A DNA stretch of 5,192 nucleotides from a virus (lineage: Duplodnaviria > Heunggongvirae > Uroviricota > Caudoviricetes). Below are positions 1 to 5,192 of this stretch, in pieces; positions within the stretch are counted from its first letter, which is position 1; each line of letters begins with the position of its first letter. Made by a program: the position numbers and the translations under genes. Under the pieces are notes generated by a model. It made no database searches, was not told the DNA's origin, and worked only from the letters and a program-made list of their open reading frames with translations. The stretch lies in the IMG/VR virus record IMGVR_UViG_2778261277_000011; one strand, written 5' to 3'.

Positions 1-467
1 TTAGTGGCTTTCTTCTGCCCCGCCAGGCCAATCAGACGCTGGCGGCTGCTGGGGTCGAGTCCGAGCATTGCCCCCGTACTGCTCATCTCGGACTCCTGTT
101 CTTTTTTGGCGGTCAGCTCCGGATTTTTGACCATACCGCCCATTGCACCGGTGATGGTGTTGCCCTGTCTGGCAATATTTTTCACGGCACGTCGCCAGAA
201 CTCGTAGGCCACGCACCACCGCTCAAGCACCGCGAGGTCAGTCACGCACAGCAGGCCCTGACCGCAGAGTTCTTTAGTTGTCAGTTGCCACATGATCGTA
301 GCGAGAGGGAGATCTTCTTCAGCGAACCACTCCGGTGGCTCAACACCTTTGATGGGCGTAAAAACAGGTTCATCTTTATTCAGGGCTCGCTTGCCGGGGT
401 TTCCGGCCAGCGCCTTGCGCGCCGTTGGCTTGGGGCGACGCCCGGAACGCCCCGCCGTTCCAGCCAT
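1..467 (-). CDS. Phage terminase small subunit (P27-like family), 5' portion; runs off the left edge of the window
   Basis: Minus-strand ATG at 467..465 preceded by AGGAG 8 nt upstream. My manual translation gives MAGTAGRSGRRPKPTARKALAGNPGKRALNKDEPVFTPIKGVEPPEWF..., open with no stop to the window edge (not in the ORF track because it has no in-window stop). The basic N-terminus and position directly downstream of an HNH endonuclease are typical of HK97-like packaging modules. Confidence 0.75.
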   Translation of the reverse strand, partial: MAGTAGRSGRRPKPTARKALAGNPGKRALNKDEPVFTPIKGVEPPEWFAEEDLPLATIMWQLTTKELCGQGLLCVTDLAVLERWCVAYEFWRRAVKNIARQGNTITGAMGGMVKNPELTAKKEQESEMSSTGAMLGLDPSSRQRLIGLAGQKKAT

Positions 468-506
468 ATGCGGCACTCCTGGTTAAATTTCATTTTTCGC
501 GGGTAT

Positions 507-566
507 AAAAAAACGATGGGGCGGGCAGTCCGGAAGACGTCAGGTCACAGAGATTTGACCCGCCCC
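507..566 (-). other. Structured GC-rich element between HNH and terS: 8-bp inverted repeat GGGGCGGG (518..525) / CCCGCCCC (559..566) with a nested GGTCA/TGACC repeat (543..547 / 556..560), followed on the minus strand by a T7 run (507..513); candidate cos/packaging site or terminator
   Basis: Inverted repeats read directly from the sequence. In HK97-like phages cos lies between the HNH gene and terS (established knowledge); assigning that role here is inference. Confidence 0.35.
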
Positions 567-592
567 TCCCCTCTGGCAGTGGGAACTGGTTC

Positions 593-943
593 TTACTTCA
601 ACCGTTCACGGGCCGTCTTCGCCTTATGACACGGCCAGCACAGGCTCTGCAGATTGCTGTCGGCATCAGTGCCGCCATGCGCTTTAGGGATGATGTGGTC
701 AACGGTTTTCGCCTCACGCACCACACCGGCACGCAGACATAACTGACATAAACCTTTGTCACGCTCCAGCACACGCGCGCGGATAACATCCCACTTCGAA
801 CCGTAGCCGCGCTGATGACGGGATTGTCCTGGCTTGTATTGCTTCCAGCCTTCGCTTTTGTGGCTTTCGCAATAGCCTGACGGATCAGTAGTAGTATGGC
901 GGCAACCGCGAACGCGGCAGGCTTTTGGGGTTCGTGGTGGCAT
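593..943 (-). CDS. HNH endonuclease, phage packaging-associated (HK97 gp74-like)
   Basis: 116-aa ORF with N-terminal Cys cluster (CRVRGCRH...YCESH) and C-terminal HNH core (VDHIIPKAHGG...NLQSLCWPCHKAKT); immediately upstream of terS in the same orientation. Confidence 0.85.
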   Translation of the reverse strand: MPPRTPKACRVRGCRHTTTDPSGYCESHKSEGWKQYKPGQSRHQRGYGSKWDVIRARVLERDKGLCQLCLRAGVVREAKTVDHIIPKAHGGTDADSNLQSLCWPCHKAKTARERLK

Positions 944-969
944 TGGACACTATCGTTGCTTATGTTTAT

Positions 970-994
970 AAAAAAAGCCCTGCTTACGCAGGGC
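970..994 (-). terminator. Intrinsic terminator for minus-strand transcripts, downstream of the 76-aa cargo ORF
   Basis: Perfect 7-bp stem GCCCTGC (977..983) / GCAGGGC (988..994) with 4-nt loop, followed on the minus strand by a T7 run (plus-strand A-run 970..976). Confidence 0.6.
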
Positions 995-1022
995 ATAAAA
1001 ACTCAATATTGATACTATGAAT

Positions 1023-1253
1023 CTATTCCAAATCCCAACGTGGAATATTTATTATCTTACCAGGAGTTAAGGAAAATTTGGCTTTCTTCAATATCTCAAC
1101 ATTAGCATCATCAGGAATCACTAAGAAGTACGAATAGTGCATTTCTCCAGAATTCCCATGATTCTCCTGAATATCATCTTCGCTAACTCCCGACGCTTCA
1201 AGCTCATCAACTGTGAGTCCTAAATAATCAGCTAGCTTTTGTATATCAATCAT
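1023..1253 (-). CDS. Hypothetical small acidic protein (76 aa) in AT-rich cargo island; function unknown
   Basis: ATG at 1253..1251 with GAGGTG 4 nt upstream (strong SD); ORF MIDIQKLADYLGLTVDELEASGVSEDD...; about 15 D/E residues; low GC compared with flanking phage genes; followed by an intrinsic terminator. Confidence 0.5.
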   Translation of the reverse strand: MIDIQKLADYLGLTVDELEASGVSEDDIQENHGNSGEMHYSYFLVIPDDANVEILKKAKFSLTPGKIINIPRWDLE

Positions 1254-1552
1254 TAATCACCTCACATATCAACGATGAGGCATCATCATCACACACTCTA
1301 GCAAAAGCTTCAACTTATTGTTATTATTAAAATAATTCTATACAAATTACATCTAATGTATATCCTATGATACGACAGGTGCGAATATTAATGACAAACA
1401 ACCATCGTATTTCTCTGAAAAATGGCAAGTATCACTCATTATTCCCCATGCATCTATGTACTCTGTTCATGGTCAAGCCATAACTATATTTAATGCAAGA
1501 ATACGGAAAGTTAAACAAATAAACGTTGATACACTAACATTCCACAAACTAG

Positions 1553-1846
1553 TTATACTAATGAAGTAGGCAATTCTTCCTCTGAAATTCCCAATACTCT
1601 CATATCGGCCCGCAATTCTGCTATAGCGCACACTTCACTATAAGATGGTGCGGACTTCTCAGGATAAAGTACATACTCAAAATGCGGCGGAGGATTAAAT
1701 ATTAAAACCGAATACCCAGCTTCTTGAAGGATATTTTGGACGATTGAATAATAAGGTCTACGCTCATCAAACCAATAACATCCATTCCTTTCTATTGACG
1801 CGATTGCTTTTTTTGCGTGCTTCTTATAAACCCATGCCTTATCCAT
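1553..1846 (-). CDS. Hypothetical protein (97 aa) in AT-rich cargo island; function unknown
   Basis: ATG-initiated ORF MDKAWVYKKHAKKAIASIERNGCYWFDERRPYY...; no recognisable motif; weak SD (AGGA only 1 nt from the ATG); low-GC context; perfect minus-strand TATAAT (plus 1974..1979) and paired TACGTA palindromes lie upstream. Confidence 0.45.
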   Translation of the reverse strand: MDKAWVYKKHAKKAIASIERNGCYWFDERRPYYSIVQNILQEAGYSVLIFNPPPHFEYVLYPEKSAPSYSEVCAIAELRADMRVLGISEEELPTSLV

Positions 1847-1994
1847 ATCCTGTCAAAAATCTCCCTACGTAATTGAACAATAACACTACGTAGTAGTCAT
1901 ACACCAGAATATCTAACATATCAATCCAGCAACATTTAATTATTTTAACTTAATATGAAAAAGTCTTCAGTGATTATAATTTCACACCTATATA

Positions 1995-2285
1995 TCAATT
2001 CAGTAACTTTTCAGAGCCTGTGGCCAGTCTTTGGACACGCTGTTGTTGGACAATAGCTCGAATATGAGACTTGTCCGTATTACATTGCCCTAATGCAGAT
2101 AACAAGCTCGCATTTAAGTTGAGACTTGCACCATACGTCAGAGGGTCTGGTATGAGCGGTATAGGTGTTTCAGAAATCAAACTAGTTGGTAGTGGTGTAA
2201 CCGGAGTGCTCACGTAAACTGTCCGCGTACTTCCGCAACCGGTCAGCAGCGGCAGCAGGCACAGCACGTGAAGCGCAATCATCAT
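1995..2285 (-). CDS. Rz1: Rz1-type o-spanin (outer-membrane lipoprotein), overlapping the 3' end of Rz in another frame
   Basis: Start at the internal Met pair (2285..2283 / 2282..2280) of track ORF 1995..2453: MMIALHVLCLLPLLTGC with lipobox LTGC, then a proline-rich mature domain (TPVTPLPTSLISETPIPLIPDP); begins inside Rz and extends past the Rz stop. Confidence 0.7.
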   Translation of the reverse strand: MMIALHVLCLLPLLTGCGSTRTVYVSTPVTPLPTSLISETPIPLIPDPLTYGASLNLNASLLSALGQCNTDKSHIRAIVQQQRVQRLATGSEKLLN

Positions 2286-2562
2286 TCTCAACAGCCACTT
2301 TGATATCTTCCTGGGTTCTCTGTGACTCCAGTGCGATCTGCTGTTTTGCATGCTGGTTAGCCTCCAGAACTGTATTGACGATTTGTAGTGATTGCAGGAC
2401 GTTATTGGTAATGGCTGTTGCTGATTCAGCATTTCGTACAGCCTCATCAGCACGTTTCTTTTCGTGCTGATATTTGCTGTAGTAGTGGTTGGTAGACCAG
2501 ATGAAAGAACCGATGACAGTAAAGAAGAATGCAGAGATAGCCAGCTTATAGCTCAACTTCAT
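2182..2562 (-). CDS. Rz: Rz-type i-spanin (inner-membrane spanin subunit)
   Basis: 126 aa; N-terminal TMD (LAISAFFFTVIGSFIW) followed by STNHY, resembling lambda Rz (WAVNHY) as recalled; predicted coiled-coil periplasmic region; start overlaps the endolysin 3' end by 17 nt; contains the out-of-frame Rz1. Confidence 0.75.
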   Translation of the reverse strand: MKLSYKLAISAFFFTVIGSFIWSTNHYYSKYQHEKKRADEAVRNAESATAITNNVLQSLQIVNTVLEANQHAKQQIALESQRTQEDIKVAVENDDCASRAVPAAAADRLRKYADSLREHSGYTTTN

Positions 2563-3022
2563 TTACCACCCCACCAGCCTCTTTAAACCGGGAAATCAGG
2601 TCACCGATTTTATGTTCATACTGACCGTAACCTGCACCAGGTAACGACGCCCAAATATTGCTGCAACGATCGATAGCCTGACGAATATCGCCGCGATCAA
2701 TCATCGGTAAAGCGCCACGCTCTTTAATCTGCTGTAATGCAACAGCATCCTGGCTTTTAGGAGAGAAGTCTGTCAGCCCTAACTGCTTGCGGTAAGCATC
2801 CCACCAGCGCGAAAGAAGTTGATAACGGCCTGCAGCTGTTGATTTGAGTTTCGGGTTTAGCGTGACAAGCTTGCGAGGGTGATCGGAGTAATCAGTGAAG
2901 AGTTCTCCACCGACAATAACATCATAACCGTGGTTACGTGTCGGTTGTCGCCCGTTATCCGTTCCTTCTGACCATGCCACCATATCGAGGAAAGCTTTAC
3001 GCTGGGAATTTAGTACCTGCAT
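2546..3022 (-). CDS. R: Endolysin, lambda R-type lytic transglycosylase
   Basis: 158 aa, MQVLNSQRKAFLDMVAWSEGTDNGRQPTRNHGYDVIVGGELFTDYSDHPRKLVTLNPKLKS...; near-identical over long stretches to lambda R as I recall it, including the catalytic-Glu context WSEGT; AAGGAG RBS 6 nt upstream, embedded in the holin 3' end. Confidence 0.9.
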   Translation of the reverse strand: MQVLNSQRKAFLDMVAWSEGTDNGRQPTRNHGYDVIVGGELFTDYSDHPRKLVTLNPKLKSTAAGRYQLLSRWWDAYRKQLGLTDFSPKSQDAVALQQIKERGALPMIDRGDIRQAIDRCSNIWASLPGAGYGQYEHKIGDLISRFKEAGGVVNEVEL

Positions 3023-3025
3023 AAA

Positions 3026-3361
3026 TTACTCCTTAGAGCCACCAAACTTATTACCGATTACTCTCATTGCAGCCCCACGAATAGCATCGACCCCGATCAG
3101 CCCAACGCCGCCACCAATGGCAACAGAAAGAGATTTAGGCCATCCGACATACTCAAGAGCGGATGCAAAAGTCAGCGTCAGAGCACCACAGAGCAAAATC
3201 TCGAGCGTTTTTCGTTTCCAGCCACCACCACCGCCAAAATAGGCAATGCGCAAGCCAGCCATAACGATCGACATAATCACTGCGCCCAGCGGCGTATCTC
3301 CACGCCACCAGCTCTGGAACAACTCCAGCCAGTCCGGCCAGGTATTTGGGTTATGAGGCAT
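3026..3361 (-). CDS. Holin (three predicted TMDs); start assigned to the internal ATG at 3361, possible upstream extension to GTG at 3457
   Basis: MPHNPNTW... with hydrophobic segments LGAVIMSIVMAGLRIAYF, LEILLCGALTLTFASALEYVGW and LSVAIGGGVGLIGV, and a charged C-terminal tail; GAGGTGA SD upstream of the 3361 ATG; immediately upstream of the endolysin. Confidence 0.7.
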   Translation of the reverse strand: MPHNPNTWPDWLELFQSWWRGDTPLGAVIMSIVMAGLRIAYFGGGGGWKRKTLEILLCGALTLTFASALEYVGWPKSLSVAIGGGVGLIGVDAIRGAAMRVIGNKFGGSKE

Positions 3362-3437
3362 TTCGTCATCTCTCACCTCGCGATATTTGCGGGTGCTGTG
3401 TTGGAAATAAAAAGGCCACGCAACGTGACCACCAGAA

Positions 3438-4490
3438 TTATTTCCCCACCAGTTCACTTACCTCTTTCACCGTCTGATTAAACCGCTCTGACTCAAGTTC
3501 AACACCTAACGCCCGACGCCCCAGCGCCATTGCCGCTTTTATTGTGGAACCGGATCCCATAAAGAAATCAGCAACCAGATCGCCTGGTCGACTACTGGCA
3601 CTGATTATTTGCCGGAGCATATCCGCAGGCTTCTCACACGGATGTTTACCCGGGTAGAACTGAACGGGTTTATGCGTCCAGACGTCGGTATAAGGCACGG
3701 AAACTGATACGGAGAAATAGCGCCGGAGAGTTTTAAACTCATCCAGCAATTCAGAATATTTGCGATTCAGTGAATCATAAGATGCCACCAGCTGGTGGTG
3801 TGGTTGCTCCAGTTGTTGTTCCTGAAACTTCTCTGCCGCTATACGGGAAAACAGTGCCTGCAACTTCCGGTAGTCAGCCTCATTCGGCAACTGCCACTGA
3901 CTGGCACCAAACCAGTGGGAAACCATATTTTTCTTACCAGTGGCTTCGGCAATCTGTTTTGCCGTTATACCCAGTTCGGCACGAGCATCCCTGAAATACG
4001 AAATCAGCGGTGCCATTATGTGCTGTTTGAGTTGACTTTCTTTTGCCGCATAGCCGTCACTTTTGCCGCGATATGGTCCCTGGTAATGTTCAGCAAACAG
4101 AACGCGTTCTGTTGCGGGAAAATATGCGCGCAGACTTTCTTTATTACACCCGTTCCATCGTCCGGACGGCTTCGCCCAGATAATATGGTTAAGAACGTTG
4201 AAACGTTCACGCATCATGATCTCGATATCAGATGCGAGGCGATGTCCACAGAACAGGTAAAGGCTTCCGGCAGGTTTCAGCACCCGCCAGAACTGGGCCA
4301 GACAGTGGTCCAGCCACTTCAGGTAATCTTCGTCCCCTTTCCACTGATTGTCCCAACCGTTGGGTTTCACCTTGAAGTACGGCGGATCGGTAACAATCAG
4401 GTCAATGGAATCATCAGGCAGGGACTGAATAAAATGCAGGCAATCAGCGTTGATTAAATCAACACTGTTTATTTTTACAGTATTTTTCAT
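3438..4490 (-). CDS. DNA methyltransferase, beta-class amino-MTase (probable N6-adenine, possibly N4-cytosine); orphan, no restriction partner in window
   Basis: 350 aa; motif IV DLIVTDPPYF near the N-terminus and motif I FFMGSGST near the C-terminus (order IV then I = beta class); ATG at 4490..4488; located in the late operon between the leader and the holin. Confidence 0.88.
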   Translation of the reverse strand: MKNTVKINSVDLINADCLHFIQSLPDDSIDLIVTDPPYFKVKPNGWDNQWKGDEDYLKWLDHCLAQFWRVLKPAGSLYLFCGHRLASDIEIMMRERFNVLNHIIWAKPSGRWNGCNKESLRAYFPATERVLFAEHYQGPYRGKSDGYAAKESQLKQHIMAPLISYFRDARAELGITAKQIAEATGKKNMVSHWFGASQWQLPNEADYRKLQALFSRIAAEKFQEQQLEQPHHQLVASYDSLNRKYSELLDEFKTLRRYFSVSVSVPYTDVWTHKPVQFYPGKHPCEKPADMLRQIISASSRPGDLVADFFMGSGSTIKAAMALGRRALGVELESERFNQTVKEVSELVGK

Positions 4491-4522
4491 GGATCAGTAA
4501 GCGTAACTCTGGTAGGCTCACT

Positions 4523-4542
4523 CTGCTTTTGCGCTAAAGCAG
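4523..4542. other. Hairpin in the methyltransferase 5' leader (7-bp stem CTGCTTT/AAAGCAG, 6-nt loop)
   Basis: Inverted repeat read directly from the sequence; no function assigned. Confidence 0.3.
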
Positions 4543-4639
4543 TGGGCCGTGGTTCGCTTGTGACCAGTAAGCATGAGCGAATGGCTGGCAGGTGCTACCA
4601 ACACCCACCAGCCGCCCATTTTCACAAATTAAAAGTCCT

Positions 4640-4834
4640 TCATTGCTGAAGGCGTCTGTAACAGCCGAACTGGTAATCTGCCAGCCCCGCCATAACCAAC
4701 TGGGTCAGTATTAACTGACAGCGTTCGCGTGAAAGATATGTGTTTTGTGCAATCTCCCCGGCCGTTGTCGGTTCGATGCTTAATTCATTAAAAACAACTT
4801 TCGCCGTTTCTGTCATATCTTGCTGTTTTAGCAT
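4640..4834 (-). CDS. Small winged-helix protein resembling the PapI/FaeA family (64 aa from the RBS-supported ATG; track ORF extends to 4858)
   Basis: AAGGA 8 nt upstream of the ATG at 4834..4832; MLKQQDMTETAKVVFNELSIEPTTAGEIAQNTYLSRERCQLILTQLVMAGLADYQ matches the PapI pattern as I recall it (..KTAEIAEAL..YQARYYLLLLEKAGMV..). Family assignment is from memory and not search-verified. Confidence 0.5.
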   Translation of the reverse strand: MLKQQDMTETAKVVFNELSIEPTTAGEIAQNTYLSRERCQLILTQLVMAGLADYQFGCYRRLQQ

Positions 4835-4953
4835 GTCTTTTTTCCTTCTGGTTAACATGACATACCAATAACTCTTGTCTAAAAAGCCAGCAAGATAAAA
4901 AGTCAGTATTCACGATCACCAGCGTGTTTACCGTACTGCCAACATCAAGGCAC

Positions 4954-4976
4954 AAAAAAACCCGCTCAGCGGCGGG
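4954..4976 (-). terminator. Intrinsic terminator on the minus strand (candidate tR'-like late-leader terminator)
   Basis: GC-rich hairpin CCCGC-N6-GCGGG (4961..4976) followed on the minus strand by a T7 run (plus-strand A-run 4954..4960); lies about 50 nt downstream of the candidate late promoter. Confidence 0.65.
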
Positions 4977-5024
4977 TTCTTAAATCTTATCAACGGTAGA
5001 CATACAAAGCCCATCGTTGGAAAA

Positions 5025-5053
5025 ATCTTATCCATATTTTTTGAAAAATGCAA
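5025..5053 (-). promoter_or_regulatory. Candidate sigma70 late promoter (pR'-like): -35 TTGCAT, 17-bp spacer, -10 TAAGAT
   Basis: Minus-strand TTGCAT (plus 5048..5053) and TAAGAT (plus 5025..5030) with exact 17-bp spacing, directly downstream of the Q-like stop; downstream CAACGATGGG resembles the start of the lambda pR' transcript as I recall it. Confidence 0.4.
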
Positions 5054-5084
5054 GCATTATGTCGCCATCTTCGGCGAAAATCAT

Positions 5085-5192
5085 TTATCTCGTCACTTTT
5101 CTTAATTGCGCCTCAGCATATGCTTCTTCCTGCCAGCACTTTGTAACCAGTTTATCAATGACATCTGCATATCCTTTGTACCACTGATAATC
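5085..5192 (-). CDS. Q: Late antiterminator Q-like protein, C-terminal 35 codons (5' end outside window)
   Basis: Minus-strand frame open from the window edge to TAA at 5087..5085: ...DYQWYKGYADVIDKLVTKCWQEEAYAEAQLRKVTR. Resembles the lambda Q C-terminus as recalled (...YDALVVQCHKEES...AVTR). A second frame is also open for 29 codons, so frame choice rests on that similarity. Confidence 0.55.
   Translation of the reverse strand, partial: DYQWYKGYADVIDKLVTKCWQEEAYAEAQLRKVTR

Follow-up and report, generated by a model that had tools for sequence, protein, structure and literature searches.

The window, that is, the whole stretch of DNA that was analysed, comprises 5,192 nucleotides of a virus assigned to Caudoviricetes. 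All of its genes lie on the minus strand, in the order DNA methyltransferase (4490 to 3438), holin, endolysin, Rz/Rz1, an AT-rich insert with two small open reading frames (ORFs), HNH endonuclease, an intergenic region, and terS. The HNH gene (943 to 593, minus strand) encodes a protein of 116 amino acids with an N-terminal zinc ribbon (CxxxxC...CxxH) and a match to the Pfam HNH family (E=2e-16). The terS gene (467 to 1, minus strand) runs off the edge of the window after the first 155 of its 164 codons and encodes a small terminase subunit of the P27 family, which matches Pfam Terminase_4 (E=2e-21). The intergenic region between these two genes (592 to 468, minus strand) is 125 nt long, and a promoter scan found no sigma-70-like promoter for terS in 468-592. 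Four complete Escherichia coli genomes carry a prophage that is 99.2-99.9% identical to the whole window. In that prophage the RefSeq annotation gives the order antiterminator, methyltransferase, holin, lysozyme, Rz/Rz1, HNH, "phage terminase small subunit P27 family", and terL, the last of which lies beyond the window directly after terS. The source genome has intact terS, terL, HNH, and lysis genes. The intergenic region thus occupies the location of a cohesive-end (cos) site, between an HNH gene and a P27-family terS that is followed by terL.

The AT-rich insert between Rz/Rz1 and the HNH gene is about 1 kb long (window 950-2000) and has a GC content of 31-40% versus 52-60% in its flanks. 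It contains two hypothetical ORFs on the minus strand, 1253 to 1023 (76 amino acids) and 1846 to 1553 (97 amino acids), together with its own strong terminator at 994-977 and a promoter-like site at 1362-1335. The 76-residue ORF matches phrog_31861 (function unknown), and searches of both ORFs with Pfam and PADLOC gave no match. Phage SfV is without this insert, and its HNH gene directly follows Rz1. Of 5426 E. coli genomes, only 4 match the window over its whole length; in the next best, the match falls into two pieces and amounts to 78% of the window. The insert looks like a moron of unknown function.

The first-pass annotation had singled out positions 507-592 as a candidate cos site on the strength of several features, all of which lie at the stated coordinates. 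These are a perfect 8-bp inverted repeat with a 33-nt spacer, its arms being GGGGCGGG (518-525) and CCCGCCCC (559-566); a GGTCA/TGACC pair (543-547 and 556-560); and an A7 run at 507-513, which is T7 on the minus strand. The evidence that the region is a cos site comes from relatives in which the genome ends have been mapped.

The closest relatives of this locus are the Shigella flexneri phages SfV, SfI, SfII, and SfIV. In a megablast search of phage records, positions 1-534 aligned with the left ends of SfV (99.6% identity) and SfIV (98.5% identity), and the HNH gene with the sequence up to 535 matched the right ends of the same two records. Across the record ends of all four phages the identity is 95-99.6%, and it reaches 100% for the right end of SfI. 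When the last bases of the SfV record (...GTGACCTGACGTCT) are followed by its first bases (TCCGGACTGCCCGCCCC...), the exact sequence of the window across 535|534 is obtained. In the window, therefore, the right and left genome ends are joined to each other, as had been anticipated for the case that the region is cos.

The cut positions themselves are provided by SfI, in which run-off sequencing of virion DNA from both termini left a 10-nt gap, 5'-TGCCCGCCCC-3', that was taken as cos (PMC3636060). This 10-mer is present without change and in the same flanking context at 527 to 518 on the minus strand of the window, where it consists of one arm of the inverted repeat plus CA, and the SfI record accordingly ends at window position 518 and starts at 517. 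The cos of SfIV has been reported as identical to those of SfI, SfII, and SfV (PMC3851460). In the SfII genome announcement, cos is given as bp 59-125 of the record, equivalent to window 534 to 468, the 67 bp from the split of the SfV record to the start of terS. The point at which the GenBank records of SfV and SfIV begin and end is 7 nt upstream of the SfI 10-mer (534|535 versus 527..518), and the published end assignments within this family are therefore not fully consistent.

More distant phages place their ends in the same aligned columns. The record of the Stx2e phage phiP27 (AJ298298) annotates a 10-bp "cos-site", CGCCCGCCCC, in the columns of the window 10-mer. The record of Edwardsiella phage EPP-1 ends with ...GGGTAAATCT, 23 nt, and TGCCCGCCTC, starts in the column of window position 517, and has both ends exactly on the predicted boundaries; its sequence was corrected and its ends were set with PhageTerm (PMC11043334). 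The HK97 record ends with ...ATCAAATCT (TCAAATCT), followed by 23 nt and the 10-nt CGCCGCCAAA. The comparison with defined cos sites of HK97-family phages that had been suggested for this locus thus returns the same block, the same spacing, and the same geometry of a 10-nt end. Taken together, these data identify the region, with a probability of about 0.93, as the cos packaging site of an SfV/SfI/phiP27-type temperate phage integrated in E. coli, and bear out the earlier proposal for the HNH-terS intergenic region. The identification of this cos is already known, the element is common, and its cut positions have been mapped experimentally in close relatives. The position and sequence of the cohesive end are shown by those experiments on near-identical phages; the material at hand is prophage sequence, and the prophage could be defective. 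Exact genome ends can be transferred from SfI to this locus, which helps to define both prophage and virion coordinates.

The anatomy of the site was derived from comparison with viral contigs in IMG/VR. A first pattern scan (GGGTCAAATC-N{40,55}-ACCCGCGAAA) yielded at least 120 contigs. The pattern allowed 40-55 nt between the two blocks, yet they lie 47 nt apart in 119 of the 123 matches listed and 46 nt apart in the other four. The resulting alignment of 59 unique rows of 142 nt shows a constant order of elements: a variable stretch after the HNH stop codon, a near-invariant GGGGAGGGGCGGGTCAAATC, a variable spacer, the 10-mer, the T-run, and a conserved ACCCGCGAAAAATGAAAT. A second scan with the upstream block alone (GGNNNGGGGNGGRTCAAATC) also returned at least 120 contigs, which gave 100 unique rows, 44 with the downstream block ACCCGCGAAA and 56 without it. 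The dinucleotide AC directly precedes the 10-mer in 42 of the 44 rows with the downstream block and in 41 of the 56 rows without it. Among the latter, the tetranucleotide at the boundary is ACCG in 40, and most others have GAC|CG or GAC|TG shifted by 1-2 nt. The genes downstream in these 56 rows mostly encode diverged Terminase_4 proteins and in one case a Terminase_7 protein; HK97-type rows have gp1, which belongs to no Pfam family.

On this basis the whole cos region extends over 486..573 on the minus strand and comprises the upstream block, the spacer, the 10-mer, and the T-run with ACCCGCGAAAAATGAAA. The upstream block, (GA)GGGGAGGGGCGGGTCAAATC, occupies 552..573 (core 571 to 552, minus strand), ends 24 nt before the 10-mer, and contains the other arm of the inverted repeat. 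It is near-invariant in the 59 unique rows, and the sequence just upstream of it varies. At least 120 IMG/VR contigs carry it, followed by several different sequences downstream, and HK97 has it at the same distance. The spacer (528..551, minus strand) has a fixed length of 24 nt and a variable sequence that ends in AC (529-528), and it holds TGACC, as read on the minus strand, and the junction 535|534 of the SfV record. Two adjacent 6-bp palindromes, TCCGGA (529-534) and GACGTC (536-541), lie in this spacer just upstream of the 10-mer; since both are kept in close relatives and absent from diverged ones, they are probably incidental. The 10-mer TGCCCGCCCC (518..527, minus strand), the equivalent of cosN, is defined by the SfI gap and the phiP27, EPP-1, and HK97 columns. 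Downstream of the cut, at +5 to +27, lies the element TTTTTTTATACCCGCGAAAAATG (491..513, minus strand), which includes the T-run (513 to 507) and ACCCGCGAAAAA (504 to 493) and falls partly outside the interval 507-592 of the first-pass annotation. This element is conserved in all loci with the TerS subtype of the window, and the variants GACCGCGAAA and GCCCGCGAAA occur in rows not selected for it.

The inverted repeat noted in the earlier reading does not withstand this comparison. When the 125-nt intergenic region was shuffled 2000 times with its dinucleotides preserved, 149 of the shuffled sequences (7.5%) had a perfect inverted repeat of at least 8 bp with a spacer of 3-60 nt, and the whole window holds six distinct repeats of this kind where 5.3 +/- 2.6 are expected. 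The fold z-scores of the sense strand are -0.38 as RNA and -0.53 as DNA. In close relatives the GGTCA/TGACC pair gives way to the non-pairing CTGCGGCC, CTGCAGCC, or CTGTACCC. In diverged relatives the 10-mer becomes CCGCCGCCTT, CGCCACCTTG, or CGAGCCCTCA, and CGCCGCCAAA in HK97, and the 8-bp repeat is lost; the G-rich upstream block is unchanged, and the complementarity is therefore not maintained. Being at chance level and not conserved, the inverted repeat is not the functional feature of the region. What is non-random here is the conservation of the sequence, as the upstream-block pattern matches the window once versus 0.01 matches expected.

These results also bear on the alternative explanations of the region. 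The repeat and the T-run could act as a Rho-independent terminator, or form some other RNA structure, where the HNH/lysis transcript ends, as there is a G/C-rich 8-bp stem followed after 4 nt by U7 on the sense strand. A consensus terminator scan, however, found none at 507-592, yet it detected the canonical one at 994-977 upstream of the HNH gene. The 33-nt "loop" is far beyond the 3-8 nt of terminator geometry, the T-run starts only after a gap of 4 nt, folding as RNA gives the z-score of -0.38 noted above, and Rfam gave no relevant match. The pairing of the stem is lost in relatives without compensating changes, and late transcription must read through this point into terS and terL. With scan, geometry, folds, and Rfam all against it, the terminator was rejected, and we consider this explanation highly improbable. 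The same repeat could be a symmetric protein-binding site or a cruciform that the terminase recognizes as a dyad, a role implied by the term "structured" element in the first-pass annotation; its arms flank a spacer, one of them is the cohesive end, and in phage lambda cosN has partial twofold symmetry. Such a role is very unlikely given the frequency of comparable repeats in the shuffled sequences. In addition, the upstream arm is invariant but the cohesive-end arm varies (CCGCCGCCTT and CGAGCCCTCA in diverged relatives, CGCCGCCAAA in HK97) without covariation, and the arms are offset from the cut positions rather than centred on them.

A further alternative takes the region to be a remnant in a defective prophage, or a pac-type (headful) start, at which no fixed ends are generated. 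It draws on the fact that only prophage DNA is at hand and that many E. coli prophages are defective. The intact terS, terL, HNH, and lysis genes of the source genome speak against it, as do the 100% identity of the 10-mer with the mapped 10-mer of SfI, the intact flanking blocks, and the membership of the terminase in the cos-type HK97/P27 family, and this explanation is highly improbable.

The 10-nt end is probably a 3' overhang, as suggested by homology with HK97 and by the wording of the SfI report, which speaks of a "gap"; no explicit mention of the polarity was found for SfI. A 10-nt gap in both run-off reads is the outcome expected of recessed 5' ends, that is, 3' overhangs; 5' overhangs would leave the 10-mer in both reads. 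The left-edge boundary of the 10-mer follows from the SfI, EPP-1, phiP27, and HK97 mapping; the right-edge boundary is that at which the SfI record ends (518) and starts (517), and the first bases of the EPP-1 and HK97 records align there as well. With this polarity, the nick at the left edge would fall at 527..528 on the plus strand, 5'-GGGGCGGGCA|GTCC-3' (CA^GT), and the nick at the right edge would fall at 517..518 on the minus strand, between CCCC (518) and A (517), which makes 517 the first base of the left end.

The division of labor between two nucleases has been suggested before, the HNH protein making one nick and TerL the other (PMC11331095; PMC12967558). The plus-strand nick sequence would be CA^GT in the window and CG^GT in phiP27, HK97, and most relatives (40 of the 56 rows without the downstream block). 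Zinc-ribbon HNH nickases encoded beside cos in phages gamma and GVE2 have a measured specificity for CG^GT (AC^CG), and CA^GT is a star site (PMC3592412). The HNH protein of the window aligns with the GVE2 HNH structure (PDB 5H0M; E=5e-12) over residues 1-114, its full length including the N-terminal CxxxxC...CxxH ribbon, and shares 38% identity over 65 amino acids with the catalytic core of HK97 gp74. In most relatives the predicted left boundary reads AC|YG, in agreement with the CG^GT specificity of these homologous zinc-ribbon HNH nickases, and we infer that HNH nicks at CA^GT and TerL at the other edge. HK97 gp74 and the Skunavirus HNH protein have been reported to be non-specific on their own (PMC3592412; PMC12967558), so a sequence-specific HNH nick may not hold; the zinc ribbon is absent from HK97 gp74 (PMC3592412). 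The match between AC|CG and the nickase specificity provides a concrete, testable assignment of both cos nicks to HNH and TerL.

By analogy with HK97, ACCCGCGAAAAA together with the T-run is a candidate TerS binding site, the equivalent of cosB. HK97 TerS binds +15 to +29, which comprises CTAACCCG and an A-tract; Arg128 reads the C:G pair at position 21, and the adjacent A-tract is recognized by its shape (PMC11331095). The +1 of that study is position 1 of the HK97 record, as T16, C:G21, and A:T24-29 agree. The window has ACCCGCG followed by AAAAA at +14 to +25, and HK97 has ACCCG followed by ATTTTTTTA at +18 to +31. The large subunits are of one type, the SfV TerL being 26% identical to HK97 TerL (gp2) over about 520 amino acids (E=4e-31). 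For the small subunit, neither BLASTP nor hhalign found similarity of the P27-family TerS to HK97 gp1, and the Foldseek match was not significant; the transfer of the HK97 TerS-DNA model is therefore tentative. The TerS of the window and HK97 gp1 both start with MA...R7-S8 despite having no overall sequence similarity, and P27-family TerS proteins have an invariant S141-R142 at the start of the C-terminal helix that recalls Ser127-Arg128 of HK97. R7 and R142 likewise recall the Arg7/Arg128 "arginine clamp" of HK97 TerS.

The upstream block stands out in that it is invariant and at a fixed distance from the cut in loci whose TerS subtype and downstream sequence differ and whose TerL and HNH proteins are homologous. 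In phage lambda, cosQ lies upstream of cosN and is needed for termination of packaging. The upstream block corresponds by position to lambda cosQ, and we propose for it a comparable role in termination or in docking of the nucleases. The arrangement GG..GGGG.GG(G/A)TCAAATC, about 22 nt, and AC|CG is conserved across the TerS subfamilies Terminase_4, Terminase_7, and HK97 gp1; the loci that carry the block include window 552-573 (minus strand), about 707-723 of the HK97 locus (L129), and the IMG/VR loci L133-L196. Searches of the literature with the motif strings led to unrelated papers, and no published mention of the upstream-block motif was found in the literature searched. Of all the parts of this analysis, only the upstream block and the AC|CG boundary may go beyond published knowledge. 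They could reflect a cos "grammar", not described before, that HK97, P27/SfV, and other families with HNH-dependent packaging have in common, and in which the block GG..GGGG.GG(G/A)TCAAATC, about 22 nt, and AC|CG would follow one another, the block would be a cosQ-like signal for TerL-HNH, and the AC^CG specificity of HNH would set the left edge of the 3' overhang. We advance this generalization tentatively and hold it to be possible but rather doubtful. If true, it would answer why such terminases need a second nuclease and which strand gets cut.

A mechanism can be outlined in which these elements act together. In the prophage the virion ends are joined, and the late operon runs from the lysis genes through HNH and cos to terS and terL. 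On concatemeric DNA, the P27-family TerS would bind the downstream element and position the HK97-type TerL. The zinc-ribbon HNH protein would then nick the plus strand at CA^GT, at the left edge of the 10-mer, and TerL would nick the gene-sense (minus) strand at its right edge. The products would be 10-nt 3' cohesive ends, and packaging would proceed rightwards from terS and end at the next cos. The upstream block would serve as a termination or nuclease-positioning (TerL/HNH docking) element, similar to cosQ of lambda.

The extent of the functional unit is indicated by elements that share the site without its neighbors. Four contigs (L038, L048, L061, and L090) have the same cos without an adjacent HNH or terS gene. 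In L038 and L061 it adjoins clpS-clpA. Genes for Nu1-like, DUF1441, or TerL proteins (TerL in L090) and for a conserved protein of about 95 amino acids lie upstream in these four contigs. In all four, similarity to the window is confined to the stretch from the G-rich block to GAAAAATG(AAA), about 85 bp. A cos shared in this way delimits the minimal site, and these boundaries mark roughly window 572 to 486 as the functional unit. The satellite-like (or remnant) elements may be satellites packaged by SfV/P27-type helper phages. A 90-bp stretch of the window, 486-575, is present in 1058 of 5426 complete E. coli genomes, or about one in five, where it is unannotated.

Among known systems, the phages SfV, SfI, SfII, and SfIV are the nearest to the window, having the same 10-mer TGCCCGCCCC, the same flanking blocks and gene order, and 95-100% identity over the HNH-cos-terS junction. 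The window differs from them in being an E. coli prophage rather than a Shigella phage and in carrying the AT-rich insert of about 1 kb that SfV lacks. Phage phiP27 has the same architecture and spacing, a P27-family TerS, and a 116-residue HNH protein, and its 10-mer differs by one base (CGCCCGCCCC). Its spacer and the vicinity of its terS start differ from those of the window, and the identity over the 142-nt region is about 55%.

In contrast to these close relatives, lambda is related in logic rather than in sequence. Its cos (cosQ-cosN-cosB) has the same three-part organization, with a downstream small-terminase site beside the small-terminase gene and a G/C-rich end. In lambda, however, the overhang is 5', cosN has the 12-nt sequence GGGCGGCGACCT, the terminase is Nu1/gpA, and no HNH protein takes part. 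The window has a Terminase_4 TerS, an HNH neighbor of the obligatory type, a 10-mer that is probably a 3' overhang, and no sequence homology with lambda; its TerS has no match to Phage_Nu1, and GGGCGGCGACCT is absent from the intergenic sequence. The resemblance to lambda cosN that had been noted in the first-pass annotation is thus reduced to G/C richness, since both the terminase type and the end differ. With a TerS other than Nu1, a different sequence, and a probable 3' overhang, the cos of the window is not of the lambda type.

The wider group to which the site belongs is that of HK97, in which TerS is gp1, TerL is gp2, and HNH is gp74. The HK97 HNH gene also lies beside cos and terS, and the TerL proteins are homologous. 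A G-run and TCAAATCT lie 23 nt before a 10-nt end that is preceded by GAC, and ACCCG with an A/T tract follows the cut at a distance of 14-30 nt, both as in the window. HK97 has 10-nt 3' overhangs (PMC9410871; PMC11331095), and its cleavage is stimulated by HNH gp74 (PMC9410871). The differences from HK97 are the 10-mer (CGCCGCCAAA), a TerS without detectable sequence similarity, a gp74 that has no N-terminal zinc ribbon, and an HNH-cos distance of about 320 bp in HK97 versus 65 bp in the window. The HNH protein of the window may be one of the zinc-ribbon HNH nickases (N.phiGamma/GVE2; Group 1 of Xu and Gupta); it has the ribbon plus HNH architecture and aligns over its full length with 5H0M, and CA^GT or CG^GT is found at the position of the proposed nick. 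The cos of the window is a member of the SfV/SfI/phiP27 cos family within HK97-like, HNH-dependent packaging.

What the first reader, a model, noticed from the sequence alone, without database searches (positions are those of the whole stretch)
1000..1995. AT-rich two-gene cargo island between the lysis cassette and the packaging genes
About 1 kb between the Rz1 stop (1995) and the HNH start (943) is much more AT-rich than the flanking phage genes (sampled 60-nt lines give roughly 22-42% GC here against roughly 45-63% in the endolysin and methyltransferase). It holds two minus-strand ORFs with no motif I recognise: a 97-aa protein (1553..1846) and a 76-aa strongly acidic protein (1023..1253) with a strong SD. 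The unit has its own perfect TATAAT and its own intrinsic terminator (970..994). This is the classic moron position (where bor sits in lambda), where prophages carry lysogenic-conversion, defence or anti-defence cargo. The 300-nt gap between the two ORFs argues against a classical overlapping toxin-antitoxin pair.
Basis: partly seen in the sequence, partly recalled or inferred. Interest (0 to 1): 0.72.

Follow-up and report, generated by a model that had tools for sequence, protein, structure and literature searches.

The report
Two-gene moron island in prophage hotspot
This AT-rich kilobase is real accessory cargo sitting in a swap-prone slot between the lysis and DNA-packaging genes of an E. 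coli prophage, but it is two unrelated single-gene cassettes of unknown function rather than one unit, which makes it an ordinary example of a well-known kind of phage add-on.

Summary
Window 944-1994 is 34.7% GC against 46-58% in the flanks. It carries two intact minus-strand ORFs (97 aa, 76 aa) and a strong intrinsic terminator. Only 7-8 of 5,426 complete E. coli genomes carry the island. Related prophages have the same LysC/HNH junction empty (26 bp) or filled with at least seven other unrelated AT-rich cargos, so this is a recombination hotspot for morons.

The island is composite. The ORF76 cassette (about 95-nt leader, ORF, terminator; window 1349-968) recurs at about 80% identity in four other phage contigs representing at least two further backbones. 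It always sits just after Rz/Rz1, before the small terminase, and without ORF97. ORF97 belongs to a sparse family related to the uncharacterised P. aeruginosa protein PA2723 (PDB 6tcb). Its relatives occupy the same slot in a Proteus prophage, or lie in small-gene arrays beside type IV secretion XVIPCD toxin genes.

Neither protein matches any Pfam, NCBIfam or PADLOC model. ORF76 has no fold match in PDB. The "own promoter" claim is weak, because the TATAAT is no more than chance would give. A toxin-antitoxin pair is rejected.

Function is inferred only: small binding proteins used in phage or bacterial conflict. This is a new member of a known kind, of moderate-to-low interest.

The parts
944..2050 (.). 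Variable, AT-rich segment of the hotspot. It comprises the cargo plus the recombined 3' end of LysC.
   Evidence: Homology to eight relatives ends exactly at the HNH start codon (943) and fades at about 2050 inside LysC. GC is 34.7%.
1553..1846 (-). ORF97: a 97-aa cytoplasmic alpha/beta protein of the PA2723-like family. It is a stand-alone accessory gene.
   Evidence: 12 remote relatives of 93-106 aa share the motifs G[RC]YWF..R, PPxWExV and IAxxRxxL..G....LP. hhalign to PA2723 gives prob 91.7%. Foldseek top hit is 6tcb_A, TM 0.58. There is no Pfam, PHROG, PADLOC or NCBIfam match.
1023..1253 (-). ORF76: a 76-aa acidic protein (pI 4.4), matching PHROG 31861 (unknown function). It is a ~70-aa domain that also occurs fused to a zinc ribbon on plasmids.
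   Evidence: PHROG E=1e-35. Homologs at 76-80% identity occur in other phage backbones. Codon-position substitutions are 11/4/26. AF2 pLDDT is 84.5, with no PDB fold match.
1254..1349 (-). Conserved leader of the ORF76 cassette. It contains the SD (1263..1257) and two candidate promoters.
   Evidence: 80% identical to the leaders in L002, L005, L027 and L028, whereas sequence further upstream is unrelated at 21-24%. Its fold is not significant, z = -1.2.
1335..1362 (-). Candidate sigma-70 promoter A for ORF76 (TATACA-16-TAGAAT). Only the -10 lies in the conserved leader.
   Evidence: This is the only minus-strand promoter-like site the scan called in the island. The scan found fewer sites than in shuffles, so this is weak evidence.
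1285..1313 (-). Candidate promoter B for ORF76 (TTGAAG-17-TGT-GATGAT, extended -10 type). It is conserved in all five backbones.
   Evidence: Read directly from the sequence and from alignment A5. It scores 8/12 and falls below the scan threshold. This is inference.
968..994 (-). Intrinsic terminator of the ORF76 cassette (7-bp GC stem, 4-nt loop, T7). It lies 25 nt upstream of the HNH ATG.
   Evidence: Called by the scan. It is 85-89% conserved with the terminators that follow the ORF76 homologs in four other contigs, while its flanking sequence is unrelated.
1350..1552 (.). Non-conserved spacer between the two cassettes, apparently non-coding.
   Evidence: It has no homology to the other ORF76 loci. 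A 5-bp indel is tolerated here in the 98.6% identical variant island. There is no Rfam match.
1973..1978 (-).
   Evidence: It is present, but 1.24 are expected per strand by chance and there is no usable -35.
1995..2291 (-). LysC/Rz1 o-spanin, the conserved right flank. Its last ~18 codons lie in the variable segment.
   Evidence: PF23793 E=5e-15. RefSeq annotation. Alignment A4.
593..943 (-). HNH endonuclease next to the P27-type small terminase, the conserved left flank.
   Evidence: PF01844 E=2e-16. PHROG 144. Annotation.

Best explanation
The block is a composite moron island in a recombination hotspot of an E. coli lambdoid (e14/phi80-like) prophage integrated at ssrA. The hotspot lies between the last lysis gene (LysC/Rz1) and the HNH-terminase packaging module.

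Shown: two independently mobile single-gene cassettes lie side by side.
- Cassette 1 (window about 1349-968) is a self-contained moron: a conserved ~95-nt leader with a strong SD, ORF76, and its own intrinsic terminator. It has moved as a unit into at least three different phage backbones, always at the Rz-to-terS junction and always pointing the same way as the late genes.
- Cassette 2 (about 2050-1350) carries ORF97, a PA2723-like protein that is elsewhere a stand-alone gene.

Inferred mechanism:
- In the lysogen, ORF76 is transcribed from a weak promoter in or just upstream of its leader and stops at its own terminator, so HNH and terminase stay off.
- During lytic growth, Q-antiterminated late transcription reads through both cassettes.
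- Both products are small cytoplasmic proteins with no enzymatic motifs, so they most likely act by binding and neutralising a partner protein in phage-phage or bacterium-bacterium conflict.
- ORF76 would be an exclusion or defence-type factor.
- ORF97 would be an immunity-like neutraliser of a toxin or effector.

The architecture is well supported (about 0.85). The functional assignment is guilt by association only (about 0.3-0.4).
For: Hotspot:
- The island is in 7-8 of 5,426 genomes.
- The same junction is empty in L006 (LysC stop 26 bp from the HNH ATG), or holds other cargos of 1-2 genes on either strand, seen in L007, L008, L009, L011, L012 and L014, with further span classes.
- All cargos are AT-rich.
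- Breakpoints are at 943/944 and about 2050.

Composite nature:
- ORF76 with its leader and terminator is shared at about 80% nt identity with L002, L005, L027 and L028. Those contigs have different lysis genes (DUF2514 Rz, a different endolysin) and different terminases (Nu1/GpA or another type), and they lack ORF97.
- The two families co-occur only in the E. coli island.

Real genes:
- ORF76 substitutions are biased to the third codon position, 11/4/26.
- The ORF97 family has invariant W25, P54, V59 and R79 across relatives at 28-60% identity.

Conflict association, ORF97 relatives:
- Same lysis/terminase slot in a Proteus prophage.
- Downstream of XVIPCD type IV secretion toxin genes, within same-strand small-gene arrays. 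The same array also occurs without the toxin.
- In a 17-gene small-ORF array.
- Next to a DUF4411 gene and next to a KilA-N gene.

Conflict association, ORF76 domain:
- Between Olokun (OloA/OloB, E=1e-121 and 2e-208) and a type III R-M system on a Photobacterium plasmid.
- Near a DUF4238 gene and a HipA gene on a Vibrio plasmid.
- One of only two non-backbone genes on a 5-kb mobilizable plasmid.

Precedent: small moron defence proteins near the packaging module. [quoted passage not shown]
Against: - There is no direct functional evidence of any kind.
- Neither protein matches a PADLOC, Pfam or NCBIfam model.
- No Imm-family match exists for ORF97, and there is no toxin gene in this prophage window.
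- In the XVIPCD loci another gene (144 aa) lies between the toxin and the ORF97 relative. One array keeps the ORF97 relative without the toxin, so the linkage is loose.
- The neighbourhood of the PA2723 homolog holds detox-type genes (GFA, PhnB-like, TetR) and no conflict genes.
- Promoter evidence is weak: the scan finds fewer promoter-like sites than in shuffles. ORF97 has a poor SD and no convincing promoter. Both genes could therefore be expressed only as part of the late operon.
- All E. coli copies carry both genes together, so functional coupling within E. coli is not strictly excluded.
Confidence: 0.55

Rival explanations
1. Anti-defence cargo. One or both proteins are phage counter-defence factors, such as inhibitors or decoys of host immune proteins. 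They would be expressed from the Q-dependent late transcript, or early after infection, and would help the phage rather than the lysogen.
For: Both genes point the same way as the late operon, and ORF76 always does so in other backbones. Independent promoters are unconvincing. ORF76 is small and acidic, like many protein inhibitors. Its domain is also carried by plasmids, including a small mobilizable one, and plasmids commonly carry anti-defence genes (general knowledge).
Against: A strong terminator directly after ORF76, conserved with the cassette, is the hallmark of an insulated moron. It is not expected of a gene meant to be co-expressed with downstream late genes. Late expression is an odd time for anti-restriction or anti-abortive functions. 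There is no similarity to known anti-defence folds.
Confidence: 0.2
2. A functionally coupled two-gene system. This could be a toxin-antitoxin pair, or a defence protein with its own self-immunity partner in the manner of Tab and anti-Tab.
For: In E. coli the two genes are always found together. The Tab precedent pairs a small moron defence protein with a counter-defence gene (PMC10884400).
Against: A 300-nt unconserved spacer that tolerates a 5-bp indel separates them. ORF76 occurs without ORF97 in the other phage contigs L002-L005, L027 and L028, and on plasmids. ORF97 relatives occur without ORF76 in every non-E. coli locus. The genes downstream of ORF97 relatives are not homologous to one another.
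Confidence: 0.08
3. ORF76 is a dispensable accessory of lysis or packaging, for example a modulator of spanin, terminase or HNH action, rather than a host-benefit moron.
For: It sits invariantly between Rz/Rz1 and the small terminase, in late-gene orientation, in at least three unrelated backbones. Its N-terminal 'KLADYLGLT' two-helix segment superficially resembles the HTH start of Nu1-type small terminases (sequence reading).
Against: It is absent from the great majority of closely related prophages, which have identical lysis and packaging genes. The same domain occurs on plasmids that have no phage lysis or packaging genes. It is acidic rather than DNA-binding in character, and it gave no HTH Pfam hit even at E<=1.
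Confidence: 0.1
4. Decaying junk. The ORFs would be chance or degenerating reading frames in AT-rich filler left behind by illegitimate recombination.
For: ORF97 is almost an orphan, with one 90% cluster in 5.8 billion proteins by the word-seeded search. It has a poor SD. One strain has an IS3 inserted next to it.
Against: ORF76 shows purifying selection. ORF97 has full-length relatives of constant size with invariant residues, and it matches a crystallised protein. Both ORFs are intact in all island copies, while the only indel lies in the spacer.
Confidence: 0.03

Closest known systems
Classical lambdoid morons at the end of the lysis cassette (lambda bor between Rz and cos; the Hendrix/Juhala moron concept)
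   Same: The position is immediately downstream of Rz/Rz1 and upstream of the packaging genes. The cargo is present or absent between near-identical phages, has atypically low GC, and (for ORF76) carries its own terminator.
   Different: Neither protein has a signal peptide or lipobox, as bor does (sequence reading). Both genes lie on the late-gene strand, whereas bor is on the opposite strand (my knowledge). There is no sequence relationship. Promoters are not demonstrated.
Small prophage defence morons near the packaging module: Tab of P. aeruginosa JBD26 (83 aa; PMC10884400) and Tai systems of phi80-like phages (PMC11364771)
   Same: They are small proteins encoded within or beside the terminase region of temperate phages. 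Tai genes lie 'predominantly upstream of the packaging module'. They act by protein binding rather than by enzymatic activity.
   Different: No homology could be tested because their sequences are not held here. No phenotype is known for ORF76 or ORF97. Tab has a dedicated anti-Tab partner, whereas ORF76 and ORF97 are independently distributed.
PA2723 of Pseudomonas aeruginosa (PDB 6tcb, uncharacterised)
   Same: It is about 94 aa and aligns with ORF97 end to end. The profile match is hhalign prob 91.7%, E=8e-7, with HMMER E=0.19. It is the top Foldseek hit of the ORF97 model, with prob 1.00 and TM 0.58. It shares the C-terminal R..LRE.G....LP motif.
   Different: Identity is only 24-26%. PA2723 lacks the PPxWE motif. 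The chromosomal neighbourhood of its homolog in P. paraeruginosa holds GFA, PhnB-like and TetR genes. It has no Pfam family and no literature, so it gives a fold relative but no function.
Orphan immunity genes and polyimmunity loci of polymorphic toxin systems (Zhang et al. 2012, PMC3482391)
   Same: ORF97 relatives lie in same-strand tandem arrays of small heterogeneous genes whose content varies. Some arrays sit beside XVIPCD type IV secretion toxin genes. This matches the published description of such loci.
   Different: No member matches any Imm, SUKH or SuFu family. The ORF97 relative is not the gene directly adjacent to the toxin. The window contains no toxin. No neutralisation has been shown.
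Phage-encoded hotspots of variable accessory and defence genes (P2/P4 hotspots, Rousset et al. 2022, PMC9122126)
   Same: A fixed site bounded by conserved core genes holds many alternative, unrelated, AT-rich cargos across related prophages.
   Different: The phage family and the site are different. None of the six alternative cargo sets fetched here that hold genes (L007, L008, L009, L011, L012, L014) contains a gene with a significant Pfam match to a defence family. They were not scanned with PADLOC.

Membership tests
Phage moron (accessory cassette inserted between core genes) | Present in some phages and absent at the same position from closely related ones | tested here: met
   7-8 of 5,426 genomes carry it. 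Relatives have the site empty or filled with other cargos.
Phage moron (accessory cassette inserted between core genes) | Base composition distinct from the surrounding phage genes | tested here: met
   34.7% GC against 46-58%.
Phage moron (accessory cassette inserted between core genes) | Own transcription terminator | tested here: met
   ORF76 has a terminator at 994..968 that is conserved with the cassette. No terminator was found after ORF97.
Phage moron (accessory cassette inserted between core genes) | Own promoter allowing expression from the repressed prophage | tested here: inconclusive
   The TATAAT at 1978..1973 has no -35 and is at chance level. There are two weak candidates in or near the ORF76 leader. 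Expression cannot be tested with these tools.
PA2723-like protein family (PDB 6tcb), for ORF97 | Full-length sequence-profile similarity | tested here: met
   hhalign prob 91.7%, E=7.7e-7, over 85 columns. The HMMER profile against PDB gives E=0.19, which is weak on its own. A local HMM hit to the P. paraeruginosa homolog gives E=0.004.
PA2723-like protein family (PDB 6tcb), for ORF97 | Same fold | tested here: inconclusive
   6tcb_A is the best Foldseek match (prob 1.00, TM 0.58, 95 columns). The ORF97 model is only pLDDT 66.
Immunity protein of a polymorphic or contact-dependent toxin system, for ORF97 | Encoded directly next to its cognate toxin gene | tested here: not met
   There is no toxin gene in the window or in the prophage. 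In relatives, a 144-aa gene lies between the XVIPCD toxin gene and the ORF97 homolog. One array has the homolog without the toxin.
Immunity protein of a polymorphic or contact-dependent toxin system, for ORF97 | Membership of a described immunity family (Imm1-74, SUKH, SuFu and others) | tested here: not met
   No Pfam family matched the protein or its 12 relatives.
Immunity protein of a polymorphic or contact-dependent toxin system, for ORF97 | Neutralises a toxin | not testable with these tools
   This needs co-expression or competition assays.
Type II toxin-antitoxin pair | Two adjacent, usually overlapping, co-transcribed genes | tested here: not met
   There is a 299-nt gap (1254-1552), unconserved and tolerant of an indel.
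Type II toxin-antitoxin pair | The two genes co-occur across genomes | tested here: not met
   Each family occurs without the other in every locus outside E. coli.
Known anti-phage defence systems (PADLOC-DB v2) | HMM match to a component of a known or candidate system | tested here: not met
   There are no hits at E<=10 for either protein, and none for the 127-aa fusion relative.
bor-type lysogenic-conversion lipoprotein | N-terminal signal peptide with a lipobox | tested here: not met
   ORF76 starts MIDIQKLADYLG and ORF97 starts MDKAWVYKKHAKK. Both are hydrophilic, with GRAVY about -0.3.
Tab / Tai tail-assembly-inhibiting moron proteins | Sequence or structural homology to Tab or Tai proteins | not tested
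Only the position and the size are analogous.

The most novel reading that the evidence does not exclude
One or both cassettes encode a previously unrecognised single-protein protective factor that the prophage gives to its host.

For ORF97, the PA2723-like family would be a new family of orphan immunity proteins. They would neutralise an effector delivered by neighbouring bacteria, as suggested by the relatives that sit in small-gene arrays beside XVIPCD type IV secretion toxins. Prophages in E. coli and Proteus would spread such a gene as lysogenic-conversion cargo.

For ORF76, the conserved NxGxSxEMxYxY domain would be a new minimal anti-phage exclusion module, shared by phages, small plasmids and defence islands.
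Probability: 0.2. Interest if true: 0.65.

Novelty: new member of a known kind. Interest (0 to 1): 0.38.

Why it matters
The finding adds a clearly delimited cargo hotspot to the catalogue of prophage cargo sites. The site lies between the LysC stop and the HNH start in phi80/e14-like E. coli prophages, and it has at least nine alternative states including the empty one. It also offers two compact, experimentally tractable orphan genes. One of them, ORF76, is a textbook portable cassette of leader, ORF and terminator. Its domain also turns up between Olokun and a type III restriction system, and as one of only two non-backbone genes on a 5-kb plasmid. If either protein proves to be a defence or immunity factor, it would be a very small new one, and it would give the crystallised but unannotated PA2723 family a function. 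If not, the locus remains a routine example of moron turnover.

Tried and rejected
1. Toxin-antitoxin or other coupled pair. Rejected because the two genes are distributed independently.

2. ORF76-like domain as antitoxin of the neighbouring GNAT acetyltransferase in Vibrio and Photobacterium. Rejected because three further loci have no GNAT, and neither does the Enterobacter plasmid.

3. A conserved downstream partner for ORF97 relatives (the 168-295 aa genes). These are not homologous to one another.

4. A regulatory RNA or SD-sequestering hairpin in the ORF76 leader. The fold z-score is -1.2, only 2 of 33 predicted pairs in the consensus structure show a compensatory change, and there is no Rfam hit. 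My first impression that the leader is better conserved than the CDS was wrong: both are 80%.

5. Family assignment by Pfam, NCBIfam, PADLOC and PHROGs. This gave nothing beyond PHROG 31861 of unknown function.

7. tBLASTn of both proteins against 50,697 GenBank phages gave no match. DNA search of the island against those phages gave none either. ORF97 against plasmids gave none.

8. The neighbourhood of the PA2723 homolog as a functional clue. It was uninformative. There is no literature on PA2723 or 6TCB.

9. Locus searches with the ORF97 family alignment failed because no stretch is conserved enough. ORF97 alone in species-representative genomes found nothing.

10. Calling L022 a polyimmunity locus. 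The reference catalogue does not list RraB or UPF0167, so this stays an analogy.
Full report
**Setting**

The window is part of an E. coli lambdoid (e14/phi80-like) prophage integrated beside ssrA. An identical 5.2-kb stretch lies in strain 0-4. In that strain's annotated record, every gene of the window's stretch is on the minus strand, in this order:
- antiterminator Q
- a 195-nt ORF
- DNA methyltransferase
- lambda-type holin
- GH24 endolysin
- Rz (DUF2570)
- LysC/Rz1
- two hypothetical genes
- HNH endonuclease
- P27-type small terminase
- large terminase, portal and the rest of the late genes

Family scans confirm the flanks. HNH matches PF01844 at E=2e-16, LysC matches PF23793 at E=5e-15, the holin matches PF05106, and Rz matches PHROG 214.

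**Checking the observation**

The block is real.
- Window 944-1994 is 34.7% GC, with sub-segments at 28-39%. The packaging genes are 57-58% and the lysis and methylase genes 46-53%.
- The two ORFs are as described: 1553..1846, 97 aa, and 1023..1253, 76 aa, pI 4.38.
- ORF76 has a strong SD, GAGGTGA. ORF97 does not.
- The intrinsic terminator GCCCTGC-GTAA-GCAGGGC-T7 at 994..968 is called by the scan.
- The 'perfect TATAAT' exists at 1978..1973. About 1.2 such hexamers per strand are expected by chance in DNA this AT-rich, no -35 better than 3/6 lies at a 15-19 nt spacing, and the scan did not call it.

**A cargo hotspot**

Only 7 complete E. coli genomes, plus one copy disrupted by IS3, carry the island out of 5,426. 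About 520 others match only its flanks.

Using the whole window as a query, relatives with about 94-96% identical flanks span the same interval in many different lengths. I fetched representatives.
- In L006 the junction is empty: the LysC stop is 26 bp from the HNH ATG.
- The other fetched loci carry six unrelated cargo sets of one or two genes, on either strand: L007/L010/L013, L008, L009, L011, L012 and L014.
- The span classes (about 4.40 and 4.57 kb) point to further sets that I did not fetch.
- None of the fetched cargo genes has an informative Pfam hit except one DUF2513.
- All are AT-rich, at 31-43% GC.

Alignments place the left breakpoint exactly at the HNH start codon. The HNH ribosome-binding region therefore belongs to the variable DNA. 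The right breakpoint lies inside the last ~18 codons of LysC, around window 2050.

**The island is composite**

*ORF76 cassette.* ORF76 has homologs at 76-80% identity in metagenomic and viral contigs.
- In L002 and L027 it follows a DUF2514-type Rz/Rz1 and precedes Nu1/GpA terminases.
- In L028 it follows a different endolysin and Rz, and precedes a different small and large terminase.
- In L005 it lies directly upstream of Nu1.
- ORF97 is absent from all of these.

A five-way DNA alignment shows that the shared unit runs from about 95 nt upstream of the ATG (window 1349) through the ORF to the terminator (window 968). Sequence on either side is unrelated at 21-32% identity. Leader and CDS are both about 80% identical, and the terminator is 85-89% identical. 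CDS substitutions fall 11/4/26 by codon position, which indicates purifying selection.

The leader contains a -10-like TAGAAT. The scan's only minus-strand call in the island is TATACA-16-TAGAAT at 1362..1335. The leader also holds a conserved TTGAAG-17-TGT-GATGAT at 1313..1285. Neither is strong. An SD-sequestering hairpin is possible but not significant, with z = -1.2, almost no covariation and no Rfam hit.

*Spacer.* The remaining spacer (1350-1552) is unconserved. In the 98.6% identical variant island it holds the only indel, while both ORFs stay intact.

**ORF97**

The word-seeded search found only its own cluster. The exhaustive HMMER search found 12 relatives of 93-106 aa at 28-60% identity. 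They share the conserved G[RC]YWF..R, PPxWExV and IAxxRxxL..G....LP motifs. A profile search added more. None has a Pfam domain.

The family profile aligns end to end with PA2723 (PDB 6tcb, 94 aa).
- HMMER gives E=0.19.
- hhalign gives prob 91.7%, E=7.7e-7.
- Independently, the single-sequence AF2 model (pLDDT 66) has 6tcb_A as its best PDB match, with prob 1.00 and TM 0.58. R3H domains come next.

PA2723 has no Pfam family and no literature. The neighbours of its homolog in P. paraeruginosa are PhnB-like, GFA and TetR genes. The relationship therefore gives a fold but no function.

Contexts of ORF97 relatives:
- The same lysis/terminase slot of a Proteus mirabilis prophage, on the opposite strand and again at low GC.
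- Two genes downstream of XVIPCD (X-Tfe type IV secretion) toxin genes, in same-strand arrays of small genes.
- The same array without the toxin.
- A 17-gene small-ORF array containing RraB-like, UPF0167 and DUF7660 genes, and another array.
- Overlapping an unknown 187-aa gene near a D12 methylase.
- Next to a DUF4411 gene. From my memory, DUF4411 is a PIN-like predicted toxin.
- Next to a KilA-N gene, for the closest relative at 60% identity.

The downstream neighbours are not homologous to each other. There is never more than one copy per locus. The arrays fit the published description of polyimmunity loci, but no member matches a described immunity family. The immunity reading is an analogy, not a membership.

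**ORF76**

tBLASTn against plasmids found relatives at 37-41% identity. In these, the domain forms the C-terminal part of a 127-aa protein with an N-terminal zinc ribbon of three CxxC motifs. The conserved core is L..[YF]LG.T.DE...G....N.G.S.EM.Y.Y...VP.
- On a Photobacterium plasmid this gene lies between an Olokun system (OloA E=9e-121, OloB E=2e-208) and a type III restriction system.
- On a Vibrio plasmid it lies near a DUF4238 protein and a HipA module.
- On a 5-kb ColKP3 Enterobacter plasmid it is one of only two genes outside the replication and mobilisation backbone. The other is a VbhA-domain gene next to mobC.
- A GNAT gene follows it in Vibrio and Photobacterium, but not in three further loci, so that pairing is not conserved.

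**Interpretation**

What is shown:
- There is a hotspot.
- It holds two independent cassettes, one of which is a portable unit of leader, ORF and terminator.
- Both genes are real, selected protein-coding genes from sparse families of unknown function.

What is inferred:
- ORF76 is expressed in the lysogen from a weak leader promoter and is insulated by its terminator.
- Q-antiterminated late transcripts read through during lytic growth. This follows from established lambda biology.
- Both products act as small binding proteins in phage or bacterial conflict. This rests only on the company their relatives keep, and on precedents such as Tab (83 aa) and the Tai genes 'upstream of the packaging module' in phi80-like phages.

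Rivals:
- An anti-defence role remains plausible.
- A lysis or packaging accessory role for ORF76 remains plausible.
- A coupled two-gene system is unlikely.
- Junk DNA is unlikely.

**Verdict**

This is a well-delimited but ordinary instance of moron turnover at a lysis/packaging hotspot, carrying two uncharacterised small proteins. It is a new member of a known kind, with moderate-to-low interest, and there is perhaps a one-in-five chance that one of the proteins turns out to be a new minimal immunity or exclusion factor.

Noticed in passing
window 944-973 (upstream of the HNH start at 943): Homology with relatives ends exactly at the HNH ATG, so this island supplies HNH's translation-initiation region. 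Here it has no recognisable Shine-Dalgarno (minus strand ...CGATAGTGTCCAATG) and sits 25 nt after a strong terminator. Relatives have GAGG or GGAG there. HNH expression may therefore differ in island carriers.
   Followed up: partly
window ~1849 (3 nt upstream of the ORF97 ATG); E. coli PCP06173, NZ_CM129873.1: One island copy has an IS3-family element inserted just upstream of ORF97. The match to the window stops at about 1849, and an IS3 transposase is annotated under the joined hit.
   Followed up: no
window 1995-2050: The last ~18 codons of LysC/Rz1 belong to the AT-rich variable segment and differ between relatives. The recombination joint lies inside the o-spanin gene, which gives each cargo type its own LysC C-terminus.
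   Followed up: partly
window ~4500-5192; L010:5109-5639: There is a second variable site between the methyltransferase-proximal 195-nt ORF and the Q antiterminator. Some relatives carry an extra 531-nt gene there. In the window, ORF 4640..4858 (72 aa) has weak winged-helix hits (DprA_WH E=0.004).
   Followed up: no
window 3414-3430 (minus strand): A terminator-like hairpin (GGTCACG-TTG-CGTGGCC plus a T-run) lies between the methyltransferase stop and the holin start. This is a possible tR'-type site inside the late operon.
   Followed up: no
ORF97 model (window 1553-1846): After 6tcb, the next structural matches are R3H nucleic-acid-binding domains (2cpm, 3gku, 9lrg; prob 0.87-0.99). The family has a nearly invariant Arg (R30; one relative has Ser) at the start of the second helix, where R3H domains have theirs, but no His. 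The model is low-confidence at pLDDT 66.
   Followed up: no
L019:1660-6843: An ICE-like metagenomic element carries a cluster of TIR-domain genes (ThsB_TIR, TIR_2 twice, LD_cluster3) directly upstream of an XVIPCD type IV secretion toxin cassette and the small-gene array that holds the ORF97 relative. TrwB-like coupling proteins, RadC and a serine recombinase lie nearby.
   Followed up: no
L038:2799-14198 (Photobacterium damselae plasmid NZ_CP018299.1): A defence island carries Olokun (OloA/OloB), then the 127-aa zinc-ribbon/ORF76-domain gene plus a GNAT gene, then a type III R-M system with a DUF4391 gene.
   Followed up: partly
L047:1234-1685: The metagenomic copy of the zinc-ribbon/ORF76-domain gene appears split into two overlapping frames, which suggests a frameshift or a sequencing error.
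   Followed up: no
L027:2348-3400: The lambda-like viral contig that carries an ORF76 homolog also encodes a close homolog of the window's 350-aa DNA methyltransferase, immediately upstream of its lysis genes. The methylase-lysis arrangement is therefore shared across backbones that have different terminases.
   Followed up: no

Follow-up and report, generated by a model that had tools for sequence, protein, structure and literature searches.

The locus studied here raises a simple question: what fills the long gap between two small, neighboring cargo genes in the late region of a lambdoid prophage? The window (the whole stretch of DNA analyzed, 5,192 nt) covers the late region of an HK97-like lambdoid E. 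coli prophage in which every gene lies on the minus strand. In an essentially identical copy annotated in RefSeq (E. coli 0-4, NZ_CP076262.1, with the island at 2989.7-2991.1 kb), the gene order is P27-family terminase small subunit, HNH endonuclease, two hypothetical proteins, Rz1/Rz, lysozyme, holin and DNA methyltransferase; the two hypotheticals are the 76-aa and 97-aa cargo ORFs that flank the spacer (Table 1). A preliminary description of this DNA had singled out the spacer as unusually long, ORF-free and of very low GC content, and had proposed that it holds the promoter of the 76-aa ORF, a small RNA or a decayed gene. We consider it likely that the spacer is two things side by side, an ordinary moron control region and the junction DNA between two separately acquired cargo units.

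The gap itself is real, and no other intergenic gap in the window is as long, the rest measuring 3-149 nt. Its length is unusual in that sense, but not for its position in the genome, where gaps of 150-350 nt are usual in related prophages. Its GC content had been put at 22-28%; the overall value is higher (Table 1), and single 60-nt lines range from 21.7 to 40%. Minus-strand ORFs longer than about 24 codons, said to be lacking, do occur within the gap, one of 33 aa (1327..1428) and one of 28 aa (1432..1518), both with TTG starts, and a 52-aa ORF with a GTG start (1473..1631) runs out of it. The longest stop-free run in the spacer is 65 codons, a length reached by 14% of shuffled sequences, and the ORF-free state of the spacer is not beyond chance for DNA of such composition.

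Table 1. Positions of the spacer, its parts and the neighboring features in the window (strand given where one applies)
Feature	Position	Strand	Remarks
Spacer	1254..1552		299 nt, 32.4% GC; composite, two parts with different histories
76-aa ORF (cargo gene, phrog_31861)	1023..1253	-	Flanks spacer; function unknown per PHROG
97-aa ORF	1553..1846	-	Flanks spacer
Moron B cassette (upstream region, 76-aa gene, terminator)	968..1352	-	385 nt; ~80% identity with L004-L007, L012 and L013
Predicted intrinsic terminator GCCCTGC-GTAA-GCAGGGC (GCCCTGCGTAAGCAGGGC) plus T7	968..994	-	From terminator scan; would end the cassette
Conserved putative 5' regulatory region (promoter and leader)	1254..1352	-	Proximal third of spacer; 75 of 99 columns invariant in five versions
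Shine-Dalgarno sequence of 76-aa gene, GAGGTGAT	1256..1263	-	Strong, just before ATG; GAGGTGA invariant in all versions
CCTCA anti-Shine-Dalgarno motif	1276..1280	-	Conserved; 5' arm of predicted hairpin pairing with ribosome-binding site
Candidate P2 extended -10, TGT-GATGAT	1285..1293	-	17 nt from -35 in all versions
Candidate P2 -35, TTGAAG	1308..1313	-	TTGATG or TTGATA in homologs
Nearly invariant AT-rich core, ATGTAATTTGTATAGAATTATTTTAATAATAACAATAAGTTGA	1310..1352	-	43 nt; candidate UP-like or regulator-binding element upstream of -35
Alternative promoter P1, TATACA-16-TAGAAT	1335..1362	-	Sole minus-strand match of promoter scan
Distal part, AT-rich junction DNA	1353..1552		200 nt, 34% GC; island-specific, only in copies of the same island
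Plus-strand small ORF	1367..1483	+	38 aa (ATG 1367) or 30 aa (ATG 1391); not considered a gene

The two cargo genes and the spacer occupy an AT-rich cargo hotspot of 1.1 kb (~946-2060) that has the Rz/Rz1 lysis genes on one side and the HNH/terminase genes on the other; its GC content is 35.4%, against 50.2% in the rest of the window. The KW21, D3, EC11 and T2 prophages are homologous to the window up to the HNH start codon (943-945) and again from 2059-2078 onward, within the 3' end of Rz1. The content between these breakpoints differs from relative to relative: D3 carries one minus-strand gene, KW21 one plus-strand gene, T2 two plus-strand genes, and the counterpart in E. coli EC11 is a segment of ~290 nt without an annotated gene. 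This last segment (locus L034, 2008-2299, between Rz1 and HNH) consists of unrelated DNA with 39% GC, in which AAGGAGG followed by ATG may mark an unannotated small gene. At the other border of the hotspot, the break in backbone homology with related prophages falls inside Rz1 itself (lysC, 98 aa; window 1995-2078, minus strand), so that the last ~25 Rz1 codons are cargo-encoded and vary between prophages. The island in its present form is rare in the species: copies were found in 8 of 5426 complete E. coli genomes, along with three IMG/VR contigs and one metagenome contig, and all are 98.9-100% identical. Searches with spacer and island DNA returned only these eight copies from the complete E. 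coli genomes and no match from phages or plasmids, and tblastn searches of phages with both cargo proteins were likewise without a match. In one of the copies, that of E. coli PCP06173, an IS3-family element (L003 3966-5128, corresponding to about 1850-1900 of the window) separates the 97-aa gene from Rz1; truncated terminase and portal genes identify this prophage as a decaying copy.

Some observations on the surroundings of the island may be mentioned here. A 10-nt direct repeat, CAAACTAGTT (1545-1554 and 2178-2187), was considered as an insertion scar around the 97-aa unit and was rejected because the backbone homology extends beyond the Rz stop codon to ~2060-2078; one repeat of this kind is expected by chance per 1.25 kb. 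Direct reading of the sequence downstream of the Q antiterminator gene (3' end at 5085-5192 by RefSeq annotation) revealed a hairpin, AACCCGC-CGCTGA-GCGGGTT, followed by a T-run (4950-4990, minus strand). The terminator scan did not list it, but it is probably a tR'-type terminator of the late operon, and it accounts for weak Rfam matches to Leu/Trp leaders. The gap of 122 nt between the HNH and terminase small-subunit genes (471-592) is GC-rich; by comparison with HK97-like phages in general, a cos site would be expected here.

The comparison with other phages divides the spacer in two. Homologs of the 76-aa protein (76-80% identity) were traced to contigs and IMG/VR loci, and when the island was compared with these loci by blastn the match spanned island positions 19-403, which correspond to window positions 968-1352, with nothing beyond. 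The breakpoint at 1352/1353, seen by blastn and in the alignments, rests on two independent left-hand contexts. In L004, L007, L012 and L013 the cassette directly follows a DUF2514-type Rz gene and no 97-aa gene is present; its left flank in the window is unrelated to that in the homologous phages. Downstream of it, the relatives show at least three different arrangements, including lambda/phi80-type Nu1/GpA terminases or other packaging genes. From these alignments, the cassette appears to have been transferred between phages as a unit that takes in the proximal third of the spacer and stops short of the rest.

The gene at the center of the cassette is well supported. Its identity to the homologs is 89-90% at codon positions 1 and 2 as opposed to 66-67% at position 3, from which we conclude that the 76-aa ORF is a real coding gene. 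The AlphaFold2 model of the protein is confident (pLDDT 84) and has no fold match in the PDB or BFVD; the protein has no Pfam or PADLOC match, its sole PHROG match is to a family without a function, and a contig scan with protein patterns of the 76-aa family yielded no further copies. As to the predicted terminator that follows the gene, its stem is kept in L004, L007 and L013, while the loop differs.

Conservation in the proximal third of the spacer is patchy, with conserved motifs and variable stretches between them, and it goes along with the 76-aa gene in unrelated phage contexts. The comparison supports the view that this segment is the promoter region of the 76-aa gene. The suggestion of a promoter here was therefore a good one in substance, but not in place. 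The minus-strand hexamers named for it (TTGACC at 1475..1470, TTGCAT at 1498..1493 and TAATAT at 1390..1385) all exist, yet none has a partner at a distance of 16-18 nt, and promoter-like sites in the region number 2 in the promoter scan against 5.1 +/- 2.2 in shuffled sequences. The candidate promoter that we designate P2 is the only -35/-10 pair that recurs, column for column in the alignment, in each of the five versions. The 17 nt between its two hexamers are the most variable stretch, yet no version has an indel in it. Its -35 overlaps the conserved core, whose 3' end is TTGA and which, together with the next two bases, gives TTGAAG; the "CAT repeat" reported at 1281-1289 is indeed present and, read on the opposite strand, is the candidate -10. 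P2 matches 8 of 12 consensus positions in addition to the TG; this falls below the threshold of the promoter scan in the window itself, and in L007 the scan finds P2 outright. P1 is also a possible promoter: its -10 lies within the conserved core and its -35 in window-specific DNA, and scans of L004 and L013 gave no counterpart.

Between P2 and the start codon, the conserved CCTCA motif and the Shine-Dalgarno sequence are separated by a variable loop. Leader hairpins that mask the Shine-Dalgarno sequence are a general mechanism of translational control, and the leader of the 76-aa gene resembles them in that CCUCA, 16-20 nt upstream, can pair with the GAGG of the ribosome-binding site in the consensus fold, both arms being conserved. 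For three of four versions, the hairpin is predicted at -10 to -11 kcal/mol (z between -1.3 and -3.1). By partition function, the Shine-Dalgarno sequence is predicted to be unpaired at 0.10-0.17 for transcripts that start upstream of CCUCA and at 0.6-0.7 if transcription starts at ~1278-1275. Unlike established leaders of this kind, the hairpin is weak (-10 kcal/mol) and forms poorly in L007, and only a single double-sided change is seen, in the extension of its stem; nor is a ligand-, temperature- or coupling-dependent switch evident here.

The most conserved part of the upstream region is the AT-rich core, in which ATTATT-TT-AATAAT forms an inverted repeat. Identity between the core and its homologs is 93-98%, compared with 66% at codon position 3 of the gene (Fisher p ~2e-4). 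Members of the L004-type group show no such excess among themselves (91-93% identity in the core, 84-92% at third codon positions). Between the window and L007 the only difference in the core is a 1-nt indel (one inserted base), while the adjacent 56 nt are 70% identical. These data fit strong constraint with few tolerated sites, and they fit equally a recent recombination tract that ends at a module boundary. The core may thus have been kept as a sequence for cassette exchange and not for promoter function. We regard this as rather unlikely, although several observations would suit it: the core ends exactly at the homology breakpoint, its near-identity to L007 contrasts with the diverged DNA next to it, and the L004-type comparison shows no excess over third codon positions. 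Promoter-bearing boundary cassettes that mediate shuffling are, moreover, described for T4-type phages (PMC2839356). However, exchange by this route would require a second, illegitimate junction exactly at 1352; the core was not found beside any other gene, including in a contig scan with DNA patterns; and the motif-wise conservation of the extended -10, the Shine-Dalgarno sequence and the terminator stem in a diverged background argues for selection. Because the rest of the cassette is conserved motif by motif, and because recombination needs that second junction, the sequence evidence favors constraint on the core.

T4-type phages are reported to have mobile regulatory cassettes at module boundaries (PMC2839356), and the present case is similar in that a conserved intergenic sequence with a candidate promoter sits exactly at the junction of exchangeable modules. 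It differs from what is described there in phage group and promoter class, and in that the conserved block is seen with one gene only and is not repeated through the genome.

An UP element of a sigma-70 promoter follows an A/T-rich consensus and occupies -59 to -38, counted from the transcription start. A match to it in the core, AGAATTATTTTAATAAT (1339..1323), has two mismatches and sits ~4 nt farther upstream than its expected distance from the P2 -35, and the number of such sites in the window is not above chance. A site for IHF, TAACAATAAGTTG, was also considered in the core (one mismatch) and rejected, there being 4 matches in the window and 6 expected.

The distal part of the spacer has a different character. 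By blastn it has no match in E. coli genomes other than the island copies and none in phages or plasmids, and neither blastn nor tblastx found a match to it in any of the fetched loci, which include the neighborhoods of the homologs of both cargo genes. Neither a terminator nor a properly spaced promoter at threshold was found in it by the scans, and searches for tandem repeats and for tRNA or tmRNA gave nothing. Between the 97-aa gene and its closest homolog (60% identity), similarity is confined to the coding sequence; the flanks of the homolog are unrelated, and it has its own terminator directly after the stop codon. It follows that the distal DNA does not accompany the 97-aa gene as a conserved attachment. 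In the window no terminator follows the 97-aa gene, and for this reason the distal part is probably transcribed. We take it to be, probably, an untranslated 3' flank of the 97-aa gene or filler, apparently without a function of its own. Four SNPs lie within 19 nt (1361-1379) among the island copies, elsewhere 99-100% identical, just distal to the cassette boundary; this cluster could reflect a junction under relaxed constraint, a small conversion patch or the arm of a helix.

The proposal that the spacer is the scar of a gene, decayed or deleted between the cargo ORFs, deserves consideration. A length of 200-300 nt and the AT-richness would fit a degraded small gene, the SNP cluster and a 5-nt duplication at 1464 among the island copies show relaxed evolution, and homologs of the 97-aa gene are sometimes found in arrays of small genes. 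Yet tblastx against the neighbors of those homologs showed no residual similarity, the ORFs of at least 25 aa in the spacer have no Pfam, PHROG or PADLOC match, and the blastn searches described above were empty. With stop-free runs no longer than in shuffled sequences as well, the decay of a gene at this place seems quite unlikely to us.

A small regulatory RNA, made from the distal 200 nt or from the whole spacer, on either strand, was the other proposal; it could be antisense or derived from a 3'-UTR and could have phage or host targets. The probable transcription of the region from a 97-aa gene lacking a terminator speaks for such an RNA, as does a predicted long-range helix (1381-1369 with 1270-1258) that covers the ribosome-binding site of the 76-aa gene and in which two SNPs keep the pairing through G.U pairs. 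Two of two is not significant, however, and the distal arm of the helix is missing from the other versions of the cassette. Rfam 15 gave no match in the spacer when the whole window was searched, and on 1200-1620, with E up to 10, only C/D-box snoRNA noise (12-21 bits against thresholds of 36-50). The fold is no more stable than that of shuffled sequences on either strand (z +0.54 on the minus strand, -0.70 on the plus strand), no promoter is paired with a terminator, and the sequence is not conserved outside the island; the copies of the distal part are all at least 96.6% identical, too alike for constraint or covariation to be measured. Taken at face value, these results make a small RNA very unlikely.

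A related and more specific possibility is that the 43-nt block is an operator that switches the cassette, that the distal 200 nt yield an RNA masking the ribosome-binding site of the 76-aa gene, or both. If the first were true, the ATTATT-N2-AATAAT inverted repeat in 1310-1352 would be bound by a host or phage regulator; if the second, pairing of 1381-1369 with 1270-1258 by a 3'-UTR-derived or antisense RNA would couple the expression of the two cargo genes. We hold this to be a distant prospect.

On the plus strand, an ORF does run from 1391 to 1483 with AGGTG (1377-1381) nine nt upstream, as had been pointed out; on the coding strand this AGGTG reads CACCT. A protein of 30-38 aa translated from it, antisense to the cargo genes, is nevertheless extremely unlikely. 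Among island copies that are 99% identical, the 38-aa form acquires a stop codon through C1376T, AGGTG becomes AGATG through G1379A, and the duplication at 1464 frameshifts the last codons. The scan found no plus-strand promoter upstream, the product has no family match, and the open frame is within chance. A type I toxin-antitoxin-like ORF was also considered and rejected: the peptide MTNNHRISLKNGKYHSLFPMHLCTLFMVKP, on direct reading, has no membrane-spanning stretch, and the near-identical copies carry the stop, the loss of the Shine-Dalgarno sequence and the frameshift.

The neighbor on the other side of the spacer, the 97-aa ORF, is a genuine gene; its family, small and unannotated, comprises 12 representative clusters at 50% identity, all of ~93-106 aa. 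Its AlphaFold2 model (pLDDT 88.6) matches PDB 6tcb, the uncharacterized P. aeruginosa protein PA2723, in Foldseek (E 1.9e-5, TM 0.76/0.78, 94 aligned columns, 26% identity), so far as a model can tell giving the protein a PA2723-like fold and length; the profile match to the PA2723-like family is weak (E 0.19). A metagenome scan for the protein returned only the same island. Its homologs (loci L025, L029, L031 and L033 were examined) turn up in the corresponding Rz-terminase slot of a Proteus prophage, beside a KilA-N gene, and within same-strand arrays of small genes, one array being downstream of an X-Tfes_XVIPCD effector-type protein and another among RraB, UPF0167 and DUF7660 genes. By analogy, the layout of these arrays is suggestive of immunity-gene arrays, a resemblance that we offer as a lead.

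Morons are familiar from lambdoid phages, examples being the morons of HK97 and HK022 and the lambda genes bor and lom. By the published definition, a moron interrupts a region otherwise shared between phages, deviates in G+C content and is bounded by a sigma-70-like promoter and, at its other end, a factor-independent terminator (PMC3714127). The DNA described here likewise is extra AT-rich DNA that interrupts a syntenic late region. From its sequence, the 76-aa unit would lie between a candidate sigma-70-like promoter and a factor-independent terminator, and phages with different backbones carry it, in the orientation of the late operon; on interruption of the shared region, deviant G+C, predicted terminator and apparent cassette transfer alike, we class it as a moron. 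It is unlike the known morons in that the cargo (the phrog_31861 protein of 76 aa and the PA2723-like protein of 97 aa) has no known function, in that the 97-aa unit has no recognizable terminator, and in that the two units are direct neighbors, separated by 200 nt of filler.

We propose the following model, in which the spacer would be the seam between two AT-rich cargo units in the Rz-HNH hotspot. Positions 1254-1352 would be the control region of the 76-aa gene itself, travelling with the gene and its terminator. RNA polymerase would recognize a sigma-70 promoter made up of the -35 TTGAAG (1313..1308), 17 nt, and the extended -10 TGnGATGAT (1293..1285), its binding assisted or regulated by the AT-rich block at 1352-1314. 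Transcription would start near 1278, giving a leader of ~25 nt with the strong ribosome-binding site (1263..1256). In longer transcripts, including those from late-operon read-through, CCUCA (1280..1276) would pair with the ribosome-binding site and dampen translation, and the terminator at 994..968 would close the unit before HNH. Positions 1353-1552 would be non-coding junction DNA downstream of the 97-aa gene, transcribed at most as the 3' tail of that gene or by read-through.

The main value of these results lies in cleaning up the annotation, a suspicious gap becoming a standard moron promoter region plus filler. The limits of the cassette are now fixed at 968-1352, and a testable promoter and leader model is at hand for a cargo gene of the phrog_31861 family. 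Should the invariant block prove to be the site of a regulator, it would provide a handle on how cargo genes are switched in lysogens. A lead of perhaps greater interest is the PA2723-like family, whose members are encountered repeatedly, both in the cargo slots of prophages and in small-gene arrays.

Follow-up and report, generated by a model that had tools for sequence, protein, structure and literature searches.

The holin gene S of phage lambda opens with Met1-Lys2-Met3, and its antiholin carries one extra positive charge; relative to the holin, S107 and S21-71 each have one additional positively charged residue at the N-terminus, which alters topology (PMC9636201). The lambda leader also folds a hairpin in which the Shine-Dalgarno (SD) sequence is the 3′ arm (CCCCUUAUUGGGGGU), and the sdi role of this stem-loop has been defined (PMC3359269). 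The dual-start motif is present in the holins of Sf6 and SfX and absent from those of SfI, SfII, SfIV and SfV, and how the latter four phages time lysis is a published open question (PMC3851460). The missing dual start in SfV-type holins is already known, and the question addressed below is what lies in front of such a holin.

Our window is a 5,192-nucleotide stretch of Caudoviricetes DNA (IMG/VR record IMGVR_UViG_2778261277_000011). The phage SfV (U82619 / NC_003444) is 95.6% identical to it in nucleotide sequence over window positions 2900-3700. The SfV late region runs Q, terminator, orf47, orf48 methylase, terminator, S, R, Rz/Rz1 and HNH, which is the order found in the window, and the 336-nt holin start and the methylase-S terminator are shared. 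The window has a low-GC insert of ~1.1 kb that SfV lacks, placed between Rz/Rz1 and HNH.

The lysis cassette and its holin

The minus strand of the window is the late-gene and lysis region of an SfV-like lambdoid prophage. In the direction of transcription it contains the 3′ end of Q, a tR′-like terminator, a 72-aa ORF, a methyltransferase gene, S, R, Rz/Rz1, the low-GC insert and HNH. The genes that matter here are as follows.

4858-4640, minus strand: 72-aa ORF, from the list of open reading frames
3438..4490, minus strand: N6/N4 DNA methyltransferase, 350 aa (PF01555, E=2.7e-42; annotated as orf48/DNA methyltransferase in SfV and E. coli)
3026..3361, minus strand: holin S, 111 aa, lambda S family, single start (PF05106, phrog_126, hydropathy, 336-nt annotation)
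2546..3022, minus strand: endolysin R, lambda R-like (annotated as lysin/endolysin/GH24)
943-593, minus strand: HNH endonuclease, from the gene order of the window

The holin matches PF05106 (Phage_holin_3_1) with E=5.9e-27 and 94.4 bits (cut-off 23.8) over profile positions 2-99 of 99, and phrog_126 (holin/anti-holin) with E=1.2e-39. Its Kyte-Doolittle profile has three peaks, the 19-residue windows above 1.2 starting at residues ~21-28, 51-56 and 76-81 of the short form, and R starts 4 nt past the S stop. Lambda S likewise belongs to PF05106, has three hydrophobic segments and lies just upstream of an R-type endolysin. By its profile match, its three hydrophobic segments and its place beside the endolysin gene, the protein is a class I holin of the lambda S family, with an N-terminal tail before TMD1 that is ~20 residues longer than in lambda S. 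The GenBank and RefSeq records of SfV and the PGAP annotations all place its start at 3361 (336-nt gene). A 221-bp segment is 100% identical in E. coli O150:H6 FEX669, where PGAP calls the 336-nt holin WP_001120501.1; the segment is at least partly present in 503 of 5426 complete E. coli genomes (~9%), and at least 80% of it is present in 352. The locus is an ordinary SfV-like lysis cassette with a single-start lambda-family holin.

The open frame upstream of the holin start

The initial annotation drew attention to the reading frame in front of the holin. It suggested that a GTG start inside the methyltransferase gene might yield a longer, positively charged antiholin, or else that the extension is simply non-coding. 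We assign the following features to this region and to the first part of the holin gene.

3362..3457, minus strand: in-frame stretch of 32 codons, open by chance, from GTG 3457 to the codon before ATG 3361 (open frame, shuffles, charge, hydropathy, indels in relatives)
3405..3430, minus strand: predicted rho-independent terminator, hairpin GGUCACG-UUG-CGUGGCC (3430-3414) followed by UUUUUAUUU (3413-3405) (scan, MFE, relatives, annotation)
3374..3395, minus strand: predicted sdi-like hairpin CACCCGC-AAAUAUC-GCG(A)GGUG, 3′ arm = SD (MFE, centroid, comparative folding, covariation)
3370..3379, minus strand: SD region GAGGUGAGAG (anti-SD duplex -7.2 kcal/mol; the most conserved block across leaders)
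3277..3369, minus strand: 30-codon overlapping ORF from an out-of-frame ATG (3369-3367), approximately at the ancestral Met1 position (ORF list, DNA of relatives, SD spacing)

The anatomy is as the initial annotation described it. The holin frame stays open upstream of ATG 3361 as a minus-strand ORF at 3026..3457 (143 aa), whose GTG start codon (3457-3455) is directly preceded by an in-frame TAA (3460-3458). The ORF overlaps the methyltransferase CDS (3438..4490) by 20 nt, and the 32 residues added before ATG 3361 read (V/M)NWWGNNSGGHVAWPFYFQHSTRKYREVRDDE, with the peptide stretch NWWGNNSGGHVAWPFYFQHSTRK. An open frame of this length is not above chance level. When the 300 nt upstream of the holin were shuffled 5000 times with dinucleotide content preserved, an open stretch of 32 codons or more arose in 21% of the shuffles (P=0.21), and 13% had a start codon as far out as 3457. 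The positive charge did not survive inspection: the extension holds four K+R against four D+E, for a net charge of 0, plus two His. It also has no hydrophobic segment (top 19-residue Kyte-Doolittle mean -0.59), and the PF05106 profile aligns only from residue 35 of the 143-aa form onward, equivalent to residue 3 in the short form. Neither a long nor a neutral extension fits the definition of an antiholin, since antiholins are described as having one extra positively charged N-terminal residue (PMC9636201).

A product of GTG 3457 might arise, for example, by re-initiation after the methyltransferase stop on Q-antiterminated transcripts, and its long charged N-terminal tail would then block export of TMD1 and make it an antiholin. 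Ribosomes that stop at the methyltransferase end (3440-3438), 17 nt downstream of GTG 3457, could in principle re-initiate, and in lambda an N-terminus that is unable to cross the membrane does give antiholin behaviour (summarised in PMC9636201). A GAGGU stands just upstream of the GTG, but it ends 1-2 nt before that start codon.

The frame was then compared across relatives. We collected 92 loci with the window's holin and a further 160 centred on relatives of Klebsiella and Salmonella type; a search of genome contigs gave seven loci, and the diversity came from three IMG/VR scans. Both the GTG and the open frame are found in 66 of the 72 methyltransferase-linked loci sampled, a count that carries little weight since these sequences are nearly identical, and the exceptions are more telling. 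In four methyltransferase-linked loci that are >90% identical over this stretch (L037, L039, L040 and L058), a 1-nt insertion (CAAATAATCGCG) puts the GTG out of frame. In L035 and L036 the GTG is missing through a change from GTAAGTGAAC to ATAAACGAGC that is conservative in the methyltransferase frame, and both loci have, in addition, two 1-nt indels that offset each other. SfII, SfIV, the L077 group, L088, L005 and L006 have an in-frame TAA 9 nt (three codons) before the ATG, and L053 has an in-frame stop five codons upstream of the holin ATG. In all of these contexts the holin protein is 95-100% identical and the upstream DNA is different. The spacer between SD and ATG also differs by indels among allele types (GACGAA, AACTACAA and CGATATTC). 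With these 1-nt indels, the loss of the GTG, the in-frame TAA codons and the other upstream modules, the upstream start and frame are not conserved among the homologues. A synonymous/non-synonymous test on the extension was dropped because the near-identical loci have too few substitutions, and the indels are the informative changes.

A mosaic boundary within the leader bears on the same point. The 3′ end of the methyltransferase gene, the terminator and the part of the leader that ends with GCGAGGUG (window 3374) also precede the S21-type pinholin (68/71) cassettes of Ayreon, cdtI and mEp460, where the upstream module is identical and the leader reads ACACAGCACCCGCA...GCGAGGUG. The holin of these three phages belongs to an unrelated family and has its own Met-Lys-Ser-Met dual start. 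Since the module also precedes an unrelated holin, the apparent extension belongs to a transferable noncoding module. In RefSeq, the S21-type holin of mEp460 is annotated through the terminator, at 279 nt (92 aa) versus 207-216 nt, which is the same kind of artefact. JGI gene calls likewise adopt the 3457-type long holin in a 140-aa cluster (P0005) of 98 member sequences. The JGI cluster and the mEp460 record show that a terminator-containing leader is called as coding by some pipelines, and such calls can spread wrong holin N-termini.

Predicted terminator and SD hairpin in the leader

The predicted terminator has a stem of 7 bp with five GC pairs and a loop of 3 nt, and it appears in both the MFE and the centroid structures; the U-run after the hairpin at 3430-3414 is also given as TTTTTATTT. 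A terminator is annotated at this place in the SfV and Ayreon records ("putative rho-independent terminator", in the methylase-S gap in SfV). In all 14 contexts folded, T5-6ATT directly follows a GC-rich hairpin with a folding energy between -6.3 and -13.5 kcal/mol, and the 5′ arms and loops vary by context (GGCCACG-UUG, GGCCAC-GUCAG, GGCUGCC-UUCG, GGCUGCGC-UGAU and GGUCGC-GAUA). Within the terminator the window departs from SfV at one position, where a G-U wobble stands in place of a G-C pair (GGUCACG vs GGCCACG). The arms are out of register in the MAFFT alignment, and each sequence was folded singly in place of column-wise covariation. A consensus terminator scan found three terminators, this one among them, against 2.3 expected in shuffles, a count not above chance; the terminator call is therefore based on conservation and annotation. 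With a GC-rich hairpin, a U-tract and a structure that is kept despite sequence change, the element has the predicted features of an intrinsic terminator. It would presumably insulate S-R-Rz/Rz1 from transcription that lacks the Q-antiterminator modification.

A search of the whole window against Rfam (E<=1) gave no match in 3362-3457. The sole Rfam matches were weak Leu/Trp-leader hits at 4952-5022, reflecting another terminator.

The second element covers the ribosome-binding site. The main SD, GAGGUG, lies at 3379-3374 and is predicted to pair with a CACC(C)GC arm on its 5′ side. A hairpin forms at this site in each of the 35 representative leaders folded (33 from the holin family, the S21-type and lambda), with the SD core inside the 3′ arm in 34; in L136 the SD region is paired only in part. 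In the MAFFT alignment, pairing in the outer helix reaches 96.4%, and slid controls do not exceed 61%; three of its four pairs show double changes (e.g. CACC/GGUG to CAUC/GAUG), none of 500 shuffles attains the observed values, and RNAalifold predicts the helix independently. The inner helices were judged within each sequence class; they are class-specific yet complementary (CGC/GCG, UCCGA/UCGGA, GCUG/CAGC and UUCCG/CGGA). A shuffle control on SD pairing discriminates weakly (5.2 vs 4.4 of six SD nucleotides paired), the sequence upstream being rich in C. An arm swap favours SD pairing in the folding model, at -9.1 kcal/mol for cognate and -6.8 kcal/mol for non-cognate arms, a modest difference with ranks spread out that is not decisive. 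The structure immediately precedes the start, uses the SD as its 3′ arm and shows covariation, all of which is expected of an sdi-type hairpin, and it would probably tune initiation as in lambda.

Positions 3362-3457 are made up of the methyltransferase 3′ end, the terminator, the SD-sequestering hairpin and the spacer to the start codon. We put the probability that this stretch is a noncoding leader and not an N-terminal extension at roughly 0.9, and hold with the same confidence that it is untranslated and that the extension is an artefact of gene calling. It would thus comprise the last 20 nt of the methyltransferase gene and a 76-nt untranslated leader of the lysis cassette. Of the two possibilities raised by the initial annotation, the plain one, that the extension is simply non-coding, is the one that the shuffles, the conserved RNA elements and the indels in relatives bear out. 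The long antiholin form finds no support: the stretch is a terminator and an SD hairpin conserved as RNA with covariation, the frame or the GTG is lost in close relatives, other contexts have an in-frame TAA, the net charge is 0, the module is shared with an unrelated holin, and the true dual start of the family is Met-Lys-Met. Despite the open frame and GTG in most close relatives and the JGI calls, we consider a 143-aa product highly improbable, and no long product, or at most a low level of it, would be expected in vivo.

Start codons of the holin gene

The homologues show where the family's second start lies. Among 110 clusters of homologues containing the conserved WWRGDTP core, 81 have M[KR]M where the family usually carries it, as the very N-terminus in 77 and within a longer call in four. 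Four of the clusters (P0018, P0037, P0040 and P0046) read MKMPHNPNTWPDWLELFQ, which is the window N-terminus with "MK" in front, and some M[KR]M homologues have the N-terminus MKMPHNPNTWPDW, again "MK" followed by that of the window. The MKM-type subfamily members (such as P0018, P0040 and P0046; Salmonella/Klebsiella MKMHNDPHSW...) are 60-97% identical in protein to the window holin and share the SD block and the hairpin architecture with it. They keep ATG-AAA-ATG, whereas the window reads ATGACGAAATG, with the first ATG out of frame. The DNA of the MKM relatives is GAGGTGAGAGATCATGAAAATGCCTCAT and that of the window GAGGTGAGAGATGACGAAATGCCTCAT (in shorter form, ATGAAAATGCCTCAT and ATGACGAAATGCCTCAT; around ATG 3369, GAGAGATCATGAAAATGCCTCAT and GAGAGATGACGAAATGCCTCAT). 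From this comparison, ATG 3361 corresponds to Met3, an S105-type start.

In the SfV-type allele small substitutions and indels have destroyed the Met1 codon. Lambda keeps Met1, whereas in the window Met1 is lost and ATG 3361 is the sole in-frame ATG. Two further start codons share its frame, GTG 3376 within the SD and GTG 3457 at a distance of 32 codons, and no pair of ATG codons stands a few codons apart. Holin translation would begin at ATG 3361, the equivalent of Met3. With the Met1 codon gone, the gene would thus make one product only, the effector holin, with no antiholin isoform. The leader elements themselves belong to familiar types. That Met1 is lost while an sdi-like hairpin is kept is a minor new detail, and it bears on how SfI, SfII, SfIV and SfV time lysis (PMC3851460).

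In SfV-type alleles GTG 3376 shares the holin frame, five codons before ATG 3361. A start there would supply one extra Arg and give M-R-D-D-E-M-P-H-N... as a minimal analogue of an antiholin. We give this short dual start almost no credence. The codon coincides with the GUG of the SD, within the 3′ arm of the hairpin; it has no usable SD upstream (duplex -1.8 kcal/mol, spacer 0), and SfII-type and MKM-type relatives have it in another frame or with a TAA after it. The peptide it would add, RDDE, has a negative net charge, and the N-terminus gains no net positive charge from either longer form (0 for the 32-residue extension, -2 for the RDDE form).

The initial annotation had called ATG 3361 SD-supported; the evidence agrees that this is the real start, and the SD support is weak, for the main SD lies 12 nt from ATG 3361 and 4 nt from the out-of-frame ATG 3369. 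The latter is in the +1 frame relative to the holin and is present in all SfV-type leaders sampled. As an addition to the noncoding-leader reading, ATG 3369 might capture some of the initiating ribosomes into its 30-codon frame and so throttle holin synthesis, a translational substitute for the lost antiholin in which the hairpin sets the ratio. The better SD spacing, the retention of this ATG in every SfV-type leader, the retention of the hairpin despite loss of the dual start and the choice of the same ATG by gene callers in the frameshifted alleles P0014 and P0048 speak for it. Yet ATG 3369 is dispensable, being absent from the SfII/SfIV-type and L053-type leaders of the same holin; its 30-codon ORF lies inside the holin CDS, which masks any conservation of its own, and the ATG may be a neutral relic. 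A decoy start is possibly what it is, and this is speculation that we regard as unlikely. Its fuller version, which we think slightly more doubtful, would have lysis timed by the decoy: with the hairpin open, ribosomes would go to ATG 3369 and make a 30-aa nonsense peptide, and with the hairpin closed they would use a weaker GAGAG site and ATG 3361. If true, start-site competition would replace the protein-level inhibition exerted by an antiholin.

A leader block shared by two holin families

The block made up of the methylase 3' end, the terminator and the leader adjoins two unrelated holin families, one lambda S-like, as in the window (leader segment 3374-3437), and one S21-like, as in the phages Ayreon, mEp460 and cdtI (sampled loci L095, L096 and L097). 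The homology between the window and these three loci breaks at the Shine-Dalgarno sequence, and this position of the breakpoint suggests that the conserved leader serves as a recombination joint linking lysis-cassette modules. The S21-type holins are annotated in the three loci as follows.

968-1246 of L096 (mEp460, NC_019716): S21-type holin
1040-1246 of L095 (Ayreon): S21-type holin
1030-1245 of L097 (cdtI): S21-type holin

As annotated, the holin is 92 aa long in the RefSeq record of mEp460 versus 68 aa in Ayreon and 71 aa in cdtI. The mEp460 call starts 5 nt 3' of the methylase stop codon and spans the terminator shared with the window; it is probably over-extended.

Public protein collections also hold over-long forms of the window's own holin. 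The JGI cluster P0005 (140 aa, 98 member sequences) starts at the equivalent of GTG 3457, and in the NCBI cluster P0001 (119 aa, MCEVRDDEMPHN...), which has a different leader, the start is an ATG located eight codons upstream and before the Shine-Dalgarno sequence. A SfII-type holin 97% identical to the E. coli/Shigella holin of the window was found on a 3.6-kb contig (L005, DATGTY010000133.1) labelled as part of a Chitinophagaceae metagenome-assembled genome, where the contig is probably a binning contaminant.

Covariation and an out-of-frame ATG in the leader

In the leaders of three Salmonella-type relatives (L202, L203 and L210), the Shine-Dalgarno sequence reads GGAGAUG, not GGAGGUG, and the opposing hairpin arm reads CAUC, not CACC. 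The double change is compensatory, with the hairpin kept and the Shine-Dalgarno sequence weakened.

An additional ATG lies out of frame near the holin start.

3367-3369, minus strand: out-of-frame ATG
3277-3369, minus strand: ORF of 30 codons opened by this ATG, overlapping the 5' end of the holin gene

This ATG sits approximately where relatives carry Met1 of their Met-Lys-Met dual start, and its Shine-Dalgarno spacing of 4 nt is better than the 12 nt of the holin ATG. It is found in every SfV-type leader sampled and in none of the SfII/SfIV-type leaders.

Flanking features of the window

4951-4976, minus strand: second intrinsic terminator, CCCGC-CGCUGA-GCGGG followed by U7
about 1000-2100: low-GC insert between Rz/Rz1 and the HNH gene
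1253-1023, minus strand: small ORF of the insert, 76 aa
1846-1553, minus strand: small ORF of the insert, 97 aa

The second terminator, about 110 nt 3' of the Q stop codon, occupies the same position as lambda tR', and its counterpart in SfV is annotated. A simple terminator scan of the window did not detect it, and an Rfam search returned weak Leu/Trp-leader matches only (E=0.1-0.2).

The insert has a GC content of 33-39%, versus about 50% in its flanks. It looks like a moron-type insertion, because in SfV the HNH gene directly follows Rz1. One of its two ORFs had no match in Pfam or PHROG; the other matched phrog_31861 (function unknown).

Follow-up and report, generated by a model that had tools for sequence, protein, structure and literature searches.

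The question raised by this locus was whether a 10-mer (GATAAGATTT) that occurs twice beside a putative late promoter contributes to the control of late genes. The window, which is the whole 5,192-nt stretch of DNA that was analyzed, contained exactly two occurrences of this 10-mer, located 41 nt apart. One of the copies contained the −10 hexamer of the putative promoter, as an earlier note on this DNA had pointed out, and the other copy had been suggested to be a pause element, a Q-engagement element, or a second promoter. Our analysis indicated that the region was very probably the cassette that controls the late genes in an SfV-like lambdoid prophage, with the build of the Q-pR'-tR' region of λ, and that the duplicated 10-mer had no conserved role in it.

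The window showed 99% identity to Shigella phage SfV, in which the annotated gene order is Q, terminator, orf47, methylase, terminator, and S/R/Rz. The Q stop codon, the promoter, both copies of the 10-mer, and the terminator were all located on the minus strand, and their coordinates are listed in Table 1. The same module was present in 970 of 5426 complete E. coli genomes. It was found in Shigella phage SfV, in the Qin prophage of K-12, and in Stx2c and Stx2k phages; in the Stx phages, it was located upstream of the toxin genes. The practical value of the analysis is in annotation: for a prophage module that is very common, it gives base-level positions of the late promoter, the pause element, and the terminator.

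Table 1. Positions in the window of the late control region and of the genes downstream of it
Feature	Position	Strand	Remarks
Q gene, 3' end	5085..5192	−	Last 35 codons and TAA stop codon (5087..5085); remainder lies beyond the window
pR' −35 hexamer, TTGCAT (−35..−30)	5048..5053	−	Position equals that of λ TTGACT
17-nt spacer, TTTTCAAAAAATATGGA	5031..5047	−	Probable Q-binding element (QBE), based on location and conservation
pR' −10 hexamer, TAAGAT (−12..−7)	5025..5030	−	Variants in relatives: TAAAAT, TAGGAT, TAATAT, TAAAGT
10-mer copy 1, GATAAGATTT (−14..−5)	5023..5032	−	−10 hexamer plus 2 nt on each side
Predicted start (A at 5018) and predicted σ70-dependent pause element AACGAT (+1..+6, 5018..5013), with discriminator-like GGG (+7..+9)	5010..5018	−	Identical to λ
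Conserved initial transcribed block (+1..+27)	4992..5018	−	Highly conserved in SfV/Qin-type loci; sequence after +27 is variable
10-mer copy 2, GATAAGATTT (+28..+37)	4982..4991	−	In hypervariable linker 4978..4991 (+28..+41)
Intrinsic terminator tR'	4954..4978	−	CCCGC 4976..4972 (+43..+47) and GCGGG 4965..4961 (+54..+58), A-U flanks, U7
orf47 (SfV), 72 aa, first gene past tR'	4640..4858	−	Winged-helix-like; weak Pfam DprA_WH match, E = 0.004
N6/N4 DNA methyltransferase (SfV orf48)	3438..4490	−	PF01555, E = 2.7e-42
Second putative intrinsic terminator, GGTCACG-TTG-CGTGGCC-TTTTTATTT	3405..3430	−	Between methylase and holin; read from the sequence

The open reading frame upstream of the promoter had been proposed to encode a Q homolog, and this proposal was confirmed. 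Its translation in the window (DYQWYKGYADVIDKLVTKCWQEEAYAEAQLRKVTR, ending in RKVTR followed by the stop codon) was identical to the C-terminus of SfV Q. Full-length SfV Q matched Pfam family PF03589 with E = 9.5e-54 and Qλ (PDB 7ubm_Q) with E = 8.5e-38, and residues 160-250 of SfV Q aligned with residues 117-207 of Qλ. By definition, PF03589 is the Qλ family (PMC9388147).

The sequence TTGCAT-17-TAAGAT just past the Q stop codon, which had been put forward as the late promoter, reproduced the geometry of λ pR'. Specifically, λ reads TTGACT-17-TAAATT-6-AACGATGGG, and the window reads TTGCAT-17-TAAGAT-6-AACGATGGG. The promoter matched the consensus at 7 of 12 positions, and a consensus scanner made no call at this site; its credibility comes from homology and conservation and not from a match to the consensus. 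The only call of that scanner was a plus-strand TAGACA-18-AAAAAT (4997..5026), which we rejected, and its promoter call counts were at the chance level.

To define which parts of the cassette were conserved, we used about 95 related loci. The −35 hexamer, the spacer, the key −10 bases, positions +1 to +27, and the terminator were all conserved in these loci. The sampling was redundant, and part of it relied on a pattern in which AACGATGGG was fixed, so that the conservation of those nine bases in the pattern-derived loci is circular. Conservation of AACGATGGG is tested only by the BLAST-derived set, an alignment of 11 phages. In that alignment, the TTGCA of the −35 hexamer was invariant, as were A2 and T6 of the −10 hexamer, and T1 was nearly invariant. 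Among viral contigs, the only −35 variants were TTGCGT and TTGTGT, in a scan whose pattern itself fixed TTG..T; the pattern also fixed T1, A2, and T6 of the −10 hexamer, and these loci are uninformative about those positions. The scan of viral contigs for the pR' geometry returned almost exclusively λ-type and SfV/Qin-type late promoters. A genome-wide pattern scan yielded 18 matches, seven of which were true cassettes. About seven of the 18 looked like chance matches and four belonged to an unrelated Clostridia/Oscillospiraceae promoter family; both groups were set aside.

The spacer between the two hexamers was identical to the λ spacer at 10 of 17 positions. It hardly varied among phages whose Q genes are closely related, and it was replaced in Kp4866-6, Hafnia, Entomohabitans, and one other locus (L077), where Q was only 35-41% identical. 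The Q homologs in this 35-41% range were still followed directly by AACGATGGG and a short leader, but the spacers were different. The spacer thus tracked Q, which is the pattern expected if it were a Q-binding site evolving together with its Q. The QBE of λ is a 13-bp site located between the −35 and −10 hexamers.

The block downstream of the promoter carried the candidate pause signal. AACGAT-GGG has the same sequence and lies at the same distance from the −10 hexamer as in λ pR', and AACGATGGGCTTTG was nearly invariant in the relatives found by BLAST. In λ, AACGAT at +1..+6, the GGG, and a pause at +16 have been documented (PMC4005639). By analogy, transcription is predicted to start at the A at 5018, and a pause is predicted near +16/+17 (5003/5002). 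This element was overlooked in the earlier note, which had looked for a pause element in the second copy of the 10-mer; the true pause element would be AACGAT-GGG at +1..+9. The conserved block extends to +27, and it corresponds to the interval (+17..+28) over which Q-modified λ complexes undergo scrunching prior to release (PMC4005639); we infer that the two are linked. In some relatives, the terminator starts as early as about +30, so that Q loading must be complete within about 27 nt. A hairpin at the 5' end of the leader (+2..+26) was 96% paired in relatives, yet pairing was maintained via one-sided transitions opposite a fixed 5' arm, and we treated this hairpin as uninformative.

One feature of the λ loading site had no recognizable counterpart beside the pause element of the window. 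In λ, a −35-like TTGACT (−7..−2) is bound by repositioned σ region 4 in the Qλ loading complex (PMC9388147). The window has TTTTTC, which matches at two of six positions. In λ, this −35-like element is an accessory feature and not a defining one. Because the window lacks a TTGACT-like element and its Q carries an insertion of about 40 residues in the 'arm', the loading step may differ in detail from that of λ.

The terminator consists of the stem listed in Table 1, a 6-nt loop, and a U7 tract (4960..4954, +59..+65). In RNAfold, the 5-bp GC core alone had a free energy of −8.0 kcal/mol, which became −13.5 kcal/mol when the A-U extension was included. In related loci, four of the eight stem pairs showed compensatory double changes, and 87% of the cells were paired. 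A putative rho-independent terminator is annotated at 33675..33710 of the SfV GenBank entry (U82619). RNA data were available for the homolog in the K-12 Qin prophage, which has the same cassette after ydfT (quuQ). Published Term-seq data placed an abundant 'orphan' 3' end at 1642356 on the minus strand, which corresponds to +67, just past the terminator, in at least two growth conditions. This 3' end was unannotated, and its average reads (about 1e5 and 5.5e4 in two conditions) were above those of sgrS in the same table. The terminator had been described previously as strong. The compensatory changes and the Qin 3' end indicated that it is real, but its strength was moderate, although the U7 tract is excellent. 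The consensus scanner also missed tR'; its only terminator call was a weak hairpin at 4652..4637, and its counts were at the chance level. The miss probably arose because the scanner extended the stem greedily into the A/T pairs on either side, which consumed the T-run.

The prediction that the terminated leader is much shorter than the λ 6S RNA held, as it is about 63-67 nt long compared to 194 nt. The terminator ended at +52..+67 in nearly all loci that were not of the λ type, and a leader of about 65 nt is a trait of the whole family. A search of the leader and terminator against Rfam at permissive E-values yielded no family. Leu and Trp leaders gave sub-threshold matches (E = 0.11-0.23), which we treated as chance.

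Against this conserved background, the second copy of the 10-mer stood out for its variability. Together with T4992, it forms the extended −10-like sequence TGaTAAGAT, with the hexamer at 4989..4984 (+30..+35). The exact 10-mer was present in 26 of the 95 related loci, and a comparable hexamer of any kind was found close to that site in about 33 loci. At least 10 linker alleles lacked copy 2, and the linker was absent altogether in Klebsiella phage Kp4866-6 and in Entomohabitans, which represent two genera. The second copy did not covary with the −10 hexamer; in one locus (L105), the −10 hexamer was TAAAGT and copy 2 was unchanged. As for the repeat itself, when the 134-nt region was dinucleotide-shuffled, 2.6% of the shuffles contained an exact direct repeat of 10 nt or longer, and for the 226-nt intergenic region the figure was 5.2%. 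A coding stretch of the same window (3954..4154) also contained a repeat of this kind. The repeat was only nominally unusual. The repeated 10-mer appears to be a lineage-specific coincidence, and copy 2 appears to be one allele of a hypervariable, dispensable linker.

The idea that copy 2 serves as a Q-engagement element found no support: no second candidate Q-binding sequence was detected near or upstream of it when up to three mismatches were allowed, and the only match was the promoter spacer itself. If copy 2 served as a pause element, σ70 retained after the pause at +16/17 would re-bind TGaTAAGAT (+27..+35), and polymerase would stall where the terminator stem begins, near +45, which would tune how efficiently transcription terminates or how long Q has to act. 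TGnTAAGAT does retain the TG, T1, A2, and T6 of an extended −10 element, and some other linker alleles hold −10-like hexamers, such as GATAAT. Moreover, engineered λ pR' templates do pause at a downstream extended −10-like element, and a promoter-proximal AACGAT raises the pause at the downstream element about 9-fold in vivo on such templates (PMC4604602). These templates (Deighan 2011; Goldman 2015) resemble the window in having a proximal AACGAT followed by a downstream TGn-type −10-like hexamer. They differ in that they are synthetic, have a consensus element, and pause at about +35, whereas the TAAGAT of the window (+30..+35) is natural and not conserved. The distribution of the motif described above, with only a minority of loci having it, many alleles and two genera lacking it, and no covariation with the −10 hexamer, argues against a working pause element. 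In addition, the K-12 homolog terminates efficiently without copy 2, the base at −10 from the predicted pause site is not a G, and the hexamer is not followed by GGG. We consider a lineage-specific second pause, together with the proposed stall and its effects, to be unlikely.

A narrower form of this proposal is that the SfV/Ayreon/Stx2c-phage lineage uses tandem σ70-dependent pauses, AACGAT at +1..+6 and TGaTAAGAT at +27..+35, to adjust basal termination. If this quite unlikely arrangement were true, tandem pauses would set the leakiness of late and stx2c expression, and the lineage would provide a naturally occurring parallel to the engineered templates with two pauses that demonstrated σ70 retention.

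The other explanation that we weighed concerned the leader rather than the promoter. The ~65-nt leader might be a stable, trans-acting small RNA similar to StxS, with a 5' hairpin, an A/U-rich single-stranded linker (copy 2) as the seed, and a U-tailed terminator for Hfq. The terminated pR' transcript of Stx phages is indeed processed into the Hfq-bound regulatory RNA StxS (PMC7547250), the predicted fold of the leader has the architecture just described, and the Qin homolog yields the abundant 3' end noted above. However, abundance is expected anyway of a constitutive terminated leader. Small RNAs normally conserve their seed, but the linker is the most variable part of this leader and can be deleted. 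The absence of an Rfam family also argues against a small RNA, and we found no Hfq-binding or target data. A regulatory role for the leader, like the seed-and-Hfq architecture that goes with it, is thus improbable.

Finally, the possibility that copy 2 is a second, Q-independent extended −10 promoter for orf47 and the methylase in the lysogen is extremely improbable and was rejected. TGaTAAGAT could plausibly act as an extended −10 element, and morons located between Q and the lysis genes frequently have promoters of their own (PMC3851460). However, a start about 7 nt further on (+41..+43) would fall at the foot of the stem, so that the transcript would keep the hairpin and U7 and should end at a length of about 23 nt. 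At the −35 position (+7..+12, GGGCTT), one of six bases matches, and relatives with the same downstream genes do not conserve the motif.

A special role for the duplicated 10-mer was therefore not supported, and the repeat that motivated the follow-up revealed no new control element. The reading of the region as a Q-controlled late cassette was supported, and the genes downstream of tR' agreed with it. Lysis and other late genes follow the cassette: orf47, the methylase, holin, lysin, and Rz/Rz1 are all located on the minus strand downstream of tR'. The second terminator, which corresponds by position to an SfV terminator annotated at 35222..35253, lies within this series.

Based on these findings and on the λ precedent, we propose that host σ70 RNA polymerase would initiate at the A at 5018 from TTGCAT-17-TAAGAT. 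Region 2 of σ would then re-bind the non-template AACGAT (+1..+6), backed by the GGG, and polymerase would pause near +16/+17. The Qλ-family protein encoded immediately upstream would bind the conserved spacer between the −35 and −10 hexamers and load onto the paused complex. When Q is absent, polymerase would stop at the hairpin/U7 terminator and release the ~65-nt leader RNA. When Q is present, polymerase would read through tR' and, judging from the sequence, would have to read through the second terminator (3430..3405) as well. The Q-modified polymerase would then transcribe orf47, the DNA methylase, the holin/lysin/Rz genes, and the remaining late operon. Our literature searches found no measured transcription start, pause, or Q-dependent read-through for any SfV/Qin-type cassette, and searches on quuQ and ydfT found nothing useful. 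In the Cappable-seq supplements, no coordinate matched the start site of the K-12 homolog in either genome version.

The closest relative with RNA data, the K-12 Qin cassette, has a Q of the same subfamily (250 aa), the same −35 hexamer and spacer, AACGATGGGCTTTGTAT, and a terminator at an equal distance. It differs in its −10 hexamer (TAAAAT), in its linker (AAGAAAAAGTAG, which lacks the second copy of the 10-mer), in its U-tract, which is only U4, and in its downstream genes (cspF/cspB). Stx phages share with the window a constitutive late promoter that is terminated just downstream in lysogens, which yields a short by-product RNA, and the Stx2c and Stx2k phages carry an SfV-type Q and pR'. 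In the case of the phages that produce StxS, however, pR' and tR' are reported to be 258 nt apart, and the reported product is an RNase E-processed 74-nt RNA (PMC7547250).

Like λ itself, the window has a PF03589 Q gene that directly precedes the promoter, the spacing of the −35 hexamer, 17 nt, −10 hexamer, and 6 nt, an A-rich spacer at the position of the λ Q-binding element, the pause element AACGAT-GGG at +1..+9, and an intrinsic terminator ahead of the lysis genes. The differences are the −35 hexamer (TTGCAT instead of TTGACT), key positions of the spacer, the absence of TTGACT beside the pause element, the much shorter leader, and the methylase moron and second terminator that precede the holin gene. 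SfV Q also differs from Qλ, as it is 250 aa long and has an extra segment of about 40 residues, with two more CxxC motifs, in the zinc-ribbon 'arm'. The comparison of relatives places limits on the Qλ mechanism, and it shows that the spacer tracks Q specificity and that AACGAT-GGG is universal. The cassette is an ordinary, uncharacterized member of a textbook system.

Shigella flexneri phage SfV (U82619) matched the region at 99% identity, and its annotation gives the order Q, putative rho-independent terminator, orf47, orf48, another terminator, S, R, Rz, and Rz1; the annotated putative terminator coincided with the position of the window hairpin. The 35 Q residues encoded in the window aligned to the Qlambda C terminus. 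Full-length SfV Q (250 aa) matched PF03589 (E = 9.5e-54), which is the Qlambda family by the definition of Yin et al. 2022 (PMC9388147), and the solved Qlambda chain 7ubm_Q (E = 8.5e-38). Based on these two matches, the ORF upstream of the promoter was indeed a Q homolog, as the earlier note had supposed. The locus is a Qlambda-type late control cassette, an ordinary and widely distributed representative of this textbook system.

The features that had been described were present as written, and all of the relevant ones were on the minus strand, as listed in the table. A consensus scanner called neither the promoter, which had 7/12 consensus matches, nor the terminator, whose T-run was probably consumed by greedy stem extension. 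The terminator had been described as strong; its hairpin and U7 tract were found, but its stability was moderate (-8.0 kcal/mol for the hairpin core and -13.5 kcal/mol with the A-U pairs).

Features of the late control cassette and downstream region (positions in the window unless a locus is named; + numbering relative to the predicted start at 5018)
Feature	Position	Strand	Remarks
SfV Q gene	L001:2356-3108		L001 is the locus carrying SfV Q; last 35 codons in window, 5085..5192
Q-like ORF 3' end, ...QLRKVTR-stop	TAA at 5087..5085	-	ORF runs off window end
-35 hexamer TTGCAT	5053..5048	-	31 bases after ORF stop
17-nt spacer TTTTCAAAAAATATGGA	between TTGCAT and TAAGAT	-
10-mer GATAAGATTT, copy 1	5032..5023	-	-14..-5
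-10 hexamer TAAGAT	5030..5025	-
TTTTCC (6 nt)	5024..5019 region	-	between TAAGAT and AACGATGGG; -6..-1
AACGATGGG	5018..5010	-	directly after TTTTCC
10-mer GATAAGATTT, copy 2	4991..4982	-	+28..+37
Terminator stem CCCGC/GCGGG	4976..4972/4965..4961	-	6-nt loop, A-U flanks; +43..+58
U7 tract	4960..4954	-	3' of hairpin; +59..+65
Second intrinsic terminator GGTCACG-TTG-CGTGGCC-T5ATTT	3430..3405	-	between methylase stop (3438) and holin

On the plus strand, a promoter-like sequence (TAGACA-18-AAAAAT with TG, 4997..5026) pointed back into Q; it is probably meaningless, as such matches occurred at chance count. Rho-terminated antisense transcription within ydfT is listed in K-12 data.

Lambda pR' reads TTGACT, 17 nt, TAAATT, TGACTC, and AACGATGGG, and the window promoter reads TTGCAT, 17 nt, TAAGAT, TTTTCC, and AACGATGGG; all spacings were equal and the nine bases past the 6-nt gap were identical. 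Lambda carries the -10-like element AACGAT at +1..+6; its re-binding by sigma70 produces the +16 pause required for Q loading, and the GGG that follows reinforces the sigma70 interaction (PMC4005639; PMC9388147). By homology, transcription would start at the A at 5018, the pause element would be 5018..5013 plus the GGG at 5012..5010, and polymerase would be expected to pause near 5003/5002. The earlier note overlooked this AACGAT-GGG element, which is identical to that of lambda, and proposed the second 10-mer as a possible pause element.

The intergenic region was found in 36 phage records, down to ~75-80% identity (BLAST), and in 970 of 5426 complete E. coli genomes (megablast). Scanning viral contigs with the pattern TTGNNT-17-TANNNT-6-AACGATGGG yielded >120 loci, nearly all of which fell into two families, namely a lambda type and an SfV/Qin type (TTGCAT, TTTTCAAAAAATATGGA, and TAAGAT, TAAAAT, or TAGGAT). 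In SfV/Qin-type loci the -35 hexamer, the spacer, and +1..+27 were strongly conserved. The -10 positions T1, A2, and T6 were retained in the BLAST-found relatives, the only set informative on these positions because the scan pattern fixed them. Where Q was only 35-41% identical (Klebsiella phage Kp4866-6, Hafnia, Entomohabitans, and contig L077), the spacer was different and AACGATGGG and the short leader were kept, which is the behavior expected of a putative Q-binding element co-evolving with its Q.

Compensatory double changes were found at 4 of the 8 terminator stem pairs. Because almost all non-lambda-type loci had a terminator ending at about +52..+67, and a terminator finder located none comparably early in lambda-type loci, the short leader is a trait of the whole subfamily rather than of this phage. 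The leader is, as the earlier note stated, much shorter than lambda 6S RNA, with ~65 nt predicted here versus 194 nt in lambda (tR' at about +194). Phages HannyBb (L010:1001-1134 = 38785-38918) and PhiR63_1 carried a second pR'/pause/terminator cassette ~1.8 kb downstream of the Q-adjacent one, with no tblastn match to a Q homolog upstream of it. Unrelated TTGCAT-17-TACAAT-6-AACGATGGGAGATGATACCATGG sequences in Oscillospiraceae, Pyramidobacter, and Clostridia MAG contigs (L137, L138, L139, and L146) also matched the pattern; these look like a promoter and 5' UTR before a conserved gene start, common to gut Firmicutes MAGs.

The E. coli K-12 Qin prophage has the same cassette after ydfT (quuQ), with TTGCAT, the same spacer as the window, a TAAAAT -10 hexamer, AACGATGGGCTTTGTAT, and a terminator. 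Its predicted start is NC_000913.3 1642422(-). Term-seq data tabulated by Adams et al. 2021 include an 'orphan' 3' end at 1642356(-), or +67, with average reads of ~1.0e5 and 5.5e4 in two growth conditions. This abundant, unannotated 3' end (context ...CCCGCTGATGAGCGGGTTTTGTG followed by C; about 4357 in the Qin contig L133) coincides precisely with the terminator of this homologous leader. Thus, the Qin cassette yields a short terminated RNA in vivo whose length, counted from the predicted start, is the expected one, implying a constitutive ~67-nt RNA from a cryptic prophage. The abundance of this 3' end, a leader architecture like that of Hfq-type small RNAs, and the production of such an RNA (StxS) from Stx-phage pR' leaders (PMC7547250) would fit a small-RNA function, but we consider this unlikely, as the hypervariable and dispensable linker between +27 and the terminator stem speaks against a conserved seed. 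A possible 5'-terminal hairpin of the leader (ACG.UGGGC/GUCUA.CGU, 4993..5017, +2..+26) was 96% paired across relatives, but via one-sided transitions only; it could stabilize the mRNA 5' end, and lambda likewise has ACGA...UCGU at a similar place.

Exactly two copies of GATAAGATTT were present in the window. Dinucleotide-preserving shuffling produced an exact direct repeat of at least 10 nt in 2.6% of cases for the 134-nt region and in 5.2% for the 226-nt intergenic region, and coding segment 3954..4154 also contained one; the excess over chance was only marginal. Copy 2 lies in the single non-conserved stretch of the leader. After the invariant ...CCGTT at +27, at least 11 linkers were found among relatives (GATAAGATTTAAG, GATAATCTTCAAG, GATAATTTTCACG, GATAAGTCTCAAG, GGTAAATGTCAAA, GATGAGTCCAAG, GAGAATCTTCAAG, AACGAAATCATAAC, AAGAAAAAGTAG, TAGAAAAAAGTAG, and GAACAATTTTTAC), and 26 of the 95 loci had copy 2 in exact form. 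Kp4866-6 and Entomohabitans essentially lack the linker, and their terminator comes directly after the conserved block. Lineages with a TAAAAT or TAGGAT -10 hexamer had unrelated linkers, and one locus (L105) had a mutated -10 region (GATAAAGTTT) and an unchanged copy 2; therefore, the two copies do not covary.

With the T before it, copy 2 spells TGaTAAGAT (+27..+35), which makes a fair extended -10-like motif. When lambda pR' templates are engineered to carry a downstream extended -10-like element, polymerase pauses there, and the proximal AACGAT raises this pause ~9-fold via sigma70 retention (PMC4604602), so a second pause near +45 is physically plausible; that it is a selected function in the SfV-like lineage nevertheless seems very doubtful. 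Copy 2 as a second site for Q engagement, like those constructed artificially for Q82, was ruled out because no second spacer motif (within 3 mismatches) was found upstream of it, and a promoter there would begin transcription at the base of the terminator stem, so that its transcript would still terminate. From these points we conclude that copy 2 serves no conserved function. Several sister alleles start with GATAA, so a few substitutions probably sufficed to create the exact match to the -10 region. Thus, the proposed cassette is real, but the duplicated 10-mer that made the locus look special is coincidental and lineage-specific, lying in a variable linker of an otherwise textbook system.

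Mosaic junctions were seen at ~4950 and 4991/4992. Several phages lost similarity to the window a few bases past the terminator (their BLAST alignments stop at query positions 241-251), and linker/terminator alleles reassorted relative to -10 alleles, as in L073, a locus with a TAAGAT hexamer and a sal3-type linker and terminator. Together, the junctions and the reassortment raise the possibility that recombination uses the conserved +1..+27 block as a joint.

The +1..+27 block corresponds to the region over which lambda complexes modified by Q scrunch prior to release (PMC4005639), and this, together with the predicted threading of the Qlambda torus by RNA at 15-16 nt (PMC9388147), is consistent with a terminator able to start at +30..+43. 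Unlike lambda, the window has a methylase and a second terminator before the holin; orf47 and the methylase therefore make up a moron bounded by terminators within the late operon. An HNH endonuclease ORF (116 aa, 593..943, minus strand) sits at the far end of the late region, the location it also has in SfV (orf53) and in other cos phages. In lambda, repositioned sigma region 4 is held at the TTGACT beside the pause element against the tip of the Q arm (Yin et al. 2022, PMC9388147). No -35-like TTGACT was recognizable there in SfV/Qin-type promoters, which have TTTTTC, TTTTCC, or similar, so Q loading may depart from the lambda scheme at the step involving sigma region 4. SfV/Qin-type Q is also longer (250 aa versus 207 aa in lambda), with ~40 extra arm residues carrying two added CxxC motifs. 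The resulting four motifs (C113, C148, C161, and C187, versus two in lambda), together with a sub-threshold DnaJ CXXCXGXG match, suggest a double-zinc arm, located in the part of Q through which the lambda protein touches both its Q-binding element and sigma region 4.
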